Part shown: one piece after another, positions 1 to 6,325 of the stretch
How positions within the stretch are numbered: the first letter of the stretch is position 1
Layout of the letters: each line of letters starts with the position of its first letter
DNA from: a virus
Lineage: Duplodnaviria > Heunggongvirae > Uroviricota > Caudoviricetes
DNA length: 6,325 bases
Strand: one strand, 5' to 3'
IMG/VR virus record: IMGVR_UViG_2698536657_000011
The notes under the pieces: generated by a model
What the model was told of the DNA's origin: nothing
What the model saw: the letters and a program-made list of their open reading frames with translations, nothing else
The model's database searches: none
Program-made: the position numbers and the translations under genes

Positions 1-44
1 TAATACACCACCAAAACCACCCGCAGGAGGTTTAACGCTACTTA

Positions 45-96
45 CTCCCCTTGATGATTTGCTTATTTTTCAATGAGTAAATCAAAACAAGGGGAG
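45..96. repeat. Imperfect inverted repeat just beyond the integrase stop codon: left arm CTCCCCTT-GA-TGATTT (45-60), right arm AAATCA-AAAC-AAGGGGAG (79-96), 18-bp AT-rich spacer. Possible att-associated site or 3' hairpin of the int transcript.
   Basis: Read directly: the 8-bp outer arms (45-52 / 89-96) and 6-bp inner arms (55-60 / 79-84) are exact reverse complements. Position next to the int 3' end is where P2-type attachment sites lie. Confidence 0.4.
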
Positions 97-116
97 CAAA
101 TAAGCACAAGTTACAA

Positions 117-1124
117 CTAATCGATGGACAGTTTATGGACACTTTCAGCCAGCGGATTAAAGCTGATTGCATCCTGTAAAAAGTCCGGCGAAAAATGCGC
201 ATACGTCATCGTTTGTTGAATCGTGGCATGGCCCAGGATTCGTTGTAGCGTAACGATATTTCCGCCATTCATCATGAAATGTGTAGCGAATGTATGACGC
301 ATGACATGGGTGGCCTGCCCTTTCGGCAAGTCCGGCTTCACCTCCTGAAGGATCTCCCGAAATCTGAGGTAATCAGCCTGGTACAACAATCCGGTTCTGC
401 GGGTTTTAATTAACGCAAGTACCGCATCAGAAACGGGAACGGCGCGAGATTTTCCGTTCTTGGTGTTAAAGAACATCACGCGGTTACCTACAATATGTTC
501 CCCACGTAAACCAGCTGCTTCACCCCACCTTGCCCCCGTGGAAAGACACAGAATGGCAACACGCCGCGCATCTCCATCGAGTCGTTCAAGCAGTCGTTCA
601 ATCTCCTCATCTGAAAGAAAGGCCATCTCTGTGTTCCTGACTTTCAGCTTACGTATTCCCCGAACCGGGTTTTCGTTATGGAACACCTCACCCTCAATCA
701 GCGAGCTGAACATTGCAGACAAGGCACACAAATCGCGGTTAATGCTGGAAGGCATTAACCCGGCCTGTAATTTGTCGGACCGGTACCCGAGCATAAATTT
801 TCGCGTCATCTGACTGGCACGAGGATCACCCATCTCACGGTTTATCTTTTCCAGTCTGACCCTGTAGGTATCCCCGTAATCCTGGTTACGACCATCAAGC
901 AGCCACCAGGCCTCTATCAGTTCGGATAACCGACGCTGATCTGCTGGCTTAGCCTGCCATGGCTTATCATGAAAATTCTGCAAAACATACCTTTCAAACT
1001 CCTGCGCCTTTGACTTCAGGGTAAAAATCTTACGAATCCGCTTTCCTTCCGTCCCTTGTGGCCTTACATCAACCTTATAACGTCCGTCTTTGAGTTGCTT
1101 AATCGACATGATTAGCCCCTCCAA
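117..1124 (-). CDS. int: Phage tyrosine integrase (site-specific recombinase), P2-Int-like, 335 aa
   Basis: Full-length ORF with GGAGGGG Shine-Dalgarno 6 nt upstream of the ATG. Catalytic-region motifs of tyrosine recombinases are visible (LSTGARWGEA; HVMRHTFATHF; LGHATIQQTMTYAHF with the terminal Tyr). Length and N-terminus (MSIKQLKDGRYKVDVRP) match my recollection of P2-type integrases. Sits next to the repressor, as in P2. Confidence 0.9.
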   Translation of the reverse strand: MEGLIMSIKQLKDGRYKVDVRPQGTEGKRIRKIFTLKSKAQEFERYVLQNFHDKPWQAKPADQRRLSELIEAWWLLDGRNQDYGDTYRVRLEKINREMGDPRASQMTRKFMLGYRSDKLQAGLMPSSINRDLCALSAMFSSLIEGEVFHNENPVRGIRKLKVRNTEMAFLSDEEIERLLERLDGDARRVAILCLSTGARWGEAAGLRGEHIVGNRVMFFNTKNGKSRAVPVSDAVLALIKTRRTGLLYQADYLRFREILQEVKPDLPKGQATHVMRHTFATHFMMNGGNIVTLQRILGHATIQQTMTYAHFSPDFLQDAISFNPLAESVHKLSID

Positions 1125-1178
1125 CGGATAAATTAACCAAACACTCCCTGCGGGATGAAACCCGCTCGATGTGTAACG

Positions 1179-1520
1179 TCAGCCAGCATTGCGGCCTGAT
1201 CGGGATGATTTTTGGGTAACGTCGATTGAAGCCAGATCGCCCTCCGACTGAGAAGATCCATCAAGAGAGAGAGCCGGGGCAATTTGCCCGGCGGCAGGTA
1301 GCGTCTTATCCTTTAACAGCCAAAACATATACTTTTCAAATCGATCTGCCTGAAGAACCGACTCCACGATTTTAGCTCTGGCGCTCTTTTGCCCTGATTC
1401 ATAATTCCTTACGGTGGCCAGAGATAACCCTGTAATTTCAGCAAATTGTTTTTGCGTTAAGCCCTCCGCCTTACGTATCTGGCGTAATTTTTCCGCGTAG
1501 TCTATTGACAAGATAACCAT
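1179..1520 (-). CDS. Immunity repressor, P2 C-like, with N-terminal XRE-type helix-turn-helix, 113 aa
   Basis: HTH signature (LTQKQFAEITGLSLATVRNYESGQ) near the N-terminus. Downstream segment FEKYMFWLL...AGQIAPAL resembles the P2 C repressor as I recall it. Co-oriented with and directly upstream of int, divergent from the rightward early genes. The only upstream Shine-Dalgarno candidate (GAGAGG) lies about 11 nt from the ATG, so the start is less certain than the ORF. Confidence 0.78.
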   Translation of the reverse strand: MVILSIDYAEKLRQIRKAEGLTQKQFAEITGLSLATVRNYESGQKSARAKIVESVLQADRFEKYMFWLLKDKTLPAAGQIAPALSLDGSSQSEGDLASIDVTQKSSRSGRNAG

Positions 1521-1623
1521 TTGAGTATTAACCTCTCGAAAAAGATAACCTTTCGATTATCTTCACAACCCAAAACAAACCTTCATAAGGTGCAATAGGC
1601 GCACCTGTGCGAGAGGATAACAA
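1505..1623. promoter_or_regulatory. Lysis-lysogeny switch region: rightward early promoter candidate (TTGACA 1505-1510, TATTAA 1526-1531, 15-bp spacer) with operator-like repeats AAGATAACC at 1510-1518 and 1542-1550 and an inverted partial copy TTATCTT at 1557-1563
   Basis: Read directly: perfect -35 hexamer, 4/6 -10 hexamer, two identical 9-mers 32 bp apart, and a palindrome AAGATAA-N8-TTATCTT. A further GATAAC lies at 1616-1621 within the Shine-Dalgarno region of the first early gene. Position between divergent repressor and early genes matches P2/186 switch architecture. The leftward promoter could not be placed confidently. Confidence 0.45.
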
Positions 1624-2148
1624 ATGCGGGACTTCATTGCCGATAAAGAGTTATCTGACACCGATCACACAACTGGAGCGGCGTACATCAACGCCAATAC
1701 CAGTCAACAAGAAGCAACAGATAACAACGACGAACAAAAGCCACAGCGCACATATAAAAAAGGGGCAACCCTGCGGCTGGATGGCCCAATAGCCGGGCTT
1801 TGCTCACTTGAAAAAGGGGCCGCCTACATCGGATTAACAAAAACAGCATTACGCGCAGCTCTTCAGCGTAACCAGATGCCAGGACATAAAACCCGCTCAA
1901 ACCCTGAAGATGAGAATTCGGATGGTGTTTGGTGGTTTAACGTCAGAGAGTGGGACAAGCTGGCCGACGAACTCCCGGAATGCGAGCCACCAGAATGGCA
2001 CAACTGGAAAAGCTACTGGACATACGACCGCCAGAAAAGAAAGTTTACCCCAGCTGATAAGGAAGATTGCCAGACCGTCAATGGAAAACGGGTTTACAAA
2101 GGCAGAAAGTCAAAGCTGGAACAGAGCCAGGATGTAAACGAACGGTGA
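1624..2148 (+). CDS. Cox/Apl-like excisionase/transcriptional regulator homologue, unusually long (174 aa) with N- and C-terminal extensions
   Basis: GAGAGGA Shine-Dalgarno 6 nt upstream of the ATG. First rightward gene after the repressor, the position Cox/Apl occupies. Central segment AAYIGLTKTALRAALQRNQMPGHK...GVWWFNVREWDKL resembles the HTH and wing of Cox/Apl proteins. Family assignment is by eye, not by search. Confidence 0.55.
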   Translation: MRDFIADKELSDTDHTTGAAYINANTSQQEATDNNDEQKPQRTYKKGATLRLDGPIAGLCSLEKGAAYIGLTKTALRAALQRNQMPGHKTRSNPEDENSDGVWWFNVREWDKLADELPECEPPEWHNWKSYWTYDRQKRKFTPADKEDCQTVNGKRVYKGRKSKLEQSQDVNER

Positions 2149-2154
2149 TGATCG

Positions 2155-2550
2155 ATGAGCGGCAAAAATAAATCAGAAAAAACCGCAACCGTCCTTAAGC
2201 AGTTAAGCCTCCTGAAAGAGGAACACAAGGACGCCACGATACTGATGCATCTGGAAGGCTCACCGAAAATAACAATCACAACAACCTATAGCGAGTTACA
2301 CAAAGAGCTTGAAGGATTAATTAACTTTTGTTCAAAGCTAAAAGCGAATGAAAACATTGATGACCTGATACTTAAACCAGAAGCAGAGTTCGGACACTTT
2401 TGCGAAAGTAGAGAAAATGGATGCATCGGAATAATGCTATACGCAAGCCGTGGAATAATGATTAATCTGCCCGTTGAGCAGGCTGTGGATATATTCGGAG
2501 AAATGGCACTTAATAAAACCACTATTTACAAAAGAAAAATGCCGGAGTAA
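2155..2550 (+). CDS. Hypothetical protein, 131 aa, encoded in an AT-rich insertion
   Basis: Intact ORF with weak Shine-Dalgarno (GGTGA 6 nt upstream). Lys/Glu/Ile-rich, no motif I recognise. Base composition clearly lower in G+C than the flanks. Confidence 0.55.
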   Translation: MSGKNKSEKTATVLKQLSLLKEEHKDATILMHLEGSPKITITTTYSELHKELEGLINFCSKLKANENIDDLILKPEAEFGHFCESRENGCIGIMLYASRGIMINLPVEQAVDIFGEMALNKTTIYKRKMPE

Positions 2551-2563
2551 CCAGGCATGGTTA

Positions 2564-2758
2564 TTAGTATGTTGGTCCCTTAGAAAAGTTCCAGGAACTC
2601 TTGCGAGGGTATTTATGAAGTACTTTTTCGCGGACATCGTTAGCCAGATCTCTGATTTGATCGTGCTTATCATCAGAAGACGGAGGAACTTCGGGGATTT
2701 TATCCACGATTTCAATTACTGATTTAAGCATTTTTATTAATTCATCGTCGTAAGACAT
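2564..2758 (-). CDS. Hypothetical small acidic protein, 64 aa, convergent with the 131-aa gene
   Basis: Canonical AAGGAG Shine-Dalgarno 6 nt upstream of the ATG at 2758 (minus strand). Start chosen at this internal ATG rather than the track start at 2791. Stop codon lies 13 bp from the stop of the convergent gene. Confidence 0.5.
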   Translation of the reverse strand: MSYDDELIKMLKSVIEIVDKIPEVPPSSDDKHDQIRDLANDVREKVLHKYPRKSSWNFSKGPTY

Positions 2759-2865
2759 TGTTATCTCCTTTTTCTGGTTGTGTGGAAACACCAGAATACC
2801 ACGCGCCGGGCGTGGTTAAACATCCCGGCACTGATTTTCATTTAACTTAAACGGGGTTTTTCGAT

Positions 2866-3204
2866 ATGACACAGAGACGCAGCTTCCGCACTGGCACAGA
2901 ACGCCACGCAGCCCGTTTCTCAACCAGCGCATCACGCAGCAACTCGCACTACAGCCTGCAGGAAACGCACGCCACACCTGACGGGCATCTGGTTAAACAA
3001 ACCGGTAAACACACCTGGCTGATTAATGATGCCGGAATTGTCATACACAGAGGCGCACGCAACCCGATTACCGGAAATACCTGTTACTCCCTGACTCGCG
3101 GAGATGAGCAGTTCGGGCAGGATTTCACCCTACACGAAGCATTAAGAACGGCAGACCGGTTAATCAGCGGTCGCAGTTTTCAGCACCCGGAACATCGCCG
3201 CTGA
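2866..3204 (+). CDS. Hypothetical early-region protein, 112 aa
   Basis: Intact ORF, weak Shine-Dalgarno. Composition returns to the GC-richer background. First gene of a run of co-oriented, closely spaced ORFs. Confidence 0.55.
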   Translation: MTQRRSFRTGTERHAARFSTSASRSNSHYSLQETHATPDGHLVKQTGKHTWLINDAGIVIHRGARNPITGNTCYSLTRGDEQFGQDFTLHEALRTADRLISGRSFQHPEHRR

Positions 3205-3223
3205 TAAATAAAAGGATTCAGCC

Positions 3224-3466
3224 ATGATCGAAGCCTACAAAATACTTATTAATAATGCGTTGCAGCGTTATCACTTCGAACTCGCAAACCGGGGTGTAAC
3301 CCGGGACGAAGGACTTCGTAACTCACTGCGGGGCGCAATTATGGGACTGTATAACTGCGCACTGGGCAGCGATGACCGCGAAGCACTGGAAGAATTAAAA
3401 GTTATTGTGGCCGAACTGTTTGAAGGTGAAATCGTTGAGCCTTATTTCACAGAGGTGGCAGCATGA
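3224..3466 (+). CDS. Hypothetical early-region protein, 80 aa
   Basis: AAGGA Shine-Dalgarno 7 nt upstream. Stop TGA overlaps the start of the next ORF (ATGA at 3463-3466). Confidence 0.6.
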   Translation: MIEAYKILINNALQRYHFELANRGVTRDEGLRNSLRGAIMGLYNCALGSDDREALEELKVIVAELFEGEIVEPYFTEVAA

Positions 3467-3588
3467 GCGTATTTCTTTCATGGGTGATTCTGATTATTTC
3501 CGTGCTTATGGCGATTGGCATTATGCGAATTATCGAAGCGCTGAAAAATATCGAATCTTTATTTACTGGCGAAGAACGCCGTAAATAA
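3463..3588 (+). CDS. Small single-pass membrane peptide, 41 aa (MSVFLSWVILIISVLMAIGIMRIIEALKNIESLFTGEERRK), not in the supplied ORF track
   Basis: Hand translation. GAGGTGG Shine-Dalgarno 5 nt upstream; ATG overlaps the preceding stop. About 20 hydrophobic residues followed by a charged tail, typical of a small transmembrane peptide. Confidence 0.45.
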   Translation: MSVFLSWVILIISVLMAIGIMRIIEALKNIESLFTGEERRK

Positions 3589-3667
3589 ATAACCAACCGG
3601 ACAGAAAACATTAAAACCATCCGCATCTGCGGAGGGCTTCACTCAATCCAGAAACGGAGAAACAGCT

Positions 3668-3946
3668 ATGAGCATCAATACACCTACAGAAATAAACAAA
3701 CTATTTACCGACCCGGCGCATATTGAATTTACGCAAAAAACGCTGACTGAAATAACCAATGTACTGGATGAAAGAATATCAGAAATAGATAAAGACAAGC
3801 ATTTTGCCACCTACATGGCCCTGCAAATGCAAAGCATGGCAATGGTGACAGCAAAACAGACCATCAGTGAACTCTATATGAAAAACCTGCGCCTCGAGCG
3901 CGAACTGGCAGAACTCCGGACACAGTCCGGCCAGTTTTCAGCGTGA
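3668..3946 (+). CDS. Hypothetical early-region protein, 92 aa
   Basis: GGAGA Shine-Dalgarno 7 nt upstream of the ATG. C-terminal part is helical-looking (LRLERELAELRTQ). Confidence 0.6.
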   Translation: MSINTPTEINKLFTDPAHIEFTQKTLTEITNVLDERISEIDKDKHFATYMALQMQSMAMVTAKQTISELYMKNLRLERELAELRTQSGQFSA

Positions 3947-3957
3947 GGGGCAGGTCG

Positions 3958-4200
3958 ATGAACAGCATATTTACCGCCACCATGCTGACGCGTTTCACCG
4001 ATGCCGTGGGCCACGAGTTCATGGTGGAAAGTCATTTGATCACAACGACCACGCCGTGCCCGTCAGACGCTGATTATCTCTACATCCATCTGGCTGACGG
4101 AACACAAATCACCGCGATTGCCAGTACCGTTCGCGAAGTAACGGCCATCAGAGGGGCATGGAAATCAGAAACACAAGCCCACGGAGAACTGCGGCCATGA
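3958..4200 (+). CDS. Hypothetical early-region protein, 80 aa
   Basis: Start set at the ATG at 3958, preceded by GAGGGG, rather than the GTG at 3943 in the track. Stop overlaps the next start (ATGA at 4197-4200). Confidence 0.55.
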   Translation: MNSIFTATMLTRFTDAVGHEFMVESHLITTTTPCPSDADYLYIHLADGTQITAIASTVREVTAIRGAWKSETQAHGELRP

Positions 4201-4409
4201 TCAGCAAGTACACCACCAACGCACGTAAACCCGGTAAAGACGCACGCCACCACATCGCCGTACTCCGCAATCTGTTACTGGAGGAAATCGACGACTTCAC
4301 GGCAACGCTGAGCGGTCCGGGCGCACCAGTAACACCAGGTGAGATCCACCGGGACCTTAAACGCCGTATTGAAAACGCCATTGATTACACCCTGAACCCG
4401 ACTGAATAA
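4197..4409 (+). CDS. Hypothetical small protein, 70 aa; paralogue of the C-terminal domain of the 4698-4997 product
   Basis: Start set at the ATG at 4197 (ATGA overlap, GGAGA upstream) rather than the track start at 4158, which lies inside the previous gene. Shares the motif E-I-x-DF-x-ATL-x-x-PG-x-P-x-TP-x-x-I-x-x-x-L-x-x-RI with the gene at 4698. Confidence 0.55.
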   Translation: MISKYTTNARKPGKDARHHIAVLRNLLLEEIDDFTATLSGPGAPVTPGEIHRDLKRRIENAIDYTLNPTE

Positions 4410-4434
4410 CCGGAACTGCAAAGGAGATCTCACG

Positions 4435-4701
4435 ATGACCATTCTGGACTACATCGCAGCCAATCCGGGGTGCAGCGGAAGTGAAATCGCCGCAGCACTG
4501 AATACCCCAACCACAGCCATTAATGCTGAGTTACGCCGACTCTGGCGCGGCGGCTTAGTCATCAGAACAAACCGCAGCACAGGTGGTCGCGCTCGCAAAA
4601 CAGGAGGCCAGGCTTCTTACCACGTAAACCCGATGCCGTTCGGGTGTAGCAATCCACTTGCTCACATGTTTAACCAGCTACTGAAGGAAGCCAGAGCATG
4701 A
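4435..4701 (+). CDS. Small winged-helix-like putative DNA-binding protein, 88 aa
   Basis: Strong AAGGAGA Shine-Dalgarno 7 nt upstream. Segment SGSEIAAALNTPTTAINAELRRLWRGGLVIR has a helix-turn-helix plus wing pattern. Stop overlaps the next start (ATGA at 4698-4701). Confidence 0.55.
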   Translation: MTILDYIAANPGCSGSEIAAALNTPTTAINAELRRLWRGGLVIRTNRSTGGRARKTGGQASYHVNPMPFGCSNPLAHMFNQLLKEARA

Positions 4702-4997
4702 GCACCATCAACCACCAGAAGCTACGCGAACTGGCATTTGCCCTGCAACGAATGGCAACGCCTCAAAAATTACTGGCATTTCGCGCAATGCTCTCGCCGT
4801 CTGCTGTGCTGGCACTGCTGGATGAGCTGGAGCACGCCAGAACCACGGCTCCTGCCATTCGCCTGACGCTCCATCATGAAATCGCTGATTTCTGCGCGAC
4901 GTTGGAGTCGCCGGGCGAACCGGAAACGCCGGAAGCAATACAGCAAGAGCTGCTGCAACGCATTGACAAGGTTTTTGATTTTTTTCTGAACCAGTAA
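4698..4997 (+). CDS. Hypothetical protein, 99 aa; C-terminal about 40 aa paralogous to the 4197-4409 product
   Basis: GAAGGAAG Shine-Dalgarno upstream. C-terminal HEIADFCATLESPGEPETPEAIQQELLQRIDKVFDFFLN aligns with EEIDDFTATLSGPGAPVTPGEIHRDLKRRIENAIDYTLN. Confidence 0.6.
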   Translation: MSTINHQKLRELAFALQRMATPQKLLAFRAMLSPSAVLALLDELEHARTTAPAIRLTLHHEIADFCATLESPGEPETPEAIQQELLQRIDKVFDFFLNQ

Positions 4998-5114
4998 GAA
5001 ACCAGAACATGCACACACAAAAAAACCGCTTGCCATGCCGCAATCAGTCAGGTTACATTCCCGCTGCACCTCATAAAACGGGTGCCGGGATTTCCACCCC
5101 GCCGACTACAAGAG

Positions 5115-5145
5115 CGCACAACCGCGCCAGCGGTTTTTTTGTGCG
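5115..5145 (+). terminator. Putative Rho-independent terminator or attenuator: stem AACCGC/GCGGTT (5120-5125 / 5130-5135), loop GCCA, then a 7-T run (5134-5140); outer arms CGCACA/TGTGCG (5115-5120 / 5140-5145)
   Basis: Read directly. Lies about 120 nt downstream of the stop at 4997 and about 170 nt upstream of the next start. The GC stem is short, so strength is uncertain. Confidence 0.4.
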
Positions 5146-5261
5146 TACTGTATCGCCACGTCTTTTTCGCGTCAGAATAATGGCGGGGCGTACGGGGCCG
5201 ACTTCGGTCGGGCCGGGATCTCTTGTAGCCGGTTGTGGAAACCCTGTACGTCTCGCCACCC

Positions 5262-5292
5262 TGAGTTTTCCACCTCCGGATGGTGAGTTTTC
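5262..5292. repeat. Perfect 9-bp direct repeat TGAGTTTTC (5262-5270 and 5284-5292), spaced 22 bp, flanking a small palindrome CACC-TCCGGAT-GGTG
   Basis: Read directly. Two-helical-turn spacing immediately upstream of the gene at 5320 suggests a paired protein-binding site. Confidence 0.45.
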
Positions 5293-5319
5293 AGAACTTA
5301 CTACAAGAGGCCAAACACC

Positions 5320-5547
5320 ATGGCAAACCGCAAACAACAGCGCGCCCGCGCTGAGCGTCTTCACACCCGGACTGAAATCAACCGCAGACTCTGGCGCGCA
5401 TCACGCGTCGCGCAAATCATGTACGTCAACATGCTGCATGAACACGCACACGCGCTGTCAGACCGTTACTGTGCCGCCGTCTTCAGCTACCTGGCGGATG
5501 ACCTGGCAGAACTGCAGGACCTTATCAACCAGCAACACCACCACTAA
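5320..5547 (+). CDS. Hypothetical basic protein, 75 aa, with C-terminal QQHHH
   Basis: AGAGG 9 nt upstream of the ATG. Preferred over the overlapping 206-aa track ORF (5009-5629), whose translation is Ser/Thr/Arg/Pro/Cys-rich and looks like an off-frame read of GC-rich DNA. Confidence 0.5.
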   Translation: MANRKQQRARAERLHTRTEINRRLWRASRVAQIMYVNMLHEHAHALSDRYCAAVFSYLADDLAELQDLINQQHHH

Positions 5548-5615
5548 ACAACATCCTGAAGCTATCCCGCACCCGTGCGCGGGAGGCTTCCGCACGTCTG
5601 TTACCGGAGGTTCTC

Positions 5616-6032
5616 ATGAAGAGCGTTAAGGGACTTTCAGATATTCAGGATTTTTTTAACTGGATGTGGGCAGTGGATCCCCGGCTGGCTTCCCGCCTGA
5701 ACGACTGGCACGACTATTACCGCCGCGCCTGTAAACGGGCCGCCAGACGCGTCACCACATACGGGGATTTCTCCTTCACCGTTGACGACCGTTACCGCGT
5801 GGACGTGAAAGGTGATGGTGATGGTTTTGGTTTATTTCACATCAACGGAACCGACAGCACCGCCATCAGCTGGTCGTCGTCAGAGATGACGCTTGTTCTG
5901 GAAATGACAACGCACAGCGTGGCCGTGAAAGGCATATACACCGCAGAAGACTTTATCGGTGAATATCAGCGCCTTCTCGTGCTGTACCGCGCGGCGTTTC
6001 AGGCGGCGACTGCCGGGGAGTGCGACGCATGA
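5616..6032 (+). CDS. Hypothetical protein, 138 aa
   Basis: Strong GGAGG Shine-Dalgarno 5 nt upstream. Stop overlaps the next start (ATGA at 6029-6032). Contains a GDGDGFG segment; no family recognised. Confidence 0.6.
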   Translation: MKSVKGLSDIQDFFNWMWAVDPRLASRLNDWHDYYRRACKRAARRVTTYGDFSFTVDDRYRVDVKGDGDGFGLFHINGTDSTAISWSSSEMTLVLEMTTHSVAVKGIYTAEDFIGEYQRLLVLYRAAFQAATAGECDA

Positions 6033-6325
6033 GCGACCATAACGCACAACTGGCGTACCCGTGGAACGCCCCGCTACCGGTTATCGATCCTGAAACATTC
6101 GGCAGAGCGCAACCAACCGCATTGCGCCAGGCCATTCAGAGCTACATCAACGAAGACATTCGCATTGATGCAAGACTGGATGAAGAGACCGTCGACTTCC
6201 TGACAAACACAGACGAAGGCAAGCGAATTAATTCGCATCTTCACCACGACGAAGAGCGTCGGATCAGACTGGAAAAACTGGCGCGGCACAAACACGAGAA
6301 TCCGCCAACACTGGTATCTGAAGCC
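6029..6325 (+). CDS. Hypothetical protein, N-terminal 99 codons only; ORF runs off the window end
   Basis: GGGGAG upstream; ATG at 6029 overlaps the preceding stop; open through 6325 with no stop. By synteny with P2-type early operons it could begin a larger replication-related gene, but I cannot support that from sequence. Confidence 0.5.
   Translation, partial: MSDHNAQLAYPWNAPLPVIDPETFGRAQPTALRQAIQSYINEDIRIDARLDEETVDFLTNTDEGKRINSHLHHDEERRIRLEKLARHKHENPPTLVSEA

Follow-up and report, generated by a model that had tools for sequence, protein, structure and literature searches.

The closest described relatives of the switch analysed here are found in P2-like phages. Repression in vivo by the C protein of Wphi requires both of two 10-bp half-sites that lie 34 bp apart and flank the -10 hexamer of the early promoter Pe (PMC1904268, PMC1904263). 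P2 C protects four patches of DNA in footprints (PMC1904263), and is a symmetric dimer resembling proteins that bind palindromes, for which one dimer per repeat has been proposed (PMC2995052). Its structural likeness to P22 c2, 434 cI and C.Esp1396I was described by Massad et al. (PMC2995052). A further set of sites in such phages is bound by P2 Cox and 186 Apl, which recognise direct repeats in the intergenic region of the switch (PMC7498355, PMC3936717). Members of one immunity class are defined as having repressors at least 95% identical with the same spacer and operators (quoted in PMC3448106); the operators of the tentative class IX are not described in that paper.

Genes and candidate operator sites of the switch region

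The window (the whole stretch of 6,325 nucleotides that was analysed) belongs to a P2-like prophage of E. coli (Peduoviridae) inserted between serS and dmsA. It carries int (117-1109, minus strand) and the repressor gene C (1179-1520, minus strand), which face a cox-like first early gene (1624-2148, plus strand) as is characteristic of P2-type switches in P2-like genomes. Downstream of the switch genes, a genome 99.9% identical to the window encodes a replication endonuclease, Ogr/Delta, portal and terminase. The features on which the analysis centres are as follows.

1179-1520, minus strand: immunity repressor gene of the P2 C family, 113 aa, HTH_3 (open reading frame and homology)
1505-1510, plus strand: -35 hexamer TTGACA of Pe (conservation)
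1510-1531, either strand: candidate operator O1, AAGATAACC-ATTT-GAGTATTAA, with a strong left arm (1510-1518) and a degenerate right arm that overlaps the -10
1529-1534, plus strand: preferred -10 of Pe, TAACCT, with an 18-bp spacer (position-weight scan)
1532-1537, minus strand: repressor Shine-Dalgarno GAGAGG, 11 nt before the ATG (read from the sequence)
1542-1563, either strand: candidate dyad-symmetric operator O2, AAGATAACC-TTTC-GATTATCTT, at about +1 to +22 of Pe
1624-2148, plus strand: cox-like gene, first of the early operon, 174 aa (Pfam, phrog and RefSeq)

The repressor of a P2-type switch is a P2 C homologue of only ~100 aa with a single HTH domain, and the 113-aa product fits this description. 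It matches Pfam HTH_3 (E 1.6e-10) and phrog_147 (E 1.9e-29), its top PDB relative is P2 C (2xcj/2l49, E 5.6e-15, residues 8-92 aligned), and it shares 53.5% identity with Wphi C (residues 10-95) and 35.7% with P2 C. The corresponding RefSeq CDS, in the 99.9% identical genome, is WP_062857815.1. The cox-like product, named 'Cox family DNA-binding protein' in RefSeq, matches phrog_23196 (E 2.8e-95) as well as phrog_1831, and gives a borderline Pfam Phage_Cox match at 27.4 bits, just under the cut-off of 27.5; a search of NCBIfam returned no specific family for either repressor or Cox. Two sites three turns apart, one on either side of the -10 and within the two to three turns seen around the -10 or -35 of Pe in switches of this type, co-vary with the repressor. 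The P2-type switch claimed in the initial annotation is borne out by the P2 C homologue, the int-C/cox order and the Peduoviridae setting, and the region most probably holds Pe and the repressor operator of a C/Cox switch of the P2 type.

The 9-mer AAGATAACC lies exactly where it had been reported, at 1510-1518 and 1542-1550, with a start-to-start distance of 32 bp (three helical turns). The repeat exceeds 9 nt, the two copies aligning across 19 nt with 84% identity. The palindrome AAGATAA-N8-TTATCTT is likewise present at 1542-1563, although the 'inverted partial copy' from which it arises is more than a side feature: O2 is a dyad-symmetric 22-mer with arms that co-vary. Its dyad pairs at 8/9 positions in the window and 9/9 in the common 569R5/E. 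albertii type, and none of the O2-zone shuffles (0/300 and 0/500 in two runs) attained the O2 dyad score; the site thus departs from the non-palindromic direct repeats described for P2, P2 Hy dis and Wphi. At O1 the left arm is identical to that of O2, and the right arm agrees with its O2 counterpart at 5/9 positions. As this right arm fits the dyad ideal at only 4/9, a dimer on a dyad is weakly supported at O1 in the AAGATA class; both O1 arms match O2 in other classes (L073, L076, L013, L102 and L068). The direct-repeat description fits the two left arms only, the right arm of O1 being degenerate, and the sites appear better read as two 22-bp units of 9-N4-9 form, with centres 32 bp apart, than as bare direct 9-mers. 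The conserved outer blocks, AAGATA, are 16 bp apart from centre to centre, a distance that a compact HTH dimer could hardly span without strong bending of the DNA.

If one mismatch is tolerated, the window contains the 9-mer 5 times where 1.04 occurrences would be expected, a count reached by 0/200 shuffles. When 1500-1625 was subjected to 5000 dinucleotide shuffles, 2.8% of them contained an exact direct repeat of at least 9 nt, 0.9% a 9-N4-9 dyad with at least 8/9 pairs, and 0.02% both. Taken alone, the window sequence is no more than suggestive, and the case rests on the comparative evidence. Elsewhere in the window, int contains a single one-mismatch copy of the 9-mer (AAGATAAAC, 840-848). 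The candidate GAGATAACC at 1421-1429 in the repressor gene was not retained as an operator: these bases code for the HTH residues G-L-S-L, for which 569R5 uses other codons (AAGACAACC). The first 13 kb of the prophage hold no second copy of the palindrome, and 25 kb of the near-identical genome L002 hold no further AAGATA-N10-TATCTT, so that there is no sign of distal operators.

Co-variation of the candidate operators with the repressor

Sister prophages on the same scaffold encode a 65% identical repressor with another recognition helix (helix 3 SVGTIGNYE...Y, versus SLATVRNYE...Q in the window) and have the motif CTTCACC in place of GATAACC at the same three positions. In this CTTCACC class the alignment columns of O1 hold GTTCACC, and those of O2 hold CTTCACC-N4-GGTGAAG. 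The exchange is delimited by the prophages 569R5 and U12A, in which the flanks are ~100% identical and Cox agrees at 172/173 residues (99%), whereas identity drops to 35-75% across L001 4180-4478. This interval maps to 1279-1576 of the window and ends at most 12 bp past O2.

1279-1576, either strand: putative immunity cassette of ~300 bp, with repressor codons 1-80, Pe, O1 and O2 (limits drawn from the comparison)

The window and 569R5 share operator arms and predicted base-contact residues, yet their Cox proteins are only 75% identical. Within the AAGATA group both O2 arms of KY208/L037-38 have changed together, giving GATACTC...GAGTATC (ACC/GGT to CTC/GAG), and the O2 of L039 is mixed (ATC left, GAG right). 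The N4 centre of O2 varies freely (TTTC, TTTT, GTAC, ATTT, GTTT, GCAC, GTGC and GTAT). That the repeats are repressor operators defining an immunity specificity, as originally suggested, is upheld by a motif that tracks the repressor HTH and by the cassette swap between 569R5 and U12A. We propose that the outer arm bases AAGATA, together with the recognition helix S33-LATVRNYE-41 and Q44, jointly set this specificity. A ~300-bp cassette exchanged between otherwise identical prophages would then confer a new specificity by swapping an HTH domain and two operators.

Immunity classes I-VII were reportedly defined by Karlsson et al. in 2006. Comparison with known immunity groups, recommended at the outset, places the prophage as a sister specificity to the tentative class IX (PhiECO5) and not within it: its repressor is 65% identical to WP_000247830.1, against the 95% or more, with the same spacer and operators, that defines a class, and the operator arms differ. 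Other members of the AAGATA group are predicted to be homoimmune, and the CTTCACC group and class IX heteroimmune.

The same geometry extends across the C family. An O2 dyad of at least 8/9 pairs is present in 15/50 distinct repressor HTH types versus 0.28 expected (~50-fold enriched), and one of at least 7/9 pairs in 23/50 versus 3.2 expected, with the O1 copy usually 30-33 bp upstream of O2. Automated anchoring on the -35 took the wrong TTGA in L029, L033, L042, L068, L073, L008, L024 and L011, the rows of which were read by eye; the family counts are therefore conservative. The dyad of Wphi O2 pairs at 5/9, and in the P2 scan zone the best dyad is non-significant and lies off the annotated O2. 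These counts leave us close to undecided, and slightly on the side of caution, as to a general rule, namely that P2 C-family repressors read dyad-symmetric operators of ~22 bp, with a symmetric dimer on each of two sites that lie about three turns from one another, and that the published 'direct repeats' are the better-conserved arms. Under such a rule the dyads of P2, P2 Hy dis and Wphi would be degenerate because the other O1 arm is constrained by the Pe -10. Switches with the operator type of the window are present in 285/5,426 complete E. coli genomes, ST131 strains included.

Early promoter and the region toward cox

A consensus promoter and terminator scan of 1350-1750 (promoter spacers of 16-18 nt) gave no match, and the promoter assignment thus rests on a position-weight scan and on family conservation. 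The TTGACA -35 is unchanged across 7/7 aligned variants despite codon changes nearby, stands at the head of 47/60 distinct family promoter segments (TTGACG/T or TTGAT in the others), and corresponds in position to the Pe -35 annotated in Wphi and P2. As had been noticed, this hexamer and the first operator copy fall within the first repressor codons: with the ORF start at 1520 on the minus strand, codons 4-6 overlap the hexamer and codons 1-4 the first repeat. The initial annotation paired TTGACA (1505-1510) with TATTAA (1526-1531) as a near-consensus promoter. Both hexamers are present at these coordinates, but 'near-consensus' is an overstatement for a pair with a 15-bp spacer, and TATTAA yields to TAACCT as the preferred -10. 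The position-weight method, which recovers the annotated -10 of Wphi and P2, assigns 3.6 bits to TAACCT (N18) versus 0.3 bits to TATTAA, and TTGACA/N18/TAACCT is its top plus-strand promoter within 1480-1660. An 18-bp spacer also gives the best score in 51/60 distinct family promoters, and L040, L057 and L073 have kept TAAYCT at N18 and lost TATTAA. The Pe -10 is more probably TAACCT (1529-1534) than TATTAA; it is weak under either assignment, and the predicted start of Pe is at about 1541-1542. Another plus-strand candidate at 1562-1591 (TTCACA/N18/TAAGGT) lacks conservation in 569R5 and was discarded.

The repressor Shine-Dalgarno lies to the right of the Pe -10, and most relatives have the equivalent CCTC block behind their -10. 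An mRNA that includes this site has to begin to the right of 1538, and its promoter, Pc, would then face Pe. Such a position would fit the face-to-face arrangement proposed earlier; the extent of transcript overlap is something we infer. The features relevant to Pc and to the stretch between O2 and cox are listed below.

1564-1613, either strand: class-independent conserved block between O2 and cox, with CAnAAC/ACAAACC units at a ~10-bp period
1614-1643, minus strand: first candidate Pc, TCGGCA (1643-1638), N18, TATCCT (1619-1614)
1618-1623, minus strand: -35 TTGTTA (1623-1618) of a second candidate Pc, placed by the position of Wphi Pc, which is annotated as abutting the cox ATG

Both Pc candidates are weak consensus matches; the first ranks with the best on the minus strand, and it is shared by the window, 569R5 and U12A. 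The Pc start is expected near 1607 or near 1588-1590. Minus-strand candidates with a -10 inside O2 (TTGTGA/N15/TATCTT and ATGAAG/N19/GATAAT) were rejected, both being absent from the CTTCACC class. The block at 1564-1613 is kept in prophages with different repressors and operators, and in relatives it contains tandem AAAACAAACC units, of which L025 has one more. By analogy with P2 Cox and 186 Apl, its CAnAAC/ACAAACC units may be Cox-binding repeats. Immediately upstream of the cox ATG (1624), the GATAAC at 1616-1621 had been counted as a further operator copy in the cox Shine-Dalgarno. This GATAAC is the same in CTTCACC-class prophages and occurs in a Serratia relative that has another operator; as it is unchanged where repressor and operators differ, it is no class-specific operator. 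GTTATCT at 1650-1656 was dropped as a class-specific operator in the same way, being identical in both classes.

Proposed mechanism and comparison with known systems

The sites with their symmetry, the promoter hexamers and the changes that accompany those in the repressor are legible in the aligned sequences, and they make it probable that 1505-1563 comprises Pe and the repressor operator, where C dimers on two 22-bp sites would silence Pe and the cassette would set specificity. As to binding, stoichiometry, cooperativity, start points and the position of Pc, we infer the following course. In a lysogen, the 113-aa C repressor, as a symmetric HTH dimer like P2 C, would occupy O1 and O2 with one dimer per site, probably cooperatively and with bending of the DNA. 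O1 would fill the Pe spacer and the upstream part of the -10, and O2 would lie at about +1 to +22, such that the two dimers could exclude or trap RNA polymerase at Pe (TTGACA, N18, TAACCT). With Pe shut, cox and the early operon would be silent, and head-on interference with the leftward Pc, placed between O2 and the first cox codons, would be lifted.

Direct repeats that are not palindromic are the published targets of C in P2, P2 Hy dis and Wphi (PMC1904268, PMC2995052), and the window could be read likewise, with bare 9-bp half-sites as in P2, an incidental inverted copy, TATTAA as the -10 and an extra operator in the cox Shine-Dalgarno. The direct copies are indeed perfect (9/9) and the O1 right arm is poor (4/9 dyad pairs). 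Such a reading is nonetheless unlikely, given that the inverted O2 arm changes along with the direct ones both between classes and inside the AAGATA group, that dyad O2 sites are ~50-fold enriched in the family, that GATAAC at the cox Shine-Dalgarno is constant between classes, and that TATTAA, at a 15-bp spacer, is missing from L040, L057 and L073, where TAAYCT at N18 is retained. The same co-variation of arms invites a different question, as pairing-preserving changes on both arms are equally expected of an RNA stem: the O2 palindrome might act mainly as a hairpin in the repressor or early transcript, affecting stability, translation or termination, and be no repressor site. For minus-strand RNA from 1536-1570 the predicted fold has -9.8 kcal/mol (z -2.9) and a GAAA loop with UUUUU after it; the corresponding RNA of 569R5 reaches -14.8 kcal/mol (z -5.9), and G-to-A variants in the right arm become G.U pairs in this strand. 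Because the palindrome would also form this hairpin in the leftward transcript, symmetric arm changes alone are no proof of protein binding. However, a hairpin explains neither the extra arm copy at O1 within the core promoter nor arm sequences that track the repressor recognition helix; the U-run is missing from 569R5 and from the class-IX type, and the plus-strand fold is weak (-3.5 kcal/mol, z -1.4). We regard a mainly RNA role as improbable. A secondary one may exist, for instance as a hairpin in the leader of the repressor mRNA.

That the repeats serve another phage or host protein (Cox, Int at arm-type sites or IHF), or reflect chance in AT-rich DNA, is highly improbable. Cox and Apl do bind direct repeats in this intergenic region of P2 and 186 (PMC3936717, PMC7498355), and the window statistics alone are moderately significant (2.8% and 0.9% of shuffles). 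The operators of 569R5 and U12A are wholly different, yet Cox is identical at 172/173 residues and the integrase-side flank is identical; the motif follows the HTH domain of C. Chance is excluded, since the same geometry recurs in dozens of independent specificities.

Set beside characterised switches, the proposed arrangement of C dimers on O1 and O2 is nearest to that of Wphi, which has the closest characterised repressor (53.5%) and a TTGACA -35 at the repressor start. Both have convergent promoters (predicted ones in the window) and two operators about three turns apart (34 bp in Wphi, 32 bp in the window; PMC1904263, PMC1904268), the first between -35 and -10 and the second downstream of the start. 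They differ in operator sequence (TATTGGTGAC in Wphi versus AAGATAACC), in O2 dyad pairs (5/9 versus 8-9/9 in the window type), in the Pe spacer (17 versus 18 bp) and in Cox length (~90 versus 174 aa). The Wphi -35 abuts the C start codon, whereas the window gene is 10 nt longer and O1 encodes residues 2-4. P2 shares the repressor fold and family, the gene order, two sites around the Pe -10 and, by prediction for the window, a Pe that faces Pc, but its C protein is 35.7% identical and its repeats are 8 bp (GTTTAGAT), 22 bp apart and non-palindromic, in contrast to a 32-bp spacing and a second site that is an inverted repeat. PhiECO5 of E. coli UTI89 (tentative class IX; Nilsson et al. 2011, PMC3448106) has the same serS/dmsA site and scaffold and an identical switch layout, with O1 and O2 32 bp apart and a 9-N4-9 O2. 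Its repressor, WP_000247830.1, is the CTTCACC-class protein, 65% identical to that of the window with 3/5 predicted base-contact positions different, and its arms are CTTCACC rather than GATAACC; PhiECO5 is thus expected to be heteroimmune to the window prophage, as repressor contacts and operator arms differ.

More distantly, phage 186, also P2-like, has its lytic and lysogenic promoters in convergent orientation, and its CI binds inverted repeats at pR (PMC1904263). With two domains and ~190 aa, 186 CI assembles into wheels of dimers, in a switch that includes cII and distal operators, whereas the window repressor is a C-type protein of 113 aa with one HTH domain, and L002 has the AAGATA-N10-TATCTT motif once in 25 kb. 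O2 has the dyad layout used by dimers such as P22 c2, 434 cI and C.Esp1396I, and the proposed model resembles C.Esp1396I in that two adjacent sites take one dimer each. In sequence these proteins are not closely related to the window repressor, and the window operators are longer (22 bp) with conserved bases at the outer ends; their spacing is 32 bp versus 15 bp for C.Esp1396I, and O1 is strongly asymmetric. With this analysis, one type of P2-like prophage gains a concrete operator sequence and a promoter, and the O2 dyad and its recurrence in the family bear on a small open question in P2, namely how a symmetric C dimer reads repeats that have been described as direct and non-palindromic. As a well-defined target of 22 bp, O2 lends itself to binding and structural studies and, if the dyad reading is true, would be a natural test case for C-dimer recognition. 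The general picture of phage switches is left unchanged: the switch of this prophage is of an ordinary, known kind, and its odd point is a clear inverted repeat at O2 where direct repeats are described for the family.

Prophage context and promoters of the switch region

On sequence grounds, the feature, real and ordinary, is best described as the region of a P2-type switch that holds Pe (the rightward early promoter) and its operators, and its operator specificity appears to be new and to sit beside immunity class IX. The window, 99.9% identical to a prophage of E. coli JNEC-KY174 that adjoins dmsA, covers the left end of a P2-like prophage (Peduoviridae); in UTI89, the equivalent prophage occupies the serS-dmsA interval. 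Of 5,426 complete E. coli genomes, 285 have a switch of the window operator type, and 11 of the 285 reach ≥95% identity. The genes in and around the switch, together with two candidates for the leftward repressor promoter (Pc), are as follows:

117-1109, minus strand: integrase
1179-1520, minus strand: HTH repressor, 113 aa
1624-2148, plus strand: cox-like gene, 174 aa, followed by small early genes
1643-1614, minus strand: Pc candidate 1, TCGGCA/N18/TATCCT, conserved across classes, its -10 being the complement of the cox Shine-Dalgarno
1623-1618, minus strand: Pc candidate 2, Wphi-like -35 TTGTTA

The repressor is a P2 C family member: P2 C is its best solved relative (2xcj/2l49, E 5.6e-15), at 35.7% identity, and Wphi C is 53.5% identical. 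P2 Cox is about half the size of the 174-aa Cox-like protein, in which the Pfam Cox match spans residues 59-130 only and falls 0.1 bit under the cut-off. An acidic stretch, residues 13-45, diverges strongly between the window and the 569R5 prophage, the remainder being ∼85% identical. Set among the rightward early genes is a 64-aa ORF (2564-2758, minus; RefSeq hypothetical WP_044188229.1) for which Pfam and PHROG give no match; both 569R5 and UTI89 have an annotated equivalent in the same reverse orientation. Back-to-back isrK (5066-5140, plus; Rfam 63.9 bits, gathering score 50) and C4 antisense (5176-5263, plus; 78.6 bits, gathering score 45) RNAs lie immediately 5′ of a 75-aa ORF (5320-5547, plus) that matches the Pfam ‘Derepression protein family’ (PF25738, 29.5 bits) and bears the RefSeq name ‘derepression protein’. 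By analogy with P1 and P7, in which c4 RNA controls an antirepressor, the prophage may encode an anti-repressor module that is under RNA control and acts on C-type repressors, which, if true, would bear on how the C/Cox switch flips.

The initial annotation proposed a near-consensus TTGACA/TATTAA promoter. Both hexamers are present, but their spacer is just 15 bp, and a consensus promoter scan reports no promoter for this region. TTGACA is conserved family-wide. In a position-weight scan, which returns the annotated -10 for both Wphi and P2, 51 of 60 distinct promoters have their highest-scoring -10 at an 18-bp spacer; in the window, TAACCT (1529-1534, 18-bp spacer) scores 3.6 bits versus 0.3 bits for TATTAA. 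TTGACA/N18/TAACCT is also the top plus-strand match within 1480-1660, and the related loci L040, L057 and L073 keep TAAYCT at N18 and lose TATTAA. The best match for Pe is thus TTGACA/N18/TAACCT, with a predicted start at ∼1541-1542 that would place the predicted repressor sites O2 and O1 at roughly +1 to +22 and -32 to -11, respectively. As the repressor Shine-Dalgarno (1532-1537, minus) sits right of the Pe -10, Pc would have to face Pe.

Architecture of the predicted operators

The elements named in the initial annotation all exist where it placed them. The repeat unit exceeds 9 nt, the two copies being alignable over 19 nt, and O1 (1510-1531) and O2 (1542-1563), each read as 9-N4-9, lie 32 bp apart centre to centre. 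O2 is AAGATAACC-TTTC-GATTATCTT, in which the dyad pairs 8/9, and the common 569R5/E. albertii type is a perfect dyad (AAAGATAACC-TTTT-GGTTATCTTT). O1 (AAGATAACC-ATTT-GAGTATTAA) has a perfect left arm and a degenerate right arm (dyad pairs 4/9) that overlaps the -10. Within the AAGATA group (switches whose arms carry AAGATA as in the window), the outer AAGATA...TATCTT of O2 is invariant and the central four bases vary freely; the inner triplet is altered jointly in both arms of KY208/L037-38 (ACC/GGT to CTC/GAG), and L039 is mixed (left ATC, right GAG). In 25 kb of near-identical genome, no further palindrome copies are found. An operator-arm copy at 1421-1429 was rejected as a coding coincidence, and a single copy with one mismatch (AAGATAAAC) lies inside the integrase gene (840-848, minus).

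The O1 left arm also forms repressor codons 2-4 (V-I-L in the window, V-N-M in class IX, S-I-L in L040). In Wphi and P2 C, the start codon overlaps the -35 (TTGACAT); by comparison, repressors of the window group have at least three extra N-terminal codons (1509-1520, codons 1-4, in the window), which are the in-frame reading of the O1 left arm (MVIL in the window, MVNM in class IX, MSIL in L040, MNTM in Cedecea). The class IX gene retains another ATG in frame where P2-like genes start, and the true repressor start is therefore uncertain.

Co-variation of operators and repressor

Sister prophages on the same scaffold were drawn from E. coli genomes and IMG/VR contigs. In the CTTCACC class (STEC17-183, U12A, ETEC1734, C325 and UTI89), whose repressor is 65% identical to that of the window, the alignment columns of the window GATAACC read GTTCACC in O1 and CTTCACC-N4-GGTGAAG in O2. 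Nilsson et al. (PMC3448106) assigned the UTI89 prophage, PhiECO5, to tentative immunity class IX. The P2 C base contacts proposed by Massad et al. (Y31, T33, S35, Y36 and R41; PMC2995052) correspond to L34, T36, R38, N39 and Q44 in the window. Three of these five predicted contact positions are changed in the CTTCACC class (V34, G38, Y44), and four of five are identical throughout the AAGATA group; T36 is replaced by Ala in L024/L025 and KY208/L037-39, where the operator arms show no matching change.

Between the 569R5 (AAGATAACC operators) and U12A (CTTCACC operators) prophages, Cox differs at one of 173 residues (172 identical) and the flanks are ∼100% identical; identity falls to 35-75% only within a ∼300-bp cassette (L001 4180-4478 versus L005; window ∼1279-1576). 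Repressor codons 1-80, Pe, O1 and O2 all lie in the cassette, whose end is at most ∼12 bp past O2. The last 33 repressor residues are identical between the two prophages. Between the window and 569R5, Cox is merely 75% identical and the operator arms are the same. At the level of sequence comparison, this natural swap settles the protein tracked by the operator motif as the repressor, and the cassette looks like a modular specificity exchange, by recombination at points inside the repressor gene and shortly past O2. The GATAAC at the cox Shine-Dalgarno, previously listed with the operator repeats, is unchanged between classes and is therefore not immunity-specific; GTTATCT (1650-1656) was rejected for the same reason. 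The block between O2 and cox is conserved whatever the repressor class, which makes its ∼10-bp units (1564-1600) candidate Cox-binding direct repeats. These read CACAACC, ACAAACC and CATAAGG in the window; relatives, including class-IX loci, carry tandem AAAACAAACC units, and L025 has one additional 10-bp unit.

The 569R5/U12A swap excludes O1 and O2 as Cox or Int binding sites. Chance is likewise excluded because the same pattern recurs family-wide. When 1500-1625 was dinucleotide-shuffled 5000 times, 2.8% of the shuffles gave an exact direct repeat of 9 nt, 0.9% a 9-N4-9 dyad with 8/9 pairs, and 0.02% the two jointly. The O2 palindrome could have a second role in the leftward transcript, just 5′ of the repressor Shine-Dalgarno, where minus-strand RNA 1536-1570 would form a terminator-like hairpin of 10 bp, with a GAAA loop and then UUUUU (-9.8 kcal/mol, z -2.9), and the 569R5 equivalent reaches -14.8 kcal/mol. 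G-to-A variants in the O2 right arm yield G.U pairs on the minus-strand RNA only. The U-run is not conserved in relatives, and a hairpin accounts neither for the O1 copy nor for the tracking of the repressor helix by the motif.

Dyad sites across the C family

We anchored 76 distinct switch sequences (genome and IMG/VR scans) on the -35 and scored the best downstream 9-N4-9 dyad. The O2 dyad pairs at least 8/9 in 15 of 50 distinct HTH types (0.28 expected from shuffles) and at least 7/9 in 23 of 50 (3.2 expected). The O1 copy lies mostly 30-33 bp upstream, and its two arms can often both be recognised, as in L073 (AAGGTATCA-ACAG-TGATACCTT and AAGGTACCC-ACAG-TGATACTAA, 32 bp apart) and, similarly, L076, L013, L089, L102 and L068. 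In P2-like prophages of Pseudomonas soli, P. brassicae and a Pseudomonas MAG (L018-L020), C-family repressors stand beside a pair of clean inverted repeats (TGTTCC-N8-GGAACA, spaced by 22-23 bp) immediately 3′ of the -35 TTGACT/TTGATT, a fully palindromic form of the window-type layout.

The sole notable aspect of the region is its dyad-symmetric O2, together with the suggestion, from the pattern across the family, that dyads are what C repressors read. A literature search, outside which the key 2006 paper on classes I-VII falls, returned no description of either. P2-type C operators are published as direct repeats, and how a symmetric dimer would read these is a published puzzle (PMC2995052). 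In agreement with such direct repeats, the experimentally studied relatives have little O2 symmetry: dyad pairs are 5/9 in Wphi, and the top dyad of the P2 scan zone lacks significance and lies off the annotated O2. The family-wide results also fit both the symmetric-dimer puzzle (PMC2995052) and the four protected patches of the P2 C footprint (PMC1904263).

Follow-up and report, generated by a model that had tools for sequence, protein, structure and literature searches.

A long, 174-residue form of the P2-type Cox protein, extended by an acidic arm and a basic tail, in an Escherichia coli prophage

The stretch of DNA analysed here, 6,325 nucleotides in length and hereafter called the window, corresponds to the left end of an E. 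coli prophage of the P2 type (Peduoviridae). Its gene order is int, C, a 103-bp spacer and cox. The tyrosine integrase gene int (117..1109, minus strand) encodes 330 aa as annotated in RefSeq and its product shares 54% identity with P2 Int, whereas the gene next to it (1179..1520, minus strand) encodes a P2-type C immunity repressor of 113 aa with an HTH_3 domain and the GQIAPAL motif, a motif of P2-type C proteins that is described in PMC3448106. [quoted passage not shown] The prophage of E. coli JNEC-KY174, which adjoins dmsA, is 99.8% identical to the window and carries at the matching coordinates the RefSeq label 'Cox family DNA-binding protein'; in related phage records the gene is labelled 'regulatory protein cox', and phrog_23196 matches the 174-aa protein over its full length with E = 2.8e-95.

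P2-type Cox is the directionality factor of excision and also the repressor that, from the lytic side, acts on the lysogenic promoter. The position of the 174-aa gene is that of a Cox, as it opens the early operon and is divergent from a P2-type C that adjoins int. An int of ~330 aa, a C of 113-115 aa and a long cox, with 100-114 bp between C and cox, are constant across further E. coli lineages as well as Salmonella, Serratia and Yersinia, and the C-cox spacer of P2 itself measures 114 bp. Int, C and cox co-diverge as one module, and the chromosomal integration sites vary among the loci with the int-C-long cox order. A scan of species-representative genomes gave one locus, and the DNA used for comparison was collected by exact-protein look-ups.

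Other features of the window lie on either side of this module. Its first ~19 bases differ from the JNEC-KY174 prophage (L001 4550-4570), identity beginning at CCCGCAGGAGG, and this boundary may mark the att junction, or else the element may have inserted elsewhere or exist in another form. Just past the int stop codon there is an inverted repeat, CTCCCCTTG (45-53) and CAAGGGGAG (88-96), the arms of which change together in other loci (for example CGCCTGT...ACAGGCG in Salmonella L010 and L015); an int terminator and an att-arm element are both conceivable readings of this repeat. Downstream, cox is followed by a gene of 131 aa (2155-2550, plus strand), without a match in Pfam or PHROG and without a meaningful one in NCBIfam, that differs between loci, and then by a small convergent ORF (2564-2791, minus strand); no counterpart of P2 orf78/B was found at the position after cox. 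Further on, the Hfq-binding sRNA isrK (5066-5140, plus strand; Rfam 63.9 bits, E = 2.4e-12) and the C4 antisense RNA (5176-5263, plus strand; Rfam 78.6 bits, E = 1e-14) lie in tandem, in a gap that is unannotated in RefSeq, just upstream of a 'derepression protein' gene (5320-5547). The region looks like an RNA-controlled anti-repressor module of the P1 c4/ant type in a P2-type prophage, and the 206-aa ORF (5009..5629) that covers isrK and C4 is probably spurious.

The preliminary description of this DNA had assigned to the gene an ORF of 174 aa with a good Shine-Dalgarno sequence, and this is what we find: GAGAGGA (1611-1617, plus strand) is located 6 nt 5' of the ATG at 1624. The Shine-Dalgarno, the spacer, the ATG and the first base of codon 2 form the block AAGAGGATAACAAATGC (1611..1627, plus strand), which is invariant in the switch alignment of seven loci, unchanged at the nucleotide level although the operators of these loci differ. 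As an in-frame TAA is present at 1618-1620, a start of the ORF upstream of 1624 is impossible. The same description had proposed a non-ATG start farther downstream. However, after the 1624 start the window holds no ATG, GTG or TTG in frame before codon 85, which falls within the helix-turn-helix, and the single context that resembles a Shine-Dalgarno, at codon 50, is unconserved across homologues. An internal start near codon 50 would yield a Cox of ~125 aa devoid of the acidic arm, leaving the annotated N-terminus untranslated or minor, or, in a weaker version, giving rise to two isoforms. Such a start could draw on codons 45-47 (AAA AAA GGN), which make up an SD-like AAGGAG/AAGGGG 5-6 nt before codon 50, on codon 50 itself, for which 5 of 10 sequenced homologues have TTG, on an ATG at codon 52 that occurs in the Serratia homologue only, and on the near-neutral evolution of the linker (pN/pS 0.74). 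Yet codon 50 is CTG in the window and in L015, CTA in L014 and TTA in L010. As it is not conserved as a start codon, an internal start is not a conserved feature of the family, and a conserved start at codon 50/52 was rejected. The SD-like string is accounted for by the conservation of KKG as protein, neither the Shine-Dalgarno nor the ATG at 1624 varies, the arm keeps its negative charge, and with a start at 1624 the C-cox spacer already has the length of that of P2. Moreover, the frame 5' of the core is open in 50 of 50 aligned homologues and in all ten sequenced loci despite many in-frame indels. We therefore regard the internal start as very improbable, and a minor isoform of this kind might still be made; the comparison of sequences places the beginning of translation at the ATG at 1624.

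The assignment of the protein to the Cox family relies on profile, fold, key residues and gene order. Pfam Phage_Cox (PF10743) matches the full-length protein at residues 59-130 (profile positions 11-86 of 87) with 27.4 bits, 0.1 bit short of the curated cut-off of 27.5 bits, whereas residues 46-174 alone score 28.3 bits, above the cut-off, so that membership by this measure is borderline; 46 of 47 relatives match PF10743 on their own, with a best E of 5.7e-32. No NCBIfam model matching the 174-aa protein was found. The resemblance to P2 Cox in sequence is weak, with ~20% identity, a BLASTP E of 0.024 and, upon alignment of the clade profile with P2 Cox by hhalign, an E of 0.0036 and a probability of 9%. 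As sequence and profile searches of the PDB gave no match and no link to P2 Cox, that link was obtained solely by fold comparison and pairwise alignment. When the PDB was searched with Foldseek, 4LHF (P2 Cox) ranked first with both AlphaFold models, one of the whole protein and a second made without the N-arm; for the better model the match had a probability of 1.00, a target-normalised TM score of 0.71 and an rmsd of 2.2 A over 71 columns. The excisionases RdfS and Pukovnik Xis appeared lower in the list. The winged helix-turn-helix fold of 4LHF is thus present in the model, but helix 4 is unformed in the modelled monomer. Apl, the other protein named in the preliminary description, has no detectable relationship to the clade profile (hhalign E = 0.2); with a C-type repressor of 113 aa and cII absent, Apl-type membership was rejected.

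Alignment to P2 Cox, bridged through relatives of 100-167 aa, revealed seven columns invariant with P2 Cox, namely A66, G70, P86, P94, W110, W125 and W128, so that together with PF10743 at threshold the central segment does show, by formal alignment, the similarity that had been claimed for it. In P2 Cox, W81 and W84 of helix 4 together with P38 of the neighbouring chain build a helical filament, and the W81A and W84A mutants are inactive (PMC3936717). In BLASTP and MAFFT alignments the long protein has P86, W125 and W128 in the places of P38, W81 and W84. As W125 and W128 occupy the places of W81 and W84, the PPEWHNW motif is an ordinary Cox oligomerisation element and not an addition. The profile match, the match to 4LHF, the filament-contact residues and the int-C-cox synteny all bear out the Cox assignment, and we conclude from sequence and model that the 174-aa ORF encodes a genuine full-length member of the Cox family, the mid-region of which (~50-130) is the Cox winged helix.

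The core of the protein, a basic patch and the winged helix-turn-helix (residues 46-118; 1759..1977, plus strand), is covered by PF10743 and 4LHF and has a pN/pS of 0.19. In the AlphaFold models, strand 1 (residues 59-61) is followed by two helices (62-69 and 73-81), by the two strands of the wing (87-91 and 101-106) and by helix 3 (107 to ~120), in agreement with the helix-turn-helix and wing that had been placed at roughly residues 60-115. Core pLDDT is 85-92 in the model truncated of its N-arm, a truncation that improved the core and not the C-tail. The segment that follows, ECEPPEWHNWKSYWTYDR (residues 119-136; 1978..2031, plus strand), corresponds to the oligomerisation helix, as it contains W125 and W128, the counterparts of P2 Cox W81 and W84; it has a pN/pS of 0.11 and is non-helical in the monomer model.

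On both sides of this core the protein is extended. The variable acidic N-arm (codons 13-45; 1660..1758, plus strand) is predicted to be disordered, residues 1-54 having a pLDDT below 50, carries in-frame indels, differs in length and sequence among homologues and has a pN/pS of 0.74. In residues 1-41 there are 9 D/E against 3 K/R, with Thr, Asn and Gln abundant, and the acidic, Thr/Asn-rich character given to this region in the preliminary description is therefore correct. The basic C-tail, KRKF..KEDC..GKRVY..RKSKLEQ (residues 137-174; 2032..2145, plus strand), is specific to the long clade and conserved in 50 sequences; residues 137-166 have a pN/pS of 0.29, and W132, Y134, R136, F141, K146 and R161 are invariant within the clade (~131-174). 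Residues 129-174 contain 13 K/R against 7 D/E, and the tail is modelled as four short strands and one helix at a pLDDT of 51-58. The notion of a Trp-containing tail with a basic end accordingly stands as far as the sequence and the basic end are concerned, whereas its PPEWHNW motif is canonical Cox and not extra. A length twice the usual holds against P2 Cox (91 aa) and 186 Apl (87 aa) and fails against the family as a whole, which includes proteins of 119-148 and 173-192 aa.

The charges of the two extensions are a common property of the family. In a survey of 119 family members with clear landmarks, which are related sequences and not independent ones, the arm had a net negative charge in 98% of the long and mid-length members and the tail a net positive one, from +4 to +11, in 100%. 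Mean charges of arm and tail were -8.8 and +7.8 in the long clade and -3.5 and +5.9 in the mid-length proteins, compared with 0 and 0 in P2 Cox. As the arm is negative and the tail positive at similar magnitude, we infer that the arm counterbalances the tail; with regard to the roles of the tails the charge pattern is suggestive, not proof. A Salmonella subclade of 173-176 aa (P0045, P0051, P0054 and P0057; L010 and L016) has part of the acidic arm replaced by a Leu-rich sequence, MLNLLLDLL or LMDLINLLSAL, which suggests that the N-arm is a site of module exchange.

It had also been proposed that a Cox domain is fused here to extra modules. The N-arm and C-tail are truly extra, but WxxW belongs to the core, and neither extension shows an independent domain or a confident fold: when arm and tail were searched separately against Pfam at E <= 10, neither gave a match. 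With pLDDT below 50 in the arm and at 51-58 in the tail, a multi-domain fusion was rejected. A related possibility is that the extensions are separate modules with a non-Cox job, such as an integrase-docking tail (compare the C-terminal tail of lambda Xis) or an arm that serves as an anti-repressor or engages a host factor. The strong conservation of the C-tail within the clade, its modelled strands and helix, the LMDLINLL of the Salmonella 173-aa subclade, which resembles an interaction motif, and the co-divergence of int, C and cox would all fit this possibility. Against it, arm and tail are both without any domain match and the tail is modelled at low confidence; in addition, the full-length proteins examined among the 20 HMMER representatives are Cox-type, and no stand-alone arm or tail was seen among them. 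We consider such modules unlikely.

The switch region between C and cox contains the elements expected of a P2-type arrangement, assigned here as candidates. The candidate early promoter Pe (1505..1534, plus strand) consists of TTGACA (1505-1510), 18 nt and TAACCT (1529-1534); its -35 hexamer and T1, A2 and T6 of its -10 are unchanged in seven loci, and its position relative to the C start is that of P2 Pe. As a consensus promoter scanner called no promoter in 1400-2300, the assignments of Pe and of the lysogenic promoter Pc draw on cross-locus conservation. The direct repeats AGATAACC (1511-1518 and 1543-1550, plus strand) flank the -10 in a layout that matches O1 and O2 of P2, and are candidate C operators O1 and O2. 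They are locus-specific, other repeats being present in the Salmonella, Serratia and Yersinia loci, and this fits the expectation for heteroimmune C repressors.

On the other side of the cox start, codons 5-12 (IADKELSD; 1636..1659, plus strand) are invariant as ATTGC.G...AAG.GTTATCTGA and are a candidate overlap with the Pc promoter or operator. Synonymous divergence in codons 1-12 is 0.24, as compared with ~0.65 elsewhere. Within the block 1611-1659, invariant in the seven heteroimmune loci, there is an inverted repeat, GGATAAC (1615-1621) and GTTATCT (1651-1657). An RNA hairpin pairing the Shine-Dalgarno with codons 10-12 was rejected, as the pairs are all invariant, show no covariation and give z = -0.09. 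When the invariant block is read on the minus strand, it displays TGtTATCCT as an extended -10 and, 18 nt upstream of this, TCGGCA, a geometry that is the same in 186 pL, the -35 of which lies inside apl. What appears as a conserved N-terminal peptide may thus partly be the footprint of Pc or of an operator, the conservation of codons 1-12 coming from a constraint on the DNA instead of on protein function.

At the switch and at att, the RDFs of P2-like phages recognise direct repeats that follow one another at about one helical turn (PMC7498355). In the loci studied here the consensus of the spacer suggested a box pattern of (A/G)CAA at 10-bp spacing. The array of four such boxes that in the clade occupies -58 to -28, counted from the ATG of cox, is perfect in loci L002, L006, L009, L015 and L019, and is degenerate in the window, where the corresponding position (1565..1599, plus strand) reads CAA at 1566 and 1576, TAA at 1586 and CAA at 1593. 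In the att-arm region adjoining the 3' end of int (84..117, plus strand), candidate Cox boxes are approximately periodic (CAA at 88, 97, 107 and 114), at a position equivalent to that of the Cox site in attP of P2; at the equivalent att position the arrays are perfect or nearly so, with one abutting the 3' end of int in L009 and relaxed chains in L010, L015 and L016. The att array of the window is imperfect as well, and its sole perfect array is intragenic: five CAA boxes at exact 10-bp spacing (1695..1737, plus strand) lie in the DNA coding for the N-arm, at codons 24-38, and are a candidate intragenic Cox operator. Four CAA at exact 10-bp spacing were obtained in 0 of 200 shuffles of the window, the 1695-1737 array in 8.5e-5 of the codon-order shuffles, and in a scan of periods 10 alone gave a five-box chain while any other period gave 2 or fewer. 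The CAA trinucleotides of this array occupy all three codon phases. Among the loci examined the five-box intragenic array is present only in the lineage of the window. Taken over all loci, 10-bp CAA chains are ~40-fold enriched at att, spacer and the 5' end of cox relative to the rest of the loci, and the mapped Apl operator of phage 186 is picked up by the CAA-N7 pattern as well; a comparison of k-mers shared by att and the switch region was uninformative. We propose that the (A/G)CAA arrays are likely Cox boxes at the switch and at att.

These observations on the DNA raise the possibility that the N-arm, although translated, is no more than a passenger peptide, encoded by DNA that is kept and shaped by two cis elements, the Pc promoter or operator in codons 1-12 and the Cox-box array in codons 24-38. 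The low synonymous divergence (0.24) and invariant nucleotides of codons 1-12, the inverted repeat around the ATG, the minus-strand TGtTATCCT and TCGGCA with the geometry of 186 pL, the five-box array at 1695-1737 (p ~1e-4) and the linker pN/pS of 0.74 are all compatible with this. However, the intragenic array is confined to one lineage among the loci examined and yet the acidic arm is kept in every lineage, the charge of the arm tracks that of the tail across clades, and the mid-length clade lacks the invariant block past codon 3 and still has an acidic arm. A mere passenger role for the arm is, in our view, possible but doubtful.

The explanation we prefer, and consider probable as a whole, is that the gene encodes a full-length Cox of 174 aa with charge-balanced tails, which would act as excision factor and as repressor of the lysogenic promoter and would form filaments. 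Residues ~50-130 would form the Cox winged helix and two C-terminal helices, with W125 and W128 of one subunit packing, by analogy with P2 Cox, on P86 of the next. Cox would thereby assemble as a helical filament and wrap DNA in which direct-repeat boxes recur once per helical turn; the (A/G)CAA repeats at 10-bp spacing between the face-to-face Pe and Pc and beside the int end of att are the likely boxes. Occupancy of the boxes would shut off synthesis of C and bend att for excision. Judging by its charge, the basic tail of ~45 residues may add non-specific contacts along the wrapped duplex, and the acidic arm may compete with DNA for this tail, either within a subunit or between neighbours, a competition that would tune the cooperativity of filament assembly. 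A more far-reaching version, which we think has little chance of being right, is that tails and coding DNA constitute an extra regulatory layer, absent from short Cox proteins, in which the acidic arm is a DNA mimic holding the basic tail until a sufficient number of subunits has assembled and, in the lineage of the window, 1695-1737 is a five-box Cox operator. If true, the DNA-mimic arm would sharpen the threshold of the lysis-lysogeny decision and of excision, and Cox filaments would spread into their own gene, throttling early transcription or flanking Pc on both sides.

Long Cox proteins are neither new nor confined to this prophage. Escherichia, Shigella, Salmonella, Yersinia and Serratia all have forms of 173-192 aa; among 5426 complete E. 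coli genomes, 323 contain relatives of the gene, and phrog_23196 is a PHROG of its own with matching length. Intermediates of 119-148 aa are numerous and occur in the same int-C-cox context. A HMMER scan of 1.84 billion representatives returned 20 at E <= 0.001, which indicates that the subfamily is narrow. Homologues in related prophages do share the extensions, as shown by the forms of 173-192 aa with their conserved tail and acidic arm. Nilsson and Haggard-Ljungquist (2011, PMC3448106) report a 'group 2' of Cox proteins larger than group 1, with only six residues in common, much as the present alignment has seven columns invariant with P2 Cox, and the PhiECO5 prophage of E. coli UTI89, at the serS-dmsA site, which belongs to the dataset of that paper, has a Cox of 173 aa with 75% identity; the 174-aa Cox would thus appear to belong to group 2. 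In the literature we found no functional study of a long-form Cox. The length had been called unusual for a directionality factor and first early gene, but with a long form that is common, a PHROG of its own, a RefSeq name and a report from 2011 this view does not hold. Long-form Cox is a known, already annotated and uncharacterised variant of Cox, and an 'unusual fusion' overstates the case.

That a single small protein can serve as excisionase and as switch repressor is known from the textbook examples Cox and Apl, and to our knowledge all mechanistic work on them uses proteins of ~90 aa. A widespread clade of double size with charge-balanced disordered tails raises the question of how tails tune the cooperative assembly of a filament on DNA. 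The gain from the present analysis is modest: the annotation and the start codon are confirmed, the Trp motif is recognised as core Cox, and testable candidate operator boxes are provided for this group of prophages.

Among known systems, P2 Cox (91 aa; PDB 4LHF; PF10743) shares with the long protein the gene position, the winged-helix fold and the filament-contact residues, and has a similar spacer and Pe geometry. The long protein differs from P2 Cox by 48 extra N-terminal residues, acidic and disordered, and ~44 extra C-terminal residues, which are basic; its candidate boxes are (A/G)CAA in place of the P2 cox box. PMC3448106, which reports the group 2 Cox proteins, contains no analysis of the extensions. 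Mid-length Cox proteins (119-148 aa; Salmonella, E. coli, Serratia and Erwinia) occur in the same int-C-cox context and share the plan of acidic N-arm, basic patch, winged helix-turn-helix, PPEWHxW and basic tail, but their arm is ~20 and their tail ~22 residues shorter than in the long form, and they are devoid of both the YWTYDR..KRKF..KEDC..GKRVY..RKSKLEQ tail and the invariant block of codons 5-12. Apl of phage 186 (87 aa) has the same dual role and gene position and binds direct repeats at 10-11 bp in pR-pL and att, yet it is partnered by a CI-type repressor and cII, both of which are absent here. Lambda Xis, RdfS and Pukovnik Xis also have a winged helix and bind tandem repeats cooperatively in a filament-like manner, and lambda Xis has an unstructured C-terminal tail; unlike the long Cox, however, these excisionases are not switch repressors, fall outside PF10743 and have no acidic N-arm.

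Follow-up and report, generated by a model that had tools for sequence, protein, structure and literature searches.

The DNA segment at positions 2149-2865 of the window (the whole analysed stretch of 6,325 nucleotides, a P2-family prophage adjoining dmsA) is, on balance, probably one allele of an accessory module with two parts, found in P88-like and related P2-family (Peduoviridae) prophages; an in-operon gene, orfA, would be combined with a leftward moron expressed in the lysogen, the two being expressed in a mutually exclusive manner. The locus belongs to a familiar class of prophage cargo and does not constitute a new system: where the original prediction saw an undescribed accessory system, the segment turned out to be a rare version of a cassette carried by many P2-family prophages. 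The features of the locus are as follows.

1624-2148, plus strand: cox, the gene to the left of the slot
2121-2148, plus strand: left boundary of the slot, within the last ~25 nt of cox, placed by the break in blastn homology
2155-2550, plus strand: orfA, an open reading frame of 131 aa (RefSeq WP_062857813, hypothetical), 6 nt past the cox stop codon
2548-2563, no strand assigned: the gap between the two stop codons, where the sequence shows a weak hairpin, TAACC-N6-GGTTA; not a terminator
2564-2758, minus strand: orfB, an open reading frame of 64 aa with the same start in RefSeq WP_044188229, preceded by a Shine-Dalgarno site
2765-2770, minus strand: Shine-Dalgarno sequence AAGGAG of orfB, 6 nt before the ATG
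2793-2820, minus strand: predicted sigma-70 promoter of orfB, the best-scoring promoter-like site in the spacer
2799-2829, minus strand: element E, a conserved 31-nt palindromic element (GCCGGG-N8-CCACGC-CCGGC-GCGTGG) overlapping the predicted promoter
2866-3204, plus strand: the DUF4761 gene (Pfam PF15958, E 5e-48), the conserved right flank

Composition and boundaries of the segment

The G+C content of the segment is 40.6%, compared with 51.1% in the remaining window, which places it among the lowest 56 of 5,609 overlapping windows of 717 nt; the lowest such window clear of the segment has 43.4%. The sharp drop in composition claimed for this region, the lowest-GC stretch of the window, is therefore real, and a recount agreed exactly with the reported 20 G+C of 60 at 2281-2340 and 38 of 60 at 4801-4860. 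The G+C content at third codon positions is 0.42 in orfA and 0.37 in orfB, against 0.51-0.65 in most neighbouring genes. Short patches of low G+C content also occur outside the segment, in orf41 (3463-3588, 38%) and in the spacer between C and cox (40%). A low G+C content (37-44%) is common to all alleles, in orfA and orfB alike, and because every allele has it, it gives no date of acquisition; its interpretation as a mark of recent import was rejected. Nor is the segment a foreign, self-contained unit, as had been proposed, since orfA and cox share a strand with only 6 nt between them, and the family occupies the same position in most relatives.

Similarity to all dmsA-type relatives detected by blastn ends at 2118-2123, regardless of what fills the slot, and restarts at 2872-2882, at the start of the DUF4761 gene. 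The sharp breakpoints relative to these prophages, at about 2121-2123 and about 2872-2882, thus lie close to the limits of 2149 and 2865 originally drawn from the sequence. The interval is a variable slot, as supposed, for which at least six different fillings were found among relatives, and it is apparently empty in one Salmonella relative. The fillings of the cox-DUF4761 interval are listed below.

131 aa (plus) with 64 aa (minus), the type of the window
131 aa (plus), 172 aa (plus) and 107 aa (minus)
140 aa (plus) with 63 aa (minus)
64 aa (plus) alone
68 aa (plus) alone
136 aa (minus) with 87 aa (plus)
none

The rightward gene orfA

The predicted plus-strand open reading frame of 131 aa is present and represents the second gene of the early (Pe) operon. 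A family profile search assigned it to a set of 38 protein clusters found only in E. coli, Salmonella and Citrobacter, and the allele of the window is a rare member of this enterobacterial prophage-specific family. An exhaustive HMMER (phmmer) search against 1.84 billion representatives gave two convincing matches, one near-identical and one a distant homologue, the remaining weak matches being long repetitive proteins; tblastn against 50,697 phage records gave no match. Every member of the family has cox on one side and a DUF4761 gene on the other, in P2-family prophages that differ in integrase, repressor and attachment site (dmsA, gltA-like, ppa/mazEF, MFS and 2-Hacid_dh), with a short or a long cox. 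With dN/dS ratios of 0.19 and 0.30, orfA evolves under purifying selection and is therefore a real gene, its family being a restricted one.

The rare allele of the window was found in 11 of 5,426 complete E. coli genomes, compared with 271 for a very divergent allele, type C, whose sampled carriers include ST131 strains and UTI89; the cox type of the window occurs in 326 genomes, a set counted separately from the type C carriers and not intersected with it. The family cassette appears to be the commonest filling of the slot among relatives. A scan of genome contigs with DUF4761 returned one locus only.

With an alignment, AlphaFold2 predicted an alpha-beta fold for OrfA (pLDDT 71.6, pTM 0.69), while from the single sequence pLDDT was only 38. 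The model gave no fold match, including none to a DNA-binding fold. None of 31 family members matched Pfam, and OrfA has no CII/CP76 or helix-turn-helix match. Genuine CII-type genes were recognised elsewhere.

The leftward gene orfB

The second predicted open reading frame, of 64 aa on the minus strand with a canonical AAGGAG, is likewise present. Its product, as read from the sequence itself, is predicted to consist of two helices joined by a proline-rich linker, with a conserved KYP..S.W.F tail. OrfB is 39% identical to the 60-aa partner of the P0006-type orfA (E 1e-15), and its profile matches the 63-aa partner of type C (83% probability, E 1e-5). Since the identity of 39% is kept across alleles whose synonymous sites are saturated, orfB is a real gene and its protein matters. 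Its description as acidic hardly applies: the pI is 6.05 and the net charge -1.3, with 12 D+E against 11 K+R, and the closest divergent homologue is basic (pI 9.1).

Exchange of the leftward cargo

The leftward position contains orfB homologues in most loci and unrelated genes of 78, 107 and 155 aa in others. In locus L003 orfB has been replaced precisely (2558-2768) by other genes; homology of the 107-aa gene of this locus to orfB was considered and is unsupported (BLAST E >1). The orfA of the P0006 type has partners that include the unrelated 78-aa and 155-aa genes, the orfA of the window type is also found with the 172-aa and 107-aa genes, and orfB-family genes occur without orfA in L027, L055 and L122. 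Recombination has separated the histories of the two genes, with dS values of 0.36 for orfA and 0.03 for orfB in one and the same pair. Thus, the two genes do not form one unit as first thought, and the leftward position behaves as an exchangeable site of its own.

At least three deeply divergent allele pairs were found in which both genes have diverged, type C among them, and the distances between type A and type P0006 are virtually equal for orfA (dN 0.621) and orfB (dN 0.622). Such parallel divergence, together with the opposite expression logic expected of a lysogen-made inhibitor, is what a cognate effector-inhibitor pair would produce, in which orfA encodes an early lytic effector and the OrfB made by the lysogen neutralises the matching OrfA, either that of a superinfecting relative or that from leaky self-expression, so that allele diversity would reflect an arms race over specificity. 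However, physical linkage alone also predicts equal divergence, the co-occurrence of the two genes is not obligate in either direction, recombination has uncoupled them, and no toxin, antitoxin or defence model was matched, which makes this explanation highly improbable.

The convergent junction and predicted promoters

The stop codons of orfA and orfB are 13 bp apart (2551-2563), as originally stated. The small hairpin noticed between them does exist, but it is no more stable than shuffled sequence (fold z -0.29) and lacks a T-run, and no terminator-like site was found between the two genes; its role as a bidirectional terminator was rejected. The convergent layout was observed in all 24 distinct combinations of orfA with a partner, whether the partner belongs to the orfB family (17/24) or not (7/24), with stop-to-stop distances from -50 to +19 nt. 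A minus-strand terminator-like site lies within cox (1779-1766); such sites are expected by chance.

The predicted promoter of orfB comprises a -35 box, TTTAAC (2820-2815), a 16-nt spacer and an extended -10 box, TGgTATTCT (2801-2793). It is a weak match to the consensus, with three of six positions in the -35 box and four of six in the -10 box plus the TG, and a scan with a stricter consensus found no promoter. Nevertheless, in each of the six allele contexts, even that of type C with its unrelated spacer, the top-scoring leftward site is the motif TGnTATTYT, for which 0.49 occurrences per whole window are expected by chance. No rightward promoter-like site was found between orfB and the DUF4761 gene in the window, so early transcripts very likely cross orfB antisense, as had been proposed. 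The proposal that the segment is a moron holds in part: the leftward gene, with its conserved promoter motif and its replaceability, fits this description, but orfA, as a member of the early operon, does not.

The palindromic element E

Five unrelated leftward genes are preceded by conserved copies of element E, among which C..G changes symmetrically to T..A, and more than 100 copies were found in viral contigs, in 106 distinct contexts; its core stem was retained in a left-anchored scan. Most allele types carry the element, but it is absent from type C, the commonest allele. The leader region containing it has a fold z-score of -2.46. It is not included in Rfam, where the best match within 2700-2900 scored 17.7 bits against a threshold of 74.2, and the only Rfam families in the whole window, C4 and isrK, both lie at other positions. 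Element E as the target of the C4 RNA was rejected, because the 9-mer targeted by C4 has just two occurrences, at 5106 and 5301. Its identity as a host REP-type repeat is unlikely, as near-identical copies occur in only 13 E. coli genomes; these copies, where examined, lay in or beside a P2-like prophage region every time, in a search for near-identical copies that diverged ones would escape. In 186-like viral contigs the element is positioned 17-21 nt beyond the stop codon of the CII-type gene and is directed back into this gene; in phage 186 itself, cII is not followed by element E, and the sequence of tR1 is another one.

The overlap of element E with the predicted promoter could impose regulation that is not predictable here. 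The element (GCCGGG-N6-9-CCAYGC-CCGGC-GCRTGG, often followed by a T-run) might be an undescribed cis-regulatory switch for swappable, lysogen-expressed cargo in many enterobacterial temperate phages, the orfB family being one such cargo and acting as an exclusion or immunity factor against orfA-carrying phages; this is distinctly unlikely. Such a switch could work as a leader attenuator with alternative stems or as an operator bound by a factor of the host or the phage, and it would be shared by P88-like and 186-like phages and those with LexA-type CI repressors.

Predicted expression of the module

In the preferred reading, that of an in-operon gene combined with a leftward moron, orfA would be a lineage-specific, non-core gene that shares the early lytic promoter with cox, and its product would therefore be made only on infection or induction. 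The second part would be a moron-type cargo position, here occupied by orfB, which encodes a small, predicted soluble protein. Since orfB appears to have its own extended -10 promoter, its expression is expected in the lysogen, where the early promoter is repressed. With the stop codons 13 bp apart and no terminator between them, each transcript should enter the other gene antisense, so that expression of one gene would preclude that of the other. Leftward transcription in the lysogen would also reduce leaky expression of orfA and cox; upon induction, early transcription would override orfB. OrfB most likely exerts its effect by binding to a host protein or to one from an incoming phage, and OrfA is most likely an accessory early factor.

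The presence of the module in most relatives could, against the moron reading, point to a semi-core role in regulation rather than to cargo. In most relatives both genes are retained in the same place with similarly low G+C content, the outcome that was to speak against a moron, but no known core function can be assigned to either. One such role would be in the control of the choice between lysis and lysogeny, the leftward promoter being an establishment or antisense promoter whose transcription itself outweighs the small proteins. Extending antisense across orfA and cox in the direction of C and int, the transcript would bias the switch to lysogeny, and OrfA would be an early factor controlling the leftward promoter. 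The position of the module mirrors that in the annotated record of phage 186, in which cII comes after apl and transcription from a leftward promoter is directed back toward cI; the leftward unit always ends in or against the preceding rightward gene without a terminator, whatever protein it encodes; and in 186-like viral contigs element E occupies the position of OOP past a CII-type gene. However, OrfA has neither a helix-turn-helix or CII/CP76 match nor a fold resembling DNA-binding proteins, and in P88, LZSFT34 and one Salmonella relative the slot is empty or contains unrelated rightward genes and no leftward unit, which shows that the module is dispensable for the switch. The conservation of the OrfB sequence despite saturated synonymous sites and the lack of element E in type C likewise argue against this explanation, which is considered unlikely.

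Searches for function

As first reported, neither protein is recognisable: OrfA and OrfB have no significant match in Pfam, PHROGs, NCBIfam, PADLOC or PDB sequences, and no toxin or antitoxin domain was matched in either. PADLOC-DB yielded no family when searched with OrfA, OrfB and four alternative cargo proteins, and searches of Pfam, PHROGs, NCBIfam and PADLOC with all 31 members of the orfA family and eight alternative slot cargo proteins were likewise without a significant result. No function was obtained by sequence, profile or predicted fold, a role in defence, exclusion or toxicity found no support in any search, and no papers were found in the literature for the palindrome sequence, the protein accessions or DUF4761.

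Anti-defence factors are typically small soluble proteins made early. Like other P2 hotspot cargo, the module may be cargo for anti-phage defence, protecting the lysogen against unrelated phages, or for anti-defence, OrfA countering host defences early in infection. The presence, absence and replacement of genes in the slot are typical of hotspots; P2-like prophages hold defence systems between integrase and primase, an interval accounting for 8% of the defence systems in these prophages, and many hotspot genes without assigned function proved defensive in tests of P4 satellites (PMC13586616). Taken as a broad interval, this region includes the slot. On the other hand, no PADLOC, Pfam or NCBIfam match was obtained for OrfA, OrfB or the alternative cargo, the proteins are very small with no enzymatic or sensor domain, and the slot differs from the classical P2 moron positions, where old/tin lie between A and Q and Z/fun between G and FI (PMC9122126; PMC3573123). 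A defence or anti-defence role is thus quite improbable.

Relation to known systems

A classical moron includes its own terminator. In transcriptomes, moron loci are recognised by genes that oppose the lytic genes in antisense and have a promoter of their own, as exemplified by STMMW_20121 of ST64B (Owen et al. 2020, PMC7067206). Similarly, orfB is a small, variable gene opposite the lytic operon, AT-rich compared with its neighbours and provided with its own predicted promoter. Unlike these loci, it has no terminator of its own and abuts a convergent early gene, alleles of a single family occupy its position in most relatives, and its expression in the lysogen is a prediction; orfA lies within the operon and is thus no moron.

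The slot resembles the P2 accessory positions, among them the minor integrase-primase hotspot, in being bounded by recombination and in the interchange of unrelated cargo genes. It differs from them in its location directly after cox, within the early operon, and in the tiny size of its cargo (60-155 aa), which has no recognisable defence domain. As in the apl-cII-pE region of 186 and in lambda, whose OOP antisense RNA is described in PMC7067206, a gene after a Cox/Apl-type gene is linked to a leftward promoter that is antisense to early genes and directed toward the repressor. However, OrfA neither resembles CII nor has a helix-turn-helix, the predicted leftward promoter is downstream and not upstream of orfA, and the leftward unit encodes conserved proteins in a module that some relatives dispense with. 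With toxin-antitoxin and effector-immunity pairs the locus shares two small adjacent genes, their parallel divergence and predicted expression in opposite states, but orfA and orfB are convergent and not co-transcribed, they do not always occur together, and they contain no toxin or antitoxin domains.

The locus represents a third, previously unnamed accessory position of the P2 family, directly after cox, with two sub-slots, one for a rightward in-operon gene and one for a leftward autonomous gene. Should no phenotype emerge, the locus would be one more pair of prophage ORFans. The always-convergent layout without a terminator offers a clean natural case for transcriptional interference between lysogenic and lytic expression, and the widespread element E, a candidate signal for the common control of cargo genes in prophages, is concrete enough to be tested. 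As the common allele is carried by 271 of 5,426 complete E. coli genomes, with ST131 strains and UTI89 among the sampled carriers, any phenotype, for example in exclusion, defence or the stability of lysogeny, would touch a large proportion of clinically important strains.

Prophage context and gene order

The window belongs to an E. coli P2-family (Peduoviridae, P88/Xuanwuvirus-like) prophage adjoining dmsA and comprises its regulatory and early arm. Strain JNEC-KY174 carries the same arm with 99% identity over 13-6325 and 100% over 2100-2900. The following features are encoded:

117-1109, minus strand: integrase
1179-1520, minus strand: P2 C-type HTH repressor
1624-2148, plus strand: long Cox-family gene (PHROG 23196, E 3e-95)
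2155-2550, plus strand: orfA (131 aa), between cox and the DUF4761 gene
2564-2758, minus strand: orfB (64 aa), likewise between cox and the DUF4761 gene
2801-2793, leftward: predicted extended -10 TGgTATTCT with -35 TTTAAC
2799-2829, minus strand: palindromic element E (31 nt), overlapping the predicted orfB promoter
2866-3204, plus strand: DUF4761 gene
3224-3466: DUF4754 gene, with more early genes beyond
3463-3588: hydrophobic 41-aa ORF, in ATGA overlap with the DUF4754 stop
5066-5140: isrK (RF01394, 63.9 bits)
5176-5263: C4-type antisense RNA (RF01695, 78.6 bits)
5320-5547: 'derepression protein' gene, just downstream of the C4 RNA and isrK

The Cox-family gene scores 27.4 bits against Pfam Phage_Cox, marginally below the 27.5-bit cut-off. 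The sizes of orfA and orfB, the 13-bp separation of their convergent stop codons and the AAGGAG Shine-Dalgarno sequence of orfB, 6 nt ahead of its ATG, agree with the original prediction. The hairpin that it placed between the two stops is not meaningful, as it folds at the level of shuffled sequence and is not followed by a T-run. The orfB product, described there as acidic, has a pI of 6.05 and a net charge of -1.3, close to neutral; the divergent homologue nearest to it is basic.

The 41-aa ORF lies in another low-GC patch (38%). Relatives conserve it, with annotations as a protein of 37-41 aa, and its counterpart is labelled a putative membrane protein in one phage record.

Towards the right end, the C4 RNA contains CTCTTGTAG at 5220-5228, which is complementary to CTACAAGAG at 5106-5114, within isrK, and again at 5301-5309, 11 nt ahead of the derepression ATG. 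Three occurrences of this CTCTTGTAG/CTACAAGAG 9-mer compare with 0.02 expected. The layout looks like an RNA-controlled antirepressor module of the P1 c4/ant type. A 206-aa ORF (5009-5629) covers both RNA genes and, in a different frame, overlaps the derepression gene; it is almost certainly spurious and is absent from the RefSeq annotation.

A variable slot between cox and the DUF4761 gene

The order cox (+), orfA-family gene (+), leftward gene (-) and DUF4761 gene (+) was found in every locus examined, although integrases and repressors differ, cox ranges from 93 to 175 aa, and the prophages are integrated at dmsA, at ppa/mazEF or at a citrate synthase, MFS or 2-Hacid_dh gene. Alignments with all dmsA-type relatives break off at 2118-2123, within the end of cox, and restart at 2872-2882. 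The slot between these points holds only a 68-aa hydrophobic protein in P88 (strain UMNK88), only a 64-aa rightward gene in strain LZSFT34, and 136-aa (-) and 87-aa (+) genes in strain MSB1_4I; in a Salmonella relative, a 92-aa ORF at the cox position (putative cox) directly abuts the DUF4761 gene. The entire slot is variable and dispensable, and these differing fillings bear out the prediction of a variable accessory locus.

Among 5,426 complete E. coli genomes, cox of the window type is present in 326, the type C cassette (a 140-aa orfA with a 63-aa partner) at 99% identity or more in 271, the window's orfA allele in 11, eight of them with orfB, and the P0006 type (a 135-aa orfA with a 60-aa partner) in two; each set was counted by itself, with clonal relatives included. 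Several ST131 strains are among the type C carriers sampled.

The orfA and orfB families

Direct searches of 5.8 billion clusters with orfA and orfB returned near-identical E. coli proteins and nothing else. The only genuine remote homologue of orfA to emerge from an exhaustive HMMER search was P0006 (135 aa, 29% identity, E 2e-11); orfA and P0006 align over their full length with the 140-aa protein from the same position in common ST131/UTI89-type prophages. The profile of this alignment retrieved 38 clusters, every one annotated as hypothetical and found in E. coli, Salmonella or Citrobacter. Two within-type comparisons gave dN/dS values of 0.19 and 0.30, indicating that orfA is under purifying selection.

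The orfB product is 39% identical to the 60-aa partner of the P0006-type orfA (E 1e-15) and matches the 63-aa type C partner in a profile comparison (83% probability, E 1e-5). The residues in common are MS.D...KYP..S.W.F. Synonymous sites between the divergent alleles are saturated, so the retention of the frame and of these residues shows selection on the orfB protein. Thus, orfA and orfB are real genes of very restricted families.

An AF2 model of orfA built from the family alignment is of moderate confidence (pLDDT 71.6, pTM 0.69) and predicts an alpha-beta protein with a helix at 3-23, two strands, a helix at 45-63, a low-confidence region at 72-90, two strands, a helix at 107-120 and one strand. 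Foldseek found no match of note in the PDB (best E 0.27) or BFVD (best E 0.11), and the information on protein function is confined to this predicted fold class.

The low GC content of the segment 2149-2865 is real: a recount confirmed the stated G+C of 20/60 for 2281-2340 and 38/60 for 4801-4860, and at 40.6%, against 51.1% elsewhere, it is the lowest-GC 717-nt stretch in the window. The view of it as a foreign, self-contained insertion does not hold, however. Every allele of both genes has a GC content of 37-44%, so low GC is an old property of the module rather than a sign of recent import into this phage.

Exchange of the leftward partner

An HMM census of all fetched loci yielded 24 distinct combinations of orfA and partner, all convergent (24/24), with stop-to-stop spacings of -50 to +19 nt. 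The partner belongs to the orfB family in 17 and is another protein in the remaining seven. These other partners are a 155-aa protein, a 78-aa family and, in three E. coli genomes, a pair of 172-aa (+) and 107-aa (-) genes that substitutes exactly for 2558-2768. Members of the 78-aa family have a further location, between the repressor gene and cox, in another P2-like element (L019); the leftward unit can therefore occupy more than one early-region position. No known function was found for the alternative cargo proteins. The moron-like character proposed for the segment is supported in part, for the leftward gene, as unrelated genes can take the place of orfB.

Conversely, orfB-family genes occur without orfA at three loci (L027, L055 and L122), and in one pair of type A alleles, the window's type, dS is 0.36 for orfA and 0.03 for orfB. 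The two are therefore separable, usually linked modules and not the single unit first envisaged; we give lower weight to the reading of orfA and orfB as a cognate effector-inhibitor pair.

At L122, the orfB-like gene (2678-2926) has 29% identity by BLAST and an HMM E of 3e-5, and a neighbouring ORF, under the family HMM threshold, is orfA-like with 25% identity to type C; this may be a fourth allele pair. Some strains have orfB variants (proteins P0003, P0004 and P0005) with a lost stop (74 aa), a truncation (55 aa) or a frameshift (106 aa), and the complete genome NZ_CP148318 is annotated for only one of the two genes, which suggests that orfB occasionally decays.

Transcription signals

In a lenient scan, the best promoter-like site in the spacer between the leftward gene and the DUF4761 gene was a leftward extended -10, TGnTATTYT, in 6/6 contexts, with a chance expectation of 0.49 per whole window. 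Type C shares this site although its spacer is otherwise unrelated. We infer that orfB has its own promoter, with a start at about 2786. The window's orfB-DUF4761 spacer yielded no rightward promoter-like site, and no terminator-like site was seen between the convergent genes, which makes the proposed transcriptional interference likely. Early transcripts from upstream of cox would have to traverse orfB in antisense to reach the DUF4761 gene, and the orfB transcript would continue antisense into orfA.

Two terminator-like sites were observed, against 2.3 expected by chance. One (1766-1779, minus strand), within cox, could stop the leftward transcript about 790 nt beyond the orfB stop; the other (2681-2693, plus strand) lies within orfB, in the path of early transcription.

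In L019 (2760-3091), a prophage-like element adjoining cpxP in E. coli 81009, a 74-bp leader/promoter segment that is 91% identical to 2763-2840 heads the unrelated 78-aa leftward gene between the repressor gene and cox. The element seems partly degraded, with several pseudogenes.

A widespread palindromic element

Element E (GCCGGG-N8-CCACGC-CCGGC-GCGTGG) is conserved 5' of five unrelated leftward genes, with a symmetric change of CCACGC/GCGTGG to CCATGC/GCATGG. Searching viral contigs for the palindrome gave at least 120 matches; more than 100 of those listed have the upstream GCCGGG box. The listed matches come from several temperate-phage types, P88-like and others, with the general form GCCGGG-N6-9-CCAYGC-CCGGC-GCRTGG. 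A separate scan, anchored on the left half only, shows the core stem CAYGC/GCRTG to be preserved, with variation in the loop and outer pair, and the possible GCCGGG-CCCGGC pairing to be sometimes disrupted. The consensus 3' of the stem is TTT(T/C). Across the 106 distinct contexts listed, the element occupies short divergent intergenic regions, at median distances of 71 nt from the downstream same-strand gene start and 54 nt from the upstream opposite-strand gene start. It usually adjoins a small gene (matches listed, loci L025-L144), and it is found, too, in phages whose CI repressor is of the LexA type. L030, L082, L091 and L131 each have two copies, separated by 0.6-1.3 kb; an opposite-strand gene of the 87-aa type lies between those of L091.

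In five 186-like contigs (L072, L091, L117, L119 and L120) the element follows the stop codon of a CII-type gene (168-173 aa) by 17-21 nt and is directed back into that gene; in lambda, this is where the OOP antisense RNA lies. The reading of the cox-DUF4761 module as a switch-modulating antisense unit, comparable to 186 pE or lambda OOP, is given lower weight. Phage 186 itself and type C, the commonest cassette, are without the element. Rfam has no family for it, and its sequence is absent from the searchable literature. It may act as an operator inside the promoter, as a leader attenuator or terminator, or as a recombination linker at a module boundary. This widespread element is the most promising lead.

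A proposed accessory module with two sub-slots

The module falls inside the integrase-primase interval, to which 8% of P2 defence systems were assigned in a 2026 survey (PMC13586616), and its location differs from both classical P2 moron positions (PMC3573123; PMC9122126). Defence or anti-defence cargo is a reading of lower weight. The data are best fitted by an accessory module with two sub-slots, in which orfA would be a non-core early gene within the operon and the leftward position a moron-type cargo slot, filled in the window by orfB. With convergent transcription and no terminator, expression of the lysogenic unit would then exclude that of the lytic unit, and vice versa.

Follow-up and report, generated by a model that had tools for sequence, protein, structure and literature searches.

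A probable small membrane protein encoded directly after DUF4754 in the early region of a P88-like prophage

We conclude that the 41-codon open reading frame (ORF) at 3463-3588 of the window, that is, of the whole 6,325-nucleotide stretch of DNA analyzed here, very probably specifies a real, translated membrane protein, and that this peptide is an ordinary but widespread small phage membrane protein. Its expression is likely to fall early in lytic growth and to be coupled to that of the DUF4754 gene lying directly upstream. The best overall explanation that we can offer for its role, a tentative one held at well short of even chances, is that of an early-lytic bitopic protein that binds another membrane protein, probably one of the division or envelope machinery. 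The features on which the argument draws are these:

3463..3588, + strand: gene for the 41-aa small membrane protein, equal to RefSeq WP_000110304.1 and a homologue of phage P88 gp07
3452..3458, + strand: Shine-Dalgarno-like GAGGTGG, with 7 nt from the end of GAGG to the ATG
3463..3466, + strand: ATGA start/stop overlap with the upstream DUF4754 gene, invariant in 86/86 loci and in the two further loci L087 and L088
3224..3466, + strand: DUF4754 gene, 80 aa, a predicted acidic three-helix bundle (Pfam PF15946, E = 1.3e-15)
3469..3525, + strand: predicted transmembrane (TM) helix, codons 3-21 (VFLSWVILIISVLMAIGIM), from hydrophobicity and AlphaFold2 (AF2)
3526..3564, + strand: amphipathic, presumably cytoplasmic continuation of the helix, codons 22-34 (RIIEALKNIESLF), from muH, AF2 and conservation
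3620..3633, no strand assigned: stem-loop/palindrome TCCGC ATCT GCGGA with a 5-bp stem, 32 nt past the peptide stop and preceded by an A-run

Translation of 3463-3588 on the + strand yields MSVFLSWVILIISVLMAIGIMRIIEALKNIESLFTGEERRK, 41 residues, which reproduces the originally predicted peptide exactly. The Shine-Dalgarno sequence GAGGTGG that had been assigned to the gene is present at 3452-3458, and relatives carry weaker purine-rich forms (GGGG, GGGA or GGAG) at this site. The ATG of the peptide (3463-3465) overlaps the TGA (3464-3466) of the 80-aa ORF at 3224-3466, and the resulting ATGA is invariant in all loci compared, which bears out the proposed overlap and translational coupling; we infer that it serves termination-reinitiation coupling between DUF4754 and the peptide. 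An ORF of 41 codons is by itself not beyond chance, because the window contains 70 ORFs of at least 30 aa. The description of the gene as unannotated was mistaken as far as public records are concerned, and suits only the ORF track from which the original prediction was made. In PGAP the identical ORF carries the accession WP_000110304.1 and the label "hypothetical protein", the P88 homologue gp07 is labeled "membrane protein", the copy in vB_EcoM-569R5 is labeled "putative membrane protein", and UniRef entries of the peptide's 90% cluster are named "Prophage membrane protein". The gene is thus already catalogued, in RefSeq and in the P88 genome annotation, and is no new gene. The P88 genome paper and the P2-diversity papers make no statement on it, and our literature search returned no mention of the term "DUF4754" or of the peptide sequence strings.

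The reading frame of the peptide, and not only its nucleotide sequence, proved to be conserved, a point that the original prediction had left to be checked. Each of the 88 related loci retrieved (86 and 2 more) has an uninterrupted copy of the ORF; they comprise 80 viral contigs, 6 annotated records and 2 species-representative genomes, and at every such locus the peptide starts at the ATGA that closes a DUF4754 gene of 79-81 aa. Eight plasmid-labeled records show the same DUF4754-peptide pairing. Over the first 37 codons of 34 distinct sequences, variable sites at codon positions 1, 2 and 3 number 20, 12 and 31 (chi-square p = 0.013), and the mean pairwise dN/dS of the peptide is 0.22, with similar values for the TM part (0.20) and the tail (0.23). 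When the peptide genes of the window and P88 are compared, 13 of 25.3 synonymous sites differ as against 17 of 85.7 non-synonymous sites, giving a dN/dS of 0.27 (Fisher p = 0.004). Even alleles with differences at 51% of their synonymous sites share invariant residues, and the substitutions are conservative, among I, V, L and M. The peptide frame is also the only one open in all 35 distinct sequences; none of the five alternatives qualifies, and four of the five have a dN/dS ratio >1. Amino acid identity between the window and P88 is 68% for the peptide and 39% for the upstream DUF4754 protein.

Other ways of reading the same DNA were considered and rejected. An antisense ORF of 59 aa (3447-3626, - strand) is broken by stops in 20 of the 35 distinct sequences, P88 included, and its dN/dS looks low (0.29) because it shares its third codon positions with the peptide frame. 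A second 59-aa ORF, at 3405-3584 on the + strand, and the remaining frames contain stops in nearly all relatives. A programmed -1 frameshift joining DUF4754 to the peptide was likewise discarded, as there is no slippery heptamer and the sequence before the ATGA varies between alleles.

Frame disruption in related prophages had been named at the outset as evidence that would count against the peptide, and the peptide largely withstood this check: disruptions are mostly confined to the region beyond residue 30, although rare alleles with frameshifted or shortened N-termini do exist. The 37-aa form of P88 ends at a TAA in codon 38, and the codons that follow can still be aligned to CGC CGT AAA TAA; a P88-type allele with AAA at codon 38 instead gives a 41-aa form ending in ...GEKQSK. 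The Chuche peptide has a TAG at codon 31, and the 45-aa peptide of the PhiR44_2 type arises from a -1 frameshift in the T-run of codons 33-34. These 30-, 37- and 45-aa variants diverge only beyond residue 30. The location of most frame-disrupting variants at the C-terminus therefore places selection on residues 1 to ~33, and the circulation of 30-, 37- and 45-aa tails argues that the distal tail is not needed; residues 35-41 appear to be dispensable or variable. The N-terminally disrupted database alleles (P0015, P0029, P0030, P0147 and P0149) occur in tens of contigs, as against thousands for intact forms. Phage 503458 has a truncated DUF4754 gene and no peptide, which suggests that the peptide can be dispensed with, in a record that may itself be defective.

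The peptide family is tiny and lineage-restricted, as judged from sequence searches. When 1.84 billion representative proteins were searched exhaustively with a profile, 14 clusters emerged at E <= 0.001, all of them the peptide's own family, and a scan of species-representative genomes with the peptide profile found it in 2 of 185,579, namely E. albertii and a mislabeled "Vagococcus" contig, so that the family hardly extends beyond Escherichia and its close relatives. Further hosts, taken from source names, are Shigella flexneri and Salmonella enterica, and a Citrobacter rodentium phage also carries it. Within E. coli, 1363 of 5426 complete genomes contain the P88-type DUF4754-peptide segment, and the window-type allele is found in 23. 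No Pfam, NCBIfam or PADLOC model matches the peptide, its one PHROG hit, a marginal one (E = 0.045), is to an uncharacterized family, and solved structures searched with the family profile contained no meaningful relative. The three roles first suggested for the peptide, namely superinfection exclusion, division inhibition and toxicity, thus stay speculative, as these searches connected it with no characterized example of any of them.

The window belongs to a P88-like prophage (Xuanwuvirus, Peduoviridae; P2 family) and is 100% identical to E. coli JNEC-KY174 (NZ_AP045170.1), where it adjoins dmsA. The gene order begins with an integrase and a C-type repressor, both on the - strand, and a long Cox-family protein (1624-2148, + strand); there follow a convergent gene pair within an AT-rich insert (2155-2758), DUF4761 (2866-3204), DUF4754 (3224-3466) and the 41-aa ORF. 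Downstream of the peptide lie a 92-aa gene, several small genes, a MarR-like winged helix-turn-helix gene and a "derepression protein", with the gpA replication endonuclease gene just past the window end. The original placement of the peptide in an early operon agrees with this arrangement: its gene sits in the same-strand block that runs from cox to replication gene A of a P2-family prophage, a block that in the window is interrupted by the reverse-strand gene at 2564-2758. By analogy with P2 and 186, we would expect transcription from a C-repressed early promoter; on the + strand no sigma-70-like promoter was found directly upstream of DUF4754 or the peptide. The first early gene block closes with the stem-loop at 3620-3633. 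The stem is 100% paired in 20 distinct sequences, with compensatory double changes in 2 of its 5 pairs.

Some further observations were made in passing. The stem-loop at 3620-3633 resembles the putative terminator after P2 gene B. Rfam matches in the window are isrK (5066-5140) and C4 antisense RNA (5176-5263). In a sister lineage, a second hydrophobic ORF of 31-34 aa follows directly after the peptide.

DUF4754 stands directly upstream of the peptide in all the loci, plasmid copies and phage genomes that were compared, and a profile search found it confined to the same lineage. Its AF2 model (pLDDT 89.8) is a three-helix bundle with an extended C-terminal tail, in which the motif (I/V)(E/K/D/Q/T)PY, consensus IEPY, is conserved, and its net charge counted from sequence is about -6. 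Foldseek with this model against PDB and BFVD returned nothing at E <= 0.001. The pairing of alleles is loose. Window-type peptides occur with clade A or clade B DUF4754 and the "GDKRRK" type with clade A or C, the clades being only 25-43% identical to one another, and in four genomes similarity to the window begins at 3458, the gene junction. Recombination at the gene junction has re-assorted peptide alleles and DUF4754 clades. Adjacency and the ATGA are invariant, yet allele-specific co-evolution is not evident in the sequences, and such shuffling argues against a tightly co-evolving interface between the peptide and DUF4754.

The predicted architecture, one TM helix followed by an amphipathic charged tail, is supported both by hydrophobicity analysis and by the AF2 model. 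The Kyte-Doolittle values of residues 3-21 average 2.74 and their Hessa-scale values sum to -3.3 kcal/mol, and tail residues 22-35 are amphipathic (muH 0.56-0.62) and net positive. AlphaFold2 models residues 2-34 as a single unbroken helix; pLDDT is >90 for residues 1-30, the helix breaks at T35-G36, and the end of the chain is poorly defined. Only two residues precede the TM segment, and there is neither a basic n-region nor a cleavage motif, which argues for a membrane anchor rather than a signal peptide. Since R22 and K28 follow the helix, the positive-inside rule points to an N-out/C-in orientation.

Across 41 distinct peptides, M1, S6, W7, L10, A17 and I24 are invariant, and F4, I11, G19-I23, K28, I30 and E31 are nearly so. 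Within the TM helix the conserved small or polar residues are S6, S13, A17 and G19, and after this single N-terminal helix comes the tail motif R-I-I-x3-K-x-I-E. The variable TM positions (5, 8, 9, 15 and 16) show a helical periodicity near 105 degrees that is weak (permutation p = 0.06). This pattern faintly suggests one lipid-facing stripe with most of the remaining helix surface constrained, an argument that is statistically weak because the family is shallow. The helix would nonetheless seem too constrained for a mere hydrophobic plug.

We propose that the peptide may act as a membrane-embedded binder or modulator of an inner-membrane protein, which we regard as a serious possibility at somewhat less than an even chance. 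The peptide would be carried on the early lytic transcript of the cox-to-gene A block, C-repressed in lysogens, and reinitiation at the ATGA would produce it together with DUF4754. After infection or induction it would insert in the inner membrane with two residues outside, residues 3-21 spanning the bilayer and the basic amphipathic tail in the cytoplasm. The conserved TM residues S6, W7, L10, S13, A17 and G19 would contact an inner-membrane protein, and the juxtamembrane residues R22, I23, I24, K28, I30 and E31 would join in target binding. Such a small-protein modulator or inhibitor would most probably act on cell division or envelope growth, as a functional counterpart by analogy of fil, which phage 186 carries in the corresponding part of its early operon and which, like dhr, P88-like phages lack. 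It is common for temperate coliphages to encode a division inhibitor in the early operon, and there are known cases of small TM peptides binding the divisome. These two precedents, together with the position of 186 fil, lead us to a division or envelope inhibitor as the best single guess, and a doubtful one; the analogy is positional only, because 186 Fil shares no homology with the peptide and lacks a clear TM helix.

A broader reading, which we consider unlikely, takes DUF4754 and the 37-41-aa peptide together as an unrecognized two-part module for membrane-targeted takeover or exclusion, silent in about a quarter of E. coli and triggered by induction. As an example, the module may represent a new class of TM-peptide inhibitor directed at the divisome or at some other essential inner-membrane machine.

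Phage exclusion factors are commonly small membrane proteins, and the single-pass inner-membrane architecture of the peptide, retained by prophages in a quarter of complete E. coli genomes, would suit superinfection exclusion. The peptide would then block entry of incoming phage DNA, either during lytic growth, in the manner of T4 Imm, or in the lysogen, if expression there is leaky or independent. We judge this distinctly unlikely. The gene lies in a C-repressed early operon with no promoter-like site upstream, the peptide has no PADLOC match and no homology to Imm, Sie or Cor, and the locus is outside the P2 defense hotspots, which are gpA-gpQ and int-att (PMC13586616).

The soluble acidic bundle of DUF4754 might alternatively be the effector, with the peptide serving as its membrane tether through the basic tail. 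Such a division of labor would account for the invariant ATGA and strict adjacency, which are typical of subunits made in fixed proportion; it is also consistent with the opposite net charges of DUF4754 and the peptide tail and with the conserved, extended IEPY motif of DUF4754. The free recombination of peptide types with such divergent DUF4754 clades speaks against it, as does the better conservation of the peptide than of its supposed cargo, and we hold it to be improbable.

In size and hydrophobicity the peptide matches toxins of the Hok, TisB and Ibs type, and small and polar residues of its TM helix are conserved. A pore-forming or depolarizing toxic peptide, like a type I toxin, a holin or an abortive-infection protein, would oligomerize and dissipate the membrane potential. 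Two opposite-strand pairs of promoter-like hexamers inside the ORF might be taken to support this idea, but the total of promoter-like matches is at chance level (4 found against 4.8 expected). A type I toxin is unlikely because the peptide has no transcription unit of its own, being translationally coupled inside an operon, and because the region matches no antisense RNA family in Rfam. The absence of any downstream minus-strand terminator, the position outside the lysis cassette and the broken state of the antisense ORF also weigh against a toxic peptide, which we view as very unlikely. That the ORF is non-functional, persisting by chance or because translation through the stretch is needed (for example, to avoid downstream polarity), might be argued from its shortness, its variable C-terminal length (30, 37, 41 or 45 aa) and the rare N-terminally disrupted alleles, and is almost certainly wrong in view of the low dN/dS, the conservative substitutions, the ORF's integrity at all loci and its better conservation than that of the flanking DUF4754 gene.

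The interest of the peptide is modest; it bears on no long-standing question and owes what interest it has to its wide spread. Roughly one in four complete E. coli genomes carries this strongly constrained membrane protein of 37-41 aa, co-translated with DUF4754. Should it prove to block one particular inner-membrane machine, for instance the divisome, a transporter or FtsH, the peptide would be a compact phage-derived probe or inhibitor, and a role would be assigned to two domains of unknown function.

Comparison with known systems sets the peptide apart from several familiar classes. As a known defense system, the peptide and DUF4754 were rejected for want of a PADLOC match and for their location outside the P2 defense hotspots. 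Holins are late proteins of the lysis cassette, encoded next to the endolysin, whereas the peptide gene lies between cox and gene A, outside the late lysis cluster. T4 Imm, P22 SieA and HK97 gp15 are phage-encoded inner-membrane proteins as well, and T4 Imm is an early gene, but all three are larger, often with several TM helices, and are not homologous to the peptide. In addition, exclusion proteins of temperate phages are normally expressed from the prophage, whereas the peptide gene belongs to a repressed early operon. Type I toxins (Hok, Ldr, TisB, Ibs and ShoB) are, like the peptide, small, hydrophobic, single-helix inner-membrane proteins that are often found on mobile elements; each of those toxins, however, comes with a promoter of its own, a structured leader and an antisense RNA, whereas the peptide is ATGA-coupled inside an operon.

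Closer in position are fil and dhr of phage 186, small, non-essential, overlapping early genes between cII and the terminator tR1. The former is annotated "overexpression blocks cell division" and the latter is an inhibitor of host replication. Like the peptide gene, they occupy the first early-operon block just upstream of a stem-loop or terminator, a likeness that is positional and possibly functional. Fil (75 aa) and Dhr (66 aa) share no sequence similarity with the peptide and have no clear TM helix (highest Kyte-Doolittle values 1.26 and 0.49, respectively). We found no small TM ORF in the early operons of P2 and 186 and no fil or dhr equivalent in P88, and family and profile searches revealed no homology of the peptide to a characterized phage division inhibitor.

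In build, the peptide resembles the small bitopic regulators AcrZ, MgrB, MgtS and Blr of E. coli, SidA and DidA of Caulobacter and SPO1 gp56. These regulators act by binding a larger membrane protein, which may be an efflux pump, a sensor kinase or a component of the divisome, and they share with the peptide a small size (30-50 aa), a single TM helix and a short tail in the cytoplasm. The resemblance is not one of homology, as the profile search returned the peptide's own family only. A pairwise BLASTP alignment with an E. coli Blr sequence (27% identity over 26 hydrophobic residues) was dismissed as compositional, and Blr is absent from the profile search results.

The nearest known relative is P88 gp07 itself (YP_009113050.1, 37 aa), a full-length homologue that is 68% identical to the window peptide over the 37 shared residues; tblastn aligns gp07 and its relatives at 63-66% identity over all 41 residues (E = 2e-9 to 6e-9). 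Further copies are found in the Xuanwuvirus phages and prophages 569R5, PhiR44_2, Chuche, Shae_phiSM and 520873. The window allele differs from gp07 in having four extra residues, ERRK, and the 92-aa gene that precedes DUF4754 in P88 follows the peptide in the window. Both peptides are encoded directly after DUF4754 with an ATGA overlap, and both have the same TM helix and the same RII..K.IE..F tail.

We identified a recombination breakpoint at the junction between the DUF4754 gene and the 41-aa membrane peptide gene (window 3458-3466). Four E. coli genomes are 97-99% identical to the window, only from 3458 onward, and in the related locus L008 the peptide is 100% identical to that of the window, yet DUF4754 is 43% identical. 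The P88-type DUF4754 and peptide module is found, identical to the E. coli copies, in a 226-kb contig labelled 'Vagococcus sp. WN89Y' (NZ_JBQPOM010000071.1), with a GC content of 49% across the 7-kb locus; contamination with enterobacterial DNA, or an assembly under the wrong label, is the very probable origin of this contig. Phage 503458 (Xuanwuvirus; NC_049341.1, locus 125-337) carries a C-terminally truncated DUF4754 of 70 aa and is the sole relative without the peptide gene among those compared; the record may represent a prophage that is defective.

Gene content upstream of the module and gene order around it differ from those of phage P88; the genes concerned are:

2155-2550, plus strand: gene for a 131-aa protein, convergent with the next
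2564-2758/2791, minus strand: gene for a 64-75-aa protein
3668-3946, plus strand: gene for a 92-aa protein, downstream of a stem-loop

The first two genes lie in an AT-rich segment (2155-2860; GC 0.38-0.42 vs about 0.5-0.55 in the flanks) that is missing from P88 and yielded no match in Pfam, PHROG or PADLOC. Phage vB_EcoM-569R5 and bacterial strain G1/2 carry other cargo at the same site, between cox and DUF4761, and the segment looks like a variable moron slot within the early region. The P88 counterpart of the 92-aa gene precedes DUF4754, whereas the window copy comes after the peptide; in PADLOC, its product weakly matches two candidate defence proteins, PDC-M64B (E = 4.6e-4) and PDC-M64C (E = 2.5e-3).

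Strong Rfam matches were obtained farther downstream:

5066-5140, plus strand: isrK (63.9 bits, E = 2.4e-12)
5176-5263, plus strand: C4 antisense RNA (78.6 bits, E = 1e-14)
5320-5547: 'derepression protein' gene

Both RNA matches closely precede the 'derepression protein' gene, a position that points to a putative c4-ant-like immunity or antirepressor control region of the P1/P7 type. A 206-aa ORF that spans both matches (5009-5629) is probably spurious.

The region 3' of the peptide gene takes two forms:

3609-3619: A-run adjoining the stem-loop
3620-3633: conserved stem-loop or palindrome TCCGC-ATCT-GCGGA, starting 32 nt past the peptide stop
around 2901-2996 in sister-lineage locus L092: second hydrophobic ORF, about 13 nt past the peptide stop

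In the sister lineage, whose peptide ends in FFTGDKRRK (L010-L019 and L092), the ORF of 31-34 aa, encoding MKNVKAIHTIATVWVIFQVSALIWLALKIWE and variants, takes the place of the hairpin. It remains open across several substitutions, has no obvious Shine-Dalgarno sequence, and is absent from the RefSeq annotation of strain G1/2, which leaves a gap at 2888-3101. The sister lineage is thus predicted to encode two small membrane peptides in tandem.

Pairing in the stem-loop was 100% across 20 distinct sequences, which were picked by a pattern partly presupposing the stem, with compensatory double changes at two of the five pairs (CCGT/ACGG and CTGC/GCAG). Read on the minus strand, the hairpin is followed by a T-run and is therefore terminator-like on that strand. 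On the plus strand, although the T-run is lacking, the stem is followed by GGGCTTC in a layout like that of the putative terminator after gene B of phage P2, CGCAC-TTAAT-GTGCG-GGGCTTCTTTTT.

Follow-up and report, generated by a model that had tools for sequence, protein, structure and literature searches.

An IsrK–C4 RNA module resembling the P4 immunity region upstream of an epsilon-like gene in a P88-like prophage

Three characterised systems stand closest to the locus described here: the seqA–cI–seqC region of P4, the c4 region of P1 and P7, and the isrK–orf45–anrP region of Gifsy-1 in Salmonella. The P4 immunity findings of Forti 1999 and Sabbattini 1995 are cited here through two later summaries (PMC10111431 and PMC3632133), the first of which also summarises the translation–antitermination logic of eta and kil. 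IsrK has been described as a homologue of seqA and STnc1160 as CI-like (PMC4825925), and the general mechanism of C4 RNAs is summarised in PMC8198154. In the immI region of P1 and P7 (c4-icd-ant1/2), a C4-family RNA with the elements a′ and b′ faces the sites a1 and b1 upstream and a2 and b2 downstream, the downstream site lies on a ribosome-binding site, and the controlled function is an anti-repressor; all of these features recur in the locus considered below. Citron and Schuster are said to have found in 1990 that sequence differences in the a and b elements confer heteroimmunity on P1 and P7. In Gifsy-1, an IsrK sRNA with a leaky terminator precedes a C4-like RNA, itself a processing product, and then an anti-repressor. 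The IsrK of Gifsy-1 is a trans-acting activator.

The window analysed here is a stretch of 6,325 nucleotides of viral DNA, and the host element to which it belongs is a P88-like prophage (Xuanwuvirus, P2-family) with int, C, cox and gene A. Between the genes, at 4998–5319, lies a gap of about 320 bp that an earlier note, made from the letters alone, had singled out as structured and possibly regulatory. We put the probability at roughly 85% that this gap is an RNA immunity module of the same design as the P4 seqA–cI–seqC and P1/P7 c4 regions. The module is a clear further example of the known IsrK/seqA–C4/CI system and not a novel type of element. Its parts and their neighbours are listed in Table 1.

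Table 1. Predicted and annotated features of the module and its surroundings; positions are those of the window.
Feature	Position	Strand	Remarks
C protein (repressor)	1179–1520	−	
Eta-like (Ash-family) ORF, 206 aa	5009–5629	+	Begins 5′ of the internal promoter; spans IsrK, C4 and the a2/b2 targets
Internal promoter, sigma-70 type	5030–5059	+	−35 TTGCCA 5030–5035, 18-nt spacer, −10 TACATT 5054–5059; consensus scan
IsrK / P4-seqA-type sRNA	5066–5140	+	Hairpin 1 5066–5085, hairpin 2 5086–5101, single-stranded linker, intrinsic terminator
b1 target, UUUCCAC	5091–5097	+	Loop of IsrK hairpin 2; complement of b′
a1 target, CUACAAGAG	5106–5114	+	Copy 1 of the earlier note; single-stranded IsrK linker; position of P4 seqA
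IsrK intrinsic terminator	5120–5142	+	Stem 5120–5135, U7 run 5136–5142; nearly invariant in homologues
C4 / CI-type antisense RNA	5176–5263	+	Closing stem 5181–5197 with 5242–5258 (17 bp); UUCG hairpin 5198–5211; antisense hairpin 5212–5233
a′, CUCUUGUAG	5220–5228	+	Inverted copy of the earlier note; within the 12-nt loop 5217–5228 of the C4 antisense hairpin
b′, GUGGAAA	5235–5241	+	Unpaired C4 junction
b2 target, UUUCCAC	5267–5273	+	3′ of C4
a2 target, CUACAAGAG + G	5301–5310	+	Copy 3 of the earlier note; equivalent of P4 seqC
Epsilon-like 'derepression protein' gene, 75 aa	5320–5547	+	First gene in predicted C4 control
orf138	5616–6032	+	phrog_3237; no Pfam match
Replication endonuclease gene A (start)	6029 to beyond 6325	+	Annotation of a 95%-identical E. 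coli prophage

A search against small-RNA families, which the earlier note had suggested together with a covariation analysis, returned two full-length Rfam matches well above their gathering scores: isrK (RF01394; 63.9 bits with a gathering score of 50, model positions 1–77 of 77) and C4 (RF01695; 78.6 bits with a gathering score of 45, positions 1–87 of 87, E = 1e-14). The claim of a structured RNA regulatory element is thereby upheld. The Rfam c4-a1b1 model found no match in the window at E < 1, and a scan of the window for tRNA and tmRNA found nothing; a match to the Rfam L31-Firmicutes model at 1384–1423 (20.7 bits, threshold 33.3) was taken as chance. The internal promoter, which is preceded by an A-tract at 5019–5025, has a predicted start at about 5066, that is, at position 1 of the isrK model and so aimed at its first hairpin; the predicted structure of IsrK (−25.5 kcal/mol, z = −2.6) is that expected of the family, and the terminator-like hairpin with a run of seven T that the earlier note had noticed forms its 3′ end. 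Among 105 homologues the −35 hexamer is identical in 103 and the −10 hexamer in 98, with 21 variants of the spacer, and on this sequence evidence the promoter is better supported than the candidate proposed earlier at 5153–5181.

The minimum-free-energy fold of the C4 segment (5176–5263; −47.4 kcal/mol, z = −4.5) reproduces the Rfam model, with a long stem around two hairpins and with a′ and b′ unpaired in the loop of the second hairpin and in the 3′ junction, respectively. The first of these hairpins is the GC hairpin with a UUCG loop reported in the earlier note; its existence stands, and its position is corrected from 5193–5206 to 5198–5211. Four homologues carry a compensatory variant of its stem, CCAGC/GCUGG. 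The mature C4 RNA probably extends from about 5181 to 5259.

The 9-mer CTACAAGAG that first drew attention to the gap occurs exactly three times, at 5106–5114 and 5301–5309 on the + strand and at 5220–5228 on the minus strand, just as had been described, and no additional copy was found at up to one mismatch. By count alone three copies are weakly unusual, being reached in 8 of 200 shuffles. The third copy, in a2, overlaps the Shine-Dalgarno sequence AGAGG (5305–5309) located 10 nt before the ATG at 5320, again in agreement with the earlier description. A second complementary triplet, absent from that description, links the 7-mer b′ with its two complements b1 and b2. C4 has complementary sites both on its 5′ side (a1/b1) and on its 3′ side (b2/a2), with a2 on the ribosome-binding site. 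Predicted duplex energies are −12.8 kcal/mol for a′:a1, −13.6 kcal/mol for a′:a2, −8.6 kcal/mol for b′:b1 and −8.7 kcal/mol for b′:b2. Cofolding of C4 with its target or with IsrK gave no intermolecular pairs, by a method that cannot model loop–loop (kissing) contacts.

Evidence that these elements act as RNA comes from their covariation across 105 distinct homologous regions. Full a′:a1 pairing is kept in 100 regions and a′:a2 pairing over at least 8 of 9 positions in 102, which bears out the proposal that the inverted 9-mer can pair with both direct copies, one of them over the ribosome-binding site. For the 7-mer, b′:b1 pairs fully in 100 regions and b′:b2 in 104. When partners are taken from other loci, full pairing drops to 8.7% for a′:a1 (6.5–8.7% for the 9-mer pairings), 22.6% for b′:b1 and 23.2% for b′:b2, or 6.5–23% for the a and b elements together. 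Matched change of this kind among the 9-mers, which keeps them able to pair, makes the repeats far more than chance. The 105 regions fall into 16 types by a′ and 7 by b′, in 34 a/b combinations (CUUUGCUAG/CUGCGAA is one natural example), and the b triplet assorts independently of the a triplet while showing the same complementary covariation. Double compensatory changes are many and G·U wobbles are tolerated; a few loci (L017, L079, L089, L090 and L161) have a mismatched a1/b1 or a′. Entropy is 0.88 in the six a/b blocks versus 0.22 elsewhere, so that six short blocks are hypervariable yet matched as complements on an almost invariant scaffold. Matched blocks on a fixed scaffold are what marks an RNA code for immunity specificity.

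The same data bear on two other explanations. The repeats could be DNA sites, either iterons or operators of a phage protein, with the RNA folds incidental, as the earlier note had allowed. The 9-mer is indeed present three times, once in inverted orientation, upstream of replication genes, and sites bound by one protein would co-vary as well. This explanation is nevertheless a poor fit and we consider it extremely unlikely: the a/b pairings include 27 G·U wobble cells, which preserve pairing in the + strand RNA, break the identity of the DNA repeats and would be A–C mismatches if read on the other strand; the elements sit exactly at the loop, junction and linker positions of the two Rfam models; the second triplet, unrelated to the 9-mer, co-varies as complements and assorts on its own; and P4, whose layout is identical, has been shown by experiment to work through RNA. 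The other explanation, which the earlier note had proposed, is a leader or attenuator acting only in cis, in which the inverted 9-mer pairs with either copy 1 or copy 3 and thereby decides termination or exposure of the ribosome-binding site without a stable trans-acting RNA. The pairings exist and are mutually exclusive, and the CI RNA of P4 also acts on its own transcript. Against a purely cis-acting device, the middle element falls within a full-length match to a processed, stable, trans-acting antisense family, with the inverted copy in a hairpin loop of that RNA; a switch helix would require far less conservation than is seen in the 17-bp closing stem and the UUCG hairpin; and matched hypervariable a/b types in so many combinations are what trans-acting specificity predicts. 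We therefore judge a cis-only mechanism improbable, and the locus is not a new attenuator but the known IsrK/seqA–C4/CI antisense module.

The likeness to P4 extends through the whole layout. P4 has the same two Rfam families in the same order and at the same spacing (isrK 60.8 bits, C4 74.9 bits), and a constitutive-type promoter (P_LE in eta) within a long ORF; this ORF begins 5′ of the promoter, its start overlapping the stop codon of the gene before it. In both, the linker of IsrK carries a1 and the loop of its second hairpin b1, a′ and b′ occupy the loop and the junction of C4, and b2 and a2 follow downstream; a2 is fused to the Shine-Dalgarno sequence of the first translated gene, P4 having UUCACAGGAGG ahead of the kil ATG. 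An epsilon-family derepression gene follows in each case, the long ORF shares PHROG families with Eta, and P4-like satellites show the same diversity of a × b types. There are also differences. The host element here is a P2-family, helper-type phage and not a satellite. Past a2, the gene encountered first is the epsilon-like one, which takes the position of kil in another frame than the long ORF, instead of an in-frame 3′ part of eta (kil); the Eta-like ORF consequently overlaps the epsilon-like gene fully and ends at the next gene, whereas Eta of P4 ends at the epsilon start. This makes the locus a variant of the layout in P4. Further, none of the a′ types recurs among the 80 P4-like loci that were compared, and the b pair has the opposite polarity to that in P4-like satellites, UUUCCAC being a target here and a b′ type there. 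Compared with P1 and P7, the downstream proteins have no ANT, KilA or Icd match, the 75-aa protein matching the Derepression family only, and the targets on the upstream side form part of a complete IsrK-type sRNA that has a terminator of its own.

Gifsy-1 shares with this locus the succession of RNAs and anti-repressor as well as long-range cis pairing of IsrK with the downstream RNA; it differs in being lambdoid and in its first ORF, a 45-aa coupling ORF that overlaps the C4-like RNA. If its logic applied here, read-through RNA would be silent in cis because IsrK (5087–5114) pairs with C4 (5220–5245), short IsrK from the same promoter would open this structure in trans, activate the epsilon-like gene and thus lead to induction, and C4 would be mainly a structural or processing product. 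The minimum-free-energy fold of 5066–5340 (−109.9 kcal/mol, z = −4.4), in which IsrK pairs with C4 in cis, has precisely this long-range helix, IsrK is present at full length with its own terminator, and the IsrK of Gifsy-1 works in this way on orf45–anrP, where the downstream gene is an anti-repressor too. The modelled cis fold, however, fits the Gifsy-1 'structure A' model and the P4 model equally. The strictest covariation is that of C4 with its downstream targets (104 and 102 of the 105 regions), none of which is needed by a model of IsrK–C4 pairing only, and in its downstream gene, its arrangement of targets and its Eta-like ORF the locus matches P4, not orf45. The Gifsy-1 logic is thus possible but rather doubtful as the main account, and it should be noted that the Gifsy-1 and P4 models are not mutually exclusive.

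The description of the gap as non-coding needs revision. No gene is annotated in it, yet a conserved open frame of 206 codons runs across it. This frame and two on the minus strand (4770–5069 and 5071–5364) had all been set aside as off-frame reads; the minus-strand frames indeed have no family support, whereas the long ORF matches phrog_995, 821, 6928, 29966 and 3960, the same families as Eta of P4. Its ATG lies 11 nt 3′ of the upstream stop codon and 21 nt 5′ of the −35 hexamer, so that, as in a P4-type operon, it adjoins the preceding gene and runs from 5′ of the promoter across the module; it then covers the entire epsilon-like gene in the +1 frame, and its stop lies 12 nt inside the gene that follows. 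Of 118 distinct homologous regions, all but one keep this frame open (117), with its stop overlapping the start of the next gene, although the evidence on the ORF comes from only about 3–6 independent lineages. Between −311 and −1 the mean number of stops per sequence is 0.01 in this frame versus 2.9 and 1.7 in the other two. An ATG at −311/−314 is retained in most distinct upstream junctions, and in those without it the open frame mostly extends about 800 nt further upstream. Stops in the +1 frame are absent from all 50 distinct epsilon-like genes (synonymous resampling, mean P = 0.245), and the leucine codon CTG is used in 0 of 74 contexts where a +1 TGA would result. A scan of GTDB genome contigs with a single protein gave only 2 loci, and a metagenome scan with the alignment gave relatives of 63–89% identity only, with no deeply diverged lineages for the open-frame test.

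Similarity to Eta at the protein level is absent. BLASTP of the 206-aa ORF against P4 Eta and 'cI' gave no significant similarity, so that the ORF is linked to Eta via shared profile families and layout only; its Pfam Phage_ASH match is below threshold (16.9 bits, cutoff 26), with P4 Eta scoring 82 bits, and NCBIfam has no match for it, for the epsilon-like protein or for orf138. The possibility that the locus encodes simply an Ash-family 'transcriptional regulator', with the RNA-family matches as by-products of coding, draws on the conserved frame, on PHROG families of that name together with the weak Pfam match, and on database records, some of which annotate such proteins. We regard it as very unlikely. 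Over the epsilon-like gene, variation of the long ORF peaks at its second codon position, and the product is thus not conserved as a protein and is without protein-level constraint. Upstream, variation is confined to the six blocks, which co-vary as RNA complements and not as codons, and the ORF contains an internal promoter and an intrinsic terminator. The equivalent 'cI protein' annotation of P4 is historical, the immunity factor of P4 being an RNA. Translation of the ORF, which had been named as grounds for abandoning an RNA model, would not refute that model, because both coexist in P4.

The gene at 5320 supports the comparison with P4 from the protein side. Its 75-aa product matches Pfam PF25738 Derepression at 29.5 bits (cutoff 27), a family whose archetype is P4 epsilon (170 bits), and BLASTP aligns the two at 32% identity over 50 aa (E = 3e-7). 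The alignment has 17 invariant columns, including F55, S56, Y57 and L58 (core FSYL..D), in keeping with membership of the family; substitutions in the gene are in excess at the third codon position, and RefSeq names the product 'derepression protein'. Judged by these sequence comparisons, the gene is a homologue of the P4 epsilon anti-repressor. The next gene, orf138, has no similarity to orf151 of P4; its expression and that of gene A should depend on read-through.

Taken by analogy with the known systems, an RNA immunity module of the P4 and P1/P7 design would work as follows. In the lysogen, the early promoter would be off via C and the internal promoter would make IsrK. Read-through transcripts would be processed to release stable C4, as RNase P does in P1 and P4, and C4 would pair with b2/a2 and keep the epsilon-like gene from being translated; without ribosomes on it, the RNA would then be terminated, and the anti-repressor, orf138 and gene A would remain off. 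Pairing at b1/a1 may reinforce termination, as in P4, or may enable IsrK to titrate C4, the Gifsy-1 pattern. In the lytic cycle, RNA made from the early promoter would include the start of the Eta-like ORF, translationally coupled to the upstream gene, and ribosomes traversing IsrK, C4 and the targets would melt the structures, suppress termination and bypass immunity. The a and b sequence types would determine the specificity of immunity. Where the transcripts end, whether RNase P and Rho take part and in which direction IsrK acts are all drawn, in this scheme, by analogy.

A broader reading can be offered tentatively, with the odds against it as a whole. P88-type helpers may share with P4 satellites a cassette combining RNA immunity and epsilon, in which a two-site code (at least 16 a types and at least 7 b types, in the 34 combinations) would provide both heteroimmunity and a gate on the anti-repressor and replication, as a second immunity layer above the C/Cox switch. 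The long ORF, which overprints the epsilon-like gene, is apparently under selection only for remaining open and ending on the next start codon; this points to antitermination by its translation as such, and not by its product. Owing to the inverted b pair, the b′ elements of helper C4 and satellite CI RNAs complement each other in some types, which would permit RNA cross-talk between helper and satellite. For P88-like prophages of the P2 family, the locus suggests a layer of RNA immunity over an epsilon-type anti-repressor and, by polarity, gene A, and it thus bears on the induction of these prophages and on their interplay with co-resident P2-like phages and P4-like satellites. The matched natural a/b variants on an invariant scaffold also form a catalogue of presumably orthogonal antisense/target pairs. 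How such modules are thought to operate is unchanged by these findings.

The RefSeq and GenBank records inspected annotate no RNA feature over the region; in some records doubtful protein genes are annotated instead, namely a minus-strand 'hypothetical protein' in P88 and the 137-aa 'cI protein' in P4. Among 5,426 complete E. coli genomes, 1,179 contain related sequence, and the pair of isrK and C4, in the order and at the spacing found here, also occurs in P88, in other homologues and in an Stx2a phage.

The 320-bp segment without an annotated gene, flanked by a gene ending at 4997 and another beginning at 5320, contains full-length matches to two structured RNA families, isrK and C4 antisense RNA. 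These were returned by an Rfam scan of the window judged against curated thresholds, a kind of search that the earlier note had proposed for 5040-5150. IsrK folds into two hairpins and a terminator, and in isolation C4 adopts the fold expected of its family (-47.4 kcal/mol, z = -4.5). The repeats and the terminator noticed earlier from the sequence were borne out; the UUCG hairpin also exists, although it lies at 5198-5211 rather than 5193-5206. Finding CTACAAGAG exactly three times is, as a count, only a mild departure from chance (three are attained in 8 of 200 shuffles), and no near-copies beyond these occur elsewhere in the window. The isrK alignment puts the first copy (a1) in the single-stranded linker from hairpin 2 to the terminator, the C4 alignment puts the inverted copy (a') inside the 12-nt loop (5217-5228) of the second C4 hairpin, and the third (a2) overlaps the AGAGG Shine-Dalgarno sequence 10 nt before ATG 5320, as had been claimed. 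A second recognition pair, b, was overlooked at that stage. With elements named after the P1/P7 c4 system, b1...a1 / a'...b' / b2...a2 follow one another in an order that allows collinear antiparallel pairing; the duplex energies are near -13 kcal/mol for a and near -8.6 kcal/mol for b. In the minimum-free-energy fold of the read-through RNA, IsrK is paired with C4 in cis, which resembles 'structure A' of the Gifsy-1 study.

Features of the isrK-C4 module and their positions in the window
Feature	Position	Description
Internal promoter TTGCCA-18-TACATT	5030-5059	Predicted start ~5066, where the isrK match begins
isrK (RF01394)	5066-5140	Full length, 63.9 bits (threshold 50)
b1 UUUCCAC	5091-5097	Loop of IsrK hairpin 2; complementary to b'
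a1 (copy 1)	5106-5114 (+)	Exact CTACAAGAG, sequence search
Terminator stem	5120-5135	Followed by T7 run
C4 antisense RNA (RF01695)	5176-5263	Full length, 78.6 bits (threshold 45)
a' (inverted copy)	5220-5228 (-)	Exact CTACAAGAG, sequence search
b' GUGGAAA	5235-5241	Unpaired junction of C4
b2 UUUCCAC	5267-5273	Downstream; complementary to b'
a2 (copy 3)	5301-5309 (+)	Exact CTACAAGAG, sequence search

For comparison, IMG/VR, GTDB genomes and metagenomes were mined for loci with a relative of the 75-aa protein made from the 5320 gene, which yielded 105 distinct upstream regions of 342 nt each. Across these the scaffold of promoter hexamers, IsrK hairpins, terminator and C4 stems is nearly invariant, and variation is focused in exactly six short blocks (mean entropy 0.88 vs 0.22 elsewhere) that co-vary as complements. 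Within a locus, a' is fully paired with a1 in 100 of the 105 regions and forms at least eight of nine pairs with a2 in 102, while partners taken from other loci give full pairing in only 8.7% and 6.5%, respectively. Similarly, b' is fully paired with b1 in 100 and with b2 in 104, compared with 22.6% and 23.2% for other-locus partners. Several double-compensatory pair types occur at most variable positions, and 27 G.U wobble cells keep pairing only in plus-strand RNA. Further, 34 combinations of the 16 a' types and seven b' types are seen, which indicates independent assortment of the two elements. Such a pattern is what is predicted for an RNA-based determinant of immunity specificity. It speaks strongly against DNA iterons, an alternative entertained in the earlier note, and against chance. 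Covariation also supports b2 at 5267-5273 over a competing site: the interval from C4 to a2 holds two direct copies of TGAGTTTTC (5262-5270 and 5284-5292), the second of which offers an alternative, weaker partner for b' within a 23-nt inverted repeat (5220-5242 vs 5287-5309, 78% complementary).

A few loci break the matching rule (L017, L079, L089, L090, L161 and L155). L017, L089 and L090 look recombinant, having a1/b1 of another type and a2/b2 still matching C4; in L079 and L161, a' is mismatched to both targets at 2-3 positions. A defect in immunity, or escape from it, is a possible reading of such loci. Up to four copies are present in some E. coli genomes. The two modules of IMG genome 2703718815 (L057 and L078) differ in both elements (CUUUGCUCU/UUGAGAA vs CUCUUGUAG/GUUCCAA), a single anecdote that would fit a need for heteroimmunity between co-resident prophages.

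In the internal promoter the -35 hexamer is identical in 103 and the -10 in 98 of the 105 regions, around a spacer with 21 variants; an A-tract at 5019-5025 appears to occupy the position of an UP element. The candidate promoter proposed earlier at 5153-5181 is also conserved (TTGCCA in 52 regions, TCGCCA in 46, a 17-nt spacer and AATTAT in 102). It lies, however, within scaffold conserved throughout, and the beginning of the C4 model falls on its -10. A second c4 promoter has been reported in P1 (PMC8198154). A 21-nt inverted repeat, 5013-5033/5126-5146 (ACACACAAAAAAACCGCTTGC/GCCAGCGGTTTTTTTGTGCGT, 90% complementary), was also observed. In the predicted fold of a transcript started upstream (5005-5150; -51.6 kcal/mol, z = -4.4) its arms pair and displace the IsrK terminator hairpin. 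This pairing might act as an antiterminator at the RNA level, confined to transcripts from the early promoter, or the repeat may be no more than an UP-element-like A-tract with CCGC after it. Most homologs keep its core CACAAAAAAACCGCT, but pairing is weaker in the L007-type variant.

The window corresponds to the early region of a P88-like (Xuanwuvirus, Peduoviridae, P2-family) E. coli prophage. Integrase, C repressor and cox are followed by small early genes and the gap, after which come a 'derepression protein', an unknown ORF and the replication endonuclease gene A. Related sequence is present in 1,179 of 5,426 complete E. coli genomes. The plus-strand early operon has a second gap of about 315 bp (2551-2865), where the annotation of a closely related E. 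coli prophage places a small hypothetical gene on the minus strand. The 5320 gene product belongs to Pfam PF25738 (29.5 bits, cutoff 27), whose archetype is the helper derepression protein epsilon of P4 (170 bits); the two proteins share an invariant FSYL..D core (BLASTP E = 3e-7). One relative, 74% identical, lies on a 226-kb contig labelled Vagococcus sp. (L005, NZ_JBQPOM010000071.1) that carries an enterobacterial P2-like prophage module with a scaffold near-identical to a Salmonella locus; its assignment to a Gram-positive Vagococcus probably reflects contamination or a mislabelled assembly.

P4 carries both Rfam families in the same order, on its minus strand (isrK 8692-8615, C4 8507-8420). 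As in the window, the promoter start coincides with isrK position 1, b1 (GUGAGAA) lies in the hairpin-2 loop, a1 (UUCACAGG, equal to seqA) lies in the linker ahead of the terminator, and the CI RNA holds a' in a loop and b' in a junction. In P4, b2 is followed by a2 (seqC), which is fused to the AGGAGG Shine-Dalgarno sequence of kil, with epsilon downstream of the module, whereas a2 in the window lies on the Shine-Dalgarno sequence of the epsilon-like gene. This gene occupies the kil position and is read in another frame, so that the long ORF overprints it completely. Structurally similar systems are described in P1, P7, N15 and some lambdoid prophages (PMC3632133, PMC4825925). The isrK-C4 part is common to Stx2a-converting lambdoid phages at about 74% identity. 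One of these (L166; pair at 2000-2188) has a 283-aa ORF (2036-2887) reading through C4 into a longer protein, and an ALIL pseudoknot match (120.9 bits, 4066-4182, minus strand) that probably comes from an insertion sequence. The 80 P4-like satellite loci (L167-L246) share the design but carry other a types. The polarity of b is inverted between lineages: UUUCCAC is the b' type in 24 of these 80 loci but the target b1/b2 in the window, so that b' of the window C4 and b' of those satellite CI RNAs are perfect complements. Helper-satellite cross-talk through these 7 nt only would be speculative.

The 206-aa ORF at 5009-5629 had been set aside as an off-frame read, which did not hold up. It matches phrog_995, 821, 6928, 29966 and 3960, as does the 214-aa ORF of P4 at 8168-8812, which is Eta (197-199 aa from three consecutive Met codons at residues 16-18). 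Against Pfam Phage_ASH, P4 Eta scores 82 bits and the window ORF stays below threshold (16.9 bits vs 26). In 117 of 118 distinct regions the frame stays open from at least -311 until beyond the stop of the epsilon-like gene; the regions represent only about 3-6 independent lineages. Upstream of ATG 5320 it averages 0.01 stops per sequence, where the two alternative frames carry 2.9 and 1.7. An ATG at -311/-314, at most 12 nt from the upstream stop codon, is kept in most distinct upstream junctions; in junction types without it the open frame mostly extends about 800 nt further upstream. The stop of the long ORF overlaps the next start codon as ATGA in most variants. None of the 50 distinct epsilon-like genes has a stop in the +1 frame (P = 0.245 on average by synonymous resampling, 0.083 by codon shuffling), and Leu CTG is used in 0 of 74 contexts where a +1 TGA would arise. 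In the overlap, variation is highest at the second position of the long-ORF frame, so only openness, not the product, is maintained. These features match those reported for P4 Eta. According to the summary of Forti et al. 1999 in PMC10111431, the constitutive promoter lies within Eta, as do the CI and seqA sites; Eta is translated only from an upstream promoter, is coupled to the preceding gene, and prevents termination when translated.

From the observed parts, positions, pairing potential, covariation, promoter conservation and conserved open frame, a model can be proposed whose regulatory steps are drawn by analogy. In a lysogen, the internal promoter would yield IsrK and, through read-through and processing, C4. 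Binding of C4 to b2/a2 would block the ribosome-binding site of the epsilon-like gene, and the blocked translation would lead to premature termination before orf138 (5616-6032) and gene A. At b1/a1, C4 might aid termination, as in P4, or let IsrK counteract C4, as in Gifsy-1. Early-promoter transcripts would be protected by ribosomes translating the long ORF across the module.

P4 already provides precedents for the RNA families, target arrangement, nested ORF and epsilon gene, and the logic has precedents in P1/P7 and Gifsy-1 too; the layout departs from these in the epsilon position, the full overprinting and the inverted b polarity. No description of this module in P2-family (P88-like) phages was found in the literature searched. 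The main practical value lies in annotation correction and in a catalogue of natural matched antisense/target variants. Doubtful proteins are annotated over the RNA genes in P4 (NC_001609, 8168-8584, minus strand, a 137-aa 'cI gene product, transcriptional repressor') and P88 (minus-strand hypothetical protein gp13, 5033-5221, across isrK-C4). Likewise, the PHROG 'transcriptional regulator/repressor' families 995, 821 and 6928 and Pfam Phage_ASH match the translated RNA region.

Follow-up and report, generated by a model that had tools for sequence, protein, structure and literature searches.

Genes and RNA elements at the locus

The window considered here, a single stretch of 6,325 nucleotides, is the early arm of an E. 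coli P2-like prophage and lies nearest to the P88/Xuanwuvirus group. Besides the genes for an integrase and a C-type immunity repressor, it carries a Cox-family gene, small early genes and an Ead/Ea22-like gene, and, downstream of the latter, the region that concerns us: a leader rich in short RNA elements followed by three co-oriented genes (Table 1). The initial annotation had described these as coding for a basic 75-aa protein, a 138-aa protein and the first 99 codons of a third product, the last two joined by an ATGA overlap, and this description stands in all its particulars. Plausible ribosome-binding sites precede both complete genes, AAGAGG nine nucleotides before the ATG at 5320 and GGAGG seven nucleotides before the ATG at 5616. 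Differences among related loci are distributed over first, second and third codon positions as 521/499/905 in gene 1 and as 66/62/159 in gene 2; with changes concentrated at third positions, both are real coding genes.

The top E. coli chromosomal match to positions 4990-6325 is 96% identical, and its three genes are annotated there as derepression protein, hypothetical protein and replication endonuclease. Matches to some portion of the region or all of it occur in about one fifth of the complete E. coli genomes, and most of these matches are partial. Our comparative set consisted of 80 loci encoding relatives of the gene 1 protein (62-97% identical), from each of which the 300 nt upstream of gene 1 were aligned, giving 55 distinct sequences. 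Gene order is conserved: in 75 of 84 related loci the gene after gene 1 belongs to the gene 2 family, and a gpA gene is next in order at every locus read. In a literature search, we found the cassette nowhere described in P2-like phages.

Table 1. Positions of genes, RNA elements and pairing sites in the window
Feature	Position	Strand	Remarks
Integrase gene	117-1124	minus	
C-type immunity repressor gene	1179-1520	minus	113 aa; matches P2 C; P4 epsilon binds this class
Cox-family protein gene	1624-2148		small early genes next
Ead/Ea22-like gene	ends 4997		upstream of the cassette
206-aa open reading frame ("Ash family")	5009-5629		spans the gap before gene 1
Promoter-like site	5030-5059	plus	-35 TTGCCA (5030-5035), 18-nt spacer, -10 TACATT (5054-5059); consensus scan match
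isrK-type sRNA	5066-5140	plus	Rfam RF01394, 63.9 bits (gathering score 50)
a1	5091-5097	plus	TTTCCAC; within isrK
b1	5106-5114	plus	CTACAAGAG; within isrK
isrK intrinsic terminator	stem 5120-5135	plus	followed by T run
C4 antisense RNA	5176-5263	plus	Rfam RF01695, 78.6 bits (gathering score 45), E 1e-14
C4 b'	5220-5228	plus	CUCUUGUAG; in hairpin loop of the predicted fold
C4 a'	5235-5241	plus	GUGGAAA; in single-stranded junction of the predicted fold
Target a2	5267-5273	plus	TTTCCAC
Hairpin between a2 and b2	~5282-5300		conserved
Target b2	5301-5309	plus	CTACAAGAG; overlaps Shine-Dalgarno AAGAGG (5305-5310) of gene 1
Gene 1	5320-5547	plus	75 aa, ends QQHHH; homologue of P4 epsilon (E) derepression protein
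Gene 2	5616-6032	plus	138 aa; probable divergent, N-terminally extended relative of P2 Orf83 (DUF5405); ATGA overlap with gene A
Gene 3	6029-6325	plus	first 99 codons of a gpA-type replication endonuclease; runs off the window

Covarying pairing sites in the leader

The leader contains members of two RNA families, an isrK-type small RNA and a C4 antisense RNA, each of which covers its Rfam model from end to end (positions 1-77 of 77 for RF01394 and 1-87 of 87 for RF01695). The former is the counterpart of P4 seqA and of the P1 a1b1 element, the latter of the P4 CI RNA. What had first been noticed as a terminator-like hairpin is the isrK terminator, and the repeat-rich leader resolves into pairing sites: TTTCCAC recurs at 5091 and 5267, CTACAAGAG at 5106 and 5301, and the reverse complements of both lie inside C4. 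The a' and b' elements of C4 are exact complements, over 7 and 9 nt, of a1/b1 as well as of a2/b2, with duplex energies of -13.8 kcal/mol for b':b2 and -8.7 kcal/mol for a':a2. In the predicted fold of the whole leader (5066-5340; z-score -4.4), a1b1 pairs with a'b' in cis, and this modelled arrangement agrees with the inactive "structure A" reported in Gifsy-1.

From the promoter-like consensus match, a transcription start is predicted at about 5066, where isrK has its 5' end. The two hexamers of this site are invariant across the 55 distinct loci, and the spacer between them occurs as two divergent haplotypes. By analogy, the site would be the equivalent of P4 PLE or of Gifsy-1 PisrK. Control of the cassette by LexA and the SOS response was considered and rejected: no LexA box lies near the cassette, and the lone one-mismatch match, inside the integrase gene, is within chance expectation.

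The comparison of loci speaks for a working switch. Over the 55 distinct sequences the scaffold shows a per-column identity of about 89%, and there is hardly any change in the promoter hexamers, in the stems of isrK and C4 or in the isrK terminator. Variation in the region is greatest in six short elements, a1/b1, a'/b' and a2/b2; a' has 7 versions and b' has 14, and these occur in 28 combinations. Despite this variability, 98.0% of cells are paired between C4 and a2/b2, compared with 69.2 ± 1.0% in shuffled data (0 of 500 shuffles), and 99.1% between C4 and a1/b1, compared with 69.7%. The covariation score for C4 versus a2/b2 was 0.679 as against 0.122. When partner columns were slid, pairing was 36-49% for a2/b2 and 28-51% over the slid controls together. 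Out of 16 possible base pairs, cognate combinations form 15.7 and non-cognate ones 10.8, and just 1.5% of non-cognate pairs reach 15; the b' element of P88 C4, CUGUAGUUG, is of a non-cognate type relative to the window. Complementarity has been retained in hypervariable elements, far above the level of shuffles, and the comparison thereby gives strong evidence for a functional three-way RNA interaction that determines specificity.

These observations bear on the proposal of the initial annotation that the three genes form a separately regulated unit. The block does have a control region of its own, consisting of the promoter-like site and the covarying RNA switch. On the upstream side there is no terminator between the Ead/Ea22-like gene and the cassette, so that read-through from the early promoter is also possible, as in P4. 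One might go further and take the three genes for the distal end of a continuous early operon, with isrK and C4 as inactive relics. The lack of an upstream terminator would agree with this, as would the situation in P2, which expresses orf83-A from its early promoter and in whose orf83-A region we found no homologue of isrK, C4 or epsilon. Yet a relic would not retain three-way complementarity over 7 x 14 variants, a near-invariant scaffold and invariant promoter hexamers, and we regard a lack of separate regulation as very improbable.

Alternatively, the 206-aa open reading frame that spans the gap might be the real product of the region. It has a weak match to the Pfam family Phage_ASH (16.9 bits, under the cut-off of 26), and an ash family protein is annotated at this place in some RefSeq genomes and phage records. 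The matched residues 16-85, however, are translated isrK and C4, and the P4 "cI protein" reading frame that defines the Ash family likewise overlies the CI RNA. Moreover, variation in this region tracks RNA pairing rather than codons, and the frame overlaps gene 1 in a different register. We give this possibility practically no credence; "Ash family protein" annotations are probably translations of RNA genes.

Relationships of the three proteins

The block had been regarded as of unknown function, with no motif that could be assigned. This no longer holds for gene 1, which belongs to the P4 epsilon family, nor for gene 2, probably a distant relative of Orf83/DUF5405. The gene 1 protein (pI 9.6, with 10 of its 11 K/R residues within the first 30) aligns with P4 epsilon in BLASTP (32% identity over 50 aa, E 3e-7), and the profile of its family does so in hhalign (94.6% probability, E 6.9e-8). 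On Pfam PF25738, its 29.5 bits lie marginally above the gathering score of 27; P4 epsilon, which is longer by 20 aa, scores 170 bits over its full length. Its name in RefSeq is "derepression protein". P4 E acts as an antirepressor and binds P2 C (PMC2995052), and on grounds of homology the gene 1 protein is presumed to be an antirepressor as well.

Gene 2 belongs to a small, fast-evolving family, with 18 representatives found among 1.8 billion proteins and with subtypes of 121, 129 and 136-139 aa, between which identity is 20-28%. Its protein matches phrog_3237. Of 15 family members, 6 match PF17399 (DUF5405; best E 1.5e-6), whereas the window protein itself gives no hit in Pfam, PF17399 included, up to an E of 1. 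A link to P2 is suggested by the family profile, which aligns with Orf83 in hhalign (75.8% probability, E 2.3e-5), and by gene position: the slot directly before gene A is identical to that of Orf83, and in P2, too, the small DUF5405-family gene orf83 overlaps the start of the gpA gene. Relative to Orf83, the protein is 47 aa longer and gains two additional N-terminal helices in the predicted model. That model, built from a deeper alignment (pLDDT 80.2), has two N-terminal helices, a four-strand sheet and two C-terminal helices; an earlier one from a shallow alignment (pLDDT 55.6) was set aside as unusable. The better model has no significant neighbour among solved or viral structures, and among viral folds it comes closest to that of a DUF5405 protein, at a weak E of 0.026. 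P4 ORF151 was tried as a homologue and shows no similarity. The GDGDGFG segment to which attention had been drawn is indeed present, as KGDGDGFG, but it is not a motif: it is part of a hypervariable indel patch, where relatives have DLNHSLNLG or a similar sequence. Gene 2 may have an accessory role in replication that is coupled to gpA.

Gene 3 could be followed beyond the window through a relative. Over its 99 residues it agrees without exception with the N-terminal end of an 839-aa protein (locus L001, 7034-9553), which matches Pfam Phage_GPA (PF05840) with 357 bits and has its GPA catalytic domain at residues 189-514, past the end of the window. Judged by this identity, gene 3 is the start of the gpA replication nuclease, and the cautious suggestion that the truncated gene might begin a replication initiator is borne out. 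Homology assigns genes 1 and 3, and gene 2 probably and distantly; NCBIfam gave no match for any of the three proteins.

A proposed RNA switch over antirepressor and replication genes

How might these elements work together? In our judgement, the block is quite probably the protein-coding downstream part of an RNA immunity cassette of the P4 type or P1 immI type, residing in a P2-like prophage. We envision that transcription from the putative promoter would begin at isrK and that most transcripts would end at the isrK terminator, giving a short RNA that carries a1/b1. Transcripts reading through would comprise C4, a2/b2, the epsilon-like gene, the Orf83-like gene and gene A. Processed C4 would then pair with a2/b2 through its b' loop and a' junction and mask the ribosome-binding site of the epsilon-like gene, so that in the lysogen the antirepressor would remain untranslated and, via polarity, little Orf83-like protein or gpA would be made. 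Since a1 equals a2 and b1 equals b2, these sites do not allow isrK RNA to pair with the mRNA; isrK RNA would rather compete for C4, as a decoy. A rise of isrK RNA relative to C4 would conceivably free the mRNA and turn the operon on. The epsilon-like protein would bind and inactivate a P2 C-type repressor, either that of its own phage or that of a co-resident P2-like prophage, and gpA with its Orf83-like partner would start replication. It counts against this scenario that, with the isrK terminator and C4 in the way, the sequence does not account for how enough gpA would be made in lytic growth.

The type of control is already known from P4 and P1; the host phage is less expected. In P4, matches to isrK (8692-8615) and to C4 (8507-8420, its CI RNA) are followed by epsilon and then by replication genes, so that both Rfam families are present and ordered as here, before an epsilon-family gene and replication genes. 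The immunity region and left operon of P4 comprise seqA, CI RNA and seqC, followed by epsilon, orf151, cnr and alpha. TCCTGTGAA and TTCTCAC are the elements by which the CI RNA pairs with one set of sites in the isrK-like region and with a second set downstream, and the second b site lies on a Shine-Dalgarno sequence, as b2 does here. Unlike the present case, P4 is a satellite and not a full P2-like phage; a reading frame of about 65 codons precedes its epsilon gene, whereas the epsilon-like gene here directly follows b2; its orf151 is unrelated to our Orf83/DUF5405-like second gene; and its replication gene alpha encodes a primase-helicase rather than a gpA nickase. The a'/b' elements are hypervariable in P4-like satellites as well: those with an epsilon 97-100% identical to that of P4 comprise 3 x 6 a'/b' types. 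Between such satellites and P2-like phages (76 versus about 80 loci), we found no shared a'/b' specificity.

The nomenclature of a1b1, a'b' and a2b2 reportedly goes back to Citron and Schuster (1990, 1992), and in P1 the ribosome-binding site is said to be covered. The immI regions of P1 and P7 (c4 RNA, icd, ant) resemble our cassette in that a C4-family RNA controls an antirepressor; P1 c4 RNA represses synthesis of Ant (PMC8546580). They differ in regulating Ant, whereas here the protein is of the epsilon type, a replication initiator lies downstream and the host phage is P2-like. An experimental precedent for the isrK part comes from the isrK-orf45(STnc1160)-anrP region of Gifsy-1, where isrK has its own promoter and a leaky terminator (the counterpart promoter here is a predicted one), binds Hfq and, acting in trans, increases the translation of the antirepressor gene downstream by a factor of more than 100; isrK is also needed there for prophage induction (PMC4825925). 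A processed RNA, STnc1160, arises there at the position that matches C4 (PMC4825925). In contrast to the present cassette, Gifsy-1 is a lambdoid phage with an AnrP-type antirepressor and without a replication gene downstream, and the published model reads the C4 position as a 45-codon reading frame. More distant isrK-C4 cassettes (65-74% identity) occur in well over a hundred phage records, many of them Stx-converting, and several lie under or beside antirepressor or Rha genes. Coliphage 186, itself P2-like, has its own antirepressor, Tum, as a route to induction; Tum is LexA-controlled and acts on the CI-type repressor of 186. Here, by contrast, the cassette has no nearby LexA box, and we propose control by RNA.

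Which of the downstream genes is the true object of control? The cassette might mainly be a replication lock, an immunity in the style of P4 in which C4 blocks gpA and its Orf83-like partner, in the lysogen as well as in superinfecting phages of the same a/b type, and in which the epsilon-like protein would be a passenger or act elsewhere than on its own repressor. The presence of gpA downstream at every locus examined is in keeping with this, as is the fact that P4 gates its replication gene alpha by the same RNA system; the hypervariability of the a/b elements, too, resembles the diversification of immunity groups. Yet b2 lies on the ribosome-binding site of the epsilon-like gene and not on that of gpA, and in all characterised relatives the gene under control encodes an antirepressor (P1 Ant, Gifsy-1 AnrP, P4 epsilon). 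We regard a cassette that is mainly a replication lock as rather unlikely, although it would be compatible with our preferred reading, in which antirepressor and replication genes are controlled together.

With its C-type immunity repressor and Cox-type partner regulator, the window resembles P2, and its repressor matches P2 C both in sequence (36% identity over 84 aa, E 4e-23) and in a search against the PDB entries of that protein (2XCJ/2L49; E 5.6e-15). Thr67 of P2 C is required for binding of E (PMC2995052); the equivalent residue in the window repressor is Asp. Epsilon type and repressor type correlate weakly among the loci (Mantel rho 0.25), near the level of background linkage, so that any signal of co-evolution of the two is both weak and confounded by that linkage. 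At 13 loci, no C-type repressor was found within the upstream sequence searched (at least 4.3 kb), and 10 of these have a readable immunity region, which encodes an unrelated HTH repressor and a partner of about 215 aa. One locus with such an unrelated immunity region (L085) encodes an epsilon-like protein that is 97% identical to that of the window. The epsilon-like protein is thus not obligately matched to the repressor in cis, a point that also speaks for the replication lock, and its target may be broader than, or different from, the repressor of its own phage.

The epsilon-like protein might instead be aimed at other prophages, derepressing co-resident ones of the P2 C type, as a form of cross-talk or competition and after the manner of P4 with its helper, and would then not induce its own phage. 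P4 epsilon does work in trans on a foreign C repressor, epsilon-like genes do occur in phages without a C-type repressor, and the two types are not in one-to-one correspondence: as many as 8 repressor clusters accompany one and the same epsilon cluster. Most loci, however, the window included, encode a C-type repressor, and the top-level epsilon classes pair with largely disjoint sets of C types. An exclusive action on other prophages seems improbable to us. In the circuit that we favour, own and co-resident repressors would both be conceivable targets.

On a wider reading, P88-type phages would possess a second, RNA-based immunity with at least 7 x 14 reassorting specificities, which gates an epsilon-type antirepressor together with gpA; the epsilon gene and CI RNA of P4 would be related to, or captured from, a module of the helper type; and the a/b types would constitute RNA-level immunity groups among competing P2-like prophages and satellites. 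We put this wider picture forward tentatively, as a possibility that falls somewhat short of being probable. P88 has been recovered after treatment with mitomycin C (PMC5285337), an observation that says little, since we found no uninduced control alongside it.

From an evolutionary perspective, it matters where the cassette resides. P2 is the textbook case of a non-inducible phage, and P4 epsilon the textbook means by which a satellite ends P2 lysogeny. The epsilon family and an antisense-RNA switch of the P4/P1 type are now found inside P2-like phages themselves. This suggests an RNA-controlled, LexA-independent route to induction for these prophages, and it suggests a common origin of satellite and helper control modules. 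A block hitherto listed as hypothetical thereby becomes a testable regulatory circuit, and its reassorting a/b variants represent a natural library of largely orthogonal RNA-RNA specificities.

Reading frames and signals over the isrK and C4 RNAs

The gap that contains the isrK and C4 antisense RNA genes is also spanned by a long open reading frame with a weak match to the Pfam family Phage_ASH (see table), whose matched residues are exactly the isrK and C4 sequences in translation. The CI RNA of P4 (L002) is likewise overlain by an ORF, annotated as "cI protein", that matches Phage_ASH. "Ash family protein" is annotated at the isrK-C4 position in RefSeq genomes and phage records and, because the matches of both ORFs coincide with RNA sequences, these annotations probably represent translated RNA genes.

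Directly upstream of C4 lies a second promoter-like site, which reads TTGCCA-N17-AATTAT in most relatives. It may be coincidental, since the start predicted from it falls within the 5' stem of C4. Alternatively, it could provide C4 with a separate promoter of its own.

Features discussed, with positions in the window unless a related locus is named
Feature	Location	Strand	Basis or remark
Second promoter-like site, TCGCCA-N17-AATAAT, directly 5' of C4	5153-5181	+	Sequence resemblance
Hairpin GUGAGUU-UUCAG-AACUUAC between a2 and b2, abutting b2	about 5282-5300	+	
Central patch of gene 1 (epsilon homologue), residues 25-49	about 5392-5466		Alignment A6
206-aa ORF spanning the gap	5009-5629	+	Phage_ASH, 16.9 bits (weak)
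P4 "cI protein" ORF	L002, 8168-8584	-	Phage_ASH, 59.7 bits
STnc130 sRNA match, closest chromosomal relative	L001, 919-1053	+	122 bits

Pairing elements of C4 and its targets

The hairpin between the target sites a2 and b2 is conserved across all loci. The variant that diverges most (L013 type) has another sequence at this position, GGUGA...UCACC, which could likewise form a stem. The hairpin could bear on how ribosomes reach their binding site, on processing or on the entry of Rho.

One of the common a' elements of the P4-like loci, TTTCCAC (22 loci, among L163-L242), matches the reverse complement of GTGGAAA, the a' element of the window (5235-5241), at every position. On sequence grounds, the two regulator RNAs could thus pair with one another over 7 nt; the complementarity is probably due to chance, because only three positions in the motif frame are free. 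In alignment A5 of related loci, two rare mismatched recombinants stand out: L015, whose a1/b1 sites in isrK are of another type than a'/b' and a2/b2, and L077, in which two positions of b' deviate from both b1 and b2. Both may be natural variants that are derepressed or decaying.

Prophage border, epsilon-like proteins and immunity regions

The STnc130 match is flanked by dmsA on one side and the prophage integrase on the other, where the attachment site probably lies. This region is outside the window, which begins deeper within the prophage.

In the epsilon-like family, invariant ends flank a central patch that occurs in two sharply distinct versions, WRASRVAQIMYVNMLHEHAHALSDR and TRAAHIAFIMQSNTLHRLNSTISAD. 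The sets of repressor types with which the two classes occur overlap little, which makes the patch a candidate specificity determinant.

A P2 C-type repressor was not found in the available upstream sequence (at least 4.3 kb) of 13 related prophage loci (L085, L096, L097, L099, L104, L109, L122, L126, L134 and L136-L139). Where their immunity regions are readable, they encode a helix-turn-helix (HTH) protein of 134-155 aa and a partner of about 215 aa that has no Pfam match. All 13 retain the isrK-C4-epsilon-Orf83-gpA block, and this shows that related prophages exchange their immunity regions in mosaic fashion.
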